From Candidatus Heimdallarchaeota archaeon (GTDB lineage Archaea > Asgardarchaeota > Heimdallarchaeia > JABLTI01), in assembly GCA_018238155.1 (NCBI GenBank), contig JABCTZ010000036.1:128001-192000 (forward strand): 64,000 nucleotides of DNA, in the 5' to 3' direction. The position numbers and the translations under genes were made by a program. The first letter of the stretch is position 1. Each line of letters starts with the position of its first letter. Below the pieces are notes generated by a model. It made no database searches, had not been told where the DNA came from, and saw only the letters and a list, made by a program, of their open reading frames with translations. This document shows positions 1 to 64,000 of the stretch, piece by piece.

Positions 1-193
1 TCTTTAATTTCTCTTCTGTTTTCCCAGTATCTACAAGAATGAATTTTACTCTATTATTGAAGGGTCCTTTCTCTGTTAATTGTAGAAAGTCATTTATCTT
101 TCCTATTGAGTTCTCATCCAATTTCTCATTTATATAGGTTCTACAAGAATATCGTTTGCGTATAATCTCTTCAATAGGTTTCTTAAAATCCAT
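1..193 (-). CDS. Nitroreductase-family protein, 5' part (runs off window start)
   Basis: Manual translation from ATG at 193: MDFKKPIEEIIRKRYSCRTYINEKLDENSIGKINDFLQLTEKGPFNNRVKF..., open to base 1; RxSxRxY FMN-binding motif. Confidence 0.75.
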   Translation of the reverse strand, partial: MDFKKPIEEIIRKRYSCRTYINEKLDENSIGKINDFLQLTEKGPFNNRVKFILVDTGKTEEKLK

Positions 194-249
194 TGGTCAT
201 CCAACGAGTAAAAAAAAGAAAAATTGATAGATAAATTTTTTCACTTGAT

Positions 250-906
250 TTAATCTTCTTTGAGATCATCTTTTATGTCATCTATGTGATGAAACAGTTG
301 GCGTCTTATTGCATCCTTTTTCTTTTCAGGGAAGAGTTGCCCTTCTTGATGTGGTGCTGGAGTAATTGTTGGTTTGGGTATTTGATTTGATACTATAATT
401 GTCTTAACACTCATGATAAGCAAACATGGAAAACTAATCGCTGAAACATAGAATCCAATATATAATTTCATAAAAGGATCTGCAGTTTGTTTGCTAAAAA
501 ATAACCCGAAGAAGATAGTTGCGAGAATACCTGCTATAGCTCCAATTGTTAATAATGAAGCAAAAACCCTTTGTAAAGTAAAACTCTGCCTCTTGTTTCT
601 GCCTACAAAGAAAACAGATGCTAATGGAAAAATTATTGCTATGACAAACAAGAATATAATTGCCACAGAGTAACCATCATTTAAATCATAGAAACCACCA
701 AAGTTTTCGTATTCGTTCTCAGGAATACGATCATATTGAGCCCATGTCCCAAAAGACCAAGTAGATCTATGCCATGTGACGTTGCCATCATCCCAAATGC
801 TATGGGTGAATGGAACACCACATAAACAAATACTGGTGAAAATTATTATTGAAAGCATTATTATTATGTATGTTTTGTCTTTTGTTTTGTCTTTAGAAAT
901 TGTCAA
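250..906 (-). CDS. Hypothetical membrane protein (about 4 TM)
   Basis: 218-aa ORF with four hydrophobic stretches and a polar C-tail. Confidence 0.7.
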   Translation of the reverse strand: MTISKDKTKDKTYIIIMLSIIIFTSICLCGVPFTHSIWDDGNVTWHRSTWSFGTWAQYDRIPENEYENFGGFYDLNDGYSVAIIFLFVIAIIFPLASVFFVGRNKRQSFTLQRVFASLLTIGAIAGILATIFFGLFFSKQTADPFMKLYIGFYVSAISFPCLLIMSVKTIIVSNQIPKPTITPAPHQEGQLFPEKKKDAIRRQLFHHIDDIKDDLKED

Positions 907-968
907 TTTTAGAATTACCTCTAATTCAAATAAATATTCTTGAATTGCATTTAATAATATAACTGAAT

Positions 969-1019
969 AAAAAAAAGGTTATGTGAGAGGGATTATGTTG
1001 TATTTCATACAACCTCTCA
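969..1019 (-). terminator. Hairpin plus T-tract downstream of ABC operon
   Basis: TGAGAGG/CCTCTCA and TTGTAT/ATACAA stems (984-1019); A8 at 969-976 is a T-tract on the minus strand. Confidence 0.5.
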
Positions 1020-1050
1020 ATTATACTCAATAATGAGATAGAGTGAATCA

Positions 1051-1776
1051 TTAAGGAATGTGGATTCCACCATCTCGCATATTCAAAACAAGATCTACTT
1101 TATCCATAATCATTAGATCGTGGGTGACAATAACAACTGTTATACCAAGTGATTTGTTCAATTCTCGTAGTAATTTGATGATATCCTCACCAGTTGTTGT
1201 GTCTAGGTTTCCTGTTGGTTCGTCCGCAAAGATAATTTTAGGTGATTGGATCAATGCTCGAGCAATAGCAACTCGTTGTTTTTCTCCACCACTCAATTCC
1301 TTTGGACGGTGTTTTGCTCGATTTCCAAGACCTACTTGTTCAAGTATTTCTTGAGCACGTGCACGATCTTCTTTTTTAATGCCGCTTGGAATTAGTGGTA
1401 ACAAGACATTATCAATAGCTGATAACGTTGGGATGAGCAAGAAATCTTGGAAAACAAAACCGATTTTTGTTTTACGAATATCTGCCAAATCCTTCTCAGA
1501 GAGAGATGTAACTTCTATATCATCAAGTAATACACGACCACTGGTAGTACTATCCATGCAACCAAGGATATTGAGTAAAGTACTCTTACCAGAGCCACTT
1601 GGTCCTGCTATAGCAATGAAGCTACACTTTTTAATACCAAAAGATACATTTTTGAGAGCTATTACTTCTGAAGGTAACCCTTCATAGTAGATTTTTGTTA
1701 AATTGTACGTTTTAATGATGTATTCATCACTAAATTCATGATCAGTTATTTGTTGGTCTGGAATATAATCAACCAT
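1051..1776 (-). CDS. ABC transporter ATP-binding protein (LolD/MacB type)
   Basis: Walker A GPSGSGKS, IGFVFQ Q-loop, LSGGEKQR signature, ADEPTGNLD, VTHD. Confidence 0.95.
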   Translation of the reverse strand: MVDYIPDQQITDHEFSDEYIIKTYNLTKIYYEGLPSEVIALKNVSFGIKKCSFIAIAGPSGSGKSTLLNILGCMDSTTSGRVLLDDIEVTSLSEKDLADIRKTKIGFVFQDFLLIPTLSAIDNVLLPLIPSGIKKEDRARAQEILEQVGLGNRAKHRPKELSGGEKQRVAIARALIQSPKIIFADEPTGNLDTTTGEDIIKLLRELNKSLGITVVIVTHDLMIMDKVDLVLNMRDGGIHIP

Positions 1777-1788
1777 TTTTTTTCCTCC

Positions 1789-3021
1789 TTAAAGTGATCT
1801 AATGACTTCCATTGGTTTTACTCTGGCAGCTTTGATACCAGGTATTAATCCTGCAACCATTCCAAGACCTAAACCGAAACAAAGAACTTGTACAACAATT
1901 TGCCAAGTAATAATCATGAACGTTTGAGAGGCACCCATTTGTACAAGAGTAAGTAACCCAGCACCTAATCCAAAGCCTACAATTGAACCTAATAATCCAA
2001 TAATAATCGATTCAAGAACAATATCGAAGAGTATTGTTCTATTCTTCCATCCAGTAGCTTTCATTATTGCGAATTCTTTCATTCGTTCGGTTACACCCAT
2101 TAATTGAGCAACAACAATTGCCATTCCACCTGCAACAATAACAATAATAATCAGAATATTTTGCATAATGGCAAAATTCTTCAATAAATCGCTTACAGAT
2201 TCCAAATGTTCTCCCGTAATACTTACTTCCAATTTTGGTTCTAGCAACTTCAACTGTTCACCATATTTCTTTGTTTGATTTACACTATCTGAATCAAAAC
2301 GAATGCTTACGTAATTGTAACCAGTTTGTTCATATGGTAAATACAAACTGTTTAATGCAAGTCCAGTAGCAACTGACATTTGTATATTTGTACTCATCAT
2401 TGTCGTTGGGTCATCTTCATCCGTCTCAAAGATACCTACAGTAGTTAAATTAACTGAGTAAGAAAAATTTGTCATGAATTTCACCTCTTTTCCTACTGCA
2501 AATAATCCATCTGATCCTTTAGCAATATAATCTGCTACAATAATTTCGAAGTTATTTTCGTAATTTTTTCCATCTACAATCTTTGTTGATGGACCTTCAA
2601 ATTGCGCATCATCTACTATAGCTATTCCTGCTACATTTATTGGAACAAAAGGCATTGAAGGACCAAATCCACCCTGCTCTATAGTGATATTTGGCATGAA
2701 TTGTTCAAAACCTAAAACGTAAATTTCTGGACTAATTGCCTCAATCATATCACTATCTTCTATTGTCATAATAATATCTGTAATATTGGTTGGTAATTGT
2801 GAAATCGTTATCTCTTTACCATATTCAGAAACTTGTATATCCCCAAGCGTTTCTGCAATAGTATCATCTAATAGATTATCAAATCCTGCTGAAGCTGATG
2901 ATAATACAACCATTAATGCTATTCCAATCGCAATTCCTGTAATAGATAAACCTGCTATTAGTTTCTTGCGAAAAGCGTTCTTCAATGCAAACCGGATTGT
3001 CTGGAAACTCATTTTTGCCAC
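1789..3021 (-). CDS. ABC transporter permease (FtsX/MacB-PCD type)
   Basis: N-terminal TM, large extracytoplasmic domain, ERMKEFAIMKATGW motif, three C-terminal TMs, P..KAARVKPMEVIR; adjacent to the ATPase gene. Confidence 0.92.
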   Translation of the reverse strand: MAKMSFQTIRFALKNAFRKKLIAGLSITGIAIGIALMVVLSSASAGFDNLLDDTIAETLGDIQVSEYGKEITISQLPTNITDIIMTIEDSDMIEAISPEIYVLGFEQFMPNITIEQGGFGPSMPFVPINVAGIAIVDDAQFEGPSTKIVDGKNYENNFEIIVADYIAKGSDGLFAVGKEVKFMTNFSYSVNLTTVGIFETDEDDPTTMMSTNIQMSVATGLALNSLYLPYEQTGYNYVSIRFDSDSVNQTKKYGEQLKLLEPKLEVSITGEHLESVSDLLKNFAIMQNILIIIVIVAGGMAIVVAQLMGVTERMKEFAIMKATGWKNRTILFDIVLESIIIGLLGSIVGFGLGAGLLTLVQMGASQTFMIITWQIVVQVLCFGLGLGMVAGLIPGIKAARVKPMEVIRSL

Positions 3022-3082
3022 CTAAATTCCTGTAAATAATCATCTTTATAATGTGTCAATTTTGTTGTGGTTTACTTATAAA

Positions 3083-3106
3083 TTTGTTCACACTAGTGTA
3101 AACAAA
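3083..3106. promoter_or_regulatory. Probable TetR operator between divergent promoters
   Basis: TTTGTTCACACT|AGTGTAAACAAA, a 24-bp palindrome with one mismatch, between TATA-like boxes (about 3075-3082 minus, about 3114-3122 plus). Confidence 0.7.
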
Positions 3107-3153
3107 CAGCAATCTTTATATTAACCTTAATAAATACACTTAGAAGAACAATA

Positions 3154-3849
3154 ATGTCGGAAGACGGATCAAAATTAAAGAAAGAACAAAGGCAAGAATC
3201 GATATTAGATACAGCTTTGGAGTTAATGTGTACAAAAGGTATCAATGGTACTACTATGAGAGGAATTGCCAAAGCTGAAGGAATTTCTGAGACATTACTA
3301 TATCGTTTTTTCAAAAACAAAAACGAATTATTGTTTGCACTATTTGAAGCGAAAATCGTTAATATTGCTTATACAATACAAGAACTAATTGAAACAACTA
3401 AAGGGATGATACCTGATCCTGTGGAAACTCTTCCACTTATCTCTAAATTAGTTCAAAAAAGAATTGATAAAAATCATAAAATCTTTAATTTGATTCTCAA
3501 AGAACGAAAGGCTTTGAGAGCAATCATTGAGAAAGAAGGTGGATTTCAAATGATTTTTAAAGATAAAATCAAGACTCATACATTTATGGGTTTAATGAAA
3601 GATATTGCTAATAATAAAAGCTTAACGAATTATTTTCAAAGGTGTAAGGATGCAGGAAATCTAAGAGATGATTTAGAACCAGTGCATTGTGCAAATCTAT
3701 TTATTAAGATACTTTGGCCAACACCTATTTTTGATAATAATTTTACTCAACCAATTAATCCAATGTTACCAGATGCTCATAGCCAAAAAGCATTTGAAAC
3801 AAATATGAAAATTCTAATGTATGGTCTTGCGCCTGACAAAAAACATTGA
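3154..3849 (+). CDS. TetR/AcrR family transcriptional regulator
   Basis: ILDTALELMCTKGINGTTMRGIAKAEGISETLLYRFFKNKNEL HTH; divergent from the ABC exporter. Confidence 0.92.
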   Translation: MSEDGSKLKKEQRQESILDTALELMCTKGINGTTMRGIAKAEGISETLLYRFFKNKNELLFALFEAKIVNIAYTIQELIETTKGMIPDPVETLPLISKLVQKRIDKNHKIFNLILKERKALRAIIEKEGGFQMIFKDKIKTHTFMGLMKDIANNKSLTNYFQRCKDAGNLRDDLEPVHCANLFIKILWPTPIFDNNFTQPINPMLPDAHSQKAFETNMKILMYGLAPDKKH

Positions 3850-3953
3850 ATCCATTAAGGCTATTTTTTTATGGTTCAAAAAGAATTCTTTAATTATAAT
3901 GACAACCTTGTTAGATTAAACAACTCAAACAATTGATTAGGGTGTTATTTCCT

Positions 3954-4664
3954 ATGAGTGAAACAGCTAAGAAATTACTTTTACAGCTAAAGAAAGCAAA
4001 AAAAGTTAACAAACAAATTGATTTAGTACAACAATTGAAAGATTATAATCAAGAGGAAATGGTTAATCATGTTTTATTGATTCACCTTAATCGAAAAGAT
4101 CACGATTCCCTTCGACTTGAAATTTTAGCATCATTAAATTTTGATGATGAAAAAATTATTCGTCCTCTTACAGAAATAATTGGTGATTCATATGAATCAA
4201 TCGCGATAAAAGAAAAAGCTATTACACTTTTAGGAGAGAATAAAAGTAAAAACGCTATGAAGTCTTTAATGAAAATTTATCGGAAAGCAAAAGATCCGAA
4301 AATTCTTGATAATCTAGCTTTAGCTTTAACCTTTTTTGAAGATGTAAGTGTAATTAAACCTCTCATAAAAGCGTTACACCATGAAGAATTACGATTACCT
4401 GCTTTAACTGGTTTAGCTCGAAATGAATCTACCGTCTTTCGTTCAAAAGATTTGATGAAAGCACTTGCAAAATTAGAAATAACTAAACAATTCGAGCTGT
4501 TACACTATGACAAGATCATTGAAAATATTCTCGAAAAATTCAAACTGGCAAACAAAGAAGATCTTCTTCTAGCCCTTAATACGAAAAAGATGGATCAAGC
4601 TATCAATAACTATCGAAAGGAACAAGCAGAAATAGCTAAAATGCTGAAAAAGGTAAAGATGTAA
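3954..4664 (+). CDS. HEAT-repeat protein
   Basis: Repeated ...IKEKAITLLGE...ALALTFF...IKPLIKAL patterns; ATG 3954 preferred to TTG 3933. Confidence 0.7.
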   Translation: MSETAKKLLLQLKKAKKVNKQIDLVQQLKDYNQEEMVNHVLLIHLNRKDHDSLRLEILASLNFDDEKIIRPLTEIIGDSYESIAIKEKAITLLGENKSKNAMKSLMKIYRKAKDPKILDNLALALTFFEDVSVIKPLIKALHHEELRLPALTGLARNESTVFRSKDLMKALAKLEITKQFELLHYDKIIENILEKFKLANKEDLLLALNTKKMDQAINNYRKEQAEIAKMLKKVKM

Positions 4665-4998
4665 GAATCTTTTTCATTTATTTCTCATTCTTTTTATTTT
4701 GTTAATATTTTGCTTACATCAATAGTTTTAAATAGTTTAAACGTTCAATATGTTTTTAATGATTAAGCTCTCTCAAGAGAATAATCAGATTTGGTGTAAA
4801 ATGGATAGAATGATGCAAAACACCCATAACTCAAATATTGCCCTTCCCGATACAATATTTAACCTTGCATCCTATTTCCATTTTCCTTCAAGATAACTTT
4901 ATTCATCCTTCCCAAGCCAATTCGGGGAAAAAACCGCGTTGGCTATCAATTCTCTTCTCTCTGAAAGTAATCTGAAAAAAATAGCTTTAAAGTATCTA

Positions 4999-5562
4999 TT
5001 ATGCTTCCCCTAATTTTTCTGTGGAATTCATTAATCCTGCAATATTTGAGGGAGTAAAAAATCCATCAAAATCACCAAATCTTTGAATGTATTCAATGAT
5101 ATGATTTGAGGTTTTTGTAGGCAATGTGAAGATTTGTTTTATTCCTTCGTCTTCACTTCCAATGATCTTATCAGTAGTAAATTTTATACCTCGTGCTTTT
5201 TGTATTTCAACAACTTTTTCGATATTAGTTACCTCATAAGCAAGGTGATGCACTCGCGTGCCATATTTCTGGCAATATTTCTCAACTACAGAGTCTTCAC
5301 TTAAACCTTCACTGATAACAATAATTGGCAATGTATCAAATAATTTCAATGTAGTAGTAATAGCATTTGAATGAACAACTTTGAAGCTCTTGAACAACCG
5401 ATAAGGCAAAGCATTGCTTAGCTCCTCCATTAACTTCACACGTTCACCTATTTTTGCTCGATATGCAATATGATCTAATTTGATAATGAGATCATCAATA
5501 CCGGATTCTTTGCGATCTTTCTCATTTTTCTTAAATTCTTCTAACATTTTTTGCAACACCAA
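4999..5562 (-). CDS. VOC/glyoxalase superfamily protein (resembles the C-terminal half of HPPD)
   Basis: LDHIAYR, VHHLAYEVTNIE, EYIQRFGDFDGFF; His/His/Glu metal triad. Confidence 0.75.
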   Translation of the reverse strand: MVLQKMLEEFKKNEKDRKESGIDDLIIKLDHIAYRAKIGERVKLMEELSNALPYRLFKSFKVVHSNAITTTLKLFDTLPIIVISEGLSEDSVVEKYCQKYGTRVHHLAYEVTNIEKVVEIQKARGIKFTTDKIIGSEDEGIKQIFTLPTKTSNHIIEYIQRFGDFDGFFTPSNIAGLMNSTEKLGEA

Positions 5563-5635
5563 ATAGAGATATATCTCTAACTCAATTTAAAATGCGTTGA
5601 AGTAAATATTAAAACCATCGTTATAAAAAGTAAAG

Positions 5636-5658
5636 ATGGTCCTTTGAGGAAAGACCAT
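5636..5658 (-). terminator. Hairpin downstream of the phospholipase C-like gene
   Basis: ATGGTC...GACCAT stem just past the stop codon. Confidence 0.35.
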
Positions 5659-5672
5659 TAGTAAATGCTTCA

Positions 5673-7106
5673 TTATTCTTTTGCAGATTCTATCCATTCT
5701 CCAACTTCTTCTAAATTAGGAATCAAGTTGCTTCTTTTCAGAAATTTTTTCACATGTTTATCTTTGATAGCGACTTGCACTGTTTTCCAAAGTTTACTTT
5801 GTTTCTGTTTCTTAAGATCTGCTTTGGTACGAATGCCTGCACTATAGAGAATCACCACATCATGCACACGTAATCTCCAAATTTCAAGCATTAGATTAGT
5901 TTCGATAATCATTCGTGAAATATCTTCGACTTTGAGCTGATTATAATTTAGTTTCTCCTGTAGCAGATTGACTATTTCATCTGGAGTTGTAACCAATAAA
6001 TCCAGCACTTTGTTGATTCCTATCTTTTTAAATTTGTCAGCAATTGCTTTTGTCATTTCAGCAACGTCACTGATATCTGAATTCAAAGTGATAGCTGGAG
6101 TGAATCTGGATTTTTTAGGGAATTTTAATTTTGGTTTAGCTTCAATAATTACTACTTTTTTCTCTGTCTTCAATGGGATTGCTTTAAGAGACTTTGGTAA
6201 ATTGACGGGTTTAATTTTTCCATCTTGGAGAACTTGCAAATAATATCTATCATCTTGCAAGAGAGAATTTTGTACTCTTTTTGTTTTGTAAAATTCATTT
6301 TTCATTTGTTTTGTTGTTCTCTTGCGCATTTTCTTTTCTTGGTTTTGTCGATTTCTTTCTGCTTGTGCAGATAATTTTATTCTTGATTTCGTTGAACCAA
6401 GTTTAATTTTACCTGGATCAGGATTTCCTGCTTCAGCTATTGCTTTGAGATATAGTGAAGCTGTTCCTTGAATTGCCGAAGCAATTCTTTGAGAAATCTT
6501 TGTTTTTAAGACATCATTGTATCCTTTTCCCCAATTACATTTTTGACCTTGTTCAAGGTCATAATTTTCTATCACAAAAACATACGAGTTATTCGCTTCA
6601 TTTGCAGCTTTTATAACAAAATCTTTGATTTTATTTATTTGTTCTGGAGGATTAATTACCATGTCTTTTCGTAAATCTAAGTAAATTTCTGCCGCTCCCC
6701 ATTCTGTGAAAGAATGGATTAGTCCTTCTTCTTCTGTTTGACCAGTGTGTAATGGATGATTAATATCCGCAAAATAATGACTCATGACTCCTGCAGCATA
6801 AACAGCTTTCTCCCATTTTTTATTCTTTAATGCAGATACGGTTTTATTAAACCAATCATAAACCGCTTTTGGTGCCCCACCCCATTTTTCCGGCATATAT
6901 AAAACATGGTTTTTGTAATCTTTAAAAAATTCATCTGGTGCTGTTGATCCTTCCAAAAGCCTTTCATAATATTTTAGAAAAAGGTTAGCTATATTTTCTT
7001 CTAGAAATTTTACTGCTTCAATAGCAACTCGGTGATGAATACTTCGAGTAGTACGATTTTCAAAAATTAAGTTAAATATTTTCTCATCCATGTAATCACT
7101 ATCCAA
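5673..7106 (-). CDS. Zn-dependent phospholipase C / S1-P1-like domain fused to C-terminal HhH (DUF4332-like) domains
   Basis: SIHH, GSTAPD, SHYFADINHPLHT, HSFTE Zn ligands; C-terminal IADKFKKIGINKVLDLL and LYSAGIRTKADL HhH-like repeats. Confidence 0.75.
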   Translation of the reverse strand: MDSDYMDEKIFNLIFENRTTRSIHHRVAIEAVKFLEENIANLFLKYYERLLEGSTAPDEFFKDYKNHVLYMPEKWGGAPKAVYDWFNKTVSALKNKKWEKAVYAAGVMSHYFADINHPLHTGQTEEEGLIHSFTEWGAAEIYLDLRKDMVINPPEQINKIKDFVIKAANEANNSYVFVIENYDLEQGQKCNWGKGYNDVLKTKISQRIASAIQGTASLYLKAIAEAGNPDPGKIKLGSTKSRIKLSAQAERNRQNQEKKMRKRTTKQMKNEFYKTKRVQNSLLQDDRYYLQVLQDGKIKPVNLPKSLKAIPLKTEKKVVIIEAKPKLKFPKKSRFTPAITLNSDISDVAEMTKAIADKFKKIGINKVLDLLVTTPDEIVNLLQEKLNYNQLKVEDISRMIIETNLMLEIWRLRVHDVVILYSAGIRTKADLKKQKQSKLWKTVQVAIKDKHVKKFLKRSNLIPNLEEVGEWIESAKE

Positions 7107-7319
7107 TGAATCTGCTAAGATAATTTTAAATCAATGCTATCCATTTTTGGTTATTTGCTAAAAGTATTTTCATTTAAGCTCTACAAATAGTGAAGAAGAA
7201 CCTCATGAAATTATAGAATTGGATTACAAGTAATCCTCAATTAGAAATCCTCTTATAGAAGTTTCTTTCAAAAATAACTATTAAAATCAAATGGTTTGTA
7301 ATAGGATGACTGCATAAAC

Positions 7320-7973
7320 GTGAAAAGAAAAGAATTAGTTATAATTGGAATATTGTTAACTTGCATAATTACTATACCAATAATTAATGTAAATGCCGTT
7401 GCTTACTGGCATGTTTTAGACGAAAAAAATGATGTTGTTCACTTTTATGATGAGGAATATCAAGACACAGGTGATTATCTCGATTCTGTAGATATTGTGA
7501 GTATTTCTATTGATGATGAAAATTTAATTTTGAAATTTGATGACAGACCTGCTAACAATATATTTCATGAGTATTCTTTTGATATTACTTGGGATAATGC
7601 TGCTTTCGGATGGGGAAATTCTACACAAGCCATCTATGGTGGAATTGGTAAATGGAATTCAATAACAACTCATATTACCCTTGAAAATGGGACACTAATT
7701 TATCAAAATACAACCTATCTAGAAATAATCATTTACAAAAATTCTATCATTTGTCCTATACCTGGATTTGAATATTTTGTTGATAAAGTTCCTGAGAATC
7801 TTTATGCTGTTGCAATGTACAGATCTAATGTGTCAACTCTAAATGGTGATCGTTACTATGACATTGCTAATGGGACAGTAATCTCTGGTCGTTTATCTGG
7901 CTTTTCAGCAATAATTGGTATAACCAGTCTCTTCTCAATTGTTCTATTATTTAACTATAGAAAGAAAAAATGA
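7320..7973 (+). CDS. Secreted/surface protein with C-terminal GF-TM-basic sorting tail
   Basis: Signal peptide MKRKELVIIGILL...; C-terminus SGFSAIIGITSLFSIVLLFNYRKKK. Confidence 0.7.
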   Translation: MKRKELVIIGILLTCIITIPIINVNAVAYWHVLDEKNDVVHFYDEEYQDTGDYLDSVDIVSISIDDENLILKFDDRPANNIFHEYSFDITWDNAAFGWGNSTQAIYGGIGKWNSITTHITLENGTLIYQNTTYLEIIIYKNSIICPIPGFEYFVDKVPENLYAVAMYRSNVSTLNGDRYYDIANGTVISGRLSGFSAIIGITSLFSIVLLFNYRKKK

Positions 7974-8083
7974 GCGAATGATTTTTCTCTTTTTAATTTT
8001 TCTTTTTTTCTCTACTGTTCATTTTTTAGTGCAGTAAAGCTCCCCAATGAAACCCAGTGATGATTGTTTTAGGCTTTCTAATT

Positions 8084-9073
8084 TCATTTGATAATGACCT
8101 TTTCTGGCAAATGTACAGCAAATGTACAGTGAGTATGACCATTTAAAGCAGTTTCAAAAGGTTCGATTCTTATTGGCTGCTCAAATAACTGTTCGTAATA
8201 ATCCTTATACCAACCGCCACTACACTGACAGAAGTGTTTTGAAACCTCTTGCTCCGTTCCATCTTTTATGGCTCCACGTACCCATGGGCAGAAACAAGCA
8301 TAAAACCGTTTCATTCTCTCATCATTTGTCTCGAGTAGCTTCTTAGTTTGATATGGATTTTTGGTTACAAAGATTATGTTCCCTTCTCTTTTTCCAAGAG
8401 CAGCTGTCTTGTTGTTTTTGACGTATTCAACAACATCATCATCAACAATTTGAGCAAATGCTAAAGTTCCTTCATTTCTATGTTTCTCAAATTCCTTTAC
8501 TTTTTCTAACCGTTTCTTTTCGAGAAAAGCATCTATACCAAATTCATGATAGTCCTTTCGATCCTTTTTCATATCTCCTCCTAGACCTCCATGCAAACAA
8601 GGTTTTAGCAACTCAATTAATTTCTTTTCCCCAAGTTTCTCTTCTGCACGTTTCAAAATAGCTTTTGTGAATTGAGGTTTCTTCTCCGGATGAATGCCTA
8701 ATGATGGTATGGTTAACCCAGCAAAGATTTCATCTCTAATTTCTTCACTATGCCATTCAGCTATTCTTGCAGAAAGATTATCCATTGCGTTATGTGATTC
8801 GAAAATATCTATTGTTGCTTCAATAAAATCATTTCTCTTAGTAAAGTACGCGTAATTAAATAAAGCCAATAGGAATGTTAACACATCATCCTTTTCTTGT
8901 TTAACTAAATATTCTGTATAATCTACTACTTTATTGACCTCTACAGTATCAATAGTCTGTTGTTGTTTCTTGAGATATTTTTGATATTCTTTTAAGCTCT
9001 CTAAATATTTTCCAATTTTCTTTTCATCTGCTTTTTTGTTTACTAAATATTCCCTGAATTTTTTCTCATTCAT
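8084..9073 (-). CDS. Cys-rich conserved hypothetical protein (DUF6144/V4R-like C-terminal domain)
   Basis: PCLH, ACFCPW, FCQCSGG and HCTF motifs; helical N-terminal domain. Confidence 0.6.
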   Translation of the reverse strand: MNEKKFREYLVNKKADEKKIGKYLESLKEYQKYLKKQQQTIDTVEVNKVVDYTEYLVKQEKDDVLTFLLALFNYAYFTKRNDFIEATIDIFESHNAMDNLSARIAEWHSEEIRDEIFAGLTIPSLGIHPEKKPQFTKAILKRAEEKLGEKKLIELLKPCLHGGLGGDMKKDRKDYHEFGIDAFLEKKRLEKVKEFEKHRNEGTLAFAQIVDDDVVEYVKNNKTAALGKREGNIIFVTKNPYQTKKLLETNDERMKRFYACFCPWVRGAIKDGTEQEVSKHFCQCSGGWYKDYYEQLFEQPIRIEPFETALNGHTHCTFAVHLPEKVIIK

Positions 9074-9247
9074 CTCTATTCACATCAAATAATTTTCTAT
9101 TTCATGCTAATAGCTATTATATCTGAATTTAAACTTTCGCAGAAACTTTAGAATTCTTTCTTAAACATTTGAGAAAACATCCGCCAACCAAAAATCTAAC
9201 AAAAACCTCAAAAACTAGACAAAGTAAGTATTTTTTGAATAAAAAAA

Positions 9248-10519
9248 ATGGAGAAAATAATTTTGAAAATCAATAAAGAGATACAAGCATTCTTACAAGA
9301 ATATGCGAAGAAACGGTTTCTTGAATATGTAAAAATAGATACAACATCAGATGAAAATACCGGCACTTTTCCATCTACTGAAAGACAATTTAATCTAGCA
9401 AAAATCTTAGCAAAAGAACTGAAAGATTTGGGATTTCAGAATGTATCGATGGATGAGTTTTGCTATGTTTATGGAGATCTTCCTGCAACTAAAGGATTAG
9501 AAAAAGTTCAAGCATTTGGGTTAGTTGCTCATATGGATACTTCTCCTGCTGTAAGTGGTTCAAATGTTGAGCCTGTAATTCACAAAAACTATAATGGAAA
9601 ACCAATCAAATATCCAAAAAATAATGACATTCAACTAACAATAGAAGACTCTCCTGAATTGAAGAAATTTATTGGAATGGATATTATTACTTCTTCTGGT
9701 GATACTCTTTTAGGAGCAGACGATAAATCGGGTATAGCCGGAATTATGGCTGCAGCTGCAGCATGGCAAAAATACCCTGAATTAGAACATGGTCCAATAG
9801 TTATTTGTTTTACACCTGATGAAGAAATTGGTCATGGTACAACAAAAATAAACATGGAACGATTGCCCAACTTTTGTTATACTTTTGATGGAGGAGAAAT
9901 TGGTGAATTAGAGCTTGAGTGTTTTGATGCTTGGAAAGCGACAATTATTTTTAAGGGAGTAAGTGTTCATCCCGGCTACTCCAAAAACCTCATGGTCAAT
10001 GCAATTGAAATAGCTTGCAGATTTGCGTCTCAAATTCCTGAAGCAGAAACACCACAAAATACTGAAAAGAGAGAAGGTTTTTATCATTTATATACAATGG
10101 ATGGTAATTGTGTAAAAGCTCGAATAGTCTTTATTTTGAGAGATTTTGAGAAGGTGAATAATGAGAAAAGGATGACTTATCTAACTAAATTAAAAGAGAC
10201 TTTTGAAGAAAGATATCCTGGATTAACAATTGAATTAGATTTTGTTCATAGCTACGAAAATATGATTATCTATCTAAAAGAGCATCCTGACATTATCTCA
10301 AAAGCTGCTGAAGCAATCAAGCAAGCGGGTTTAGAATTAAATAAAACTTTGATTCGAGGTGGGACTGATGGTGCAAGATTGAGTGCTAGAGGCATTCCAA
10401 CTCCAAATATCTTTGCAGGAGGTGTTTTGTTTCATTCCTTGAAAGAATATATCCCAGTTCCTGCATTACAAAAATCTGCAGAAGTTGTTCTTTATCTAGC
10501 AAAAAATTGGGCAGTTTAG
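9248..10519 (+). CDS. pepT: Peptidase T (M20B tripeptide aminopeptidase)
   Basis: RFLEYVKIDTTSD, AHMDTSP, LLGADDKSG, FTPDEEIG, IRGGTDGARLS, FHSLKE. Confidence 0.95.
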   Translation: MEKIILKINKEIQAFLQEYAKKRFLEYVKIDTTSDENTGTFPSTERQFNLAKILAKELKDLGFQNVSMDEFCYVYGDLPATKGLEKVQAFGLVAHMDTSPAVSGSNVEPVIHKNYNGKPIKYPKNNDIQLTIEDSPELKKFIGMDIITSSGDTLLGADDKSGIAGIMAAAAAWQKYPELEHGPIVICFTPDEEIGHGTTKINMERLPNFCYTFDGGEIGELELECFDAWKATIIFKGVSVHPGYSKNLMVNAIEIACRFASQIPEAETPQNTEKREGFYHLYTMDGNCVKARIVFILRDFEKVNNEKRMTYLTKLKETFEERYPGLTIELDFVHSYENMIIYLKEHPDIISKAAEAIKQAGLELNKTLIRGGTDGARLSARGIPTPNIFAGGVLFHSLKEYIPVPALQKSAEVVLYLAKNWAV

Positions 10520-10735
10520 TATAATGTGGTAAAACAGCTAAATATCTCTATAAAAGTTAGAATTTAATTTCCAATATGTTCTAATCTTTACAGATTATTT
10601 TAATTTCAAATAAAACTAATATATTCAACAAGCAAAAATGATTTTTTTCTTTTTTTTAATAAATTACCTGGTTTATGAGCAAAATAGACAGTATTTTTTT
10701 ATCTAGTAAAACCACAGATACACGAGGAAAATGAA

Positions 10736-11143
10736 ATGAGAGTTGTTGAAATCGTACGAGTAGATGCTCGTGGAAGAATCACAATGCCAGCATCACTTCG
10801 AGAAACAATTGGTATTGCAGAAGGAATGCATGTAATGCTGATAGGTGATTTAGAAAAACTTGAAGTTCGACTGTTGCCTTTTGCTGATCCTGAAGCAGAT
10901 CTATATGAGCTGCATATTACACTTACTGATAAACCGGGTTCACTTGCAGAGATGGCTGCTTTTTTAGCTGAAAATAAGATAGATCTGTTATCAAGCCAAT
11001 CTAGAACTTTGAGGCGAGGTAAATCTGCAGAATGGTATCTTATAGTTGATATCTCTAAAAGTAGAAATGATTTAGAAAATGTTTGTGCTACTATTTCTGC
11101 ATCAGATGCAGCAGAAACAGCTGTCTATAAAAAATTCCAATAA
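10736..11143 (+). CDS. AbrB/MazE-type DNA-binding domain plus ACT domain regulator
   Basis: VRVDARGRITMPASLRETIGI (AbrB); DKPGSLAEMAAFLAENKIDL (ACT). Confidence 0.85.
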   Translation: MRVVEIVRVDARGRITMPASLRETIGIAEGMHVMLIGDLEKLEVRLLPFADPEADLYELHITLTDKPGSLAEMAAFLAENKIDLLSSQSRTLRRGKSAEWYLIVDISKSRNDLENVCATISASDAAETAVYKKFQ

Positions 11144-11318
11144 AATGATAAATTGTGTTGAATATTAGGTCATTTTTCAACCTTTTTTCTTTCTTCATTC
11201 ACTCAATTTAGGTTTTCATTCAAAACTTTTAATTATAAAAAAAAGTATTTCTTTAATGGGATACATTCAAAATGATTTATTCAATCAATATGGCTTGCTT
11301 GGAGCGTGTAAGTAAGAA

Positions 11319-12110
11319 ATGAGTAATGAAGAAAAATCATCTAAAAAAGTTAAATCAACAAAGGGTACTGCTAAAACGAAAAAAACATCAACTAGTTCAA
11401 CAAAGAAGAAAACATCCTCTTCGACTAAAAAGAAAGTAAGTAAACAACCAAAAACAAAACCAAAACAACCAAAGAAAGAGGATTTTGAAGCAGGTGGTGT
11501 TGATGATTCTCTCCTCCTAGATGGAATTAATTATATTGAGGATAACAAACTAGATACTGCTTTGGAAGCATTTGAAGATTTCACTAATAAATACCCAAAA
11601 AATCACTTCGGTTGGTATTACATCGGGTACACAAAGATGCTTCAAGATAAGAAAAAAATCGCTGTGAAGAATTTCAAAAAAGCTTCTAAATTGAATAATA
11701 CCTTTTTACCAAGTTTGTATTATGAAGGGTTAGTAGAGTTTGAAAACAATAATTTTGTTGACGCATTGAAAGTTTTTGATGGTATAATGGAGAAATTCAA
11801 TTCTGATGTAATTAAAGACAGTAATTTTAATATTCCATATTTCATTGGGATTTGCCATCATTATTTGGGTAATCTACAACGAGCAGAAGAATATTTCTTA
11901 TTTGCCTACAATATGTCTCCTGATGATCCTGTTGTGCTCTATTACAAAGGATTCAATGAATTAGCTATGAGAAATTATGATTTTGCTATGGAAACGTTCA
12001 AAAATTTATTGATGGTAGATATGAATTATCAAACTTTTTGGGATTTGGTAAAAGGCTACAGTTATTACTATCACCAAGCAGATGATAAAAAAAATTCAGA
12101 AGAAGAATAA
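11319..12110 (+). CDS. TPR protein with K/S/T-rich N-terminal tail
   Basis: TPR patterns (WYYIG, YYEG, YFIG, YYKG); low-complexity first 55 aa or so. Confidence 0.8.
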   Translation: MSNEEKSSKKVKSTKGTAKTKKTSTSSTKKKTSSSTKKKVSKQPKTKPKQPKKEDFEAGGVDDSLLLDGINYIEDNKLDTALEAFEDFTNKYPKNHFGWYYIGYTKMLQDKKKIAVKNFKKASKLNNTFLPSLYYEGLVEFENNNFVDALKVFDGIMEKFNSDVIKDSNFNIPYFIGICHHYLGNLQRAEEYFLFAYNMSPDDPVVLYYKGFNELAMRNYDFAMETFKNLLMVDMNYQTFWDLVKGYSYYYHQADDKKNSEEE

Positions 12111-12222
12111 TCTATCCTTCTTCAATTATTTTCTCTTTTTGAATTACATTTTTTAGAGAAGAAATTTATTTAAAGCATTTGTAGTTAGAACATCTGCTAG
12201 AAGAAGTCTTAAGAAAAAATAC

Positions 12223-14304
12223 TTGGAAGAAGAAACATTGACTACTAAAAAAATACGTTCACTCCTTTCTAATGAAGAACAAGAATTAATCAAATTAATT
12301 GGTTTCATCTCAAAAAGATATTCTTGGGAAACAAAAACACATCTCATACAAAGAGCTCAGTTGAAAAAGAAAAAGGATAAAAAAAGAACCAAATTTCTAC
12401 AAAAAATCGACTCAAAAAGAACTAAGCGTAAATATGTAGAGAGAATGAAGATACCTCTTCTTCCTTTACTTCTTAGTCAAGCTCTTACTCAAGGCATTCC
12501 TTTGAGAGAACCTCAACGAAAGAAAGGTAGCAGAGAAGAACCAAAACAATTGCTTGTTGATGTTCAAGAAAAATTCATTCCATCACAAGAATTCACTCAG
12601 TTTATTGAAGAGAATGATCTTTTCACTGAAAATGAATTTATTGAAGATTTACCTTTAAAAGACTTACAATTTATCTCCGACAAAATTTATTTACAGAGAA
12701 TAGATGCTGATAATTCTAAGATTCTCGTAAAAATGTATGTTAATTGGGGATACCTCTCTGAAGATAAATTGCCTTTATTTATTGATAAAAATGGGAATGA
12801 ACTTGCATATTGTTTAATTCATGTTTCTGATATTGAAAATAAATCGGTAGCTGTTTTCCCTTTAACACATAGATCACATTATCTTAGTGATATTGAAAAG
12901 ACAGCAGATTCATTATTTATTGGTATGATTTCTGAATTGAAACCAAATACAAAGTACAAGTATAGAATTGAATGCTATAAGAAAGAATGTTCTACCATTT
13001 TTGCTAGAACTAAATTATTTGCTTTTAGAACATCATTTAACTTGAATGAAAAAAACAAGCCAATTTTCTTCTCAGTAAGTTCAGATTTGCATGGAGGAAG
13101 AGATGGTGGATTTTTGCGTGGAAAAGTTCAAGCTTCAATACCAATAGGAAACACCGATTTAGGGCGAGTATTTCGAAGTTTGGTAGCAACAGAACAAAAA
13201 ATCACCTTTGGAGAAGGGTATTCTTTAGCTGTGGCAACTGGTGATTTAACTGAAAATGCTTTCTACAGTGAATATTGGGCTGATTTATTTACAAGATGTA
13301 GTCCTTTGTGGAATCATGTCCCTCTTTTAACCACTATTGGAAACCATGATTATTACACTGGTGGCAAAGGTCGGGGGCATGTATTGGGTGGTTTAGATGA
13401 AGATTGTCGATATTGGCATAAATATATTACAAATCCAGTTACAGGTCCAGGTGTGTTGCCTGGTCATTGGTATTCAATTGATCAAGGTAACGTTCATATG
13501 ATTTTTCTTGATACAAACGGTACTGGTTGGGGAAAATACAACATTGATTGTAATTCTGCTCAATGGCATTGGCTCGAAAATGATTTGAAAACATGGCGAG
13601 AAAAATTAGATCGAGGAGAAAAAGCCCCTGAAACCTGTCTTGTTTTCTTCCATTCGGCAATTTTTAGTTGTGGATTTTGGGGGCAAGGATTTGATTGGGG
13701 TAATGATGAAAAAGTTCAATCATACCTTACTCCCTTATTTAGAAAATATGGTGTAAGGATGGTACTCTTTGGACATGATCATATTTACCAGCGAACAAAA
13801 TGGATGAATACCCACTACCTTGTAAATGGACGTCATGGAGGAACAATGAGACCCGATTTCTTTTTCTTGAGAAACCGTGCATTATTTGATATTAATAGAT
13901 CGAGTAACAATAGAACTACAAGAGTTTATACTACATTTTATGTTCCTCCAAATAACAAACACTCTACAGATGAAGATCAAAGTGATTTTGTACTCTTCAA
14001 GAAAAAAATTCGCAATCAATTATTGAGTGAACCTACAAGCAGTTTCTTTTTCTTTGGACTTAGGAGAAATAATGTTCAAATTGGACGTATTTTTGATAAA
14101 CACAAGGAGAAAAAAGAGAAGCTTATCGATGATTTTATTCTGCCAAAGTTGGACACTCATTTATGGTTGAGAGCATTTGCTGTAGAACTGAACTCAGAAC
14201 CCAACGAAATGGAAATATTCGATATGGCATTTATTAGAATGACACCAATTGATACACAAGATAAACACTACATCTTCTCCTGCCCGGAGAAAGTAGTTAA
14301 TTGA
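12223..14304 (+). CDS. Purple-acid-phosphatase-like metallophosphoesterase with FN3-like domain
   Basis: SDLH, TGDL, GNHD, FHS, GHDHIYQR; LKPNTKYKYRI FN3 motif; start codon uncertain. Confidence 0.85.
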   Translation: MEEETLTTKKIRSLLSNEEQELIKLIGFISKRYSWETKTHLIQRAQLKKKKDKKRTKFLQKIDSKRTKRKYVERMKIPLLPLLLSQALTQGIPLREPQRKKGSREEPKQLLVDVQEKFIPSQEFTQFIEENDLFTENEFIEDLPLKDLQFISDKIYLQRIDADNSKILVKMYVNWGYLSEDKLPLFIDKNGNELAYCLIHVSDIENKSVAVFPLTHRSHYLSDIEKTADSLFIGMISELKPNTKYKYRIECYKKECSTIFARTKLFAFRTSFNLNEKNKPIFFSVSSDLHGGRDGGFLRGKVQASIPIGNTDLGRVFRSLVATEQKITFGEGYSLAVATGDLTENAFYSEYWADLFTRCSPLWNHVPLLTTIGNHDYYTGGKGRGHVLGGLDEDCRYWHKYITNPVTGPGVLPGHWYSIDQGNVHMIFLDTNGTGWGKYNIDCNSAQWHWLENDLKTWREKLDRGEKAPETCLVFFHSAIFSCGFWGQGFDWGNDEKVQSYLTPLFRKYGVRMVLFGHDHIYQRTKWMNTHYLVNGRHGGTMRPDFFFLRNRALFDINRSSNNRTTRVYTTFYVPPNNKHSTDEDQSDFVLFKKKIRNQLLSEPTSSFFFFGLRRNNVQIGRIFDKHKEKKEKLIDDFILPKLDTHLWLRAFAVELNSEPNEMEIFDMAFIRMTPIDTQDKHYIFSCPEKVVN

Positions 14305-14328
14305 TTAAAGGCAGAAAGATAAGCTCAA

Positions 14329-15342
14329 ATGAGTATATGTGAAATGACACACGAAAAAATGATTGAAAAGGGAATGAATCTCCTTTCTAAAAACCGAATT
14401 GAAGAAGCAATAAGAGAATTCAAAGCTGCTCTTAATATTGATCCCTCAAATTATGAGGGTTTATTGAATATCGGAATTGCATATGGTAGACTTGGCAACC
14501 ATCAAGAAGCAATAGTTTGGTTAAAGAAACTATTGAATTCTTTTCCAGATGATGCTAAGACTCTCTTTAATATTGGCATTGGTTATCGAGAATTAGGTAA
14601 TATAGAAAACGCAATAGAATATTCAAAAAGATCTGTTAATTCAAACCCACTAAATCTAGATGCGTGGTTAAATCTCGCTATTATTTACTTTCAGCAACAA
14701 GAATATGAATCAGCTGCGGGTGCATTTGAGAAGGTTTTAGTAATAAAACCGGAAGATGAAAAAATTTGGGAAAGCTTGGGTTTATGCTATTTAAAGTGGA
14801 ATAAATATAATAAGGCAATCGAATCATTCACAAAATCAATCAATTTTGAACATGTGAGACCTACTGCTTGGAATAATCGAGGAAAAGCATATCAAGAAAA
14901 CAAACAATACTCAGAAGCAATAAATGACTACAAAGAAGCATTGAAATTACGACCTGATTATAGTTACTCTTTAATGGGTTCTGGAGTTTCAAATTTACTT
15001 TTAGGTAACTTTACAGAAGCGATTAAATTTTTCAAAAAAGTAACCAAATTATATCCAGAGGAATTATCTGCTTGGACTGAACTTGCTACTGCTTATGAGT
15101 TAAATGAGAATTTCCAAGGAGCAAGAGATACGTATTTGGAGCTTTTAAAAAGTCAACCAGATAATGAAATGATTCTACTTGAACTAGCAAATATTCACTT
15201 GAAACTTAATGAAGAAAAAAAGGTGCTAAAAATTTTCAGTAAATTAATTTCTGTTACTCCTGAGAATAAAGAAATTATTCGTAGCATTCCAGCATTCAAA
15301 GAATTAATGCATAAAAAAGAATTCAAGAGTTTGTTGAAATGA
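14329..15342 (+). CDS. TPR repeat protein
   Basis: About 9 canonical 34-aa TPRs (e.g. AWNNRGKAYQENKQYSEAINDYKEALKLRP). Confidence 0.92.
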   Translation: MSICEMTHEKMIEKGMNLLSKNRIEEAIREFKAALNIDPSNYEGLLNIGIAYGRLGNHQEAIVWLKKLLNSFPDDAKTLFNIGIGYRELGNIENAIEYSKRSVNSNPLNLDAWLNLAIIYFQQQEYESAAGAFEKVLVIKPEDEKIWESLGLCYLKWNKYNKAIESFTKSINFEHVRPTAWNNRGKAYQENKQYSEAINDYKEALKLRPDYSYSLMGSGVSNLLLGNFTEAIKFFKKVTKLYPEELSAWTELATAYELNENFQGARDTYLELLKSQPDNEMILLELANIHLKLNEEKKVLKIFSKLISVTPENKEIIRSIPAFKELMHKKEFKSLLK

Positions 15343-15442
15343 AAAGTTGATTATTCAAATTCTGTTTTCTTTTGAGAGGAAACTTTATATCAAGAATGAA
15401 TCAATTTGAATCTGATAACTTATGTTTTTTAGGTGAATAACC

Positions 15443-16723
15443 TTGGTTGATCTTAAGAAGAAATTACTAATATCAGACGATAAGCTAAAAACTATCAATG
15501 ATTTCTTTCTCAAAGAAGATAATCCGGTGATAGATGATTTATTAGCCGTTGTTGAAAAATACGGCGGTGTTGAAGAAATAAACAAAAAAGCTAACGAAGC
15601 ACGTAAATTGGATACTTTGCTAGCTAAATTGGAAAAAGTAAAACCAGAGTATGTTAAAGATTTGAACTGGTTAATAGAACAACGAGATAATGGTGCATTC
15701 ATTAGTATAGCTGATTATCGCAAAAAGATTCTCGGTGATAAAGCAGCTACAATGACTTTTGATGAGTCGTATGCAGTTACTCTTGAAATAAGTGCTTGTC
15801 AATACTTTCCATTTTTAATGGCTGAAGCAAAACAAGCAATTGAGAAGCAAGAATTAATGCCTGCAAGATATATTCGCGTCAGAAAAATGAAAGAACAAGA
15901 AGAAGATGGTGACATTCTTGCAATGGCTGCAGCAATGCAGATTATTGACGCATCTTATGTAGAAACCTTGGATACAAAAGGAACTGCTCCCGGACCTGAT
16001 GGCGCACCTGTAAATGTTCATCTTGGTGGTCCAGCTACTATTACTGGCTATTTCGGTGGAGTTGGTCAACCAAATGATTTTGGCATTAAATGGATTGACG
16101 AATTCTTGTATTATTACACTGAATATGGCATTAAGCAAGTTTTGAACATCAATCCTGGTACAGTCTTGCTTGGATATATGTTACACAAATTAGGTGTTGA
16201 TATGGAATTCAAAATCTCAGTTTTTATGGGAAATGATAATCCATACGCCTGTTTCTGGACATTAATGACAGCAAAACTCTTTAGCAGAGATGATGGGACA
16301 AGTCCATTGATTGGTTTTAATCTATCGAATTCTGTTAACAATAAAACTATGGAAGTCACTGCAGACTTTAGAAAAGATTTTGGTTTTGAAGACATAGTTC
16401 GATTTGAGCACCACATAACTGAAACATATAAGCACATTGTTAGACAACCATATGATCGAACAGATGAACTTGTAGAGTTAGCAAAGACTGTGAAAAATGT
16501 CAGTGCTAAACACGAAGGCGGGAAAGTGGCGATAGAAGAAACACGAAAATATCAATCTGATATTTTAGATTACTTTAGAGATAAATCTGAAGTAATTGAA
16601 AAAGGGGATATGGAAAATATGATGATCAATTATCTAGACAAACATCATTCATTGAATTTCACTGCAGAAGCTTTAACCAAGAACGGTTTGACCTTTATAG
16701 CTGCAGGAAAATTACACAAATGA
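15443..16723 (+). CDS. Conserved hypothetical cytoplasmic protein, likely an enzyme, co-transcribed with the DapA-Fae fusion
   Basis: 426-aa ORF with Gly/His-rich blocks (VHLGGPATITGYFGGVG, EHHITE, SAKHEGG); 25 bp from the next gene. Confidence 0.7.
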   Translation: MVDLKKKLLISDDKLKTINDFFLKEDNPVIDDLLAVVEKYGGVEEINKKANEARKLDTLLAKLEKVKPEYVKDLNWLIEQRDNGAFISIADYRKKILGDKAATMTFDESYAVTLEISACQYFPFLMAEAKQAIEKQELMPARYIRVRKMKEQEEDGDILAMAAAMQIIDASYVETLDTKGTAPGPDGAPVNVHLGGPATITGYFGGVGQPNDFGIKWIDEFLYYYTEYGIKQVLNINPGTVLLGYMLHKLGVDMEFKISVFMGNDNPYACFWTLMTAKLFSRDDGTSPLIGFNLSNSVNNKTMEVTADFRKDFGFEDIVRFEHHITETYKHIVRQPYDRTDELVELAKTVKNVSAKHEGGKVAIEETRKYQSDILDYFRDKSEVIEKGDMENMMINYLDKHHSLNFTAEALTKNGLTFIAAGKLHK

Positions 16724-16748
16724 AAAATGTTAATGGGAGCTGAAAATA

Positions 16749-18263
16749 TTGGCTAAATTCTTACCCGGAGGAGTCAGTCCAGCGTTAGTGACTCCTTTTA
16801 CTAAAAAAGATGAACTTGATGAAGAAGCTTATCGAAAACTGATCAGATTTGTTATCGATGACTTAGGTGTTACTGGAATTGTTCCTGCAGGCTCGACTGG
16901 AGAATTCTCCTCTCTCTTTTGGGATGAACAAAAGAGAATAATAGAAATTGCTGTTGAAGAAGCAAATGGAAAAGTAGATGTGATGGCTGGAACTGGTACT
17001 AGTGGTACTAAACGAACAATCGCAATGACCAAACATGCAAAAGATGTTGGTGCAGATGCTGCATTAGTTATTACTCCTTATTACATGAAACCAACCCAAA
17101 GAGGGTTGTACAAACATTACTCAACACTTGCAGATAAAGTTGATATGCCAATAATGGTGTATCAATTACCCGCTTTGACTGACGTAGTTTTACCGCGAAT
17201 GGTAGTCGAAGATTTAGCAGTTGAACATGAGAATATTGTTGGTATGAAATGTTCTTGGGGAAGCATGCCTTATCTTATGGAAATACTCGAGAGAGTAAAA
17301 CCTGTTGCCCCTGACTTTAAGATCTTGTGTGGTTGGGATGAAATTGTATTCCCAGCACTCGCAGCCGGTGTAGATGGATGTATCCTTGCTTCAGCTAATT
17401 TCATAGGAGACCATTGGGTTAAAATCAAGAAATTGGTTGATACCGGAAAATTCGTAGAAGCACGCAAAGCTGAAATGGAAATCCACAAGCTAACACGCAT
17501 AGCCGTGAAAACTGGTGGAGCAGGAGCAAAAGAAGCACTCAATATGATGGGCATTAAAGTACGAAAACCAAGACTACCATTAGAAATTGGTGGAAGTATC
17601 AGTCACGAGCTTCGTTCTGAATTGCGTCTTGAACTTGAGAGAATTGGTAAGATCAAGAAAGAAGTTAGAATTGCTTTACCAGAAACCAAAGAGAAAATCG
17701 AAGAACGATTTGGAGCTGTGGAAATTACTCTTGAAACAATCCTCCAAAACAAACTCTTGGTTGGTGAAGGCTTCTTTGGTGGTGATCGCCCAGAAATGGC
17801 TCATATAGATCTTCTAATTGGTCCTCGAGATGGACCAGTAGGAGTAGCTTTTGCAAAAGGTATTGCTTTAGTGAAAGACGATCCTTCTACAGTCGAAGGA
17901 CACGAACCATTATTAGCTCTTCTTGAAACCAATGAGTCTGTGAAACCTGAAACATTGTTAGTTCCAAAAGTATTCATCCGAAATCTACGACAAGCAGCAA
18001 TGGTTTTTGGACCAGTACAATCAGGTGTTGCTAAAGCAGTTATAGAATGTGTGAAAGATGGTTTTATTCCTGAAAAGTATGTGAAAGATCTAGTCATTAT
18101 TGCTAGTGTCTTTGTACATCCAACAGCTGTCTCAAGAAATCGAGTCTATGTGAATAACAAAAAAGCAACTGTTATGGCTATTAGGAACGCTATAGAAGGA
18201 AAACCAGATTTGGATTACTTGTTCGATGCTCCTGGAAGGCATCCACTAAAGAATGAACCATAA
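16749..18263 (+). CDS. Fusion: DapA/NAL-family class I aldolase plus formaldehyde-activating enzyme (Fae) domain
   Basis: N-terminal ALVTPF, GSTGE, TPYY, catalytic Y (MVYQLP) and K (GMKCS); C-terminal VGEG..EMAHIDLLIGPRDGPVG, VKPETLLVPKV, FGPVQSGVAKAV, VFVHP. Confidence 0.88.
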   Translation: MAKFLPGGVSPALVTPFTKKDELDEEAYRKLIRFVIDDLGVTGIVPAGSTGEFSSLFWDEQKRIIEIAVEEANGKVDVMAGTGTSGTKRTIAMTKHAKDVGADAALVITPYYMKPTQRGLYKHYSTLADKVDMPIMVYQLPALTDVVLPRMVVEDLAVEHENIVGMKCSWGSMPYLMEILERVKPVAPDFKILCGWDEIVFPALAAGVDGCILASANFIGDHWVKIKKLVDTGKFVEARKAEMEIHKLTRIAVKTGGAGAKEALNMMGIKVRKPRLPLEIGGSISHELRSELRLELERIGKIKKEVRIALPETKEKIEERFGAVEITLETILQNKLLVGEGFFGGDRPEMAHIDLLIGPRDGPVGVAFAKGIALVKDDPSTVEGHEPLLALLETNESVKPETLLVPKVFIRNLRQAAMVFGPVQSGVAKAVIECVKDGFIPEKYVKDLVIIASVFVHPTAVSRNRVYVNNKKATVMAIRNAIEGKPDLDYLFDAPGRHPLKNEP

Positions 18264-18324
18264 ATCTCATTCTTTTCTCTCTCTTTTTTGAGCAATCGAT
18301 TTTTTTCATCTACTCAGATCGTTT

Positions 18325-19104
18325 CTATTGCTTACCTTTTCTGAAGCTAACTAATTCCGGTTGAACAAAATTCAATGCTTTTTCGAATCTCTTCTTATCC
18401 CTTTTCATTCCAAGAAATTTAGTTATTTGTTTAATAGTTTTCTCAGATTTGTTAAGTAAATCATCAAAAGTAATTATTAGGCATTTCTTATTTTCAGTAA
18501 CCTTATCCATTTTTGAGTATGAGCTGGTTATTAGTTGTTCGAGGAATTTTTTGTTTTCTAATAATCTTCCATTTGCAAAATAATTTGCTAATAATCTTAT
18601 GACCAAATATGTTCGATAAATATGGTTATCGAAGAGGCTTAGCTCATGATTGAATGATGAATAGAAATTAGTTTGAACGCTGATTTTCATAATTGAATTT
18701 GCAATTTGTTTCACATCTCTCTTTAGAATTATGTAATGTGGATTTTCAAGCAAACTATCAATATAATATATTATGTGAAATGATGATGGATCTTTCCAAC
18801 CCCAATATGGTTCTTTTCTATTTCTAGCAATTGTTTCCAGAGTTAGTTCCCAGTTTTTCTCAACTGCTTGTTTAATTTTAGATTCTGAAGGATAATCAAA
18901 ATAGATTCCTGAAGAACCTGCATCATATAAAATTCTATGACTTAATTTTAAAAAATCTTGATTTTCAAAACAACCATACTTGTTAACATGTTGCCCTTTT
19001 ATCAGATCACTTTTCTTTCCCATGTACACTCCTAAATAATGTAAAATACCAGAGAGCACGGTAGACCCTGATCGCAACAAACATAATGGTATAACTGTTT
19101 TCAT
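18325..19104 (-). CDS. Sulfotransferase-family protein
   Basis: RSGST 5'-PSB loop, GCFEN, WGWKDP, RD...ANS, ITFDDLL. Confidence 0.8.
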   Translation of the reverse strand: MKTVIPLCLLRSGSTVLSGILHYLGVYMGKKSDLIKGQHVNKYGCFENQDFLKLSHRILYDAGSSGIYFDYPSESKIKQAVEKNWELTLETIARNRKEPYWGWKDPSSFHIIYYIDSLLENPHYIILKRDVKQIANSIMKISVQTNFYSSFNHELSLFDNHIYRTYLVIRLLANYFANGRLLENKKFLEQLITSSYSKMDKVTENKKCLIITFDDLLNKSEKTIKQITKFLGMKRDKKRFEKALNFVQPELVSFRKGKQ

Positions 19105-19108
19105 TTAG

Positions 19109-20872
19109 CTAGAACTTCCCTTTTATATTGACAAAATCGTCTTCAGAGTAGTTATTTATCTTACTAAAATTATGTATTTTCCATACGTTAATAATTTCAT
19201 CAAATGTTAATTCTTTGAGAATTTTACTTAATATTACTCTCATTAATACTTCCTTTGTATAAGGTCTCTTAGAATCTTGAAATGCAATTGCTTTTAATAA
19301 GTTCTTAGAAATTCTAGAATTAAGTGCAGTACAACCAAAAAGAGCTTCATCGTATGTTTCAAAACCGAGGTAATAACAAGTATCATCCAGCATAACAGGT
19401 TGATTGTTAATGGGACTAATTAAAGCGAAGATTGGTTCTTTATACATAGCACCAATGGCTATTTTGAATGGACGAAAGGCATATTCCCCAATACCAAAAA
19501 TTGAAAATGGAGCTTTGTTTTTATAGATAGAAGATTTTCTTTTGGTGAAGTATTCAATTTTTGAGTTCAGATAGTCCCAAATCTTCGGATATTTTGATTC
19601 AATGTATGCCGTATCTTCGTTCAACTTTTTGTGTGGAATGATTATTCTTCTTTTCGTTTCTATTATTTCAAATGTTCTCAAGTTTGATCCTTTTAACAAA
19701 GGATAGAGTAATTTCTGTTCGAAATCTAAAATTTCTCCTAATTTGTTCGTTAATTGATGATCTTTGTTAAAAGACAGCTCCAATACTTTCGAGCAATCAT
19801 GTTTTACTCCTTGTCGCCATACATGTTTTGATTTACCATCAAAAACGTTGACTTTTTTATACTTCTCAAAATCTGAGACAAATTTGTTATCTATCCAACC
19901 AAATTTTCTAATTAGAATTTCAGGTGCATCCAAATCATAAACCTTGCAATAGTGTGCTTCATTTGAAGCATTTAAATCAAAAATAAATAATGATGCATTG
20001 CAAGATTTCCCAAATTCTTTCGTAGCATCAATTTGATATTGTTGTAAATTGCTTATTTTCTTGTCAGAGGTTAGAAGGCTTTTTGTGATATTTCTTATTA
20101 CGGTGTTTTTACAGAGCAAAGCTACTTTACCTTCACAACTGGAGAAATTATCGATTATTTTTTGAATTATTGATTCAGCAATATCGAAATTGCTCTTTCC
20201 TGTTAAAGCTTCAAGCCCAACTAACTTCATCTTATTGCTTTTATTTGGAAGATTACTTGAATTCAGAGAGCTTAATTCAGCATTTGTGATCCACGGGGGA
20301 TTTCCAACTATCAGAATGGGTGTATGCTCTAGAGAACTAATTAGCTCCTTAAAATCGTGACTAAAAATATTATCTCTATGAACAAATATATCTAATTCTG
20401 GTATTGGTTCCTCTGTATATCTTTGTAAAAGAGAATTGATACCAAAATTCCAAATGCGCTCTTTTTGAATTTCTATTCCATAAACAGCTCCCGCATTTGG
20501 AAAATACTCCGATATTTGAAGAATAAAATTACCATCACCAAATGTTGGCTCAATGATGAGCCCAGGTTGGATGCCTGTCAATGTAATTAAATTCAATACT
20601 TTTTTCACTAAACTTGGTGGAGTTTGGATATCTGCCCATTCATTACTTTTAGGTATTATTTTTGAATTCTTGCCATGTGACTTCGTTAAGATTAGATGGC
20701 TCTTGAATTCAAGTAATTCTTCTTGAGAGCTGAAAAAATTAGTTATTCGTGTTAGACCTCTGAAGATTTCATTTGCTTTTTCGTAATTTGTTGATTTGTC
20801 AAAAAGTGATATAATAGTTGAAAAATATTTTCTTATATCCTCTTCATTCAAATTTACGAATTCTCCTGTCAT
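19109..20872 (-). CDS. DNA amino-methyltransferase (N6-adenine, gamma class), apparently solitary
   Basis: Motif I IIEPTFGDGNF precedes motif IV GNPPW; C-terminal TRD region. Confidence 0.85.
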   Translation of the reverse strand: MTGEFVNLNEEDIRKYFSTIISLFDKSTNYEKANEIFRGLTRITNFFSSQEELLEFKSHLILTKSHGKNSKIIPKSNEWADIQTPPSLVKKVLNLITLTGIQPGLIIEPTFGDGNFILQISEYFPNAGAVYGIEIQKERIWNFGINSLLQRYTEEPIPELDIFVHRDNIFSHDFKELISSLEHTPILIVGNPPWITNAELSSLNSSNLPNKSNKMKLVGLEALTGKSNFDIAESIIQKIIDNFSSCEGKVALLCKNTVIRNITKSLLTSDKKISNLQQYQIDATKEFGKSCNASLFIFDLNASNEAHYCKVYDLDAPEILIRKFGWIDNKFVSDFEKYKKVNVFDGKSKHVWRQGVKHDCSKVLELSFNKDHQLTNKLGEILDFEQKLLYPLLKGSNLRTFEIIETKRRIIIPHKKLNEDTAYIESKYPKIWDYLNSKIEYFTKRKSSIYKNKAPFSIFGIGEYAFRPFKIAIGAMYKEPIFALISPINNQPVMLDDTCYYLGFETYDEALFGCTALNSRISKNLLKAIAFQDSKRPYTKEVLMRVILSKILKELTFDEIINVWKIHNFSKINNYSEDDFVNIKGKF

Positions 20873-21060
20873 TTCATTTACTAATGATTACATCACAAAT
20901 ACTTTATTATCAACATTTTCCTACACCTTCAAAAAATCTTTTTTGACGAAAAGGTAATATATAGATAGTACATTCAAAGTAACATGAACAAATTACTCTT
21001 TCGAGTATTTTTCTGAAAGATCAACAGGGTGAACGAACTTTCAGTTAACTGGTCTCTGAG

Positions 21061-21672
21061 TTGAATTTATTGATGAAAGATAGTGATACATATGATAAAT
21101 TATTTGCCGAATTAGGTAACCGCGATATAAAAGATCGCTCAAATGCAATTGATGTTTTAGCTTCAATGAAAAATGAAGAAATTATCACTCATTTGGTTTC
21201 TCTTCTCAGAGAAAATTCCTCACGAATTATACGTGAAGGTGCATGTAAGACTCTTGGAAAAATTGCTGATACACAAGCTACTGATCCTCTCATTTTAGCA
21301 CTCGATGATTCTGAAGAAAGTGTACGGTATCAAGCTGCAATTGCTTTGGGACAAATTGGTGATAGGAAGGCTGTCAATTCACTATTAAGAATTCTGAAAC
21401 AAAAAGACGATCCACTCGTTAGATCTGAAGCGGCAAAAGCACTCGGTTTAATTGGTGATCCTAGCGCTCTTAAAATACTTTTGAATATTCTCCGGAAAGA
21501 AGAAGATCGATTTCTTAAATATCATGTAGTAACTTCATTGGGACGTATTGGTGAACCAAAAGCTAAGAAAGCTCTTGAAAAAATAATCAAAGATGAATCT
21601 GATGATAGATTGATTTTGCGTTCAAGAGAAGCACTAGAAAAAATTACTGGCGGTAATATTGTAGCTGGATAA
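21061..21672 (+). CDS. HEAT/PBS-lyase repeat protein
   Basis: Repeats VRYQAAIALGQIGD, VRSEAAKALGLIGD; ATG 21073 is an alternative start. Confidence 0.9.
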   Translation: MNLLMKDSDTYDKLFAELGNRDIKDRSNAIDVLASMKNEEIITHLVSLLRENSSRIIREGACKTLGKIADTQATDPLILALDDSEESVRYQAAIALGQIGDRKAVNSLLRILKQKDDPLVRSEAAKALGLIGDPSALKILLNILRKEEDRFLKYHVVTSLGRIGEPKAKKALEKIIKDESDDRLILRSREALEKITGGNIVAG

Positions 21673-22106
21673 GAAAAAGAAACTAAATATTCCTTTTGCT
21701 CTATCTTCCCTTAAATTTCACAGTAAACATCTGTTGGATAAATTTTTTTACTGAAATCTAGGTTTTATTATATAACAGATATACTTCAGCTATATACTCC
21801 TGAGTTTGTACAAATATTGAAGTATCTGCCATAACCTAACTAGTATCTTCATTTATTACCATAATAATCCGTTCATTTAATCAAATACTGTTATTTATCT
21901 TCTTCTAATGTGAGAAAAGAACCATTAAACGAAAATTATTTCCTTTGTTGTTAATTTATAAACAAATTTATTGTCTTTTCTTCTCTTGCGTAAAAAACCA
22001 GAACTGTAATATATCTCCAAGTTATCTAAATCAATTATCTGGAAAATCAATATGGTTTCAAAATATCTAATAGGTTAGACTTTAGAATTTATTGGAATGA
22101 TTTATA

Positions 22107-22793
22107 GTGCCTTCAAATGTAGTATTAAGTTTAAAAGCAAAAACAAGACATGTTATGTTGGAACAAATTATTTTAGCAGAGTTTTCAAAAATAGCTATTT
22201 TAGAAATACGAGCAGATTTTTTGATAGCAAGTGAACTTACTTTTGAAGTCATGCAAATGATTCGAAAAGCTACCAGTAAACAAATTATTTTCACTCTCAG
22301 AAAAGAAAGTGAAGGAGGTTTTTGTTCTTTTTCTGATGCTGAACGATATGAATTCTATAAAAGCGCTATGGATCTTGGTTATGATTATATCGATGTGGAA
22401 TATTCTTCGAAAGATCTAGTACAAAAGTTATTTGAAGAAAAGCATTCCTCAAAGATCATTCTCTCATATCACAATTTTAGAGATACTAATCCTGTGGAAA
22501 TTACTAATACTTATCTTGATATGTGTTATCAGAAACCTGATGTAATAAAAATTGCTACAATGGCCAATAAAGAAACTGATAATGAAATTCTTCAAGAGTT
22601 ACTCAATGGGCACAAAATCAATTCTACAGATTTAACTTGTTTTTGTATTGGTGACCTTGGAAAGAAGAGTAGGATCTCTAATATGAAAAATAGTAATTCA
22701 TTAACATTTGTTGCAACAGAGAAAAGAAGAAAAACATTCCCCGGACAACTTACTTATGAAGAATTATTAAGAATAAAAGATGAACCGATTTAG
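22107..22793 (+). CDS. aroD: Type I 3-dehydroquinate dehydratase
   Basis: EIRAD, IFTLRKESEGG, DYIDVE, ILSYHNF, DVIKIA (Schiff-base Lys), PGQL. Confidence 0.85.
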   Translation: MPSNVVLSLKAKTRHVMLEQIILAEFSKIAILEIRADFLIASELTFEVMQMIRKATSKQIIFTLRKESEGGFCSFSDAERYEFYKSAMDLGYDYIDVEYSSKDLVQKLFEEKHSSKIILSYHNFRDTNPVEITNTYLDMCYQKPDVIKIATMANKETDNEILQELLNGHKINSTDLTCFCIGDLGKKSRISNMKNSNSLTFVATEKRRKTFPGQLTYEELLRIKDEPI

Positions 22794-22902
22794 CATGCTT
22801 GAGTTAATAGTAATAAAATATATATGACTATTTGATTTTTGTATGGTTATTTTTTGACCTTTATTCTTTTTATTAGAATGTGTTTATATATAACCACATA
22901 CA

Positions 22903-22956
22903 TCCTAGATATAGGAGAATACTATAATATAGTAAATTACTCTCTAAAGAGTAATT
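22903..22956. promoter_or_regulatory. Three adjacent inverted repeats upstream of the double-AbrB gene
   Basis: TCCTA-n4-TAGGA, TACTAT-n3-ATAGTA, AATTACTCT-n4-AGAGTAATT downstream of TTTATATA (about 22883). Confidence 0.4.
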
Positions 22957-22984
22957 AGTAGAATAGCATTTCTTGGTGTTTTGA

Positions 22985-23350
22985 GTGAATGAAATTAATA
23001 ACTTTAACTCAATTTTAAAGTTAAGTGTAACTGAGAACCATAAACTGCTTTACATTAATTTACCAAAGGAGCTTATACAAACGCTGAATTTGACCGAAAA
23101 TGATTTACTTGAATATGATATTAGAGGTAAACAGTTCTATTGTCGGAAAAAAGGTTCAGAAGCAATGCTACGAAATACAAGTAACAATCTCTTTGCTGGT
23201 TTAAAAGTTGAACGAACTATAACACGGAATAATACTATTCTACGAACGAATCTTCCGAAAGAAGTAGCTCAACCATTAGCTATTACGAAAGGAGATGTGG
23301 TTGAAATCTCTTTAGAGAAGAAAGTAATAATCGGAAAAAAAATTTACTAA
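22985..23350 (+). CDS. Tandem AbrB/MazE-like DNA-binding protein
   Basis: Two repeats: INLPKELIQTLNLTENDLLEY and TNLPKEVAQPLAITKGDVVEI. Confidence 0.75.
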   Translation: MNEINNFNSILKLSVTENHKLLYINLPKELIQTLNLTENDLLEYDIRGKQFYCRKKGSEAMLRNTSNNLFAGLKVERTITRNNTILRTNLPKEVAQPLAITKGDVVEISLEKKVIIGKKIY

Positions 23351-23377
23351 AAATGAATATTCACAGGAGAAAATAGA

Positions 23378-26077
23378 TTGCGAATACGAAACCGAATTAT
23401 GGTTACATTCATTGTTTTGTTGATTCTTCCATCGGTAGTAATGATTACTATTTCTAGTAGTCGAATAAGTTTACTATCAAAGGAGAATGCCAATGACTCA
23501 TCCGCTGCTCTTTTAAAGGAAGAGTTAGAACATCTTGATCGATTGTCTTCAGATGCGTCTCAGAAAATTAATGAGTTGTTTAACCAAATCGTTGCAGAAG
23601 TAACGATGCTTGACAATTATACAGAACGACTTTTCAATGGTGATATTCCCATTGATTCTTATCAATCATATTGGTGGGATTCAGCTTTAGAATTCTCAGA
23701 AACAGGACGAACAATACCTGGCATTGGGTATAATGCTGATTATGATTCTGACATCTCATTTGATACAAGTTGTTATTACATTCCAAGAGATAAACTCACT
23801 AATTTACCTGGATCTGACCCACACGCTTGGACACCAGAATTAAAAACTCTCTTGGATAATTCCTCAAATATGGATATTGTTTTTAAGAATCTTCACGAAG
23901 CAAATCCTAATTATATTTGGATTTACGCTGCTTTTGCTGATTCAGATTATTCTTTATTTAGAAATTATCCATATGATACGATGATTTGGACTCAAGAAGA
24001 TGAAGACGGTAATCCAGTTCCTGCTGCTGATGACTGGGACCCTCTTGAACAAGATTGGTATCAAAATGCTGCTTCTATCGCTGATAATAGAACGGCTTTC
24101 ACTGCTCCATATTTTGACCCCGTAGGATTGATTCTCTCAGTGGGACGTCCAGTGAGATTTACTAATGGAACTCTCTTTGGAGTAGTTAGTGTGGACATTA
24201 TGATTCAGACTATGCAACAAGATATTCTTGATCTTGATGTTAGCACAAATGGTTATGCTTTTCTTATTGATAGCAATGGTGATACTATTACACACCCTGA
24301 TTTAGTTGATGATTTTGTATCAATTGAAGAGTTAGAAATGTCTGATGCAACAAATAGTGAACAAACTGCTTTTACAACTATTATCAACGATATGAAGTCT
24401 GGAGAAGCTGATATTGCTGATTTCACAAAAAATGGCGATAAATGGTACATCTCTTATCAATCAATAGATGCTGCAGGTTATTCCTTAGCATTGATAGTTC
24501 CTGAAGCAGATATTGTAGAACCGATAGAAGAATTAAGAGCTGAAATCCTTCGAAGAAGTACAAATAACATACTAATTTCTGTTGGATTATTGATTCTTGC
24601 TCTAGCCTTGATTATTTTTGTTTCAGTAAGTGTTTCACGAAGAACAGTACAACCTATAGAAGATTTCATTGATTTAACTGAAAGAATTGCTAAAGGTGAT
24701 TTATCTCGAGACCTCGATGATGATGAAACGATTCCAAGAGAAATTCGTGGTTTGCATGAAGCGCTTGATGGGCTATTAACTGCCTTGCGATTTGGGAATT
24801 CGGACTATTATGGTGGAAATCTTGATTTAGCATACAACAACTATCTGAAAGCTCTCAAACTATTTGAAACAACTAAGGATGATGCCGGTATTGGTGTTTG
24901 TTTGAATAACCTTGGAAATGTTTATCGAGAATGGGGCGAAATGGATCAAGCCAAAGATTTCTATGCAAAAGCTATCACTGTTGCAGAAAAACTCAACGAT
25001 AAGGCCAGTTTAGCTTCAAGATACAATAATTTTGGTTTAACCTTATTAGATGTTGGTAACGTTGAAGAAGCACAAAAATATCTTGAAAAAGCATTAACTC
25101 TAAATGAGAGTTTAGGAAATATTCGTGGAAGAGTTCTTTGTTTGAATAATCTTGGTTTAGCACACTTTAAGAAAGGCTCAATAAAACTTGCATACGGTTT
25201 CTATGAAGATGCCTTAAAACTAGCCGAAGAAGATGATTTCCTAAGAGGAGCAGCACATAGTCAACTAAATCTTGCTGTTTTCTATCTAGAACAATTTGAT
25301 GTTCTAACCGCTAAAGAATACTTCAAGAAAGCCCTAGAAAGTTCTCAAATGGTAAATGACGTTCTCCTCGAAGAAGAAGTTTTACAACGATTCCAATTAA
25401 TTGAGAACGAACTCGGTGAAGATGCAACTGAAGAACAAATTAAGGATACATTGGCAAGATTGCGAGGTTCTGCTTCTCCACAAAAAACTGTGCAATATGT
25501 TCTTGACTACAGTGGTTCAATGAGTGGTTCACGTAGCAGAGCTTCAATTAGAGGTTCTCTTGACCTTCTAAAGACCGCTCTAAAAGACAAAGACACTGTT
25601 GGTATTATTACATTCTTTACTCAAAGTCACACTATTATGAACTTTACACAAGTAAGGAATAATCGTCAACACATTCAACAAACGTTTAAACGTTTAACTA
25701 GACCAAATGGCAATACTGCTATGTGGGATGCTATAATTGATGGCATTGAGAATTTGTCTCAAGTGGGTGGAACACAAAGATGGTTGGTGTTGTTAACAGA
25801 TGGAGAAGATAACTCCAGTAAAAAAACTGCTACTGATGTGAAGCGCATCATTAAGAAGTTGAAATATCAATTGAATTTAGTAATTATTAGTGTTGGAAAC
25901 ATCGGAAATGATGAATTGGAACTAATGGACTTTACTAAAACGCTTAATGGTACTTTCATCAAAGTTGATGATACTAAGAATGTTCACAAAGCAATTGAAA
26001 AAGCATTCAAGACCGTTGGACAATTGATGTCTCAAGCACAAGTATCAGTCGAAGGACTGGTATTGGATGATTTGTGA
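23378..26077 (+). CDS. Membrane receptor: TM-dCache-TM-HAMP-TPR-vWA
   Basis: Two TMs; WY..FTAPYFD..GVVSVD and GYAFLID..G..ITHP (dCache_1); PI..TERIAKGDL..E (HAMP); LNNLG TPRs; DYSGS/T/LTDG MIDAS. Confidence 0.88.
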   Translation: MRIRNRIMVTFIVLLILPSVVMITISSSRISLLSKENANDSSAALLKEELEHLDRLSSDASQKINELFNQIVAEVTMLDNYTERLFNGDIPIDSYQSYWWDSALEFSETGRTIPGIGYNADYDSDISFDTSCYYIPRDKLTNLPGSDPHAWTPELKTLLDNSSNMDIVFKNLHEANPNYIWIYAAFADSDYSLFRNYPYDTMIWTQEDEDGNPVPAADDWDPLEQDWYQNAASIADNRTAFTAPYFDPVGLILSVGRPVRFTNGTLFGVVSVDIMIQTMQQDILDLDVSTNGYAFLIDSNGDTITHPDLVDDFVSIEELEMSDATNSEQTAFTTIINDMKSGEADIADFTKNGDKWYISYQSIDAAGYSLALIVPEADIVEPIEELRAEILRRSTNNILISVGLLILALALIIFVSVSVSRRTVQPIEDFIDLTERIAKGDLSRDLDDDETIPREIRGLHEALDGLLTALRFGNSDYYGGNLDLAYNNYLKALKLFETTKDDAGIGVCLNNLGNVYREWGEMDQAKDFYAKAITVAEKLNDKASLASRYNNFGLTLLDVGNVEEAQKYLEKALTLNESLGNIRGRVLCLNNLGLAHFKKGSIKLAYGFYEDALKLAEEDDFLRGAAHSQLNLAVFYLEQFDVLTAKEYFKKALESSQMVNDVLLEEEVLQRFQLIENELGEDATEEQIKDTLARLRGSASPQKTVQYVLDYSGSMSGSRSRASIRGSLDLLKTALKDKDTVGIITFFTQSHTIMNFTQVRNNRQHIQQTFKRLTRPNGNTAMWDAIIDGIENLSQVGGTQRWLVLLTDGEDNSSKKTATDVKRIIKKLKYQLNLVIISVGNIGNDELELMDFTKTLNGTFIKVDDTKNVHKAIEKAFKTVGQLMSQAQVSVEGLVLDDL

Positions 26078-26089
26078 GGTTGTGAAAAG

Positions 26090-27580
26090 ATGACTATAAC
26101 CGACTTTTTCAAAAGAAGAAGCATTAGAACAAATATAATGGTAAGCTTTTTCCTATTGTCCATCCTCTTCATGGGTGGAATTGGTGGTATCTCTCACCTA
26201 CTTGTACAACGATCTGGTGATCAAACGATTACAGACAGTACAGCCGCATTAGAGGAACAAATAACTGCAAACATTGCAATTACTGCAGAGAAAAATGCAG
26301 AAATCATCAACGAGAAACTTTCTAGTGCACAAGCAATGGTAGACTTTTTGGCAAGTGAATTGGAATATGTTTTCAGTGATGAAAATCGATATGGTGATCG
26401 CGATGTTTACTATGACCTTTGGTTTGATAATACAACTTCGTTACATTCAACACATTCACCCATTGATACTCATTGGGATAGTGATTATCAAGTAGATCTT
26501 AGCTGGGACTATTCAAGCTATTATTACTCCCACTCTGATGCCGCTGACTATGATACCTTGACACTAAAACAAAATCAAACTTTGGAAACAGTAGCAAATA
26601 TGGATTATGCATTCCAAAATGTTCATGATAATGCCCCCGATTTTAGATGGTTATACATTGTTCTGCCATTTGATGGAGCAGGAATTGATTTGTTTATCAA
26701 TTATCCAGGGAGTTGTGTTGCAGGAACAGATGCTGAAAGACTCGCTGAACCTTGGATTCCAAGCGAAACCGAAGATTGGTATACAGAAGTTCTTGCAGGT
26801 GATGGTGACATTGTTTTCACTGAGCCATATTTTGATCCAATTGATGGTATTCCTTTGATTACAATCGGACGTAGTGTAAGCTTCTCAAATGGTACATTAA
26901 TCGGTGTTATTTTTGGAGATATCTCGATTGAAACAATGGTTGACAAAATCTTAGCTGTTACAGTATTAGAGACTGGTTACGCTTCTTTAGTTACAAGTAG
27001 CGGCTCAGTTGTTGCCCATCCTGAATTGATAATTGAGGAAGGAGAAGATGAATACCCAGACATCTCTAATGTAGAGGCAAATAGTGACAGCACTTCTGCT
27101 CTCACAAGTGCCCAATTAACTGCAATCTTTTCCGGTGTTTCTGGACTACTACGTTATACACGAGATGCTCAAGAGAGATTTCTTGCTTATCATCCTGTTG
27201 GCAAAGGGAACTACATTAGCCTCATTATCTTGCCTGTTGATGAAGCATTAGCTGGCATTGAACCTGTTGAGGAAAGAATGACTGCTGCAGTTGCTAGTAC
27301 AACAACGATTATTTGGATAATTGCTGGAGCGAGTTTAGCTATTGGCATAGCTATTGGTTTAACTCTTACAGCCTATATCACTAAACCATTTAATCATCTG
27401 ATAGAGGTTGCTCGTTCTCTCTCAACAAGGAGAGCGCGAAGAGACATCATGGACGGACTTATGACAGCAATTGATCCTAAATTGCTTGAAAGCGAAGATG
27501 AATTAGGAGAACTTACTCGAGCATTCAAAGGAATGATAGATTCTGTTCAACAAGCGGAGCTAGAGAAGAATGATGATTAA
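26090..27580 (+). CDS. Membrane receptor: TM-dCache-TM-HAMP with no output domain
   Basis: WY..FTEPYFD..GVIFGD, GYASLV..G.VVAHP; ITKPF..EDELGELTRAF HAMP, then stop. Confidence 0.88.
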   Translation: MTITDFFKRRSIRTNIMVSFFLLSILFMGGIGGISHLLVQRSGDQTITDSTAALEEQITANIAITAEKNAEIINEKLSSAQAMVDFLASELEYVFSDENRYGDRDVYYDLWFDNTTSLHSTHSPIDTHWDSDYQVDLSWDYSSYYYSHSDAADYDTLTLKQNQTLETVANMDYAFQNVHDNAPDFRWLYIVLPFDGAGIDLFINYPGSCVAGTDAERLAEPWIPSETEDWYTEVLAGDGDIVFTEPYFDPIDGIPLITIGRSVSFSNGTLIGVIFGDISIETMVDKILAVTVLETGYASLVTSSGSVVAHPELIIEEGEDEYPDISNVEANSDSTSALTSAQLTAIFSGVSGLLRYTRDAQERFLAYHPVGKGNYISLIILPVDEALAGIEPVEERMTAAVASTTTIIWIIAGASLAIGIAIGLTLTAYITKPFNHLIEVARSLSTRRARRDIMDGLMTAIDPKLLESEDELGELTRAFKGMIDSVQQAELEKNDD

Positions 27581-27617
27581 TTCTTCTCTCTCTTTATCTT
27601 TTTTGGAGTAAAATTAA

Positions 27618-29441
27618 ATGACATGGACATTAGAAGACAGTAAACTGATTTATTACGCAAATCGAAACGATTTTTCATATCTCGATATAAATGCTAAAGG
27701 ACAGCTTGAACTGATAATTGATGAAAAAAGTATTTCCTTCCAAGATATAGTGAAGATGGTTCATAAAAAAACTAAATATAAGAAAACTTCCTTTGCAATA
27801 CGAGTTCCTCAATTAATAACAAAACAGATTCAAAAATTAATTCAATCTTTTGATACTGCCATTATAAAATATGATTACGTTGGAAATTATTTTCCTATCT
27901 ATCCGATTAAAGTTAATTCACAAAGATTAATTATTGAATCTATTATTAAATCCCATCCAACATATTCTTTTGAAGCCGGAACCAAATCAGAATTCATTTT
28001 ATTACTGCATGCACTTGAGACTGAAAAGCATCGATTAATTATGTGTAATGGCGGAAAAGACCCGGAATATTTACGCTCAATTAATCAAGCTATAAAAGAT
28101 GGTTATAGTGTGTGTATTTCAATTGAAACAATTCTTGAGATGAAGGATACACTCAAAATTATTGATGAAGAGAATGTTCAATTGGCTTTAAGAATAAAAC
28201 CTTATGTTGCAATGCACGGTCATTGGGGTGAATCTAGTGGACGTCATTCCAAATTTGGTTTGTCTATTGCTGAAATGCTTGAAGTAGTGAAAATTCTCAA
28301 ACAGAAAAAGAAATCAAAATTAGTAACTATGTTGCATGCTCATCCGGGATCACAAGTAACTACTCTCCCTGATTTCTATCCATTTGCTGAATTCATGGCA
28401 AATACTTTCAAGAAATTACATAGTCTTGGCCTTACCTCTCTAGATACAATTAATTTTGGAGGCGGTTTGCCTATAGACTATGATAATAGTCTTGACCCAA
28501 ATTTTATGGAGAAATACGCTCAGATTCTTGTAGAACAATTAGTAAAATTCCTTCCTGATTTTCAACCAAATATTTCAACAGAATCTGGGAGAGCAATAAC
28601 TGCTACTTCAACTATGATAATGGTGAAAGTGATTGAGAAATATGCTATTTTTCCTGAAAAAGAACCAAAACAAAAACTCCTTGATAATTTTCAACAACGT
28701 TTTGATCGTTTATCGCAAGTTCAAAGTATAGAACAGATTATTGAGAATTGGTTTGATTGGGATAGAAAATCTGGACAGTTAATTGATCCCGACAAACTAT
28801 TAGCCTTTGAATTTTTATCCTTTAAATTGAAAAAAAATCTCAGAATGAAATTCTATGACTTTTCAGGCTATAGCAATTACTTAGAAAATGAAACTATTAG
28901 GTCATTGCTGATGCCTGAATTTACACTCCAAGGAAATTTCTCTGTTTTCAATAGTATAGCTGATTATGTACTTGTTCACCAATATTTTCCGGTAATACCA
29001 ATTAGTGATTTACATGAGCAACCTGAAACAATTGCTCGATTATTTGATATAACATGTGATAGCGATGGAAAGGTTGCTACATATCATACCATTCAATCCA
29101 CGAAGAAATTATTCACCAAAGATGACTTTCTTTTGACCTATCCTGAACAAAAAATTCTTAATGGATTTCCAATCGGTAGCCTCAGAAATATTGTAGGTGG
29201 TTATTTACTCATTCCTCTTGCAGGAGCGTATCAGGACATCATTGAATTCAATCATAACCTCTTGGGTGATTTACCTGATATTCTTGTTGGATTTGATGAA
29301 GGAGATTGGCATGTTGAACTTATTAATGGAGCTCAATCAATAAGCGATCTTCTAGCTGAGGTTGGTTTTATTTCTACAGTCACTGACGATCCATATATGG
29401 ATCAAGATGACGATGAAGACGAGAAAGAAATACTAGAATAA
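27618..29441 (+). CDS. speA: Biosynthetic arginine decarboxylase (fold III PLP)
   Basis: YPIKVN, FEAGTKSE, CNGGKD, SKFGL, HAHPGSQ, TESGRA, NFSVF.S..D, DITCDSDGK, GAYQ. Confidence 0.88.
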   Translation: MTWTLEDSKLIYYANRNDFSYLDINAKGQLELIIDEKSISFQDIVKMVHKKTKYKKTSFAIRVPQLITKQIQKLIQSFDTAIIKYDYVGNYFPIYPIKVNSQRLIIESIIKSHPTYSFEAGTKSEFILLLHALETEKHRLIMCNGGKDPEYLRSINQAIKDGYSVCISIETILEMKDTLKIIDEENVQLALRIKPYVAMHGHWGESSGRHSKFGLSIAEMLEVVKILKQKKKSKLVTMLHAHPGSQVTTLPDFYPFAEFMANTFKKLHSLGLTSLDTINFGGGLPIDYDNSLDPNFMEKYAQILVEQLVKFLPDFQPNISTESGRAITATSTMIMVKVIEKYAIFPEKEPKQKLLDNFQQRFDRLSQVQSIEQIIENWFDWDRKSGQLIDPDKLLAFEFLSFKLKKNLRMKFYDFSGYSNYLENETIRSLLMPEFTLQGNFSVFNSIADYVLVHQYFPVIPISDLHEQPETIARLFDITCDSDGKVATYHTIQSTKKLFTKDDFLLTYPEQKILNGFPIGSLRNIVGGYLLIPLAGAYQDIIEFNHNLLGDLPDILVGFDEGDWHVELINGAQSISDLLAEVGFISTVTDDPYMDQDDDEDEKEILE

Positions 29442-29633
29442 TCTTTCTCTTCATTATTCTTATCTTTAGTGATTTTTTTCTAGCGTTGTTTGGAATAAAT
29501 ACCATTTTTTTCTCCTAACCAAAATAAGGTCATAAATTATGGTTGAATTTAAGAAAAGCTCCTAATTCATATTTAAGTGAAAACAACATTCTTTAGTGAA
29601 AGGTAAAAAATGTGAATTATAAAAACAAGAAGT

Positions 29634-31073
29634 TTGAGATTTATGAGTAAAGAAAATCCTTTCTTGGAAATAAAAGAAAATACTCTTCATTTTGATAGAG
29701 TAAATTTACTTCGAAGTGTAGCTGCTAATTTTGGTACACCAACATATGTTTTTAGTGAAAATATAATCAAGCAAAATCTGCTGAATTTGCAAACAGCTTT
29801 TACTTCGCAATATCCCCAAACTGAAATTGCATATTCAATTAAAAACAACATGATTATTGATTTCTCCTCGATTATTGCTGATGAAATCAATTACTTCGAA
29901 ACAACATCGTTAACAGAACTACTTCTGGTTGAAAAGTTAGCCCAACAAAAGAATAAACCTCTTAATTTAATTTCAACAAATTTGTTTAAACCTGATGGTT
30001 TAATTGAACACATAATTGATTTTGGCAATCAAATTACTCGAGAGAAAAAAAATTTGCAAATGAGTGGCATAATTGCAATTGATTCATATCAAGATATGAA
30101 AAATATTGAACGTGTAGCCAAGAATGCAAACAAAAAAGCAAAAGTTTTAGTTCGAGTAAACCCAGGAATTCAGATGTCTCGTGAAAAAACGATTTTTGCA
30201 TCAGCTTATCCCGATGCTAAATGTTCTACTATCATTAAAGACATTCAACCAATAATTGATCTAAGCCAGAATGAAACAATCGAAGAGTGGCTTTTAAAAA
30301 GAAAGCATTCACCTAAATATGATTTTGCAGAAAGAATAATTCAAGAAGCAGAAAAAAGTGAGCATTTAGAATTATTAGGTATTCACGGGCACCTTGGTAG
30401 TCAGGTTACAAATATCGATTATTTCCATCACTTCTTTGAAGTAATTACTCTATTTTACAAACTAATGGAAGAAAAATTAGGAAGAAATCTCTCATTTCTT
30501 GATTTAGGTGGAGGATATCCTGTTCAGTATTCTATAAAAGAATGTGTCCCTTCAATTGAAGAAATAGCTGTTAGCTTGTCTCAAAAGATCTCTCAAGCAA
30601 AAATAACTCCTCACTTAATAATTGAAAGCGGTCGATTTGTAACTGCTAGTAGTGGTTTATTGCTCTCAAAAGTTACTCTTACAAAAGAGAATCCCTCAGG
30701 AGGAAAAATTGCCGTGCTTGATATGTCTGTTTATAGTGATCTATTAGACGTCATTGCAGCCAAATGGAATTTCGATATCTCTTTAGTCAATGATTTACCT
30801 GAACGAAAAGACGAAACCAAAGAATATTCTTGGGATTTGGTCGGTGCTACAAATGATACTTTAGATCAATTGAATCCAATCAATTATCCAGATAACCCAA
30901 ACATTGACCAGCGTTCTTTTCCTCGTGATTTAAAACCAAATGATTATATTGTTATTACAAATGCCGGTGCTTATACAACCTGCTTTAATTCCAATTATTG
31001 TGGGCGACCAAAACCGATGATTGTTCTAATTGAAAAAGATAAGAATATTCGTTTAATAAATCGTAATTATTGA
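29634..31073 (+). CDS. Fold III PLP decarboxylase (LysA/ODC family), divergent
   Basis: FGTPTYV, YSIKNN (PLP Lys), VRVNPG, HGHLGSQ, DLGGG, ESGRF, AGAY; GATNDTLD in place of GPxC(D/E)xxD. Confidence 0.82.
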   Translation: MRFMSKENPFLEIKENTLHFDRVNLLRSVAANFGTPTYVFSENIIKQNLLNLQTAFTSQYPQTEIAYSIKNNMIIDFSSIIADEINYFETTSLTELLLVEKLAQQKNKPLNLISTNLFKPDGLIEHIIDFGNQITREKKNLQMSGIIAIDSYQDMKNIERVAKNANKKAKVLVRVNPGIQMSREKTIFASAYPDAKCSTIIKDIQPIIDLSQNETIEEWLLKRKHSPKYDFAERIIQEAEKSEHLELLGIHGHLGSQVTNIDYFHHFFEVITLFYKLMEEKLGRNLSFLDLGGGYPVQYSIKECVPSIEEIAVSLSQKISQAKITPHLIIESGRFVTASSGLLLSKVTLTKENPSGGKIAVLDMSVYSDLLDVIAAKWNFDISLVNDLPERKDETKEYSWDLVGATNDTLDQLNPINYPDNPNIDQRSFPRDLKPNDYIVITNAGAYTTCFNSNYCGRPKPMIVLIEKDKNIRLINRNY

Positions 31074-31125
31074 TGAATTTTCTAATAGAAAAGCTATTAT
31101 CAGCAAAATAGTTAGTTTAAAATTA

Positions 31126-31539
31126 TTGTATGCTATTAGTAAATTAGTGAGAACTAGTCAAAAGCAGAAGTTGAGTGATTTGTCCTATTATCGAAGATTT
31201 TCTCCAAAAATTATTCTATTAATAACATTAATTGTAGGTGTACTAGTTGCCACACTTTCAATTGTTATTGTTAATACGATTGTCCATGATTGGGGAATAT
31301 ATGAGATTTTTACTTCGTTAGGAACATCAATTGGGATTTGTGGTGGGATTCTTGCGTATATTTCTTTTAGTGGTGGAACTCAGGTATCAAATTTTTATTT
31401 ACACTCTAGGTACACAAAAATGGCTCATGTAGAAAATGAATATGCGAGAAAAAGGCGACAAAAAGCGCCTTGGTTGAGTTTTCTAATAATTATCATTGGT
31501 GGAATTTTTATTGCGATAGGCCTCATAGGTTTACTTTAA
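31126..31539 (+). CDS. Small membrane protein (3 TM)
   Basis: Three hydrophobic segments; start uncertain. Confidence 0.55.
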   Translation: MYAISKLVRTSQKQKLSDLSYYRRFSPKIILLITLIVGVLVATLSIVIVNTIVHDWGIYEIFTSLGTSIGICGGILAYISFSGGTQVSNFYLHSRYTKMAHVENEYARKRRQKAPWLSFLIIIIGGIFIAIGLIGLL

Positions 31540-31589
31540 AATGCTTACCGAGTGTTTCTTTTTACATTATAATTATCGTTGGTGAAAAA

Positions 31590-32396
31590 ATGGATGAATA
31601 TTATGCAACAAATAGAAAAGTTTGGGACGAATTTGCTAAAATACATTTCAAATCTGAACATTATCGAGTGAAGGAATTTCTTGCTGGTGAAACATCTCTA
31701 AAACCATATGAATTGGAGGAATTGGGAAAGGATGTGCAAGATAAGACATTATTACATTTGCAATGCCATTTCGGTTTAGATACGTTATCTTGGGCAAGAG
31801 AGGGTGCAAAAGTTACCGGCGTTGATTTTTCAGGAGAAGCTGTGAAATTAGCTTGTCATCTCGCCAAAGAAATAAATGTTGATGCTAAATTTGTTCAATC
31901 AAATATCTATGATCTCCCTGATGTTCTTGATGAACAATTCGATATTGTTTATACTTCAATTGGTGTTTTATGTTGGTTACATGATATTAGTAGGTGGGGA
32001 GAAATTATTGCACACTTTTTGAAACCAGGAGGTATTTTCTATATAGCAGAACTTCATCCATTCTCGATGGTTTTTGATGAAGTCCATGAAAAAGAATTGA
32101 CCTTGAGATATGATTATTTTCATACACCTGAACCAATGGTATTCAAAGTAGATGGCACATATGCCGAGAAAGATGCAAAAGTAAAAGCAGAGAAGGAATA
32201 TGAATGGACTCATAGTTTATCTGACATTGTTAATGCTCTTTTGAATGCTGGATTGAAACTCGAATTCATGAATGAATATCCAATTACAGTCTATGAGGCA
32301 TTCCCATTTGCTAAACAAGATGAAGATAGCTATTATAGGTTGAAGAATCAGAAAGCAGAAATCCCTTTGATATTTACTATTCGTGCAACAAAATGA
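31590..32396 (+). CDS. Class I SAM-dependent methyltransferase
   Basis: LLHLQCHFGLDT, VTGVDFS, FDIVYTSIG, LKPGG; ATG 31590 follows a GGTGA SD. Confidence 0.9.
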   Translation: MDEYYATNRKVWDEFAKIHFKSEHYRVKEFLAGETSLKPYELEELGKDVQDKTLLHLQCHFGLDTLSWAREGAKVTGVDFSGEAVKLACHLAKEINVDAKFVQSNIYDLPDVLDEQFDIVYTSIGVLCWLHDISRWGEIIAHFLKPGGIFYIAELHPFSMVFDEVHEKELTLRYDYFHTPEPMVFKVDGTYAEKDAKVKAEKEYEWTHSLSDIVNALLNAGLKLEFMNEYPITVYEAFPFAKQDEDSYYRLKNQKAEIPLIFTIRATK

Positions 32397-32563
32397 TTTT
32401 TTTTGTCGCATGCTATTCATCCTCAAAAACTTTATATTTAGCTAAATTTTTTTCTAATAAATATATTAAATTGCTAACTAAATGATAATTTTCCAATAAT
32501 ACACGGATATTACAATGACTTCTATATCTGTACAGGGAAAGGTATTATTGCAAGAAATTTACA

Positions 32564-32794
32564 TTGCAAAATTTAATGAGGAGCGTAAAATTGCCGAACG
32601 AAAAATCCAAGGATGAATTTAACAAAGAACTAGTTGACACTCTTCAAAAAATCGTCAACCCTAGAAGGTTAAATCGAATCTACGATAAAGTTATTTCACA
32701 CCAACAAAATGACCAATCATATCAACGACAGCAAGTTGTTTTGAGCGTTATTCAAGAATATATTCAAGAAATTGACAGTTATCTTCAAGAATAA
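32564..32794 (+). CDS. Small hypothetical helical protein
   Basis: 76-aa ORF filling an intergenic gap; a GAGGAG SD suggests a TTG start near 32591. Confidence 0.5.
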   Translation: MQNLMRSVKLPNEKSKDEFNKELVDTLQKIVNPRRLNRIYDKVISHQQNDQSYQRQQVVLSVIQEYIQEIDSYLQE

Positions 32795-32893
32795 CACCAT
32801 TATTTTTCTTTTATCTTGTTAGTTACTCTGATAAACTTTCTTTACAAACACAAATTCCATAAATGATAGTTTTTTCTCTATATTGATGTAAAT

Positions 32894-33724
32894 ATGACGG
32901 AAGATAATCCTGTATGTTTTGGAATGAAAAATATAACATCAATAACTCCTACTATTTGTTCACTAATGGATGTGCCACTGCCTAGCATTTCCACAGAAGA
33001 TGTTATTGATGATATTCTATTTATTAATAAAAAGAAATCGAAAAACGTTATAACAAAATGTTTATTGTATGCGCCTGACGGAATTGGTTATTTTCTAACT
33101 ATAAGGTATAAAGATCAATTCAAAAAAATGGCTGCTATAGCTCCCTATAGTATACGATTATGTTCTGTTTATCCTCCAAAAACACCCATTTGTTTTGCTT
33201 CAATGTTTACTGGAGCGTTGCCTAAAATTCATGGTAGGGAAAGATCAGAAAGAACCGTTCTAAAATGTGAAACCATTTTTGATACTTTTATAAAAGCAGG
33301 GAAAAAAATTGCTATCGTTGCAGTAAGGAGTTCAAGTATTGATTTAATTTTTAGAGAGAGAAAATTGGATTATTTTTCAGAAGAAACTGACGAGAAAGTA
33401 ACTTCAAGAGCAGTTGAATTGCTTAAGCAAGATCAACATGATTTAATTATTGTCTATCATCAAGAATATGATGATTTACTTCATGAAACCACTCCTGTGA
33501 GCCCTCGTGCGATTATTGCAATGAATAATCATATAGAGAGTTTCATAGAACTAGGTAATGCATTCAATAAATTCTGGAAAAAGTATAATCGTCTAATCCT
33601 ATTCACACCAGATCATGGTGCACATATCAGTAGAGAAGATGGTCGAGGTACTCATGGAAATAATATTCCGGAAGATATGGTAATAAGACACTATTATAAT
33701 GTAGAAAAAGGAGAAAACAAATAG
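32894..33724 (+). CDS. Alkaline phosphatase superfamily (NPP/PglZ-like) protein
   Basis: APDG, T..CFASMFTG (Thr nucleophile), D.LLH, TPDHG, THG. Confidence 0.75.
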   Translation: MTEDNPVCFGMKNITSITPTICSLMDVPLPSISTEDVIDDILFINKKKSKNVITKCLLYAPDGIGYFLTIRYKDQFKKMAAIAPYSIRLCSVYPPKTPICFASMFTGALPKIHGRERSERTVLKCETIFDTFIKAGKKIAIVAVRSSSIDLIFRERKLDYFSEETDEKVTSRAVELLKQDQHDLIIVYHQEYDDLLHETTPVSPRAIIAMNNHIESFIELGNAFNKFWKKYNRLILFTPDHGAHISREDGRGTHGNNIPEDMVIRHYYNVEKGENK

Positions 33725-33948
33725 TTTCTTCTCTACTTTAAAAAATAACAAAATAAATCTCTTCTACTTTAATAAATAAGGAATAAATATTTTAATTATT
33801 ATCATTGAATATGTGGTTAGGGTAATAATGAGTGCATTAACCACAATTTATTGAAAAAATCCTCATAAGAACTTCAATATGCCTTTTTACCCAAAAAGCG
33901 AGGAAAATGACGGATGGGAAAAATGACTGGAGAAGGATGATTTCCTTC

Positions 33949-35046
33949 TCAATTCCTTGTTTTGCGTGGTTTTGCTTGTATTGGTTTCTTGGTTGTTTTT
34001 GCTGATATTTTTGCTTGTTTTGAACGTTTTGCTCTTGTGGATTTTCGTTTAGGTTTAAGGTAAGCTTTCATAGCTTTCATGTGATTTTTGTAATGAGGTG
34101 ATTTCTTCAATAACCAGCTGCGAACTGCTGGTCTACAGATTATTGCTAGTATTCTTGCAAAAGCTAATCGACTTTTAGTGTCCTGAACATAATCATCAAA
34201 AGTATGTTTTTGGTATTGTAGTATTCTTTGACTTTCTGTGGTGTCCATAAATCCACAATGGAATGGTTCCTTTCCAAAAGCAGTATTTGGCAACCGACCT
34301 ATGCCCATTGCTTCAAGTAATCGCCCAACAAATTCTTCATATGTTACTCTACATTTTTCTCCGCCTGCAATATGGAGTGTTTTTCCCCATACTTCATCAT
34401 TTGTTGTTGCACGAGCCATTGCCAAACCGGTATCTCGTGTGTCTGTGTGTTCAATAGGTGTGTCTACAGGAACGTCGAACATAACTGGATCTACACCTTG
34501 ATCAATAGGCATTATTGCACTGAATCTGAAAATCGTCCAAATTAAATCAGAGCTTCGTATCATTTCTTCACATTTAATTTTATGGCGTGCATAGTGATCA
34601 TGTGAACTTGGATTAAATTCATCAGTAACTTTGATTATATAATCTGCTCCTTTATGTCTAACATCTCCATAAGTAGCAACGGATGAACTGAAAATTAACT
34701 TGGGTGGTATCTGTTGCTTCTTCATAGCAAGAATTAGGTTTTTCGTACCCCCGACATTAATTGGTTCTGCGAATTCAGGTTTGATATTTGCTAGTGGTGG
34801 AATAATTGCTGCTAAATGAATAACAACCTCTATACCTTTTACTGCATGTTCTAAATCTGATAAGTTGCGGAGATCACCCCAACAAATCTCAACTTTATCC
34901 AAATGTTTTTTGTACCTTCTTGCTTTTCTTTTATTAGCTTTAGTGGGTATATCAAAACATCTGATGTAATGATCCATTTTAATTAATTCATTTAATGTAC
35001 TTGTTCCAACATTTCCAAATGCACCTGTAAGTAAGATTTTAACCAT
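33949..35046 (-). CDS. Extended SDR (NAD-dependent epimerase/3-beta-HSD-like)
   Basis: TGAFGNVG, HLAA, NVGGT, SSS, YARHK; Lys/Arg-rich C-tail. Confidence 0.9.
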   Translation of the reverse strand: MVKILLTGAFGNVGTSTLNELIKMDHYIRCFDIPTKANKRKARRYKKHLDKVEICWGDLRNLSDLEHAVKGIEVVIHLAAIIPPLANIKPEFAEPINVGGTKNLILAMKKQQIPPKLIFSSSVATYGDVRHKGADYIIKVTDEFNPSSHDHYARHKIKCEEMIRSSDLIWTIFRFSAIMPIDQGVDPVMFDVPVDTPIEHTDTRDTGLAMARATTNDEVWGKTLHIAGGEKCRVTYEEFVGRLLEAMGIGRLPNTAFGKEPFHCGFMDTTESQRILQYQKHTFDDYVQDTKSRLAFARILAIICRPAVRSWLLKKSPHYKNHMKAMKAYLKPKRKSTRAKRSKQAKISAKTTKKPIQAKPRKTRN

Positions 35047-35448
35047 ATATAAGCCTCCTAAGATTTTTGATGCATTTTGAATTTACATACTATCTCTGTG
35101 CCATTTCTGTTTTTATTTTTAGTGCAATTTCGATGTGTATGTACCATAATGTTAGACTCTCTAACAGAGGCTTACACCACCATTGCTGCTAGGTATAATA
35201 GAAACGATTGATTCCTTATTCTGCTATATTTTTTAGCGATAAGAGCTAGCAAATACTAATCGGTGGTAATTAATGTAATTATGAGGTTACTCAGGGAGGG
35301 TAAGTCCTATCGAGTTAGACCTCAGACTAAATATTCTTTTTATAGTATTTAAATATTATTAAATCGACGAAAATCAACTAATAGCAGTTTCAGAAATATT
35401 CCATCCGAAGACTAAGTGTTTTAAGAGAGAAAAACATAATATTTCTTA

Positions 35449-36348
35449 GTGATTATCATGGAAATTACGCACGTAGGAAAACGAGGAATAGTATTTACTT
35501 TTGACGATTTATCTTCACCGGGTTATGCTTGCCCAACAAATGTTTATGTAGTTTACACAGGTAAGAGTTTCTTTATCTGTGACACTTTTCTAGGACCTGC
35601 ATCAATGAAATCTGTGAAGGAATATCTAGAAGAGAAATATGGAGAAAAAGAATACGTGGTTTTCAATAGTCATTCTCATTGGGATCATCATTGGGGAAAT
35701 AGTGCTTTTCTAAAGGCTAAAATAATTGCTCATGAATTGTGTATGGAAGATATGCGAGAAAACGCAGAGGGCATTCTTAAAAAGAAAGCTAAATTCAAAC
35801 GTGGGAAAGTAGTCATAACCTATCCAAACCTTCTCTTTAAAAACAATCTGAATTTTGATGAAGAACAAATTCAAATTTTCCATAGTCCTGGTCATACTCT
35901 AGATTCAAGTTCTTGTTATGACTCAGAAGACAAAGTTCTTTTCGCTGGGGATAATCTTGAAGAACCAATTCCGTATATCAATTCCAATTTAGAAGGTCTG
36001 AAAGAATATATTGAAACTTTGAAATATTATTCTTCTCTGGATATTGAAGTTATTATTCCCGGTCACGGTCAAGTATCTGATAAATCTCTACTTGAAGCCA
36101 ATTTACACTATCTTGAAAATTTGCCAAATCTTGTTGAACCTATTGATATTGAGAAACACGGTAAAGCTTTCTATATTGTTCATCTTGGAAATCTAAATAA
36201 ATTAGCAAAAATCTATGCTGAAGAGAAGAATAATAAAGAGGCTATTAAATTTTTCAAATTGCTACTTAAGATTAATGATCAAGTAAAGCTCTATGAAGAA
36301 GATTCAATTAAAGCCATTAACCAAAGAATTAAGGATTTAGAAAAATAA
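35449..36348 (+). CDS. MBL-fold metallo-hydrolase with C-terminal TPR-like helix pair
   Basis: SHSHWDHHWG, PGHT, FAGD, PGHG. Confidence 0.88.
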   Translation: MIIMEITHVGKRGIVFTFDDLSSPGYACPTNVYVVYTGKSFFICDTFLGPASMKSVKEYLEEKYGEKEYVVFNSHSHWDHHWGNSAFLKAKIIAHELCMEDMRENAEGILKKKAKFKRGKVVITYPNLLFKNNLNFDEEQIQIFHSPGHTLDSSSCYDSEDKVLFAGDNLEEPIPYINSNLEGLKEYIETLKYYSSLDIEVIIPGHGQVSDKSLLEANLHYLENLPNLVEPIDIEKHGKAFYIVHLGNLNKLAKIYAEEKNNKEAIKFFKLLLKINDQVKLYEEDSIKAINQRIKDLEK

Positions 36349-36499
36349 TCTACTTAGTAGTTTTATTTCACTCATTATCCTCTTTTCTTTTATTATTGTA
36401 AAATACTAATGAAATTTGAACAATTTATTAATTCGTGTAATTACATTTATAATATTTGATTACAGTATTTAATTAGGGGATAGTAATGAGAGGATAACA

Positions 36500-37792
36500 T
36501 TGACGATGAGAATACTATCTAGATATACAAAGAAATTATCTCTTTTATTAATTATTTTAGTAATTGTTCTTCCAAGCATTTTCACAGGTGTAATTGGGAG
36601 AAATGCTAATCAAAATAATTCGAATTCAATAAATAATATGAGTGCTCCATTATACAACTATAATGATATTGTAGTAAAAGATGATCTAGTAATTCTTTCA
36701 TCATTTGGTAATTTCTGGGAAATTTGGAATACATCTAACCCCAAAAAACCTTTTCTAGTAAAGACCATTCATTTTGATTCTGAAGACTTAGAATATATTT
36801 CCGATATGGAAATAATCAATGATTATCTTTTTATCAAGATTCCAGATCAAATAATTATTTATGATCTAGCAGACCCAACAAACCCAAATAATATAGCTTC
36901 AATTTCTTGCCAATTTTCTAATGTAGTAGAAATTCATTTTGAGAATAATCTTCTTTATTTGCTTCAATATGTGGAACATTCGAGTTACTATACTTCTACA
37001 CTTTCTATATTGAATATAAGTAAATTTAATTCAATTCAACTCTTGGGTGTTTACAATTCGAGTATTCATCATGCTAATTATGATATGTTACATGACCGTG
37101 ATAGATTATTGATTAAAGATAGTTTTGTGTATTTAATTTGCCTAGGAGATTATCATCCTGATGATATGGATTCCGTTCTAGAAATAATCGATATAAGTAA
37201 TAAATCAAATCCCCAAAAAAAAGGTGAATTTGTTTTGCCTTCCAGACCTTATTCTATTGGATTAAGGGATAATTTTGCATTTATTCCAACTCATTATGAT
37301 TGCCTTCAAATTATTGATTGTTCTAATCCAAGTGCTCCTATTAACGTTTCAAAATTCGAAAGTACTGAAATAATAAATGATATTGAAATACATAACAATG
37401 TTTGTTATCTTGCATTAGCAACTAAATTTGTTATTTTAGATTTAACAGATATTGAAAACATTATTACTCTTGGAGAGTATACACTAAGAAATCAAGGTAA
37501 TACCTATTTCAATAACCTCAAAGTACATGGTGATATCCTTTATACAATAGGTCCCTCTGAACATCATGATCGTTATTTTTTCATTTTTGATTGCTCTGAT
37601 TTAACAGACCCAACTAGGCTTTATCCAAAAGGAATACGAATTTCTGGTGAAATATTATTTAAATTAGTAATTTTTTCAACGTATGCGGGGATTATTTTGG
37701 GATCTATACTAATTATCGTTGGTCTCTTTTTCTTAATTAAGAAACTAAAACAAAGGAGATCCAGGGTTCATCAAAATGAAGCAAAAAGTTGA
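36500..37792 (+). CDS. LVIVD-repeat (beta-propeller) membrane-anchored surface protein
   Basis: Repeats IYDLADPTNP, IIDISNKSNP, IIDCSNPSAP; N-terminal signal and C-terminal TM plus basic tail. Confidence 0.8.
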   Translation: MTMRILSRYTKKLSLLLIILVIVLPSIFTGVIGRNANQNNSNSINNMSAPLYNYNDIVVKDDLVILSSFGNFWEIWNTSNPKKPFLVKTIHFDSEDLEYISDMEIINDYLFIKIPDQIIIYDLADPTNPNNIASISCQFSNVVEIHFENNLLYLLQYVEHSSYYTSTLSILNISKFNSIQLLGVYNSSIHHANYDMLHDRDRLLIKDSFVYLICLGDYHPDDMDSVLEIIDISNKSNPQKKGEFVLPSRPYSIGLRDNFAFIPTHYDCLQIIDCSNPSAPINVSKFESTEIINDIEIHNNVCYLALATKFVILDLTDIENIITLGEYTLRNQGNTYFNNLKVHGDILYTIGPSEHHDRYFFIFDCSDLTDPTRLYPKGIRISGEILFKLVIFSTYAGIILGSILIIVGLFFLIKKLKQRRSRVHQNEAKS

Positions 37793-38372
37793 TCTTGCAA
37801 TAGTATTTGGTTTTGCCACCATAGCACTTTTTTTCACCTCGCAAATATTGATTATAAACGAGCTAAATCCCAAAACTGCCTTGTCTTTTGAAGATGAAGA
37901 TGTAATTATTGCTATTACAGGAGATAATGCTTCTCTCTTGGCTCGATATGGTTTGAAAAATTATGGAGAATTAGATTCCTATTTAATTTCACTTCCCTTT
38001 GCCAGTCGTCCTTGGGATATTAATTTGACATTTAATGGTCTACCACTGGATTATTCTTGGACTACTATGATGCTTTCTTCTGAACCTGAAACATTCGATA
38101 CGATTATATTTCGAGTAGAATTAGAACCTGGTCAAAAAGGAGATGTTCTTGTCAGCTACAAACGAAACTATGATTTAGTGGAAGAGGAAGATTCTTCTTC
38201 AATTGTTTTTCGCTATATTGTTGGTTCAACAAAATCTTGGGGAGAACCATTGATTTTTGCCCATTTTGAATTTTGGTTGCAAGAAAATGAATCAGATACT
38301 TTGCTTGAATCTCGAGATTATACTAACTGGCTGCCGACAGAAACTTTCTTGTTTTTCGAATATCTTCTCTGA
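37776..38372 (+). CDS. Secreted hypothetical protein (DUF4424-like)
   Basis: N-terminal TM; YIVGSTKSWGEPL motif; overlaps the upstream gene by 17 bp. Confidence 0.6.
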   Translation: MKQKVDLAIVFGFATIALFFTSQILIINELNPKTALSFEDEDVIIAITGDNASLLARYGLKNYGELDSYLISLPFASRPWDINLTFNGLPLDYSWTTMMLSSEPETFDTIIFRVELEPGQKGDVLVSYKRNYDLVEEEDSSSIVFRYIVGSTKSWGEPLIFAHFEFWLQENESDTLLESRDYTNWLPTETFLFFEYLL

Positions 38373-38427
38373 ATGAGCTGTCACAAAAGCAAGTATTAAT
38401 AATAGTTATACTGACTTTTAACATGTA

Positions 38428-40146
38428 ATGTCAGAACAGAGATTCCCTTATTTCAAGTCGACCATGGTTAGTTTTGGGTATTTCACCAACAACCTTACGT
38501 GGTCCGCTTTTAATATCTTCGTTCCACTAATTTTAAGCGATAATTTAAAGGCTCTACTTGGTGATGTTCCTTACATCAATACACTCATTGGATTAATAAT
38601 GATTTTAGATAATATTGCCTCTATTATTATACAACCTTATATCGGAGCACTATCTGATCGTATTTGGATAGCAAAATTGGGAAGAAGAATGCCATTTGTG
38701 ATTATTGGTATTCCTCTTGCAGCATTTTTCTTTGGCCTTATTGGTACATTTCAATCAACAATGTTTGTCGTCTTAATCGGTATTTGTGGTTTTAATATTA
38801 GTATGGCATTTTACAAGTCACCAGTCATGAGTTTAGTTCCAGATTTACTCCCAAGAGAGTACAGAAGTCAAGGTGCAGGTGTACTCAATGTTGTTGGTGG
38901 AGTTGCAAGCATATCTGGACTATTGATTGTTTCAAGTTTAATAGTAAATCATAGCAAATTTGCTTTTTGGGCACTCTCAATAATAATGATTATTTGTTTA
39001 GGCATTTTATTACTGACTGTTCGTGAAAAGAAAGATATTGAAATTGAAAAAAGAGAGAAGAAAATTGGTCTTTTTTCATCTATCAAACGCATAGTGAAAG
39101 ACCGAAATTTACCACTCATATTCATGTTATGTTCAGTCTTTTTTCACACAGCAGGGTATAGTGTAGTTGAAACATTCATTAGTAGATACTCAACTGAATT
39201 ACTAGGTTTCCATCCTAGTACAGCCGGAAAAATTCTTGCTGCTTTCATTGGTTTTACTGTTATTGCTGCTTTACCTGCAGGTCTTGTAGGAAAAAGAATT
39301 GGTGCATTAAATGCAGTTGTTATTGGCATAGTCGGATTTACTGTCTCACTTATACCTTTGACTATTTTCAGTCTTCTACCTGATTTAACTATTATGAAAG
39401 ATGTATTAACACTCAATACTTTACAATCACCAATATTCACGTTGCAATTTTTACTCTACTTTCTAATAATATTCATTATGGGTTTTAGTTACTTGTTATT
39501 ATCAATTAATTCAATAGTAGTTATTTGGAATTTTGCTCCCGATAAAGAGACAGCAACATATACTAGCTTCTTCTATGTTGCTTTACATTTAGCAGCAATA
39601 CTCAGTCCATTTATCGCAGGAAGTATTTTCGATTTATATGCTTTCAATTTATTTAAGAATGGTGATGATACCTCAGGTTTAAGAATTATGTTTGTGTATG
39701 CTATTGTCTGTTTTATGTTAACGATTATCTTTATTTCTCTAGTTAAAGTATTTAGAAATAAACAATTGAGGGAAATTGGTGATAAAGAAACCTACATCAG
39801 ACATCGTTTAGAACAGAAGGAATATCCTCTAGAATACATTCCAATGCTTCTATTTGGAATAGGTACACGAAGGCGGAACGCAATCCTCGTTTTGCGAAAG
39901 GAGCATCAAGAAGAACAAAAGGATATAGATGAAAAAATACGGAAATTGCGAAAAAAGCAAATGTATGTAGTTGAAAACTTAAGTGATGATACAAGAAATA
40001 TAGAGGAATTGCAGAAGAAAACAATTATTGAACACAAACAAATGAAGAAAGAAATGACAAAAGAACAAAAGGAAAAAATCAGAGAATTGAGACAGGATAT
40101 CATTGAAAAGAAGATCAAGAAAAAATTGGAAGAAGAATACGATTAA
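38428..40146 (+). CDS. MFS transporter (GPH/sugar-type) with C-terminal coiled-coil extension
   Basis: QPYIGALSDR..GRRMPF motif A, about 12 TMs, about 130-aa E/K-rich tail. Confidence 0.88.
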   Translation: MSEQRFPYFKSTMVSFGYFTNNLTWSAFNIFVPLILSDNLKALLGDVPYINTLIGLIMILDNIASIIIQPYIGALSDRIWIAKLGRRMPFVIIGIPLAAFFFGLIGTFQSTMFVVLIGICGFNISMAFYKSPVMSLVPDLLPREYRSQGAGVLNVVGGVASISGLLIVSSLIVNHSKFAFWALSIIMIICLGILLLTVREKKDIEIEKREKKIGLFSSIKRIVKDRNLPLIFMLCSVFFHTAGYSVVETFISRYSTELLGFHPSTAGKILAAFIGFTVIAALPAGLVGKRIGALNAVVIGIVGFTVSLIPLTIFSLLPDLTIMKDVLTLNTLQSPIFTLQFLLYFLIIFIMGFSYLLLSINSIVVIWNFAPDKETATYTSFFYVALHLAAILSPFIAGSIFDLYAFNLFKNGDDTSGLRIMFVYAIVCFMLTIIFISLVKVFRNKQLREIGDKETYIRHRLEQKEYPLEYIPMLLFGIGTRRRNAILVLRKEHQEEQKDIDEKIRKLRKKQMYVVENLSDDTRNIEELQKKTIIEHKQMKKEMTKEQKEKIRELRQDIIEKKIKKKLEEEYD

Positions 40147-40544
40147 ATGAACGGATTCAATCTTCATTTTAATATCTATTTTCCTTTTGGTGCTTCTTTT
40201 TTTTGCCTAAATTTATTCTATTTCAGTTGTAGTAGAAGAGAATTAGTAAAAAAATAGGTTGATCTAAAAGCATGTGTTAAGCTTGAAAATATTGTTAAAA
40301 TACAATACAAAAATCTCTCATAAAAGAGTATTTTTGTCTTTACTCTTTTTTGAGAATAAACAACTTACTAATTTATTAATCTATTAATTCATTGAAAAAA
40401 CTTTCTTTTTTCTAATAAATCAATCTCTCTTTAATTCATTTATCTATTTATTTCATAACCCTTTTTGCCACAAAAAAAAGCTATTTATATCAATTCTTAC
40501 AATAAAAGTAGATATACAATTAATATTGAAAGGAGAAAAATTAA

Positions 40545-41036
40545 ATGAAACCACTAAGCCTCTGTTTAGTACAAATGGGAGACAAGGGACTTGAATTAGT
40601 ATCATCACATCCAAAGGTTTTACCAAAAGAAGTTCTAACTGAAATCACCTATAAATCAATGCCAATGGGTGCAAAGCCTGGAGAATTTGTTTCTTCATCT
40701 GTGAGTGATCTATTCTATTCAAGCTATATTTTCTCTTTACCAAGAGAAGATTCTCGAGACAATATTTGTGCTATTATCGCTATTTTTAGTGACATGAAAT
40801 ATAACATTGATGGAATTAGAAAAGTTTTCTCGTTTTTAATTAAGGAATTAGAAACAAAGACTCTTTTAAAATTAGATCTTATGGAGGAAATCTTACCTAA
40901 TCTCTATACTGGATTCAGTAAAGGAAACATTAGAATAAAGATTAGTTCAGTTGCAACAATCTCGATTGATTTTGAAACTAAAGAAGAAGAACCCAAAGAT
41001 GAAACTACTGATCTTGAAGATGATTTATGGAAATAA
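40545..41036 (+). CDS. Longin/uDENN-like protein (putative GTPase regulator)
   Basis: Pattern LCLVQMGDKGLELVSSHP..I..KSMPMG..beta-beta..R..ICAIIAIFS typical of uDENN/longin folds; first gene of the GTPase operon. Confidence 0.6.
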   Translation: MKPLSLCLVQMGDKGLELVSSHPKVLPKEVLTEITYKSMPMGAKPGEFVSSSVSDLFYSSYIFSLPREDSRDNICAIIAIFSDMKYNIDGIRKVFSFLIKELETKTLLKLDLMEEILPNLYTGFSKGNIRIKISSVATISIDFETKEEEPKDETTDLEDDLWK

Positions 41037-41065
41037 TGAAAGACTAAGAAAAGGAGTGTAATTGA

Positions 41066-41608
41066 GTGTCATTTCTACGAAATCTCTTTAGAAGAAAAAG
41101 AACAAAAGAAGTCGATATAACGATTTGTGGTTTAGCAAGTGCTGGAAAAACTACAATTGTAAAATACCTTGAAACAGGTCAATTTATTGATACACAACCA
41201 ACCATGGGTATTAATCGTGGTGAGACAATTAGTGTTGAAAAACTTGAAATAAATATTTTTGATCTTGGAGGTCAAGATGATTTCAGAGTTCTCTGGCCTG
41301 AAGTAAATGAGAATTCAGATGGAATAGTTTTTGTTGTTGATAAGCACGATACAATACAATTCGAAGAAGCCCGTTTGACATTTCAAGAAATTGTCAAATC
41401 ACAAATACATGAAGATGTAATCGTACTTGTTTTATTACACAAAAATGATCTGCCTGGCGGAATGTCTCGAAGTAGTTTTATTCAAGAATTTGATTTAATT
41501 GATTTATCTTTCAAATGGGCTTGCTATGAAACTTCTGCAAAAACTGGTGAGAACATCTTTGAAGCATTTAGATGGTTTTTTGATCAATTGATGGAGGAAT
41601 CTTCCTAA
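41066..41608 (+). CDS. Arf/Arl-like small GTPase
   Basis: Amphipathic N-helix MSFLRNLFRR; G1 GLASAGKT, G2 PTMG, G3 DLGGQ..FRVLW, G4 HKND, G5 ETSAK. Confidence 0.92.
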   Translation: MSFLRNLFRRKRTKEVDITICGLASAGKTTIVKYLETGQFIDTQPTMGINRGETISVEKLEINIFDLGGQDDFRVLWPEVNENSDGIVFVVDKHDTIQFEEARLTFQEIVKSQIHEDVIVLVLLHKNDLPGGMSRSSFIQEFDLIDLSFKWACYETSAKTGENIFEAFRWFFDQLMEESS

Positions 41609-42465
41609 TGGTTAATGCTCTGACATTATATTATATTATTTTTTCATGGCTAACAGTTATTGTGAATATTGTTTTGGCAAGTGCTTTGTTACGAAACTTC
41701 ATCAGAAAAAAGACTCTTGGAACGATTATTCTTTTTGTCTCATACATGCTAATTGGTTTTAGTGCAATTTTAGCTGCAATTCATTACTCAGTAGCTTCAT
41801 TCAATATTAGTATAGAATTCATTGGTGTAAGTCAAACTCTAGCAACACTTTTTCCATTAATCGCATTACTGCAAATTTATGTTTTCTCTTGTAGACATAT
41901 TCTGAAAGATAATGAAGTTCTAAAGAACTTCCATTTAATTATCTTCTCTATAATAATTGGTAGTGTATTTACGATTTATTTGATGGCTGTATTTGGAATC
42001 ACACCTCAGCAACCTGGTTTCTTGTTTGCAGAAGATGTATCTCCATTATGGTATCAGATGTCAAGAAGTGATGTTGCAAATACAAGTCTCTTTAATCTTA
42101 CAGTACGTGCAAGTGTTATGGTTATTACCACCATTCAAATTTATATCAACTTGAGAATAATTATTAGAGCATTTATACTCTCTCGAAGAACTGATAGAAT
42201 TATTCGTAAACGCGGATTACAACTAATTGCAACGGGGTTATTAGTTTACCTTACAGCTGGAATAGTCATTGCTTTAGAAATGGCAATTTCATGGCCTGAA
42301 GGTAGCGCAATGCCAACAATTTTATGGACTTTGCGAAAGGTGATATTCATAACATCCTATCTAATCCTTTACTTGGGTTGGATTATGCCTGATTGGTTCA
42401 GACGTCGGCTACGAGGGAAAACTTGGTTTGAAATGCAATATAAAACAGTATCAAAACAATCTTAG
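41608..42465 (+). CDS. Seven-transmembrane protein translationally coupled to the GTPase
   Basis: Seven hydrophobic segments, long TM4-TM5 loop, basic TM5-TM6 loop, PDWFRRRL after TM7; TAATG overlap at 41606-41610. Confidence 0.8.
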   Translation: MVNALTLYYIIFSWLTVIVNIVLASALLRNFIRKKTLGTIILFVSYMLIGFSAILAAIHYSVASFNISIEFIGVSQTLATLFPLIALLQIYVFSCRHILKDNEVLKNFHLIIFSIIIGSVFTIYLMAVFGITPQQPGFLFAEDVSPLWYQMSRSDVANTSLFNLTVRASVMVITTIQIYINLRIIIRAFILSRRTDRIIRKRGLQLIATGLLVYLTAGIVIALEMAISWPEGSAMPTILWTLRKVIFITSYLILYLGWIMPDWFRRRLRGKTWFEMQYKTVSKQS

Positions 42466-42719
42466 GGGAATCATTCCTCTAACTCTACTTTTTTTGTTCT
42501 GAAAATTTTTCTACTAAAAATTAAATATCACTTTATTGATATTGATTACAGTGTCTTTAAATAGATGATTGATAAATATACTCTTGTTAGTTAGATAATT
42601 TCTAATTAACGGTGAGTGAGTTGACCTAACTCGGTTTTTAGAGTTTAAAATTCGATGTGGATTGTGAGTTGACCGACCGTCCCTTTACTAGTTCACTGTG
42701 AATTTAATAGGTGAATAAA

Positions 42720-42806
42720 ATGAACAAACAAAAACAAGAAATTCGTAATGAATTCAGAAAAGTGCTGGCTAAACCTGGAACAGAAGTTCCTCGAATATTG
42801 AAATAA
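42720..42806 (+). CDS. Candidate small ORF (28 aa)
   Basis: MNKQKQEIRNEFRKVLAKPGTEVPRILK preceded by an AGGTGA SD. Confidence 0.3.
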   Translation: MNKQKQEIRNEFRKVLAKPGTEVPRILK

Positions 42807-42839
42807 CGAAATACAAAATATCGAAAGGAAAAACAAAAA

Positions 42840-42944
42840 ATGACAAGTAAAAACCATAAATCAAACAAGAAAATAAATGAAAGCATTGTAAAAGCAAGAA
42901 ATGAGAGCCTAAATTTTAATTTACATATTGTAATAAACAAATAG
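42840..42944 (+). CDS. Candidate small ORF (34 aa)
   Basis: MTSKNHKSNKKINESIVKARNESLNFNLHIVINK preceded by AAGGA. Confidence 0.22.
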   Translation: MTSKNHKSNKKINESIVKARNESLNFNLHIVINK

Positions 42945-43153
42945 ACGCAAGAGATAGACACTAGTTAACAGCACTAGCTAATCATCTCCCATTTCACCTA
43001 AATATTTGCTTACAAGAAATTCCCTTAGAATTATGAACAGCTCAAACCATTACTAATCAAGCGTTGATACCTGCCTTGCATGTGTTCAACTTGATATCTT
43101 TTTTACTAATTTTACTGATAAAAATGACTTTTTAAGAAAAAAATAATGAAGGT

Positions 43154-43182
43154 AAAAAAAGAGGGATTGGGACAAATCCCTC
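43154..43182 (-). terminator. Hairpin plus T-tract after the PadR/HAAS operon
   Basis: GAGGGATT/AATCCCTC stem (43161-43182) with A7 at 43154-43160. Confidence 0.6.
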
Positions 43183-43197
43183 TGTCTACCTTATTTA

Positions 43198-44388
43198 TTA
43201 TTGAGGGAATCCTTCGAAGCCTAACCTGATCATTCGCACAAATTGCGATATCATCTTTAATATTGTTCCACCAATAATTACCCATATAACAATTGTTGCT
43301 ACTGTCTGGAATGTATCTGCGTTAATATAATTTTGAACAAGTCCAAATATCCAATTGTAGGCAATTTCACGTCGATAAAGAATTGCATGATAAAGTGCGA
43401 TATTCACTCCTCGAGGTGCAAGACCAAGAAAGAGCAATGCTTGCTGTAATCCAATTCTTCTACCAACTAACGCTTGGAAGAATTGAATGAATCCTAATAC
43501 CAATCCTGTTACACCTGTAAGTGCAAACCAGATTTTCAATTGATCTGGTAGAAAGTCAAGAAAAGGCATGAATGGTAGAATTATCGTAACTACACCAAAA
43601 GCTATTCCAAAAACCCCTTCAGAAAGATAATCTTTTCCAAGATGTTTGTGTTTCTTCCCCAATCTAGGTGTTGGCTCTGTAATAGTTCTTACGGGAATTT
43701 CCTTCATTACTTGAGGTTCAACTCTTGGCTTAGAGAGTGGGATTGCTTTGTAATCTTCTTCATCTTTAGTGTAAGTTACAACTTCCTCTTCTGTCTTTGG
43801 TTTCCATGATTTGAAACCATCGAAAGAAATATGAAAATCAAACATCCTTCCAAAAGAATCGAAATCCTCAGGAATATATCCCTCATGTGAGAGATAGATG
43901 AATAGTACTGTTATAAGCACCAATGCAATTGAGACGCTCATTATCGAACCTGATATCCAGCCTGAAAAAAGTTCTTTAACACCAATACTAGCATTGACTG
44001 CTGAAGGTATTCTAATAAGCATAACTAAGAAATTAATTCCAAGTAAGACTGCACAAACGATAATGACAACTTTAGTGTATCCTATCCATAATTCCTCCGT
44101 AATGAAGAATTTTGGTTTACCTCGTCGTTTATATTCTCCAGCAATTTTGCTGGGAGTACCCATCTGATCAATAACTTGTTTTATATCTCCAATTGATGGA
44201 TCTTCTCCATCTGCCAATTCTGTTGCTCTATCCCAAATATGTGTTTCAAGTTCTTCTAAGATATCATCAACGTCTTTTTTCTCATCTTTTAACCAGAATG
44301 GTAGCTTTCTTTCAACTTCATCCAAGAATTCTTTGATAAGTTTTTGATCTTCATTTAAAAATTCAAAATTATTTTTGTTTTCATTCAT
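43198..44388 (-). CDS. HAAS-domain membrane protein (PadR partner)
   Basis: IKEFLDEVERKLP..DILEELETHIWD..VIDQMGTPSKIAGEY followed by multiple TMs. Confidence 0.8.
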   Translation of the reverse strand: MNENKNNFEFLNEDQKLIKEFLDEVERKLPFWLKDEKKDVDDILEELETHIWDRATELADGEDPSIGDIKQVIDQMGTPSKIAGEYKRRGKPKFFITEELWIGYTKVVIIVCAVLLGINFLVMLIRIPSAVNASIGVKELFSGWISGSIMSVSIALVLITVLFIYLSHEGYIPEDFDSFGRMFDFHISFDGFKSWKPKTEEEVVTYTKDEEDYKAIPLSKPRVEPQVMKEIPVRTITEPTPRLGKKHKHLGKDYLSEGVFGIAFGVVTIILPFMPFLDFLPDQLKIWFALTGVTGLVLGFIQFFQALVGRRIGLQQALLFLGLAPRGVNIALYHAILYRREIAYNWIFGLVQNYINADTFQTVATIVIWVIIGGTILKMISQFVRMIRLGFEGFPQ

Positions 44389-44392
44389 TTTA

Positions 44393-44923
44393 TCAAATCC
44401 TCTGATTAATTAACTCCTCTACAAAAATTCCGCATACTTCGCAGTATTTTGCTTCAACATCTAATTTGATTTGATTTGCACAATTAGGACAATACATAAA
44501 CTCATTTTCTGGAAGTTCGATTCCAAATTCCATCAAGGGAGATATTGCTTCAAGAAGTTTAGCAAAAAATCCTGTCATATGATTTAGTAATTTATGTCCT
44601 GCATCCGTTAAGATATAATATCTTCTCGGGCGACCCGTTAATTCTTTCTTTTCAGATTTGAGAACACCATCTTTCTCCATTTTTCGTAAAAGCGGATACA
44701 ATGTACCTTCCTCAATTATCAGCACATTGTTTGTTTCTTGTTCCAATTGTTTTAGTAATTGATATCCATAAGTTCCTTCTTCGGAACATCGTTTGAGGAT
44801 TTGTAGAACTGTAACTGTAGATATTCCTCGCAGTAATTCTGATTCAAAGCTTTCAACGTATGTTCTAAAGTGGTCATCACCGATTAATGCTTCCGGGTGG
44901 AATGATTTTACTTTTTTTAACAC
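44393..44923 (-). CDS. PadR-family regulator with C-terminal zinc ribbon
   Basis: YGYQL, EEGTLYPLLRKMEKDG, RPRRYYILTDAG; CPNC..CEVCG. Confidence 0.92.
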   Translation of the reverse strand: MLKKVKSFHPEALIGDDHFRTYVESFESELLRGISTVTVLQILKRCSEEGTYGYQLLKQLEQETNNVLIIEEGTLYPLLRKMEKDGVLKSEKKELTGRPRRYYILTDAGHKLLNHMTGFFAKLLEAISPLMEFGIELPENEFMYCPNCANQIKLDVEAKYCEVCGIFVEELINQRI

Positions 44924-44977
44924 GAGTATTCGCCTTTTTGTTATTTAATTTACTATTACTGTTATATTATTCTTACA

Positions 44978-44998
44978 ATACTATATCACGTATAGTAT
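44978..44998. promoter_or_regulatory. Probable PadR operator
   Basis: Perfect ATACTATA-n5-TATAGTAT just downstream (minus strand) of a TTTATATA box at about 45004-45011. Confidence 0.65.
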
Positions 44999-45084
44999 AT
45001 TCCATATATAAACATTCACAATCCTTGGGGAAAATCTTCAAGAACGAAATAAGAACTAGAATACTAAAAATATTTTAAGAAGCA

Positions 45085-46104
45085 ATGAATTCCTATAGTA
45101 TGCGCTTGCTAGCAATTGCAGATACTCACTTTGGATACGAAACTGGTAGATCTTCAGAAGCTAGAAAATTCACATATGAAAGTATGTTCAATAAGTTTGA
45201 GGAAATAATTACTATAGCAAAAAAACAAAATGTAGATGCTATACTACATGCAGGTGATTTTTTCAATCGAAGCGTTCCCAGAAAAAAGGTTCTAAAGCGA
45301 TCATATGAATTGGTTGAAAGGATATTACTTGAGGAAATATCTTTTCTTGTTATACCTGGCAATCATGAGCGAGCTAAATTACCTGAATCCTTGTTGAGTT
45401 TCCACAAAAGAAGCCATTTTTTCAATAAATTATCTAAAGTTGATTTAGATCAATGTTCTATTGTTGGTTTTCCCTTTATACGAAAAGACCCTCAATCTGT
45501 AGCAGAAAAAATCAACAAATTATTACAAACTGAACATAAAAACCCAAAAATCGTACTATGTCATCAACTTTTCGAGGGCGCAACGTTTGGACCACATCAA
45601 TTTGTTTTTCGAAAAAAACATGGTGCAATCAAAATTACTTCTGCTTTCCAAGATGTTTCTTTAATTATTTCCGGTCATGTCCATCGTGCACAAAGCCTTT
45701 TTGACGGCTTAGTTGTTTATCCAGGCTCAATTGAACGAACAAGCTTTGTTGAATTCATAGAACCAAAAGGATATCTAACAATCGACATTGAATCTGATTT
45801 CAGTAAAGTACAATTTCACCCATTAAATTCTCTGCCGATGGATGTCATTGAATTCCCGGTTTACAATACTGATCTTGATTACGATACTTTACTCTCTACA
45901 ATACAATCTGGTCTTCATCGAACCTTATTACGATTAACTGGACGAAAATTAACTATTGCTGAAATAGAAAATTTGAGAAATTTTTTCCCTTCAAATGAAT
46001 ATCCGCTATTGGTTATAAGCCCTCGTTTCCCTGAATATTCTCTTAAACCACTTTATACGAATCATGTCCCATTTGATTTTCCTGCTTTTGTAAAGAATCT
46101 CTAA
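45085..46104 (+). CDS. SbcD/Mre11-like metallophosphoesterase
   Basis: ADTHFG, HAGDFF, PGNHE, CHQ, SGHVH, YPGSIERTSFVE..KGY. Confidence 0.85.
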   Translation: MNSYSMRLLAIADTHFGYETGRSSEARKFTYESMFNKFEEIITIAKKQNVDAILHAGDFFNRSVPRKKVLKRSYELVERILLEEISFLVIPGNHERAKLPESLLSFHKRSHFFNKLSKVDLDQCSIVGFPFIRKDPQSVAEKINKLLQTEHKNPKIVLCHQLFEGATFGPHQFVFRKKHGAIKITSAFQDVSLIISGHVHRAQSLFDGLVVYPGSIERTSFVEFIEPKGYLTIDIESDFSKVQFHPLNSLPMDVIEFPVYNTDLDYDTLLSTIQSGLHRTLLRLTGRKLTIAEIENLRNFFPSNEYPLLVISPRFPEYSLKPLYTNHVPFDFPAFVKNL

Positions 46105-46301
46105 TCTACAAGTCAAATTTTTCTCTCTTTTGTCTCTAATTAGTACTGCTGTTGACCATTTAGTAGAAAAAAAGAGTCATTTCTCTTAAATGATTGAGAA
46201 ACAATTCTGGAAATTATGTTAATTTTTATAAAGATATATTAATGTTTAATCTATTGAGAATTCGTGGAGATTTTGTTCACATTTCAAAAAAGGTGATTTT
46301 T

Positions 46302-47207
46302 TTGAAAGAAGCTAAAATACAACACATACAAGTAACTAGAAATATTGTCGTTCATAGAAAAACAGGTACAGGAATAAATGAGGGCAATATTGTTTGTTTA
46401 AATAACGATTTGGGTTTGATTTTTGTTGACGCAGGTCGTGTTACACAAGACGCAAAAAAATTCCGTGCAGAGATGGAAAAGAAATATAAGAAAAAAGCTG
46501 AATATCTTATTTTAACCCATAATCATGGAGATCATACTTTTGGAGCAGAAGCATTTAAAGATCTACCAATAATATCTTCACAAAAAGCATATGATGATTA
46601 TTATGAATTAGAAAAGGAAGGAAAGTTAAGTAAGGAATATCGTCAAGGATTTATCAACGTTATGAAAGAAAAAGCAGCGAAAGGTGAATTTGAGCTTTCA
46701 GAATCTTGGCACAAAGATTTTGCTACTAATTATTTAGCAGCTACTTTATATCCACCAACTTTAGCTATCTCCGATGAAATGAAACTTGGTTCACCTGAAC
46801 AACAGATACTTTTCAAAGTAATAGGTGGTCATTCTGATTGTTCTGCTTATTTGTACTATTTACCTGAAGATATTCTAATTGCAGGTGATAATTTTAATTG
46901 CGATCATGCACAAAATTCTGGTTGTATGCTTGCAGGAATGAATGACAAAGGTATTGCTATTCTGAAACTATTTGAGGATCTAAATCCTAAGAAAGTAATT
47001 CCAGGTCATGGTCCTGTTGTTGAGAAAGATTACATCAGAACCTCACGTGTATATTTCAGTGAAATGTTTGCAAAGTTGAAAGAGCTAAAAGAAAAAGGTG
47101 TTTCTCTTGGAGAGGCATCCAAACACCCTGGTTTGCCGAATTTTTTTGAAGATAAAAAACATCGGCAATGGGATCATATTATGTCAAGCTGGTATTCGCA
47201 ACTCTAG
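46302..47207 (+). CDS. MBL-fold metallo-hydrolase (cyclase-like)
   Basis: THNHGDHTFG, GGHS, AGDN, PGHG; TTG 46302 after AGGTGA preferred to 46194. Confidence 0.85.
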   Translation: MKEAKIQHIQVTRNIVVHRKTGTGINEGNIVCLNNDLGLIFVDAGRVTQDAKKFRAEMEKKYKKKAEYLILTHNHGDHTFGAEAFKDLPIISSQKAYDDYYELEKEGKLSKEYRQGFINVMKEKAAKGEFELSESWHKDFATNYLAATLYPPTLAISDEMKLGSPEQQILFKVIGGHSDCSAYLYYLPEDILIAGDNFNCDHAQNSGCMLAGMNDKGIAILKLFEDLNPKKVIPGHGPVVEKDYIRTSRVYFSEMFAKLKELKEKGVSLGEASKHPGLPNFFEDKKHRQWDHIMSSWYSQL

Positions 47208-47498
47208 TTGCGGGGGTCAAATTGAGGTTGGCATCATTCAATCTTCGAGTATGGTGCTTGCCTCTTAATTATTTATTTTTCAATGGTGTTAATGTTGAAG
47301 GTTTGATAGAATATTTTTCTGCAATTCAACCAAATAAATATGCTGTAAATACAGCAAAACATCGAGATAAAAGCTTTATAAAAAAATCTACTTTATTTCA
47401 GAAGAAAAGTTGAGGGAGAACTTATATCTTATTTACTAAATACAATAGATTGAAATTCATCGGATAAAATCATTTTTAGTAGAAATTACTCAATTAAG

Positions 47499-48119
47499 GT
47501 GAATATATTGACAAACCAACAAATCAAAGATAACAGAAATTTGAAAGAATTTGCTTTAGATACTCTCAAAATAGTGACTTGTAACTTTTTAACTTCTTTC
47601 TCTGGAATAGAATCTGAAAATATCACCAAACAAATCACTAAAGATAGCAATCACATCTTCTGGATTTTTGGGCACTGTGCATCGCACATGGATATTGCTT
47701 TTGGATTATCTTGTCAGGGAAAAGGTCTCTTAACAAAGGAACAACACAAGCATTTTGGATATGGTATTGATAAGGAAATTGCTCATACGATACCTGAACA
47801 ATCGTTTCATGATTTCATGGAATTATTTTTGATTATTATTGAAAATACTTTTGAGTTTCTGGATAAATTAGCCGAGGAGAACTTTAGAGACTTACCTCGA
47901 AACCTTTCCGAAAAAAGGCAAAAAGAATCAGTTTTATTGACTATTCAAAGAGTCTCTCTACATTTAATGGGGCACATGGGACAAATAACTGCTATCAGAA
48001 GAAAACTAGGAAACCCTGTTCCAATGGGTTTTGTTGCAGGTATGACAAAAGAATCTCGAAAGTCTATTAATGACAAATATAGAAAATGGTGGAATGAGAA
48101 TAAAGAGAAATTCACATAA
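47499..48119 (+). CDS. DinB/YfiT-family protein
   Basis: NHIFWIFGHC and HLMGHMGQI His triad. Confidence 0.8.
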   Translation: MNILTNQQIKDNRNLKEFALDTLKIVTCNFLTSFSGIESENITKQITKDSNHIFWIFGHCASHMDIAFGLSCQGKGLLTKEQHKHFGYGIDKEIAHTIPEQSFHDFMELFLIIIENTFEFLDKLAEENFRDLPRNLSEKRQKESVLLTIQRVSLHLMGHMGQITAIRRKLGNPVPMGFVAGMTKESRKSINDKYRKWWNENKEKFT

Positions 48120-48173
48120 ACAAAATTTAAATTTTTGAATAATAGATTTTGTAGACATACCAAAATGAGTTTC

Positions 48174-48584
48174 TTAGCTTTCAGGTGGAGGATATTTCGC
48201 CTTTAATACGAGATTATCTATATTAGATTTAATCATATCACGATTTACCTCATCTGGGTCACAAAGTAAAGCACGTTTGAAAGCATTGATGGATTTATGA
48301 TATTCACGGCTCGTTTTGTAGGAGTGAGCAATAACGGACCAAAAAGTGAACATGTCACCTTGTGGGTTATCCACTTTATTCATACAATTTACTGCTTCAT
48401 CTAAGTTTCCAAGAGCATTATTACAAAGAGCTAAATGGAAAATAACACCCTGATTATCAGGTTCAATTTCAGATGCTTGTACTAAAATTTTGTAAGTTTG
48501 TTTATATTTTTCTTTCTGGAAGAAAGCTTTTCCTTGCCCTAAAAGGGTATCAATGTCGACATTGTCTGTCAATCTCATCTCCAA
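48174..48584 (-). CDS. Small TPR protein
   Basis: About 3 TPRs. Confidence 0.75.
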   Translation of the reverse strand: MEMRLTDNVDIDTLLGQGKAFFQKEKYKQTYKILVQASEIEPDNQGVIFHLALCNNALGNLDEAVNCMNKVDNPQGDMFTFWSVIAHSYKTSREYHKSINAFKRALLCDPDEVNRDMIKSNIDNLVLKAKYPPPES

Positions 48585-48703
48585 TTATTTTGTTTTTTTT
48601 TCAATTAAAAAGTCTTTTCAATACAAAGGTTAGTCATTTGTTCGGTCGTTTTCATCGAAAAGGTTTTAAATTATTTTAGTCCAAAAAATTCTTACACTAT
48701 TAC

Positions 48704-48875
48704 GGAGTGGTAGTGTAAAATATTGATTGAAAGATCAGTATTCACAAAGCCAGGCAGCACGGCAGGCTCCAGAAGTAATGTGAATGTAACTGACCGTTTG
48801 GGATGATGACGTTCCGGAGCGGTGCTCCATAGTAGAGAAACTTGCTGGTCGGGAGTTCAAATCTCCTCCACTCCA
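48704..48875 (+). tRNA. trnW: tRNA-Trp(CCA) with two introns (about 48718-48748 at 14/15 and about 48773-48839 at 37/38)
   Basis: Acceptor GGAGTGG/CCACTCC+A; anticodon stem GCAGG/CTTGC around CT-CCA-G; T arm GGGAG TTCAAAT CTCCT; T-tract downstream. Confidence 0.88.
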
Positions 48876-48905
48876 CTTTTTTTTACACCTTAATAGTTTT
48901 TACAA

Positions 48906-49235
48906 CTATTGTTTTTCTAATTCCACAAAAACATTCCTTTTCATCAATTTATTTCCAAAATTCTCTTTGAGATAATTATAAAATTTTTCAGTATAACACA
49001 GAATACGTTTTACTCGACAATTAATTACAACTATAATTTGTATTTTAGTTTTTTCATTATCTAGCGGTTCATTTTTCATTGAAAAAATTGGTAATGGAAA
49101 TAACTGACCGTTACCAAAAGCTATTCCAAGTTGCTTGTATTTAACATTACAACTCGGACATTCTTCTGTAAAAACACCAATATATTTTTCTATTTCAAAT
49201 CCACAGGATCGACTTATCCAAATCCAGTTAGTCAT
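48906..49235 (-). CDS. Small hypothetical protein, possibly a degenerate zinc ribbon
   Basis: WISRSCG...CPSC; the first expected Cys is Ser. Confidence 0.35.
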   Translation of the reverse strand: MTNWIWISRSCGFEIEKYIGVFTEECPSCNVKYKQLGIAFGNGQLFPLPIFSMKNEPLDNEKTKIQIIVVINCRVKRILCYTEKFYNYLKENFGNKLMKRNVFVELEKQ

Positions 49236-49471
49236 TTCTTATCACTATTTTTTTTTCTTAACACAAGTACTTGATTAGCATTCTTTACAACTATGGATGT
49301 TTACATTATAATATATTCTCATTCAGTTACCAAATTTAAAGCCAAAAATATCCTTTCCCAAGAACAAAATATTAATTAAATCTAATCATTTCAAAGTAGA
49401 AAAAAGAATCTTAAGTAAGTAAAAAGAACAAATTGCTCAACGTGTTAAATGAATTTTGGGTGATATTTTTT

Positions 49472-51595
49472 ATGTTTACTAATAAGAGTCCTTTATTCAG
49501 AAATATTCTACTATTTTCTGTATTGTTTACATTATTGATTCCTTCAGTATATACTGGGGAAGCTCTCAGTACAAATCATTATTCAAATATTTCAACTAGT
49601 GAAATATCAATTAGTCCTTATCCTTCTCAATCGAAAGAAGATGATTTATTCACTGATGAATTACAAGAATCCAGTGATTTAATTTCTACAGCTTCTAGAA
49701 AGAAATGGACCATAATGACGTACATGGATGGGGATAATAATCTTGAAGGGGCAGCAATAGATGATATTGATGAAATGGAACTTGGAGGAGGGTCAACTGA
49801 TGATATTAACGTCATAGTTCAGATAGATCGCATTGGTGGTTTTGATACCTCAAATGGCGATTGGACAGGCGCAAAAATTTACAATATCGTTGATGATGTT
49901 ACAAGAGATATTGATTCATCACAATTAGTTGATTTGGGTGAGGTGGCTATGGATGACCCTGCAACTCTTCAAAATTTCATTGAATATTGTTTTGTTAATT
50001 TTCCTGCTGATTATTATTGTTTGAATCTTTGGGATCATGGAGCGGGTATTTTTGGAGCCTGTTTTGATGATACTTCCGTAGGAGGTGGAGGATTAACAAT
50101 AAATGAGATTCAAACAGCTATTGTTGCCGCAACAACTTCTTATTCAGAATATATTGATATTGTTTCATTTGATTGCTGTCTTATGACTGTCCTAGAGCTC
50201 GCCTACGAACTACGAGATGTATGTGATTATTTAGTTGCTTCTGAAGATCTAATACCCTGGGATGGATATGATTATGAGCCTCTGATATCAAAATTAATTT
50301 CAGATCCAGATATGACTCCAGAAGATTTCTGTAAAATGGTTGTTAAACAATACGGTGTTCAATATATCTCAGAAGAAGCAACTTGCTTATCTGCAATTGA
50401 TCTCTCCAAAATAGGTCCGATAATGACCCATCTCAATGATTTGGCAACAAATTTATCCTTTGGATTACAAAATTATAATTACAAGTATCAACTTTACCAA
50501 GTAAGGAGTGCTTGCCGGGCATTTTCCGGTGGTTCTTTAGTTGATATTGTTGACTTTTGTTTAAAAATCAATAATATCATAATTAATAAAAAAATAGAAA
50601 CTGTAACTTCTGCTTTGAAAGAAGCCGTAGAAGATGCTGTTTTATCTAACTGGCAACACTCAAGTTATTCTGGCAGTGCACATGGCTTGACAATTTTCTA
50701 TCCAATAACAGATTATCAATTGCCTGAGAATGTAATGTATAATTATGCAAATAGAACATCTATTTTCACAGGTATGGATTTTCAACAAGATAATTCTTGG
50801 GGCGAATTCATTCGTTTGTGTTATGATATCTATTCTCTCATTCCTCCTGAATTTCCTGATTTCATTAATTTAGATACATCAATACAAAATACTATTACAG
50901 AAAATTACATTGATAGTTACTTGCTCTCTATTCAAAAGGGGACAGTATACGAATTGAGCTGTACTGTTGAATCTGGTGATGTTGATATCTATCTCTCAAA
51001 ACCAACCGCTAATGGTCATTCAATTATCAGTGGAAGTTCATTGATAAATCCTGATGACGGTTCAATAGAACTCTGTAGAAATTATCTTCAAGCAGCAATG
51101 TATACGGTTATTGTATTTGGCGTTGCACAAAATTCACAATATTCTTTTGATATTAATACCTATACAATACCTACTTTAGATGTCAAAGATCAGCAAAATA
51201 CGACAGGTGGATCGGTGTATGGTGAAGATGAACATTTCATTCAAGACCTCCATCATTATTACACTGTTGAATTAAAGAAAGATATTTACAATATTATTCT
51301 CAATAATTCTGCTACAACGAATTACATGATCAATATTTATTCACTCGATTGGGAACTCTTAGACAATCTTTCACCTGCTGGTTATGGAAATGGTTTACAC
51401 CTACTTTTCAACTGCTCAGAAAAAATAACTATTATTATTGAAGTCTTTGCTTACGAAGGAGTAGGAAGTTTTGAACTTGTTGTTCTCAGCACTAAAGGAT
51501 TAGGTTTCTCTCTGGTAACAGCATTGCTCCTATCAATAACTGCAATATTTACAATAAGCTACATTCGATATGACAAAAAACGAAAAAGAAATTAG
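49472..51595 (+). CDS. Clostripain-family (C11) cysteine peptidase, secreted, with PPC-like domains and C-terminal sorting tail
   Basis: WTIMTYMDGDNNLE, WDHGAG (His), FDCCLM (Cys), ASED; GDVDIY PPC motif; GFS..TM..KKRKRN. Confidence 0.9.
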   Translation: MFTNKSPLFRNILLFSVLFTLLIPSVYTGEALSTNHYSNISTSEISISPYPSQSKEDDLFTDELQESSDLISTASRKKWTIMTYMDGDNNLEGAAIDDIDEMELGGGSTDDINVIVQIDRIGGFDTSNGDWTGAKIYNIVDDVTRDIDSSQLVDLGEVAMDDPATLQNFIEYCFVNFPADYYCLNLWDHGAGIFGACFDDTSVGGGGLTINEIQTAIVAATTSYSEYIDIVSFDCCLMTVLELAYELRDVCDYLVASEDLIPWDGYDYEPLISKLISDPDMTPEDFCKMVVKQYGVQYISEEATCLSAIDLSKIGPIMTHLNDLATNLSFGLQNYNYKYQLYQVRSACRAFSGGSLVDIVDFCLKINNIIINKKIETVTSALKEAVEDAVLSNWQHSSYSGSAHGLTIFYPITDYQLPENVMYNYANRTSIFTGMDFQQDNSWGEFIRLCYDIYSLIPPEFPDFINLDTSIQNTITENYIDSYLLSIQKGTVYELSCTVESGDVDIYLSKPTANGHSIISGSSLINPDDGSIELCRNYLQAAMYTVIVFGVAQNSQYSFDINTYTIPTLDVKDQQNTTGGSVYGEDEHFIQDLHHYYTVELKKDIYNIILNNSATTNYMINIYSLDWELLDNLSPAGYGNGLHLLFNCSEKITIIIEVFAYEGVGSFELVVLSTKGLGFSLVTALLLSITAIFTISYIRYDKKRKRN

Positions 51596-51607
51596 TGAAT
51601 AAGAATT

Positions 51608-51647
51608 GAACCCCTCATTTTGAGTGGGTTTCATCCTTACTTTTTTT
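51608..51647 (+). terminator. Hairpin plus T-tract
   Basis: GAACCC-CTCA-ttt-TGAG-t-GGGTTT, then T7. Confidence 0.5.
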
Positions 51648-51704
51648 AATAGAATAGATCTTTTTAATTCTCAACAACATTACTTGTAGAAAAGAAATTT
51701 TGCT

Positions 51705-52445
51705 GTGGTTAATATGACTATAAAAATTGTTTTAATTGAACCTCAAGTTGAAGGTAACATTGGTGCCACTGCTCGTGTTATGAAAAATTTTGGTTTCAAT
51801 GATTTAATTTTAATCAACCCACAAGTGGAAATAAAGGGTGATGTTTTTCGTTTTGCGATGAAAGCCGAAGGAATAATTGATAAGATAGAAATTTATGATT
51901 CACTTGAAGAATATTTACCAAAGGTGTCTTATGTGGTTGGTACCACCGCACGGATTACATCTGATAAAGGGTCAACAAATGCAAGAATAGCGGTCAGTTC
52001 TGATGATCCATCACTTGTAAATATATTAACTTTCAAAGATGACATCGCCATTTTGTTTGGTAGAGAAGATAGTGGTCTAACAAATTCCGAAATCAATTGT
52101 TGTGATATGACAATTCATATACCAACCTCAGAAGAATATTTAGCATTAAATCTTTCACAAGCAGTAGCTATTATTCTATATTCACTGAACTCTCTCAAAG
52201 ATAATCGGGAGAAATTCCAGTATAGGGAAGCCTCAATAGAACATAAAGAAAAATTGCTTTTTTGGTTTGAGAAAAATGTTTCTGTTCTAAACTTCAAAGA
52301 TTTTAAGAAACGACTTTTAGTAAGGCGTTTTCGAAATATCATTGGCAGAGCTTTTGTCTCAGGAAAAGAAGCAACTTCACTAGTTGCGGTATTTAGCCGC
52401 TCTTTTAAGCGCATAGTAGAATACAATGAACTAAATAAGGAATAA
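51705..52445 (+). CDS. trmJ: tRNA (C32/U32) 2'-O-methyltransferase, SPOUT TrmJ family
   Basis: VLIEPQVEGNIGATARVMKNFG, VGTTAR, LFGREDSGLTNSE, LNLSQAV. Confidence 0.88.
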   Translation: MVNMTIKIVLIEPQVEGNIGATARVMKNFGFNDLILINPQVEIKGDVFRFAMKAEGIIDKIEIYDSLEEYLPKVSYVVGTTARITSDKGSTNARIAVSSDDPSLVNILTFKDDIAILFGREDSGLTNSEINCCDMTIHIPTSEEYLALNLSQAVAIILYSLNSLKDNREKFQYREASIEHKEKLLFWFEKNVSVLNFKDFKKRLLVRRFRNIIGRAFVSGKEATSLVAVFSRSFKRIVEYNELNKE

Positions 52446-52529
52446 ATGAATAAAATATTTTGTCTAATGGTTTGCTTTCTATTAATAAAAAGATTATTAA
52501 TATCACTAATAGAATATCATTCGGTACTA

Positions 52530-52832
52530 ATGACTTTTTCAATTGTTGCTTTCGATATTTTGAATAAGGAATGGGGAGTTGCAGTTCAATCAAAATTTGT
52601 TGCTGTGAGTACTGTCATTCCTTTTGCAAAAGCTAATATTGTTGCTTTTGCATCACAAGCTTATTGTAATACATCTTTTAGACCAAAGGACTTAACTCTT
52701 TTAGAGCTGTTTTTTACAGCTCAAGAGATTATTGATCCTCTTCTAAAAAACGGCGAATTTTTGTGTAGTATATCATTATATTCAGCTGCAGCAGAAACAA
52801 CAACTAGAAAAATAGACAACATACAGTATTGA
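52530..52832 (+). pseudogene. Truncated, degenerate DUF1028 (Ntn-hydrolase-like) gene
   Basis: MTFSIVA..WGVAVQSKFVAV..IPFAKA N-terminus; conserved glycines lost and similarity ends after about 70 aa. Confidence 0.65.
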
Positions 52833-52838
52833 TGAAAA

Positions 52839-54152
52839 ATGGACGTTCAATTATCAACTGCTAAAATTCTCTTTTCTGAGAAGGATATTGGAATAGTTTT
52901 TCGCTACTCTCGAGCAAATATCTATTCCTATCATGCATTGATTGGTTCTCTCGAGATACATCCACAGCTTACAAACATTCCTATCTTTATACCAACTCCG
53001 GTTAATTTTCTAGCAGAAGTAGATCGTTTGTTATCGATTGAAAGATATAAAAAACTAGTTGTTTGTTTATCCCTACACACTTTCCAACTAGATGAGAATA
53101 TTAGCGTTATTCATGCATTAAATCTGCATCCATATAGAGATAAGATATCAATAGTTGTTGGTGGTCCTCATCCAAGTGCTAAACCTAAAGATTTACTTAG
53201 CAAAGGTGCTAATATCGCTGTTTTAGGAGAGGGTGAGAAAACCTTTCCAGAGGTTATTACCAAAATAATTAATGAAACATCCTTTTCTTCTCAGAAAGGA
53301 ATTGCTTTTCTAAACGATCAAGATGAACTAATCATTCAACCTCCAAATGATCTTATAAATCTTGATGATTTTCCACCCTTTGCTCCGGACCATGAATTTT
53401 ATTCTGCTCTCGAGATAACCAGAGGGTGCAGATTCCTTTGCAAGTATTGCCAAACTCCATCACTTCTTGGAAATAAAGTTCGATATAGATCACCTCAAGT
53501 AATAATCAAATGGGGTAAATTTCTTTTATCTAAAAGAGATAATTGGGATTTTAGATTTATCTCTCCAAATGCATTTGGTTATGGCTCAAAAAGAGCGTCC
53601 ATGCCGAATATTTCTATGATAGACGAATTGTTATCAGGATTAAAAGATCTCAAAGCTAAAAAGAGAAAGAGAATATTTTTCGGCACATTTCCTTCTGAAG
53701 TTCGACCAGAATCTGTCACGGAAGATACTTTGAATCTTACAAAAAAATATTGTGATAATGATAATCTCACTTTAGGTGCTCAAACCGGGAGCCCTCGGAT
53801 AATGAAATTAATTCGAAGAGGTCATTCAATTGAGCGTGTAGTTGAGGCTGTTGATTTAGCAACTAGTTTCGGCTTTAGAATAAACGTTGACTTCATTATT
53901 GGTTTTCCTGAAGAAACCGAAGAAGATCAACATTTGACTTTAGATTTGTGCAAGAAATTGATTGCTAAAGGATGTAAAGTGCATATGCATTATTTGATTC
54001 CTCTTCCCGGAACAGATTATGCTAAAGCAACACCAACACCAATTGCTCCTGACATATTGAAAATTTTAAGAAAGTGGTCTAATGATGGAACAATTTTTGG
54101 TTCATGGCAACATCAATATGACCTTATTACTAGAAACATTAGAAGAAAATAG
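52839..54152 (+). CDS. B12-binding domain / radical SAM protein (TIGR04013-like)
   Basis: VGGPHPS, GEGE, EITRGCRFLCKYCQTP, TFPSEVRPE, VDFIIGFPEE. Confidence 0.88.
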   Translation: MDVQLSTAKILFSEKDIGIVFRYSRANIYSYHALIGSLEIHPQLTNIPIFIPTPVNFLAEVDRLLSIERYKKLVVCLSLHTFQLDENISVIHALNLHPYRDKISIVVGGPHPSAKPKDLLSKGANIAVLGEGEKTFPEVITKIINETSFSSQKGIAFLNDQDELIIQPPNDLINLDDFPPFAPDHEFYSALEITRGCRFLCKYCQTPSLLGNKVRYRSPQVIIKWGKFLLSKRDNWDFRFISPNAFGYGSKRASMPNISMIDELLSGLKDLKAKKRKRIFFGTFPSEVRPESVTEDTLNLTKKYCDNDNLTLGAQTGSPRIMKLIRRGHSIERVVEAVDLATSFGFRINVDFIIGFPEETEEDQHLTLDLCKKLIAKGCKVHMHYLIPLPGTDYAKATPTPIAPDILKILRKWSNDGTIFGSWQHQYDLITRNIRRK

Positions 54153-54166
54153 TGACTTAATAGAAA

Positions 54167-54520
54167 TTACTTTTCTACTGGTTCTTCTTCATCAATATAG
54201 ATTGTTCTGCGGATAACAACCTCAGATTCACTCCAGGTGTCGCGAACCTTTCTATCGTACTCCTTTTTGCGATATTTCTTATCAGAAAGTAATTGTAAGT
54301 ACACTTCTTTTCCTTCCCCCGAAAGAGCATACATCCCTCCGGCATGACAAGTAACGATTTTATAATTTCTAAACTCTCGAATAATTGAATTTATAGTTAA
54401 TGGGCTTAATTTAGTGATATCCACTAGCTCAGGTTTATTGCTTATTTCCTTATCTCCAAGAGCTCGAATGATATCGCGTCGCGCTTGAGAACGAAGCGGG
54501 TCTTTCTTAAATTCTGTCAT
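54167..54520 (-). CDS. Winged-helix protein
   Basis: RRDIIRAL..KPELVDITKLSPLTINSIIREF..YALSGEG; ATG 54520 follows a TAGGAG SD. Confidence 0.6.
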   Translation of the reverse strand: MTEFKKDPLRSQARRDIIRALGDKEISNKPELVDITKLSPLTINSIIREFRNYKIVTCHAGGMYALSGEGKEVYLQLLSDKKYRKKEYDRKVRDTWSESEVVIRRTIYIDEEEPVEK

Positions 54521-54612
54521 TTTACCACAAGTTCTCCTAAATGGGGAGGTAGGTACCTCTCTCATTTTTATCTATTTAAACTTCTTTCTATTTGCAATAA
54601 TAAAACAAAAAT

Positions 54613-56937
54613 CTATTTCTTTTTAATGTTGAATTCTGTATTATGTTTCTTTGGACAAGTAGCTATAACAATGAGCTTGCTTTTGGTGTAAAGGTCAATC
54701 ATAGTTGGATTAAGGGTTTCTGACTTGCATTTAGAACATTTTAATTCTAGAATTTCCTCTTCAGGTTTGTCTGAATCATCTGCAAAACCAATGATATTAT
54801 CTTCATGACCATTTTTGCACTTGACTTTTAGAACATCAAATCCGAGCATATCATTATAAGATTCTTTTTGCGAAACAATAGGTCCTCCACAAATTTTGCA
54901 TTTTAGTTCAGGTTTTTCTTCTTCCTTTTGTTCTATAACAGATTCCAATGAAATATTCGCAATAAACTCATCATGTTTTAGACCAAAGTTTTCTAATGTC
55001 ATATTTTCTCCAATGGTCATTTTGGAATCATCTTTCATTATTAAGGCAATTTCAACTGAATGTTCACTGATTACTGCATCAACAAGTTTTGAATATTCAC
55101 TAATAGCTTGCTCTAATCTTTTTGTAATTTGAACGAGATTTAATTTGCTTGAAATTGCTTCCTTACTAATGCTCTTCAGCAAAGTTTGCAATGTTTTTAA
55201 AGCAGAAGAATTCACAGGAAACTTCTTCAGCCCTTTTGCAAATTCATTAATTGCTTCTCCAGTATCCTTGGCGAGATTCTTAGCAAATTTCTCTAAATCA
55301 GACATAGCTTTATTTACTTGCTTAATTGTTGGTTTGTAAGATGGGCGTCGGTATCTCTTAATTTTTCCTTCAAGATTTGGATTGATACTAATACCCAAAC
55401 CTTCTGAATATTTCTCTTCAAATTTGGCAATAACTTTCGCTGCTTCTGCTAGGGATGATTTCAATAATTCTTCTATTTTCTTTAAAGGAACGTGATCATC
55501 TAAATCAACTTTTGAAATTTTTATTAAACCACTATTAGCAGGTATCGCAATAGATTCCCCTTCACCCAGAAATTTGTTGATATTCTTAATTTTCTTAATG
55601 TGTTTTTCTTGTGTATCATATATATCTACAGCAATTTCTTTCAAAAGTAAATTGAGTGTTTTCTTATAATCAAGTAAATTTGGAATCGTTTCTATTGCTT
55701 CAGTTAAATTGTTTGGGTCCATAGCATTTTCTTTAGTTTCTTTAATTACATCCAACAATTTTTTGGTATCTTTACTCAATGCTACTTGTTTTGTATAGCT
55801 TTCCAGTTTTTCCTCAATTTTTCCAAAAGTACCTTCATAAGCTGCTTTTGCCATTTTAGTTGCTTCTGTGAGAATCTTTTCATCGTGGATCAATTTTTCG
55901 TGTGGATCTTCAGCTACAACATCAATTGTTCTTACTAAGAATTTAGTTGCTGAAATGATTTTTTCAGATGCTTCTTTCATTTTATTAAAGGATGTACTGT
56001 CCATCTCTAGTTCCAATTTATATAAGCTCTCAATTTGAGAAAATAACTCTGAAGTATCGGTTTCAAGTTCTGTTTTTATTTGTTGAATATAGGATTGCCT
56101 CGTATCACTTAAACGATGATCAATTTTTCGAATGAATTTCTGTGCGTCCTTGAATACTTTGAAACCCTTCGTTGGCCAAGTTTCAACAATTTCGTCAACT
56201 TTAGCACAATTTTCTTTGATAAATGCATCAAAAGCAGGACTTTCTCTATAATTGTTCAATTTTATTTGATATCGTTCATAAACATCTTCAAAGGCTCGAG
56301 AGTGAGCTTTGAAATCCCTTATGAGGTAGTTTTGAGCTTTTTCAATAATTTCATGATAGGTTTCACGAAATGCTTGAACATAAACTACTTTTTCATCTCT
56401 ATTCATCAAACTTCTCTTGATCTTTAAATGTGACTTGATTTCTTCTTCCAAAAGATCTATTTGATGTTTAATATCTAGAATTTCTTTTTCAATTTTGACT
56501 ATTGGAAATCCAAGTTTAAGTTTAATATCAATAAGCATTGCTTCAACAGATTCGTTTATTGTTCGTAAAATGTCAGGTATGTAACAGAGTACATCCATTG
56601 CATTTTTACCAATTTCATCGGTGTTTTTAGGTAATACACCAATGAACGAACGATCAATCCTCTTATTTTGCATTTTTATTTGTTGAGTTTCTTCTAAGAA
56701 CTTTAGATTTTCTTTAGAAATTGTGGCAAATTTTTCTATCTTTTCCCATGATTGGTTTTTCTTCTCTTTTTTCAATTCAGAAATAAAATGGATTAAAGCT
56801 GGAAACCTTTCTCCTTCAAAGGTATCCTTATCTCCCTGAGTCATAGCCGAAAAACGATCTAATTCACGTACAATTTCATCCAATTCGCTTAGAATTGTAT
56901 TCCAATCATCTTTCTCAATATTTTGTGGTTTTGACAT
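54613..56937 (-). CDS. Large helical/coiled-coil protein with two C-terminal zinc ribbons
   Basis: About 670 aa of E/K-rich helical region; CKIC..CKNGH and CSKC..CPKKH. Confidence 0.75.
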   Translation of the reverse strand: MSKPQNIEKDDWNTILSELDEIVRELDRFSAMTQGDKDTFEGERFPALIHFISELKKEKKNQSWEKIEKFATISKENLKFLEETQQIKMQNKRIDRSFIGVLPKNTDEIGKNAMDVLCYIPDILRTINESVEAMLIDIKLKLGFPIVKIEKEILDIKHQIDLLEEEIKSHLKIKRSLMNRDEKVVYVQAFRETYHEIIEKAQNYLIRDFKAHSRAFEDVYERYQIKLNNYRESPAFDAFIKENCAKVDEIVETWPTKGFKVFKDAQKFIRKIDHRLSDTRQSYIQQIKTELETDTSELFSQIESLYKLELEMDSTSFNKMKEASEKIISATKFLVRTIDVVAEDPHEKLIHDEKILTEATKMAKAAYEGTFGKIEEKLESYTKQVALSKDTKKLLDVIKETKENAMDPNNLTEAIETIPNLLDYKKTLNLLLKEIAVDIYDTQEKHIKKIKNINKFLGEGESIAIPANSGLIKISKVDLDDHVPLKKIEELLKSSLAEAAKVIAKFEEKYSEGLGISINPNLEGKIKRYRRPSYKPTIKQVNKAMSDLEKFAKNLAKDTGEAINEFAKGLKKFPVNSSALKTLQTLLKSISKEAISSKLNLVQITKRLEQAISEYSKLVDAVISEHSVEIALIMKDDSKMTIGENMTLENFGLKHDEFIANISLESVIEQKEEEKPELKCKICGGPIVSQKESYNDMLGFDVLKVKCKNGHEDNIIGFADDSDKPEEEILELKCSKCKSETLNPTMIDLYTKSKLIVIATCPKKHNTEFNIKKK

Positions 56938-57356
56938 TTGCTGACCTCTAGTGCTTAATTAAAATAAGGCTATTTTTCTTTATTAAATCATCATTCTCAG
57001 ATAGATAGCTCTCATTTTAGGGAATACCACTTTTATTTTTAAAAGTATGCCTAATAAGGCAACGTATTTTTTTATAACGTTGTAGAATATAATTACAAAA
57101 AAATCGATACTTAATATCTTACTCGACCAAAAGTGTTCATTGGTCATTTTCATCTAAACATGAAATCTTCCATCATATTTAATTTACTACACAAAAATCT
57201 TCTCTAAAATATTTAAAAGTAGTACAAGTGCAAGAATTAGCATTATTTTACCTATGGTGAAAAAGATTCCAAAACACAAGAAAAGATTAAAAAGCTATTG
57301 TGAACCTTTAAAGTTAAAGAAAGTCAAAAATAGATTTGTAGTGCAGGTAGGTATTA

Positions 57357-59516
57357 TTGTCGCAAGTGAAAACATTCTTTAGCCGAGTCTGGAATTCCAT
57401 TGACTCACGATTCAGCAGACCGCAAGTGAAAAGAGAACATCTATTAATTTATGCAAGTTTAGCTCTAATTCTCATCGGTGCCTTCTTACTTAGAATCTTA
57501 CCCTATTTTGAGACTGAAATGCTCTTAAAAGGATTAGATCCCTGGGTTCAATATCGATGCGCACTCTTCCTGAATGAAAACGGTATGGCTGCTTTTCTCA
57601 ATTGGTATGATCAAAGTACATGGTATCCATTTGGACGATACATGGGACAGTCAATGTATGTTATAATTCCAATGACTGCAGTATTTGTTTACAAAACTGC
57701 TCTCTTTCTAGGAATAAATATAACCATGCTTTCTGCCTGCTATTTCACACCAGCAATCTTCGGTACAATTACTATTTTTGTAATTTACAAATTAGGTACA
57801 GTTCTACATTCAAAAAGAACTGGGTTATTCTCAGCATTCTTTCTCTCAATGGCGATAGGCTTTATGAGTAGGTCTATTGTAGGATTCTTTGACAATGAGT
57901 GTGTTGGTATTTTACTTATGTTCCTAACATTTTACTTCTTTGTTAAAGGACTAACTAAGGACAGTATGATGAACAATATTTTTGCAGGAATTTGTCTTGG
58001 TTTATTGACTTTAAGCTGGGGTGCATTTAGATATGCATATGGTTTTCTAGCACTTTACGCATTAGTCATGATTCTACTCAAAAAATATTCCAGAAGATTA
58101 TTGGCTACTTTTTCAGTAACGATATTACTTGGAATAACTATTGGTGCAATGATACCAAGAACAAATATTGCTTTCGCGCTTTCCACTGAACAATTAATTC
58201 CTATTATTATGATTATTGGTATGATGTTAATTACCGTCTATCAAGAATTGAAGAAAAGTATCTCTGTAGAGCGGCTTAAGAAGATAGCTCAATATGTTAC
58301 TCTTGGAGTAGTAGGTGCAGGTATGATAACCATAATAGTACTTTACTTTACTGGAGATATTGACCCAATTGCAGACAAATTCTTAAGGACATTGTTGCCG
58401 ACCCTAGCAGAATCATTGCCACTCATTGAATCCGTTGCAGAAAATCACACATCTGCTTGGGGAACATTATTCTTCAATATCTATATTATGACATTTCTAC
58501 TTCCAGTTGGTTTCTACTTCTGTATTAAGAAACCAAATGAGAAAACAGTATTCTTGCTTATATTGGGTCTTACTGGAATTTATTTCGGTGGTTCAATGGT
58601 AAGGTTATCTCTCATCTTAACACCCGCAGCAGCACTTGTTGCAGGATATACAATAGATGAAATTTTACGACCTTTCGCACTCATAAGCCAAGAACGATTT
58701 ACAATTTCACGAAGAAAGAGGCGTGCAACAAAACAAATTGGCAAAGATTTGATTTCTGTTGCGTATATATTCATGGCTATTGTCTTAATGATGACCTCTA
58801 TTTTTGGCATAAATATGATTAACTTATATTACGTTCAAAATCATGAATTAACGCCGTTGTTAACTAACCCGAATAGCAAGGATCAATTCTACGCACATGA
58901 TTATCAAGAGGCTTACCAATATCTTAGTGAACATATTGCACCATATAATGCCGGGGAAAAACCGCCATTAGTCATGAGTTGGTGGGATTATGGTTACCAA
59001 TTAAGGACACTAGGAAATGTAACGGTAATGGTAGATAATGCAACCATAAATTCGACGCAGATAGGTATTATCGGAGCAATGTTGATACATAATGAAACTC
59101 AATCAGCAAAACTATGTAAACAATATGGTGTTGATTATGTGTTTGTATTAAGTCCTGGAAAAATAGGTAGTACAGGCAATGACATTGCTAAATCCACTTG
59201 GATGATGCAAATATCAGAGGAACATTCTCCTGATTTCGGCATTGAGTACTCAGATTATTTCAACGAAGATCCAGAAGGCGAAGAAAAATATGGATTCACT
59301 CCAGCCTTTTACGATTCATTGATTTACAAACTCTGTGCTTACAAGTTAAATACTGATGGTTCCTATGGTGGCGACCCATCTGCCGGTGGTGTTGCAGAAT
59401 GGCGCTCAAAAATGGGTTTAGAAGGTGCTCCTGATGTCAATATATTCGATTTGACTCAATTCAACCTAGTATTCCAATCTAAGTTTGCATTAATTAGAAT
59501 CTTTGAAGTATTGTAA
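57357..59516 (+). CDS. aglB: Oligosaccharyltransferase AglB/STT3
   Basis: LDPW, WYPFGR, GFFDNE, SVAE, WWDYG, DNAT, DIAKSTWM; about 13 TMs. Confidence 0.93.
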   Translation: MSQVKTFFSRVWNSIDSRFSRPQVKREHLLIYASLALILIGAFLLRILPYFETEMLLKGLDPWVQYRCALFLNENGMAAFLNWYDQSTWYPFGRYMGQSMYVIIPMTAVFVYKTALFLGINITMLSACYFTPAIFGTITIFVIYKLGTVLHSKRTGLFSAFFLSMAIGFMSRSIVGFFDNECVGILLMFLTFYFFVKGLTKDSMMNNIFAGICLGLLTLSWGAFRYAYGFLALYALVMILLKKYSRRLLATFSVTILLGITIGAMIPRTNIAFALSTEQLIPIIMIIGMMLITVYQELKKSISVERLKKIAQYVTLGVVGAGMITIIVLYFTGDIDPIADKFLRTLLPTLAESLPLIESVAENHTSAWGTLFFNIYIMTFLLPVGFYFCIKKPNEKTVFLLILGLTGIYFGGSMVRLSLILTPAAALVAGYTIDEILRPFALISQERFTISRRKRRATKQIGKDLISVAYIFMAIVLMMTSIFGINMINLYYVQNHELTPLLTNPNSKDQFYAHDYQEAYQYLSEHIAPYNAGEKPPLVMSWWDYGYQLRTLGNVTVMVDNATINSTQIGIIGAMLIHNETQSAKLCKQYGVDYVFVLSPGKIGSTGNDIAKSTWMMQISEEHSPDFGIEYSDYFNEDPEGEEKYGFTPAFYDSLIYKLCAYKLNTDGSYGGDPSAGGVAEWRSKMGLEGAPDVNIFDLTQFNLVFQSKFALIRIFEVL

Positions 59517-59518
59517 AC

Positions 59519-59554
59519 AAAGGGTAAAAAAGCCCTTTATCTATCTTTTTTTTT
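59519..59554 (+). terminator. Hairpin plus T-tract after aglB
   Basis: AAAGGG/CCCTTT stem followed by a T-run. Confidence 0.45.
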
Positions 59555-59650
59555 ATTTTTCAAAAAAATCAATTACATGGAATGTGAATGTGTTATTTTT
59601 AAATACCAATTACTGATATTAAATGAAACGTAAAAGTATGTGTAACTGAA

Positions 59651-60295
59651 ATGATAAATCAAAGATCAGATATGAATAATAAAACCTTTTACAAAATAGC
59701 AAAGCTCGGTTTTTTTACGAGTGTTTTTACAAACATAGTGTTTCTTGTTATTCTAATTTATATACATCAATTATCATTAAATAGTGATTATCCTTGGTAT
59801 GATTTTGAATTAAGTGAGTTTGTTCTAAATGGACAACCTAGTAAGCTACTCTTTGATTTGGCAATAATAATAAATGGTTTGGGATTAGTTTGTGCGATTT
59901 ATCCATTATCCTTTTTTTTGGCAACCAAGAAAGTTAAAATCACTTATCTAATAATGGCTTCTATCGTTTCTTTCTCATTGATAGGTATAGGTATTTTTCC
60001 TGAGGATGATTATAATATAATTCACTATATTCTAGGTGTTGTTTTCTTTCTATCAGTCAGTGTGATGATTTGTTTTCTTTCAACAATATTCATCAAAAAA
60101 ATAGTCATTGTGCCATTATTTTTTTCTATTTTTGGTTATATTACTTTTGGAATATTGATCTTCCATTTAGCTACAAGGTCTTTCTTTGGAATGGCTTATA
60201 CGCAAAGATTGGCAGTAATTTTTTCATTGGCGTATTTTTTAACTCTCTCAGGTTATTTTATTTTCAAAAAAAATTCTCCTGAAAAAGCTATTTGA
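59651..60295 (+). CDS. DUF998-like membrane protein
   Basis: LSE..N, GIGIFPED..IH, QR motif; 6 TMs. Confidence 0.7.
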   Translation: MINQRSDMNNKTFYKIAKLGFFTSVFTNIVFLVILIYIHQLSLNSDYPWYDFELSEFVLNGQPSKLLFDLAIIINGLGLVCAIYPLSFFLATKKVKITYLIMASIVSFSLIGIGIFPEDDYNIIHYILGVVFFLSVSVMICFLSTIFIKKIVIVPLFFSIFGYITFGILIFHLATRSFFGMAYTQRLAVIFSLAYFLTLSGYFIFKKNSPEKAI

Positions 60296-60414
60296 TTTTT
60301 TTTACAAATGATTGTTAACCGATACAAAATGGTATTGTAATTTTCCAAATAGAACGTTTGAAATAAGAAAATAAAATCAATTTGGGATTGCTGTTAACCC
60401 AAATAAGAATAAAA

Positions 60415-60621
60415 CTACTCCTTTTTTCTTGGATATTCGAATTGAAGGAACTCATCAATTAAATTACAGTGAGAAACAAGCATTCTCCGACAGCAGTATT
60501 TGTCTACCCCAAGGTCATCTAATACTTTACCTGGGTTATCTCCTGCCTTTGTTCGGCGCTCGAAATCTTCCCATTTATCGCCTATGATTTTGCCACAACT
60601 AAGACATCTGACTGGAATCAT
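60415..60621 (-). CDS. rpo10: RNA polymerase subunit Rpo10 (RpoN/RPB10)
   Basis: MIPVRCLSCGK...LDDLGVDKYCCRRMLVSH; start taken at ATG 60621. Confidence 0.95.
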   Translation of the reverse strand: MIPVRCLSCGKIIGDKWEDFERRTKAGDNPGKVLDDLGVDKYCCRRMLVSHCNLIDEFLQFEYPRKKE

Positions 60622-60998
60622 TGTGTTTTCTTGACTCCTAACTAATTTTTCATTACTAGGATTTTTCAAACCTTAATCTGAGGAAATCATTTCCACTTTT
60701 AGAGTCTTTCTATTGCTTTTAAATCAGAAGGATTATTGTAATCATTTACTATATGGCTTTAGTTATCTTTTTCTTTATGTGATTTCTAGCAAACTTTCTG
60801 ATATCTATCCCTTATCAAATGAAATTCTAAAATCAGAGATTATGGTAATTTAGCTATCTTACAATATTGGATTGGGCTTTTAGTTTTATTTTAAAGAAAA
60901 TGTGAAATGATTATTGATAAAGAAAGAATAATGCTAATTCAAAGATTGATGCTGTTTTTAGTTAAGAAAAAAGAATAAAGTACTAAAAACAGTACTAT

Positions 60999-62288
60999 CT
61001 ATGGTTTTACTCGAGTCATTGTTCGCGGAAATGCTATAGCATCTTTAATGGTATCAAAACCACAAATCCACATTACTACTCGTGCAATACCCATACCAAA
61101 TCCGGAATGTGGAACAGAACCATATCTACGAGTGTCTAAATAGAAGTCATATTCTTCTGGATCCAAACCTTCAAGTTTAAGGCTTTCAAGAATTTTATCC
61201 ATATCGGACTCTCGTTCTGATCCGTCAATTATTTCTCCAATTTCAGGAGCAATCAAATTTGCGTTTAAGCATACTTTTGGATTGGTTGGGTCTACTCTCT
61301 TGTAAAACGCCATGATTTCTCTTGGATAGTGAGTAATAAGCACCGGTTTATCAAAATATTTTCCAATCGCTCGCTCTTCTGTGGCTCCAAGATCCTTACC
61401 ATAAGGAACATCCATACCATGTTCTTTGAGCAATTCTAGTGCTTTGTTATAAGAAATTCTTGGAAATGGTGCTTTAATTTTAAGCAAGTCTTTTGGATTC
61501 TTCCCGAGAGCTTTCAAATCTGCTTTATTCTTTTTAGCAACATTCTTGCAGATAGCACTTATCAAGTTCTCCATTAATTGTAGAAGCTCTTCAAAATTCA
61601 TCCATGTTGCTTCAACTTCTGCATGCCAAAATTCTGTCACATGTCTGGCTGATTTCGATTTTTCTGCTCGAAAAGATGGTGCGATTGTATATGCTTTTTC
61701 CACGGAATAAATAAAGTTCTCTGCGTATAGTTGCCAGCTTTGACTCAAGAATACAGTTTTGTCAAAGTATTCAACTTCAAATAATGTAGACCCACCTTCT
61801 GAACCTGCCGTAGTAAAGATTGGTGGTTGCACTTCAGTATAATCATTTTTCCGAAAATAATTGTGTATTGCTTCAAAAACTGAAGATCGAATCTTTAGCA
61901 TTGAAGTCAATCTCTGTGAACGTAGAGCAAGATGACGAATGTCCAATAATAGCTCTTGACTCTGATCTTTTGATATGGGGAATTTTTCCGCTTTCCCAAC
62001 AATTTTGATTTCAGATGCTTTAATCTCAAATCCACCTGGTGCACGAGAATCCTCAGCAAGAAGTCCTGTGATGTAAAGTGCCGATTCATATCCAATTGAA
62101 TCTGCGATAGCATACGCCTCGGGATTATTCTCTTTATTAACTGAAACTTGAATTCGTCCTGTAGAGTCACGAATAGTTAAGAAAGCAATTTTTTTGCTGC
62201 TTCTTTTTCGAGCAACCCAACCACGAAGGTGGATAGCTTCACCAGCTCGTTTTCCAGTTAATAAATCAGTAATAGGTATGTATGTCAT
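60999..62288 (-). CDS. asnS: Asparagine--tRNA ligase
   Basis: OB fold GWV..KR..FL.IRD.TG.IQ; EGGSTLF, LSQSWQLY, FRAEKS..RH..EFW, GSVPHSGFGMG, FPR. Confidence 0.9.
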   Translation of the reverse strand: MTYIPITDLLTGKRAGEAIHLRGWVARKRSSKKIAFLTIRDSTGRIQVSVNKENNPEAYAIADSIGYESALYITGLLAEDSRAPGGFEIKASEIKIVGKAEKFPISKDQSQELLLDIRHLALRSQRLTSMLKIRSSVFEAIHNYFRKNDYTEVQPPIFTTAGSEGGSTLFEVEYFDKTVFLSQSWQLYAENFIYSVEKAYTIAPSFRAEKSKSARHVTEFWHAEVEATWMNFEELLQLMENLISAICKNVAKKNKADLKALGKNPKDLLKIKAPFPRISYNKALELLKEHGMDVPYGKDLGATEERAIGKYFDKPVLITHYPREIMAFYKRVDPTNPKVCLNANLIAPEIGEIIDGSERESDMDKILESLKLEGLDPEEYDFYLDTRRYGSVPHSGFGMGIARVVMWICGFDTIKDAIAFPRTMTRVKP

Positions 62289-62405
62289 TAGTATACCACC
62301 AGTAATTGATGTGAAAATTAATTACATTATTAAAATTTTCCGAAGTAGTGATAAGCTAAACATTGTAGCTAGCTACAACTAAAATGATTGTTTTTCAAGC
62401 AGTTT

Positions 62406-62717
62406 TTATTGAAGATTTTTCAATCGCTTGAGACAAAAATCACGCAAAATAACCATCTCACCGAAAATTGCTATTTGATTTTCTGAAGGTTGCCCACCGT
62501 TCGTTTCTTCAGTAAAAATTTCTCGTGCTTCAACAGCCAACGATTGATATCGTTTGACAAATAGGGAAATACTATCATTATCATCTTGCATAGCTATTTT
62601 ATCGAAATCATTTTCTACTTTTTGAAAAGCTTTCGCTAATACCTGATATGAAACTGCTTGAGTGACTTCAAGTAAGAAGTCTGTTATTATTTGTGGTTTT
62701 TCAGATTCTAGTGTCAT
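62406..62717 (-). CDS. Small hypothetical protein
   Basis: 103-aa ORF co-oriented with its neighbours. Confidence 0.55.
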   Translation of the reverse strand: MTLESEKPQIITDFLLEVTQAVSYQVLAKAFQKVENDFDKIAMQDDNDSISLFVKRYQSLAVEAREIFTEETNGGQPSENQIAIFGEMVILRDFCLKRLKNLQ

Positions 62718-62915
62718 TGTTTCTCACTTTAACCTTAGAAGGTTTTCTTTTAAAAGGTCTAAATGAATCAGACGGAAGCATTTAAGCCCATTAGAAAATG
62801 GGCTATTAAACATGCTCCCTAACTAGCAAAGTTTCTGTGATTCTTCCATTACATTATCTTACATACAAGAACATATAAAAACATTTTCAAACCGCATATA
62901 ATTAGCGAAAAACAA

Positions 62916-63461
62916 TTACTCTTTCTTACAGATAATGCCAATATCTTCAACATCTGCAGTCCAGTGTTCAGTGATTTGTAAATTCATTTGCATAATGAGT
63001 TTTGAAAGTCTTTCTGGAGACCAAGTTTTTCGTAAAATAGAGATTACAATCAATGCATCTTTCACGGATATACGAATCATTTCACTGAGTGTTTGTTCAG
63101 GTTTTTGTAGATTTTGTAAGTGTGTTATTGAAAAGATCTGCGAAAAAGCGAAATCCTTAACTGGCAAAGCATCGGAATCTGCTACAACAAAATCAATGTT
63201 GGGATATTTTTCATGAGCAATTTTAATCATTTCAAGCGAAATATCTATGCCAACAAGTTTCATTCCAGTAATTTCTATTTCAGAGATGATATTAAGAAAA
63301 GTACCTGTTCCACAACCAATATCAAGGATTGCTTTGCTTTTCTGAATATTTACTCGAGAGAAAATTTCGCTATATTTTTTATCTTGGATATCTTTGTAGC
63401 GGTTATCGTAAATTTCTGCAGAAGAATCATATCTTTTAGCAATTTCTTTTTTGTTTGCCAA
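62916..63461 (-). CDS. Class I SAM-dependent methyltransferase
   Basis: ILDIGCGTG, VGIDISLEMI, ADSDALP. Confidence 0.88.
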   Translation of the reverse strand: MANKKEIAKRYDSSAEIYDNRYKDIQDKKYSEIFSRVNIQKSKAILDIGCGTGTFLNIISEIEITGMKLVGIDISLEMIKIAHEKYPNIDFVVADSDALPVKDFAFSQIFSITHLQNLQKPEQTLSEMIRISVKDALIVISILRKTWSPERLSKLIMQMNLQITEHWTADVEDIGIICKKE

Positions 63462-63557
63462 GTTTGTTCCCAGACCTTTAACAATAATCGTTTAATTTCT
63501 TTCTTAGAAGTTTTTGAAAAAAAGGGAAAGGAAATTAACAATCCATTTCTTCGTTTA

Positions 63558-64000
63558 CTATTTTTTATCTGTAAGGATGATCCGTGCATCAACAGTTAAA
63601 AGATGGTCATCATAAGCAAATATTGGATTGAGATCAATTTCTAATATATCATCTATAAAATCAACACTCAATTTAGAAATTTTAAGAAGAATATTTACTA
63701 TCTGGTTTAGTTCTACATTGGGTCCTCCACGAAAACCTTGTAACATTGGTAGAGCTTTAATTTCTTGAATCATTTGTTTAGCATCTTTTTCTGTTATAGG
63801 TGCAATTCTAAAAGAAACATCTTTTAGTAATTCAACAAATATTCCTCCCAAACCAAACATAATTGCGGGACCAAAAGTAGGATCTCGAGTTACTCCAACA
63901 ATGATTTCAGTTGAAGATTTTACCATCTTTTCTATTAATACTCCACGAATTTCAGCATTACTTTTGTATTGTTTTGCACTTGCAATTATTTCTTTAAACG
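63558..64000 (-). CDS. ADP-forming acyl-CoA synthetase ATP-grasp subunit/domain, 3' part (extends beyond the window)
   Basis: GVLIEKM..EIIVG..DPTFGP.IMFGLGGIFVELLKDVSFR, EIDLNP, VDARI. Confidence 0.9.
   Translation of the reverse strand, partial: FKEIIASAKQYKSNAEIRGVLIEKMVKSSTEIIVGVTRDPTFGPAIMFGLGGIFVELLKDVSFRIAPITEKDAKQMIQEIKALPMLQGFRGGPNVELNQIVNILLKISKLSVDFIDDILEIDLNPIFAYDDHLLTVDARIILTDKK

Follow-up and report, generated by a model that had tools for sequence, protein, structure and literature searches.

Among the extracellular sensors of prokaryotes, Cache-HAMP receptors are the most common. In a published survey devoted to one sensor subtype, they fell into four types of receptor, namely chemoreceptors, histidine kinases, cyclic-nucleotide enzymes, and phosphatases (PMC10589655). 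The locus described here raises the question of how a receptor of this kind could signal when its cytoplasmic part consists of TPRs and a vWA domain. It was found in a window of 64,000 nucleotides, the whole stretch of DNA analyzed, from Candidatus Heimdallarchaeota archaeon, and comprises the receptor gene (gene A), a paralogue (gene B), and a gene for a SpeA-type arginine decarboxylase (Table 1).

Domain architecture and topology of A

Gene A starts with a TTG codon, which has GGAG 9 nt to its 5' side and coincides with the starts of the homologues. Hydropathy analysis indicated two TM segments with basic flanks N-terminally and after TM2, an arrangement that places the Cache domain outside and the HAMP-TPR-vWA portion in the cytoplasm. 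By Pfam searches, dCache_1 was detected above its cut-off between the TM segments (PF02743; residues 200-371, E 8e-15, 55.5 bits against 45), and Foldseek matched this domain to PctA, Mlp24, and 3LIB; TPR_12, TPR_1, and TPR_8 matched residues 468 to ~660 (E 5e-24 to 4e-18), and VWA matched residues 708-873 (E 4e-14). The HAMP match was below threshold (PF00672; residues 419-448, E 3e-3, 18.3 bits, the cut-off being 25) and spanned AS1. The HAMP region contains IAKGDL; 50 Asgard homologues all share its P426 and E455, and, in chytrid homologues, P426 is present in 9/9 and E455 in 8/9, with Asp in the remaining one. In AlphaFold models, residues 419-470 form a helix-loop-helix and ten TPR helices (residues 482-678, five repeats) are followed by a canonical vWA fold, with the LRFGN signature sitting within one unbroken helix that extends from AS2 as far as the TPR array. 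Domain searches at E values up to 0.01 found no kinase, cyclase, GGDEF, PP2C, or MCP domain in A or B. The first-pass annotation had read a HAMP domain running into about five LNNLG-type TPRs and then a vWA domain with an intact MIDAS, and had seen no kinase, cyclase, or MCP output; the former was borne out by Pfam, the AlphaFold models, and the alignment of the MIDAS residues, and the latter by the Pfam domain search.

Table 1. Features of the locus, with positions in the window and residue numbers of the encoded proteins
Feature	Position	Strand	Remarks
AbrB/SpoVT-type small protein	22985..23350	+	27 nt upstream of A; slot held in source genus only
Gene A	23378..26077	+	899 aa; TM1, dCache_1, TM2, HAMP, 5 TPR, vWA (MIDAS), conserved tail
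A TM1	23399..23467	+	residues ~8-30; basic RIRNR N-terminus ahead; hydropathy
A dCache_1 double-PDC sensor, extracellular	23480..24547	+	residues ~35-390; Pfam, PDB sequence alignment to PctA/PctB, Foldseek
A TM2	24563..24631	+	residues ~396-418; hydropathy; unbroken helix 376-437 in model
A HAMP	24632..24787	+	AS1 with P426 and IAKGDL, connector, AS2 from E455; Pfam match sub-threshold
A LRFGN signature, HAMP-TPR junction	24785..24799	+	R471, G473, N474 invariant, chytrids included
A TPR solenoid	24800..25411	+	five LNNLG-type repeats, helices 482-678; Asn ladder N488, N511, N514, N551
A vWA domain, cytoplasmic	25484..26029	+	residues 703-884; Pfam, VIA-align
A MIDAS motif D710-Y-S712-G-S714	25505..25519	+	with T780 and D808; invariant
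A C-terminal tail	26030..26074	+	V-E-G motif V891, E892, G893; predicted disordered, pLDDT <50
Gene B	26090..27580	+	496-aa paralogue; TM, dCache_1, TM, HAMP; ends just past AS2
SpeA-type biosynthetic arginine decarboxylase	27618..29441	+	PLP-Lys motif (YPIKVN), HPGSQ, ESGR, CDSDG all present
SpeA acidic C-terminal motif DDPYM	29385..29399	+	residues 590-594, past catalytic core; candidate docking peptide

Distribution of the architecture

The full-length architecture of A was found in ~70 protein clusters, none with an enzymatic or MCP output, and in 55 of 201 sampled Asgard genomes belonging to six families; it was present in 70/86 genomes of the Thor family. Full-length homologues also occur in chytrid fungi and on contigs of giant-virus MAGs, where an enzymatic or MCP output is absent too. 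When the cytoplasmic half of A served as the query of an exhaustive HMMER search, generic TPR proteins dominated the output, and the informative part of the best 150 matches was only ~30 single-stretch near-full-length ones, among which no enzymatic or MCP output was found. The concern that such an architecture might already be common and characterized did not hold, as it is widespread, yet no published description of a Cache-TPR-vWA architecture was found in the literature on Asgard or chytrid Cache proteins. Among the PADLOC defense models, A gave generic TPR matches only, and none matched B or the neighboring protein c2 described below.

In a tree of A with B as the outgroup, the A-B duplication proved older than the split between Thor and Heimdall. 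The eukaryote/virus clade was placed by the same tree in a trichotomy, with a branch length of 2.1 and compositional bias, and, hence, we claim no direction of transfer.

Pairing of A with the paralogue B

The context of A goes beyond the first-pass annotation in having a near-obligatory paralogue without output (B), a linked SpeA, and a spread outside Asgard. B starts 12 nt past the stop codon of A, is 28% identical to A across the sensor half, and has the same two-TM receptor topology. It lies immediately 3' of A in nearly all A-bearing genomes, and, on two contigs of giant-virus MAGs, a B-like gene (21% identity to B, E 2e-17) is found immediately upstream of the A-like gene. We infer that A and B form a heteromeric sensor. 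One subfamily of B is fused to HEAT repeats. A HEAT protein encoded at 21061-21672 of the window was considered as a partner of B and was rejected, its 37% identity being generic and the genome giving 32 HEAT_PBS matches.

Conserved surfaces of the cytoplasmic output

The vWA domain of A shows DxSxS...T...D, a predicted metal site, on a Rossmann-like vWA fold, and the residues concerned (D710, S712, S714, T780, and D808) do not vary among 50 family members with identity down to ~34% or among 9/9 chytrid homologues. Invariance was likewise found for the Asn ladder of the TPRs (N488, N511, N514, and N551) in 50 Asgard members and 9/9 chytrid homologues, and for RxGN at the HAMP-TPR junction in Asgard family members and the 9/9 chytrid homologues. 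In the C-terminal tail, V891, E892, and G893 are conserved, chytrids having VNVESL and giant-virus contigs HVESL at this site; in Thor sequences (10 of 33 sequences), Gly takes the place of the Glu, and a Glu occurs two residues upstream.

The folds nearest to the TPR array of A are those of peptide-binding scaffolds, namely LGN/Pins, KLC, APPBP2, and RRNPP receptors. In LGN/Pins and KLC, the conserved Asn residues face the concave side of the solenoid, where they bind peptides in extended form. From the conservation pattern, the Asn ladder and the MIDAS are likely the two binding surfaces of the output of A. Because both are so strictly conserved, an output by protein-protein interaction would be the best reading of A, a reading drawn from sequences and models. 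The earlier proposal that the signal is transmitted purely by protein-protein interaction thus gains support, with no enzymatic or MCP output family-wide and with the ladder and the MIDAS invariant. The further proposal, that A represents an unusual receptor class, stood in part: the kind of output is new, but signaling by interaction only is not new in principle, because the MCP domain is likewise a non-enzymatic scaffold for cytoplasmic partners. Unlike MCP, A has no signaling hairpin, and its scaffold is a TPR solenoid with a MIDAS vWA domain. No che genes were found in the A neighborhoods.

Comparison with known systems

On the sensor side, A resembles PctA/PctB/PctC, Mlp24/Mlp37, and the histidine kinase sensor 3LIB of M. 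mazei, which also have two TM segments, a double-PDC ectodomain, and HAMP after TM2. The pocket aromatics and the amine-contacting Asp of the bacterial dCache_1 receptors are retained in A, whereas those receptors have MCP, kinase, cyclase, or phosphatase outputs, and A has TPRs and vWA, a replaced Arg in the pocket, and an A/B gene pair.

On the cytoplasmic side, LGN/Pins (GPSM2) and kinesin light chain have the TPR folds nearest to that of A (19-24% identity) and share with it LNNLG-type repeats and the conserved Asn, but they are soluble eukaryotic scaffolds without a membrane sensor or vWA domain, and the homology may reflect just the TPR_12 repeat type. The vWA domain of A was aligned by VIA-align to many vWA structures with Z of 20-23.5 and an rmsd of 1.9-2.5 Å, its top PDB sequence matches being the vWA domain of CLCA1 (E 9e-6) and then archaeal ArnB (8S05, E 1.4e-5, Z 22.6). 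In the ArnA-ArnB system of Sulfolobus, a cytoplasmic archaeal MIDAS vWA domain acts as a regulatory protein-binding module, as that of A would, and the 8S05 structure shows ArnB in contact with the zinc finger of ArnA. ArnB is, however, a soluble protein that contains a beta-sandwich along with a phosphorylated Thr-rich C-terminal domain and works with FHA/ZnF and Ser/Thr kinase partners, whereas the vWA domain of A is part of a membrane receptor; the alignment is confined to the vWA domain, so A is not ArnB-like as a whole. No FHA or kinase genes were found in the A neighborhoods.

The combination of dCache_1 and MIDAS vWA in one protein is shared with alpha2delta and CACHD1, and the Cache domain of A matched CACHD1 (E 1.7e-11) and alpha2delta-1 (E 2.6e-7) among PDB sequences and also by Foldseek. 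In alpha2delta, the vWA and Cache domains are both extracellular, with vWA ahead of Cache. By contrast, the vWA domain of A is C-terminal, follows TM2, HAMP, and the TPRs and is therefore cytoplasmic, which sets A apart from the alpha2delta/CACHD1 group; specific similarity to this group is confined to the Cache part, the top sequence matches of the vWA domain being CLCA1, ArnB, and BatA and not alpha2delta. BatA/BatB/BatC resemble A in being membrane-associated and combining vWA and TPR modules (vWA of BatB, Z 18.7, 24% identity; weak NCBIfam matches), but the Bat proteins are encoded in a MoxR/DUF58 operon, lack Cache and HAMP, and have another domain order, and A has no linked MoxR.

Cache pocket and candidate ligand

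In the dCache_1AA sensors of amino acids, R126 of PctA binds the carboxylate of the ligand (PMC10589655), and the class is defined by this Arg plus the counterparts of Y121, W128, Y144, and D173. The pocket of A consists of W220, Q225, W227, Y228, Y245, D247, and D273. The position of R126 is occupied by Q225 in A, by E29 F8 Q6 Y6 S1 across its family (0/50 R/K), and by E8 D8 Q1 in B (0/17 R/K), whereas neither the equivalent of Y144 nor that of the amine-contacting D173 varies in A or B. Thus, neither A nor B carries the dCache_1AA motif, the carboxylate-binding Arg being replaced. The dCache_1AM motif comprises an upstream insertion, a salt bridge of the R103/D133 type, and sandwiching aromatics (W155 and F188 in PctD); the comparison covered the positions shared with it, of which the aromatic pair and the Asp corresponding to PctD D235 and PctA D173 are present. 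A published survey places the AM domains of archaea in Halobacteriota only. To judge from these residues, A and B probably recognize a cationic amine that lacks an alpha-carboxylate, for instance agmatine, putrescine, or some other polyamine, and the acidic pockets could accommodate other cations. The pockets of the homologues from chytrids and giant-virus contigs differ from that of Asgard A, and the ligand is therefore no constant of the family.

Linkage with SpeA

SpeA, the agmatine-making enzyme, was found in 17/19 A loci and at a distance of ≤3 kb from the A/B pair in 33/44 genomes. In the phylum sample, 47 genomes had both A and SpeA, 8 had A only, 10 had SpeA only, and 136 had neither. 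The presence of the two genes matches patchily inside families (e.g., in the identical 2/10 genomes of family f4), and they have stayed linked in two families in which the orientation has changed; family f13 includes four genomes with A but without SpeA. The Thor genomes keep SpeA and an HDAC-family gene as constant neighbors of a site that may or may not contain a c2-A-B cassette, and part of the SpeA adjacency could, hence, be inherited synteny.

The xPY tail of SpeA was present in 24/25 sequences from A-bearing genomes versus 2/10 from A-less genomes; one A-linked SpeA is without it, and two A-less genomes retain it. This raw contrast is weakened by several unlinked Thor SpeAs, which fall into a divergent clade alongside the second SpeA copy of genome G158. 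Phylogenetically independent contrasts yielded 6 pairs, ~4.4 concordant and 0 opposite (p ~0.125), so that the correlation of the tail with the presence of A is suggestive, not significant. In A-less genomes, SpeA is located beside, or fused to, KaiC-like regulators, which indicates that SpeA has repeatedly been coupled to regulatory modules.

Proposed mechanism and alternative explanations

Taken together, we consider it about 60% probable that A and B are a heteromeric amine-sensing transmembrane receptor made of two genes, in which the output of A is a scaffold and its target is most likely SpeA. A would be the output-bearing subunit of this conserved sensor and would assemble with B through HAMP and the TM helices. 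The signal of a ligand in the Cache pocket would pass through HAMP, the second helix of which is predicted to run unbroken up to the TPR array, and the TPR groove and the MIDAS face would thereby be repositioned or unmasked to bind or release a cytoplasmic partner, with neither phosphotransfer nor a second messenger involved. The adjacent SpeA would be the most likely target, possibly contacted via its acidic C-terminal tail with the xPY-hydrophobic motif, and the contact may result in a feedback control of polyamine synthesis.

A different partner would be engaged if the receptor exerted membrane-tethered transcription control, with the TPR-vWA part holding or releasing a DNA-binding or zinc-finger regulator such as the AbrB-type protein or c2. 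c2, a beta-propeller/zinc-ribbon protein (CxxC...CxxC), is encoded immediately upstream of A in 14/19 loci and is gained or lost with A-B as a cassette, the AbrB/SpoVT-type gene occupies its slot in the window, and ArnB, the second-best PDB sequence match of the A vWA domain, binds the ZnF of ArnA. However, the genome from which the window comes (90.7% complete) yielded no c2 homologue, the C-terminal region of c2 gave no PDB or Pfam match and no recognized DNA-binding domain, and the structural similarity to ArnB ties with that to many other vWA domains. A general slot for transcription factors upstream of A was rejected, because the AbrB gene is there in the source genus only, c2 elsewhere, and unrelated or no small ORFs in the remaining lineages. 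We give transcription control a minor chance. A self-assembling signalosome or array, in which the Glu of the V-E-G tail enters the MIDAS or the tail fills the TPR groove of the same or a neighboring subunit, with the ligand switching autoinhibition or clustering and B modulating it, appears quite improbable. It is modeled on the intrinsic-ligand Glu of the integrin alpha-I domain or on the GoLoco-TPR autoinhibition of LGN, a protein held inactive by an intramolecular motif. Consistent with it, the tail is predicted to be disordered (pLDDT <50), yet V891, E892, and G893 are kept from Asgard to chytrids and giant-virus contigs, and the nearest TPR folds include that of LGN, also in the autoinhibited form 4jhr. 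The tail Glu is, however, replaced by Gly in the Thor sequences noted above, and such a step would be compatible with the SpeA-directed scaffold as an autoinhibition step, not exclusive of it.

vWA proteins often partner with MoxR ATPases, and the vWA domain of A might accordingly be the adaptor of a MoxR AAA+ protein encoded elsewhere and serve in chaperone-like remodeling. The genome does contain three MoxR (AAA_3) genes, and A has weak NCBIfam similarity to BatA and BatC, but each of the three has its own adjacent DUF58/vWA partner. AAA_3 is absent from the window, as had been noted at first reading, and from all 19 A neighborhoods examined, and we regard a MoxR-dependent system as very improbable. 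As for an artefact, that is, a chimeric assembly or the decay of A into a functionless degenerate receptor, the estimated contamination of the window's MAG is 5.9% (completeness 90.7%) and the HAMP match of A is below threshold. The first-pass annotation had itself named a misassembled junction as fatal to its reading; the same continuous ORF in the 55 of 201 sampled Asgard genomes means that the junction is not an artefact of assembly. With the ORF of A uninterrupted in dozens of independent assemblies and its functional residues invariant across sequences that are only 25-34% identical, artefact and decay are refuted by the comparative data.

Significance

This analysis adds to the known outputs of Cache-HAMP receptors what would be a fifth, enzyme-free one, made of two docking modules of eukaryotic style, and A/B is among the few dCache systems conserved across Asgard, where Cache domains had been considered rare. 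Because Asgard, chytrids, and giant-virus contigs share the same invariant output residues, these define an interaction surface that can be tested. In a more far-reaching reading, which we put forward as speculative and rather unlikely as a whole, A/B would be a hitherto unlisted receptor system common to Asgard and eukaryotes in which the output (HAMP-RxGN junction, Asn-ladder TPRs, MIDAS vWA, and V-E tail) is constant and the pocket is retuned in each lineage; in Asgard, it would dock and regulate SpeA directly via the acidic tail, bypassing any kinase, second messenger, or transcription factor, and it may be an ancestral scaffold module of eukaryotic type that was spread by, or captured from, giant viruses. 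For the preferred reading of A/B as an amine sensor with a scaffold output, the link with SpeA suggests a simple coupling of external amine levels to polyamine synthesis, and the family of A bears on the signaling parts that are common to eukaryotes and their archaeal relatives.

Results and Discussion

The receptor gene of the window, here called A, gave an uninterrupted translation that begins at a TTG codon with GGAG upstream, and the alignment placed the start of its homologues at the same residue. Its Pfam domains are listed in the table; NCBIfam returned nothing beyond partial similarities, and kinase, MCP, cyclase, GGDEF, and PP2C domains were absent by both databases. Hydropathy analysis indicated two transmembrane segments (residues ~8-30 and 396-418) with basic residues on the N-terminal side and after TM2, and the topology is the standard one, with the Cache domain outside and HAMP inside. 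The metal site of the vWA domain (MIDAS) was complete, consisting of D710-x-S712-x-S714, T780, and D808. Two AlphaFold models were made, one of the full length (pLDDT 78.5) and one of the output module alone (pLDDT 81.5, pTM 0.61). TM2 continues into HAMP AS1 and then into a poorly modelled connector, as expected when a dimeric HAMP is modelled as a monomer; one helix (residues 454-479) comprises AS2 and the invariant LRFGN junction, leading up to the TPR array, and in the output ten TPR helices make up five repeats, followed by a linker helix and a canonical vWA fold, with the final 13-15 residues at pLDDT < 50. Thus, the ORF, Pfam matches, hydropathy, models, and MIDAS residues bear out the dCache-HAMP-TPR-vWA architecture with an intact MIDAS and without a kinase, cyclase, or MCP domain that the first-pass annotation had proposed, and its further suggestion, an enzyme-free output acting by protein interaction, is the best-supported reading, as no enzyme or MCP domain was found.

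Coordinates of the genes and domains discussed (window positions unless a locus or contig handle or residues are given)
Feature	Position	Strand	Remarks
HEAT_PBS protein	21061-21672	+	203 aa, free-standing, 1.7 kb upstream of A
AbrB/SpoVT-matching protein	22985-23350	+	121 aa, upstream of A
A	23378-26077	+	899 aa
dCache_1 of A	residues 200-371		Pfam, E 8e-15
HAMP of A	residues 419-448		Pfam, E 3e-3, sub-threshold
TPR_12/TPR_1/TPR_8 of A	residues 468-~660		Pfam, strong
VWA of A	residues 708-873		Pfam, E 4e-14
B	26090-27580		496 aa, start 12 nt past A stop
SpeA	27618-29441		arginine decarboxylase
LysA/ODC-like decarboxylase	29634-31073	+	479 aa, after SpeA
c2, example from another genome	L022:6513-8021
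B with HEAT repeats, examples	G110:C25:974-2275; G022:C120:2712-4022
Short A forms (f13)	G113:C40:5710-7233; G049:C11:45235-46758		match A residues ~398-895 only (TM-HAMP-TPR-vWA)
RING-H2-like ORF	L036:11962-12306	-	115 aa
Duplicated SpeA-like locus, genome G026	L042:6643-9267; neighbours 4753-6267, 6277-6525
MoxR-type loci of the window's genome (L039-L041)	G000:C3:86778; C17:91342; C15:41435

A word-indexed search recovered ~70 full-length clusters sharing the architecture of A, at 94% down to 31% identity, the named members of which were nearly all Heimdall-, Hod-, Thor-, or Promethearchaeota. A was present in 55 of the 201 sampled genomes of the window's phylum, across six families, and, within the Thor family, in 70 of 86 genomes; this recurrence disposes of the misassembly that the annotation had raised as a concern. 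When the cytoplasmic half of A was used as the query in an exhaustive HMMER search, the full-length single-stretch proteins among the best 150 matches were almost all 860-950 aa long and matched from about residue 400 onwards, indicating that the TPR-vWA output comes essentially only with the dCache-HAMP sensor. Family f13 has a short form lacking the Cache ectodomain, with ORFs of ~577 aa. The five MIDAS residues were all invariant in an alignment of 50 A sequences, as were, among others, the HAMP residues P426 and E455, R471/G473/N474, N488/N511/N514/N551, and A876/F877. Homologues of A and of its neighbour B (P0005 and P0257; 75% and 69% identical to those of the window) lie on one 100,830-nt contig labelled 'candidate division Zixibacteria'; the other family members make it most likely that this is Asgard DNA placed in the wrong bin. 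The rank-2 ESM Atlas cluster, consisting of 135 proteins of ~1145 aa with MCP-like_PDC_1 (96% of members) and VWA_4 (78%), may be another Cache-vWA receptor type.

The paralogous gene B encodes a TM-dCache_1-TM-HAMP protein that ends just past HAMP AS2 and shares 28% identity with A across residues 3-470. A B-type gene of ~480-500 aa lies directly downstream of A in nearly every A genome, and all 92 B-family matches were Asgard. The tree recovered the A family as monophyletic with B as the outgroup, which dates the A-B duplication before the Thor/Heimdall split; the two products would form a putative heteromer. A B subfamily of family f16 (P0276-P0282, 642-670 aa) carries C-terminal HEAT/PBS-lyase-type repeats, so B there also has a docking-type output, a solenoid rather than an enzyme. 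The HEAT protein of the window shares 37% identity with the HEAT part of these fusions; a specific link between them was rejected because the genome holds 32 similar HEAT matches.

With regard to docking partners, the TPR half of A was nearest by Foldseek and VIA-align to LGN/Pins, KLC, APPBP2, TSK, and RRNPP receptors, all of which are peptide-binding solenoids. The vWA half tied at Z 20-23.5 with many vWA domains, including those of ITIH1, archaeal ArnB, integrin I domains, TFIIH p44, Rpn10, and Sec23/24; its best solved sequence relatives were the CLCA1 vWA and ArnB, which binds the zinc finger of ArnA in the ArnA-ArnB complex (8S05). In SpeAs of this Asgard clade, the sequence past the catalytic core ends with an acidic xPY-hydrophobic motif (in the window DDPYM, residues 590-594). 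The motif was present in 24 of 25 SpeAs from A genomes versus 2 of 10 where A was not found, and independent contrasts (6 pairs, ~4.4 concordant, 0 opposite, p ~0.125) were one-directional and not significant. This tail is, as a lead only, a candidate docking peptide for A. The V891-E892-G893 motif in the disordered tail of A is also conserved and could be an intrinsic ligand. The three MoxR-type AAA+ loci of the genome each have their own DUF58 and/or vWA neighbour, and MoxR has no obvious role with A.

Clustering of the ORFs of 19 loci across families revealed a recurring module, c2-A-B-decarboxylase, with a SpeA-type decarboxylase in 17 of them. SpeA of the window has intact PLP-Lys, HxGSQ, ESGR, and CDSDG motifs, and its match to the C. 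jejuni enzyme had E 1e-53. Directly upstream of A in 14 of the 19 loci, c2 encodes a cytoplasmic ~500-aa protein with an FG-GAP/PQQ-like beta-propeller and a CxxC..CxxC zinc ribbon, the C-terminal region of which (~170 aa) gave no database match; a search of the genome that the window belongs to gave no c2 homologue. A divergent HDAC/acetylpolyamine-amidohydrolase-family gene lies upstream in 8 loci. The second fold-III PLP decarboxylase and the AbrB/SpoVT-matching protein were seen in this genus only (the former in the window and L035); the latter has two similar NLPKE...-type halves and may bind DNA as a pseudo-dimeric swapped hairpin. In one Asgard genome, an ORF 170 nt upstream of A has a RING-H2-like pattern (CxxC...CxNCH...H...CxxC).

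Across the phylum sample, A and SpeA occurred together in 47 genomes, A only in 8, SpeA only in 10, and neither in 136, their presence matching patchily within families. In 33 of 44 genomes, no more than 3 kb separated the two genes, and most of the remainder were contig-split. Part of this adjacency may be inherited synteny, which counts against a functional link. In two Thor genomes, the SpeA and HDAC flanks are whole and c2-A-B is cleanly absent; hence, these three genes behave as a cassette. In two closed genomes where A was not found, SpeA has KaiC-like and KaiB/thioredoxin-like neighbours, and a KaiC-like domain is fused to one copy; SpeA is thus joined to regulatory modules repeatedly. 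The G026 locus illustrates the duplicated SpeA-like decarboxylase of such genomes, with the KaiC-like fusion at the C-terminus of one copy and KaiC-like and 82-aa thioredoxin/KaiB-like genes in the flanks.

The ligand pocket was mapped by alignment to the bacterial dCache_1 receptor PctA, in which R126 binds the ligand carboxylate (PMC10589655). The equivalent is Q225 in A and was never basic in either set (E29, F8, Q6, Y6, and S1 across A; E8, D8, and Q1 across B), whereas the equivalents of Y144 and the amine-contacting D173 were invariant in both. The pocket of both thus departs from the amino-acid motif and is more acidic. A decarboxylated amine, for example agmatine or a polyamine, is the putative ligand of A and B that these residues and the neighbouring SpeA and HDAC-family genes suggest.

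Full-length A homologues were also found in chytrids (Podochytrium, Obelidium, Siphonaria, three Chytriomyces, Cladochytrium, and Rhizophlyctis), in some cases on contigs as long as 1.1 Mb. The 1122-aa Podochytrium sp. JEL0797 record P0071 ('Centrin-1'), a receptor homologue plus centrin, follows the family up to the conserved C-terminal tail and diverges exactly there; it is therefore probably a gene-model fusion. The chytrid clade was monophyletic, followed order-level groupings, and had the metagenome protein P0101 as its sister; the tree did not settle how this joint clade branches with respect to the Thor and Heimdall/Hod groups and gives no direction for transfer among archaea, eukaryotes, and viruses. 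Full-length dCache-TPR-vWA proteins (883-964 aa) are also encoded on three giant-virus MAG contigs in IMG/VR, and one of the proteins is 39% identical to P0101. On two of the contigs, a ~500-aa B-like gene (21% identity to B, E 2e-17; 41% between the two copies) lies directly upstream. In all nine chytrid sequences, RxGN, the Asn ladder, MIDAS, AF, and the HAMP P were identical, with HAMP E455 replaced by D in one, and the V-E tail was retained in eight. Their pocket has Arg at the R126 position and lacks the D173 equivalent, and that of the virus-contig clade has the complete amino-acid motif. Across these comparisons, the output of the family is fixed and its input is retuned between lineages.

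Taken together, A represents a transmembrane receptor of the Cache-HAMP kind whose scaffold output is undescribed. It would work with B as a conserved pair, and in Asgard archaea this pair is probably tied to polyamine metabolism.

Follow-up and report, generated by a model that had tools for sequence, protein, structure and literature searches.

A conserved gene cassette of a longin-fold protein, an Arf-family GTPase and a seven-helix membrane protein in a Heimdallarchaeota archaeon

Three adjacent genes of Candidatus Heimdallarchaeota archaeon encode a protein with a predicted NPRL2-like longin fold (P1), an Arf-family GTPase (P2) and a seven-helix (7TM) membrane protein (P3), and the strict conservation of their order together with concordant gene trees supports the view that they constitute one conserved, co-duplicating unit. 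The explanation that we favour, with our confidence in it about evenly divided, is that the trio is a single cognate membrane-bound Arf-type switch in which P3 is the membrane partner and P1 a longin GTPase-activating protein (GAP). The unit was found in a window of 64,000 nucleotides, by which we mean the whole stretch of DNA analysed, and its features, in window coordinates, are as follows.

40484..40490, + strand: TATA-like TTTATAT, candidate archaeal promoter (read from the sequence; putative function)
40545..41036, + strand: P1 longin gene, 163 aa (ORF)
41066..41608, + strand: P2 Arf-family GTPase gene, 180 aa, GTG start (ORF and Pfam Arf)
41608..42465, + strand: P3 7TM gene, 285 aa (ORF, hydropathy and model)
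42489..42495, + strand: T7 run, candidate archaeal oligo-T terminator (read from the sequence; putative function)

ORF coordinates and sequence confirm the layout given in the initial annotation, with three co-oriented genes at 40545-42465, a 29-nt gap between the first two (41037-41065), and a TAATG in which the TAA stop of the P2 gene (41606-41608) and the ATG of the P3 gene (41608-41610) have one base in common. The TATA-like box reported ahead of the trio is likewise present; this candidate promoter is preceded by an A-rich BRE-like stretch, and the first ATG follows about 55 nt on. GGAG or GGAGG motifs lie 8–12 nt upstream of each start (40532-40535, 41053-41056 and 41593-41597). Both the stop/start overlap and the internal ribosome-binding sites support the proposal that P1, P2 and P3 would be co-produced from a single transcript. 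The T7 run, 24 nt 3′ of the P3 stop, was retained as the candidate terminator, and a hairpin 3′ of that stop was rejected as a terminator stem, with 3–5 bp and a minimal loop. The three-gene unit encodes a single longin and no second one, and it contains no output or effector gene.

Conservation and duplication of the trio

The order and orientation longin, GTPase, 7TM are kept in 21 of the 21 complete loci examined, even where the identity of the 7TM protein falls to 26%. In nearly all of these loci the P1 and P2 genes are separated by 11–69 nt and the P2 and P3 genes by −4 to +14 nt, and the two loci that fall outside these ranges are ORF-calling cases. Because the trio is conserved in every complete locus examined, the association is beyond chance, and the neighbourhood survey across genomes that the initial annotation called for thus favours a genuine unit. 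The source genome itself carries six full trios, a longin and 7TM pair without a GTPase gene (the contig-21 cassette), and single orphan genes for a GTPase and for a longin.

Gene trees of P1, P2 and P3 recover the same main clades, and all three separate a group of 6 sequences from one of 14, with support of 92/91, 99/98 and 100/99. For every paralog of the source genome, the trees show a pairing with an ortholog from other metagenome-assembled genomes. This agreement among the trees, together with the paralog-ortholog pairing, indicates that the block was duplicated as a unit, without partner swapping between the main clades. A very distant P3 relative (E 6e-8) also lies within a trio, and the more distant relatives in other Asgard lineages are mostly stand-alone genes. 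A membrane protein of 612 aa that has a methyltransferase domain and is encoded 12 kb past the window was considered as a 7TM-longin-methyltransferase fusion and rejected; its N-terminal and middle parts gave <1% against the P3 and P1 profiles in hhalign.

We found no published description of a longin-GTPase-7TM operon in open-access papers and bioRxiv. The texts of Vargova et al. (10.1101/2024.02.28.582541) and Zhu et al. (PMC11914678) on the related Asgard GTPases contain no operons, neighbouring genes or transmembrane partners. In the Lokiarchaeon MK-D1, operon context is generally unhelpful for pairing GTPases with regulators, and small GTPase genes generally do not share operons with genes for roadblock or longin proteins (PMC10933270); this cassette is thus an exception within the Asgard archaea.

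The GTPase and the longin

P2 matches the Pfam Arf family (PF00025) at 127.2 bits (cut-off 22.3; E 6e-37) over positions 5-173 of 174. Its motifs GLASAGKT, TQPTMG, DLGGQ..FRVLW, HKND (G4) and TSAK make up a complete G1–G5 set, and they include the Arf hallmark DLGGQ..RVLW given in the initial annotation. Invariant in 20 P2 sequences are G22..G27-K28-T29, T43-x-P45-T46-x-G48, D66-x-x-G69-Q70, W77, K126-x-D128 and T156-S157-A158; the catalytic Gln70 is intact, and G4 begins with either His or Asn. In the N-terminal helix, MSFLxxLF, residues F3, L7 and F8 are conserved in the alignment. The hydrophobic moment of residues 2-10 is 0.83, and the values observed for two stretches are matched by 11–20% of shuffles.

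Sequence searches of the PDB match P2 to Arf1 (4e-30) and to GerdArfR1 (8OUN; 5e-27). P2 resembles the Asgard ArfR/AArf proteins (HodArfR1, GerdArfR1 8OUN/8OUM) in its full-length alignment, its size of about 180 aa, its DxxGQ..W interswitch and its N-terminal helix, which is not myristoylated and carries F3, L7 and F8; the label ArfR-like denotes a similarity ranking. It differs from the published ArfR/AArf proteins in that its subfamily is always flanked by longin and 7TM genes. Membrane binding of ArfR via the N-terminal helix has been published (10.1101/2024.02.28.582541), and P2 would similarly bind the membrane by its putatively amphipathic N-terminal helix when GTP-bound, as other Asgard ArfRs do.

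The model of P1 (pLDDT 80) shows a beta-beta-alpha-beta-beta-beta-alpha-alpha arrangement plus a hairpin, which is a longin fold, with strands at residues 5-12, 15-22, 48-53, 56-65 and 73-81 and helices at 28-38, 88-104 and 110-126. The best likeness is to NPRL2 (Foldseek E 1e-6; VIA Z 14.1–16.7) and, in the Atlas, to Npr2 (TM 0.72–0.73), with VIA Z values below these for FLCN (10.9–11.5), DENN (10.2–10.6) and SNARE longins (at most 9.7). This fold and the NPRL2 matches uphold the earlier identification of the first gene as a longin. P1 has no Pfam match, and a PDB sequence search returned nothing meaningful, only nanobodies and CsgE at E >0.1.

Arg71 of P1 is invariant in two alignments, of 30 and 20 sequences, and lies in the loop before strand 5, between the modelled strands 56-65 and 73-81. 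Catalytic arginine fingers are known in NPRL2 (Arg78), FLCN (Arg164) and SMCR8 (Arg147), and eukaryotic longin GAPs function as longin heterodimers. Residues 1-148 of the P1 model align to residues 5-164 of the NPRL2 chain; these ranges are compatible with a correspondence of Arg71 to NPRL2 Arg78 but do not amount to a residue-level superposition. Among the longin GAPs, which rely on an arginine of this kind, SMCR8 has Arf1 as its target (PMC8213707). Given the modelled NPRL2-like fold and the invariant Arg71, a GAP role of P1 is plausible; P1 would turn P2 off as an arginine-finger GAP, as GATOR1, FLCN and SMCR8 do.

Longins of the GAP type are said to be marked by a 'GP' motif that immediately precedes strand 2 or opens it, and a 2025 survey reports longins with this motif in Heimdallarchaeia and asks about their GTPases (PMC12290439). 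P1 has G15-L16 at this position, and across the alignment the Gly is invariant and the next residue is Leu or Ile, never Pro. The C-terminus is an acidic disordered tail with a conserved L-W-K/R at its end, in which the Trp is invariant; in the window copy the net charge of the final 25 residues is −8, and the tail is negative or zero in 19 of 20 copies. P1 is thus like the longins of GATOR1 (NPRL2-NPRL3, acting on RagA/B), FLCN-FNIP (RagC/D) and C9orf72-SMCR8 (Arf1) in its NPRL2-like fold and its pre-strand-5 arginine, and like SMCR8 in having an Arf-family GTPase as its predicted partner. Unlike these complexes, P1 is a stand-alone protein of 163 aa with no DENN or other C-terminal domain and with G-L in place of GP. 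We note a further parallel to MglA-MglB and other prokaryotic pairs, in which the gene of a small Ras-superfamily GTPase adjoins that of a roadblock- or longin-fold regulator; those pairs have no 7TM partner, MglA falls outside the Arf type, and MglB forms a roadblock homodimer.

The seven-helix membrane protein

The account of P3 as a 285-aa 7TM protein with a long TM4-5 loop and a basic TM5-6 loop stands. Hydropathy shows seven hydrophobic segments, and the model (pLDDT 88.9, pTM 0.81) has seven helices, at residues 4-34, 37-64, 69-99, 103-128, 167-194, 198-226 and 235-259; the TM4-5 loop has 38 residues and the TM5-6 loop is SRRTDRIIRKRG. Hydropathy, the positive-inside rule and the model predict an N-out, C-in topology, for which counts by eye give about 20 Lys/Arg in the predicted inside loops versus 2 in the outside loops, and place all three N-x-S/T sequons in predicted outside loops. 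The segment PDWFRRRL, described as helix-8-like, is present after TM7 but is not notably amphipathic (muH 0.24–0.43, reached by 46–58% of shuffles).

Conservation of P3 is centred on its cytoplasmic surface and not on a membrane-embedded pore or site. The cytoplasmic loops score 0.72 versus 0.34 for the outer loops, all 12 invariant residues are at the cytoplasmic face, and the alignment has an invariant Arg96 (C-R-H) where TM3 ends on the cytoplasmic side; the outer loops evolve fast and differ between paralogous cassettes. P3 would be a dedicated membrane partner of P2, with its basic conserved cytoplasmic loops and post-TM7 segment forming a docking surface at which P2 would be recruited and probably activated, in the manner of Sec12-Sar1 or a receptor and its G protein.

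The P3 family is small and Asgard-restricted, with 84 clusters among 1.84 billion representatives in an exhaustive profile search. Its longest member is 398 aa and has no Pfam domain, and since no member exceeds this length there is no fused kinase or cyclase. Neither the window copy (E up to 0.1) nor 33 relatives (E up to 1) matched a Pfam family, no transporter or enzyme family matches P3, and a sequence and profile search of the PDB gave no match at E up to 10.

In structural comparison the top matches of P3 are receptors and sensors, with a better fit to HisKA_7TM (TM 0.68) than to GPCRs (0.44–0.56). Foldseek matches to GPCRs have E values of 8e-3 and worse and TM scores of 0.33–0.56. The top 50 VIA matches all have the GPCR fold, being mostly GPCRs plus TMEM87A and LYCHOS, with Z 13.7–16.0 in a tool whose helical-bundle background is about Z 14, and with an rmsd of 3.6–6.8 Å (mostly 3.6–5.4 Å) over 221–254 residues. 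The nearest predicted structures in the Atlas are bacterial HisKA_7TM sensor modules (TM 0.65–0.68, rmsd 3.4–4.1 Å, 229–240 residues).

The best structural likeness of the P3 model is thus to HisKA_7TM (PF16927) and 7TMR-DISM, which serve as sensor modules in histidine kinases and diguanylate cyclases of bacteria. Unlike these sensors, P3 has no fused output domain, and its output would be the separately encoded GTPase. We do not claim HisKA_7TM membership, because hhalign alignments of P3 with 11 Asgard HisKA_7TM regions are only marginally above reversed and shuffled controls (probability 2–18%, E 0.0014–0.02; controls E 0.11–0.81); TM1–3 of the two are in register in these alignments. PF16927 has no match in the source genome at E up to 1e-3, and two distant P3 family members show sub-threshold matches to 7TMR-DISM_7TM (E 0.006–0.009). 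Microbial rhodopsin was rejected as an identity for P3. There is no retinal Lys in mid-TM7, where the sole conserved basic residue is Arg243, near the outer end (Arg in most sequences of the family and Lys in three), and no rhodopsin is among the top 50 VIA matches.

P3 is like GPCRs in its seven helices, its predicted N-out/C-in topology, its Arg at the end of TM3 and its genetically coupled GTPase. No GPCR Pfam family (7tm_1/2/3, Frizzled, Dicty_CAR, STE2 and others) matches any of 33 P3 members at E up to 1, and of the class-A microswitches (E/DRY, CWxP, NPxxY) the alignment shows nothing beyond Arg96, since TM6 contains no CWxP and the NPxxY position is occupied by Y255-x-G-W-x-x-P261. The trio is also unlike GPCR/G-protein systems in that P2, a plain Arf type of 180 aa, has no G-alpha helical domain and there is no G-beta/gamma, so the 'proto-GPCR/G-protein' ancestry of the initial annotation is unsupported. 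Asgard proteins that cluster structurally with GPCRs have already been reported in a 2026 preprint (10.64898/2026.10.28.762692).

Competing explanations and significance

Prediction of the three-chain complex, with the 7TM protein as partner, scored 0.44 (runs 0.39–0.46), which amounts to weak support. The best of three controls reached 0.13, with the GTPase replaced and the longin still present, and the other two 0.00. At least 78% of contacts agree between runs, and the partner pLDDT is at least 72. Among solved complexes, 58 of 80 pass the mark applied, as against 2 of 110 among mismatched pairs; of these passes, 7 solved complexes and both mismatched pairs lie at 0.60 or under. The predicted complex is a weak pass, for which no interface was returned. 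The analysis establishes the gene structure, the family and fold assignments, the conservation and the duplication as a block; binding, the direction of regulation as exchange factor (GEF) or GAP, and any ligand are inferred.

A cognate switch of P1, P2 and P3 would have a working logic known from Sar1-Sec12-Sec23, in which an Arf-family GTPase has an amphipathic helix, a membrane-embedded activator fixes the site, and the GAP supplies an arginine finger. The parallel is one of logic alone, as Sec12 is a beta-propeller protein that spans the membrane once and Sec23 does not belong to the longins. A genome would thus have roughly seven separate channels, one per cassette, each served by a matched trio. 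Counting against this explanation are the weak complex score, the missing GP proline of P1, and the presence of one longin where eukaryotic GAPs use longin heterodimers; a link between longin and 7TM protein would account at least equally well for the contig-21 pair, distant 7TM relatives mostly stand alone, and no effector is encoded. With no output or effector in the unit, the description 'self-contained signalling cassette' was overstated.

LYCHOS binds GATOR1, and the trio is like LYCHOS (GPR155) or SLC38A9 with GATOR1 and the Rags at the lysosome in combining a multi-pass membrane protein (in LYCHOS a GPCR-like 7TM domain), an NPRL2-type longin and a small GTPase, although in architecture only; the GTPase here is of the Arf type instead of a Rag, and Ragulator and TOR are absent. 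By analogy, P3 might mainly bind the longin GAP, holding or releasing P1 and so setting the time that P2 remains GTP-bound, with P2 binding the membrane via its own helix. The specific likeness of P1 to NPRL2, the LYCHOS GPCR-like domain among the fold matches of P3 (8wr3_B, Z 13.7) and the contig-21 cassette all speak for such an arrangement, as does the acidic P1 tail with its invariant Trp facing a strongly basic P3 cytoplasmic surface, although this charge complementarity is itself conjectural. The drop in 7TM score from 0.44 to 0.13 on GTPase replacement, with the longin present, argues the other way within a weakly supported prediction, and we consider the arrangement unlikely. The same dependence on the GTPase, in that weakly supported prediction, speaks for a receptor, yet we likewise think it doubtful that P3 is a ligand-sensing receptor catalysing exchange on P2 with the longin as GAP, in a complete prokaryotic receptor/G-protein/GAP circuit. 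A version in which P3 senses an external ligand, acts as GEF for P2 and is evolutionary kin of GPCR/G-protein signalling seems improbable to us. The predicted N-out/C-in topology, the GPCR-fold VIA matches, Arg96, the conserved cytoplasmic face with variable outer loops, and sensor modules as the closest predicted structures are in its favour, but P3 has neither GPCR Pfam nor PDB sequence matches, its Foldseek E values are weak and its VIA scores are close to background, HisKA_7TM fits better, and CWxP, NPxxY, the G-alpha helical domain, G-beta/gamma and an evident ligand-binding domain are all absent.

The relationship could also run in the opposite direction, with P3 (a channel, transporter, scramblase or membrane-shaping protein) as the target of GTP-bound P2 and the longin as a GEF or platform and not a GAP; models for such a longin are DENN, Mon1-Ccz1, TRAPP and SRX-SR-beta. 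Platforms of the longin and roadblock type mostly work as GEFs or as effector-like partners (PMC10933270), the fold matches of P1 include DENN and SNARE longins, P1 has no GP motif, and the unit holds no gene for another effector. We nevertheless regard this as rather unlikely, for P3 belongs to no transporter or enzyme family, its top fold matches are receptors and sensors, its conservation is cytoplasmic rather than pore-like, and NPRL2 ranks clearly above GEF-type longins among the matches of P1. Least credible to us is simple co-expression, in which the three products serve one process with no direct complex. The weak complex support would be consistent with it, but paralogs with as little as 26% identity still show the strict gene order, the translational coupling and the joint duplication, and the cytoplasmic face of P3 is highly conserved.

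Asgard archaea have dozens of eukaryote-like small GTPases, and to our knowledge next to nothing has been established about what regulates them natively, which membrane proteins they partner with and what they do. The cassette provides matched candidate trios of an Arf GTPase, a longin and a membrane protein, and thereby a concrete longin-GTPase pairing, albeit with a longin that has no full GP motif. Its duplication as a block supplies natural specificity controls, in the form of cognate versus non-cognate partners, and the proteins are small and matched, which makes GAP, GEF and binding assays directly testable. Should the 7TM protein prove to control the GTPase, the cassette would represent the first receptor-coupled small-GTPase system of a prokaryote, with a bearing on the origin of Arf, Rag and G-alpha regulation. 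Were a receptor-exchange circuit to operate, there would be about seven such channels in parallel per genome in the archaeal lineage nearest the eukaryotes, and the cassette would then be either a plausible precursor of receptor-coupled GTPase signalling or an independently evolved case of it.

Organisation, copies and spread of the cassette

The cassette lies in a 4.08 Mb genome (46 contigs, 90.7% complete, ∼32% G+C) that has 48 Arf/Ras-type matches. Its three genes encode a longin-domain protein (P1), an Arf-family GTPase (P2) and a seven-transmembrane protein (P3), and the sequence reads as the initial annotation described it: co-oriented genes, 29 nt between P1 and P2, and a TAATG junction in which one base is common to the P2 stop and the P3 start. 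A GGAGG lies within the 3' end of P2, and GGAG is found ahead of the start codon in all three genes. The TATA-like box also described is present upstream, with a putative promoter role.

Features of the cassette (ORFs by ORF call; box and T run from the sequence, with putative functions)
40484-40490, +, TTTATAT box, candidate promoter
40545-41036, +, P1 ORF, 163 aa
41066-41608, +, P2 ORF, 180 aa, GTG start
41608-42465, +, P3 ORF, 285 aa
42489-42495, +, T7 run, candidate terminator

P3 has 61 close homologs, all of Asgard source, and when 1.84 billion representatives were searched exhaustively with a profile, only 84 clusters were recovered for its family, none longer than 398 aa. The loci compared comprise five obtained through identity look-ups, the locus of one very distant member, 15 from species-representative genomes, and the host-genome paralogs. 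Gene order and orientation are identical in every complete locus fetched, with P3 identity down to 26%, and intergenic gaps are 11–69 nt (P1-P2) and −4 to +14 nt (P2-P3) in nearly all loci, the two exceptions being ORF-calling cases. The trio is conserved in other genomes, and the cassette is more than a chance neighbourhood.

The host genome carries six full trios, on contig 15, of which the window covers 128001-192000, and on contigs 20, 10, 29, 41 and 39. Three further loci are remnants or split cassettes: a longin and a 7TM gene separated by about 90 nt and lacking an intervening GTPase gene (contig 21, 5505-6931), an orphan cassette-type GTPase 46% identical to P2 (contig 13, 86298-86855), and an orphan P1-like gene longer than P1 (contig 22, 9354-9971). 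The orphan GTPase of contig 13 may serve the GTPase-less pair of contig 21. The main clades of the P1, P2 and P3 maximum-likelihood trees coincide, and every host-genome paralog groups with an ortholog from other MAGs. Duplication therefore affected the whole block and preceded the divergence of these species, and no partners were exchanged between the main clades. P3 evolves about three times faster than P1 and P2 (median tip length 0.34 versus 0.12–0.13).

Strong P3 matches come from only two families of one class: the family of the window, with 8 of 11 genomes, and part of a second family, in which 17 of 31 genomes have any P3 match and roughly half of those 17 fall below E 1e-60. Weaker P3 relatives of 240–270 aa occur across the phylum and mostly stand alone. 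A complete cassette is also present on an 80-kb contig (L019, DATKZI010000020.1) from a MAG that carries the label 'Candidatus Bathyarchaeia'; either the label is wrong or the bin contaminated, or the cassette has been transferred beyond Asgard archaea.

Directly upstream of the cassette is an MFS transporter gene (38428-40146, +; Pfam MFS_1, 6e-37) whose product has a Lys/Glu-rich, probably coiled-coil C-terminal tail of ∼170 aa; an MFS gene 56% identical to it is likewise upstream of the cassette in fetched locus L005. Two genes at 43198-44923 (−) converge on the cassette; one encodes a 176-aa PadR-family regulator with a zinc ribbon at its C-terminus, the other a HAAS-domain membrane protein of 396 aa. 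This pair also follows the orthologous cassettes in L002/L003, L005, L006 and L008, where a metallophosphoesterase gene comes next, and is absent downstream of the other paralog groups; the association may reflect either synteny alone or a link in function. In one paralog group (L004 5677-7074; a JGI contig) two more proteins are encoded after the trio, the first of ∼270 aa and the second of 465 aa; the second has a faint Pfam match to SMCR8_C and could be a further DENN/longin-type regulator tied to the cassette.

Elsewhere on contig 15, 6.8 kb past the window, is a gene for a 259-aa protein (198762-199538, −; L047 2760-3539), the N-terminal 155 residues of which are a distant match (E 1e-11) to the P1 profile; a 163-aa ORF with no Pfam match follows it, and no cassette-type 7TM match was found nearby. 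A 612-aa protein (204882-206720; L047 8883-10721) combines a multi-pass membrane N-terminal half with a C-terminal SAM methyltransferase domain and adjoins a stand-alone 205-aa paralogous methyltransferase; hhalign detected no relation between it and either the P1 or the P3 family (probability <1%).

The longin and the GTPase

P1 has no match in Pfam or in a PDB sequence search. Its model (pLDDT 80) has a longin fold, as the initial annotation proposed, with a hairpin added at the C-terminal end and an acidic tail that is disordered. The GATOR1 catalytic subunit NPRL2 tops every structural search with this model (Foldseek E 1e-6; VIA Z 14.1–16.7; Atlas Npr2, TM 0.72–0.73), clearly ahead of FLCN, DENN, SMCR8 and SNARE longins, and the Atlas matches include Asgard longin-Arf fusion proteins. 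Arg71 is invariant in the alignments and is located just before strand 5 of the model. The Gly-Pro motif at strand 2, a proposed mark of GAP-type longins (PMC12290439), is half present (G15-L16). By analogy, P1 is likely a GAP.

P2 proved to be Arf-type, as claimed (Pfam Arf, 127 bits), and its closest solved structures in a PDB sequence search are Arf1 (E 4e-30) and 8OUN (E 5e-27), the crystallised Asgard GerdArfR1 (10.1101/2024.02.28.582541). GTPases of this kind are already known as ArfR/AArf. Across 20 cassette GTPases every G motif is conserved, as are the catalytic Gln70 and the helix at the N-terminus (MSFLxxLF). The P2 G4 motif reads H-K-N-D, not N-K-x-D (residues 125-128; window 41438-41449); its first residue is His in eight of the 19 other aligned copies as well and Asn in the remainder. 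Judging from the motif, loss of the guanine-contacting Asn could alter nucleotide affinity or exchange rate.

The seven-transmembrane protein

Hydropathy and a confident model (pLDDT 88.9, pTM 0.81) both give P3 the seven transmembrane segments attributed to it. In the model the long loop between TM4 and TM5 contains a beta-hairpin and TM7 is followed by two short helices, and the charge distribution and three sequons put the N-terminus outside. In the alignment of cassette P3 proteins, all 12 invariant residues and most of the conserved positions are on the cytoplasmic face, in ICL1 (K-x-T-x-G) and at the ends of TM3 (Y-x-F-x-x-R..D) and TM7 (Y-x-G-W-x-x-P..W); the loops score 0.72 for conservation on the cytoplasmic side versus 0.34 on the outer side. 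Such a pattern would be expected if the protein meets a conserved partner in the cytoplasm with a fixed surface and turns a variable one to the outside. P3 of one clade (L019-L021, L028-L030) has an extra C-terminal tail of 20–40 residues ending in a conserved V/F-V-E-V/I-S/T-D/E, which is absent from the window's clade.

Foldseek against the PDB returned only GPCRs for P3, all weak (E 8e-3 or worse, TM 0.33–0.56). VIA-align against 48,161 chains gave GPCR folds throughout the top 50, including GABA-B, Ste2, TMEM87A and LYCHOS, at Z 13.7–16.0; for helical bundles this tool has a background of about Z 14. The ESM Atlas fold search ranks HisKA_7TM sensor modules from bacterial kinases and cyclases first (TM 0.65–0.68, rmsd 3.4–4.1 Å), followed by 7TMR-DISM and MASE4. 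Two distant family members have sub-threshold Pfam 7TMR-DISM_7TM matches, the PF16927 model has no match in the host genome, and hhalign of the P3 family against Asgard HisKA_7TM regions gives probabilities of 2–18%. We accordingly regard P3 as a family of its own, with a general prokaryotic 7TM-receptor/GPCR-like predicted architecture and no demonstrated membership of either group. The label "proto-GPCR/G-protein" of the initial annotation stands as an analogy, and homology is unsupported.

Predicted complex and possible roles of the trio

One three-chain prediction of P1, P2 and P3 was made with paired alignments, P3 being the partner chain. It scored 0.44 (runs 0.39–0.46); the best control, with the GTPase replaced, scored 0.13 and the other two 0.00. 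Of 80 solved complexes, 58 reach the score mark, as do 2 of 110 mismatched pairs; only seven of the 80, and both of the passing mismatches, did so with a score of 0.60 or less. Contact agreement between runs was at least 78% and partner pLDDT at least 72; no interface was reported. The prediction lends weak support to a 7TM-GTPase contact, raising its odds modestly, and is silent on affinity and direction.

The best-supported reading is that the trio is a cognate membrane switch, in which P2 would cycle on the cytoplasmic side of the P3 encoded with it. By analogy with NPRL2, which acts on RagA, and with SMCR8, which acts on Arf1 (PMC8213707), P1 would turn P2 off through an arginine finger. 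P2 would bind the membrane through its N-terminal helix as published for ArfR (10.1101/2024.02.28.582541). P3 might alternatively activate P2 as a GEF or receptor, the role given to it in the initial annotation, or merely dock it, or itself be the regulated target.

Another alternative is that P3 binds the longin, like LYCHOS, which is said to bind GATOR1. This is kept alive by the contig 21 remnant, which retains longin and 7TM alone, and by the acidic, Trp-ended P1 tail facing a basic P3 surface.

We found no published description of the three-gene unit in open-access papers or bioRxiv. The texts of both Asgard Arf papers (10.1101/2024.02.28.582541; PMC11914678) do not mention neighbours, operons or membrane partners. 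GAP-like longins are reported in Heimdallarchaeia, with their client GTPases posed as an open question (PMC12290439), and according to a structural study, small GTPase genes in Lokiarchaeon MK-D1 are generally not in operons with roadblock or longin genes (PMC10933270). An October 2026 preprint describes Asgard proteins that cluster structurally with GPCRs, with no GTPase link (10.64898/2026.10.28.762692). The module is real and conserved, and P1, P2 and P3 are probably a functional trio; compared with known modules of a small GTPase and a longin or roadblock regulator, the cassette adds a dedicated 7TM partner.
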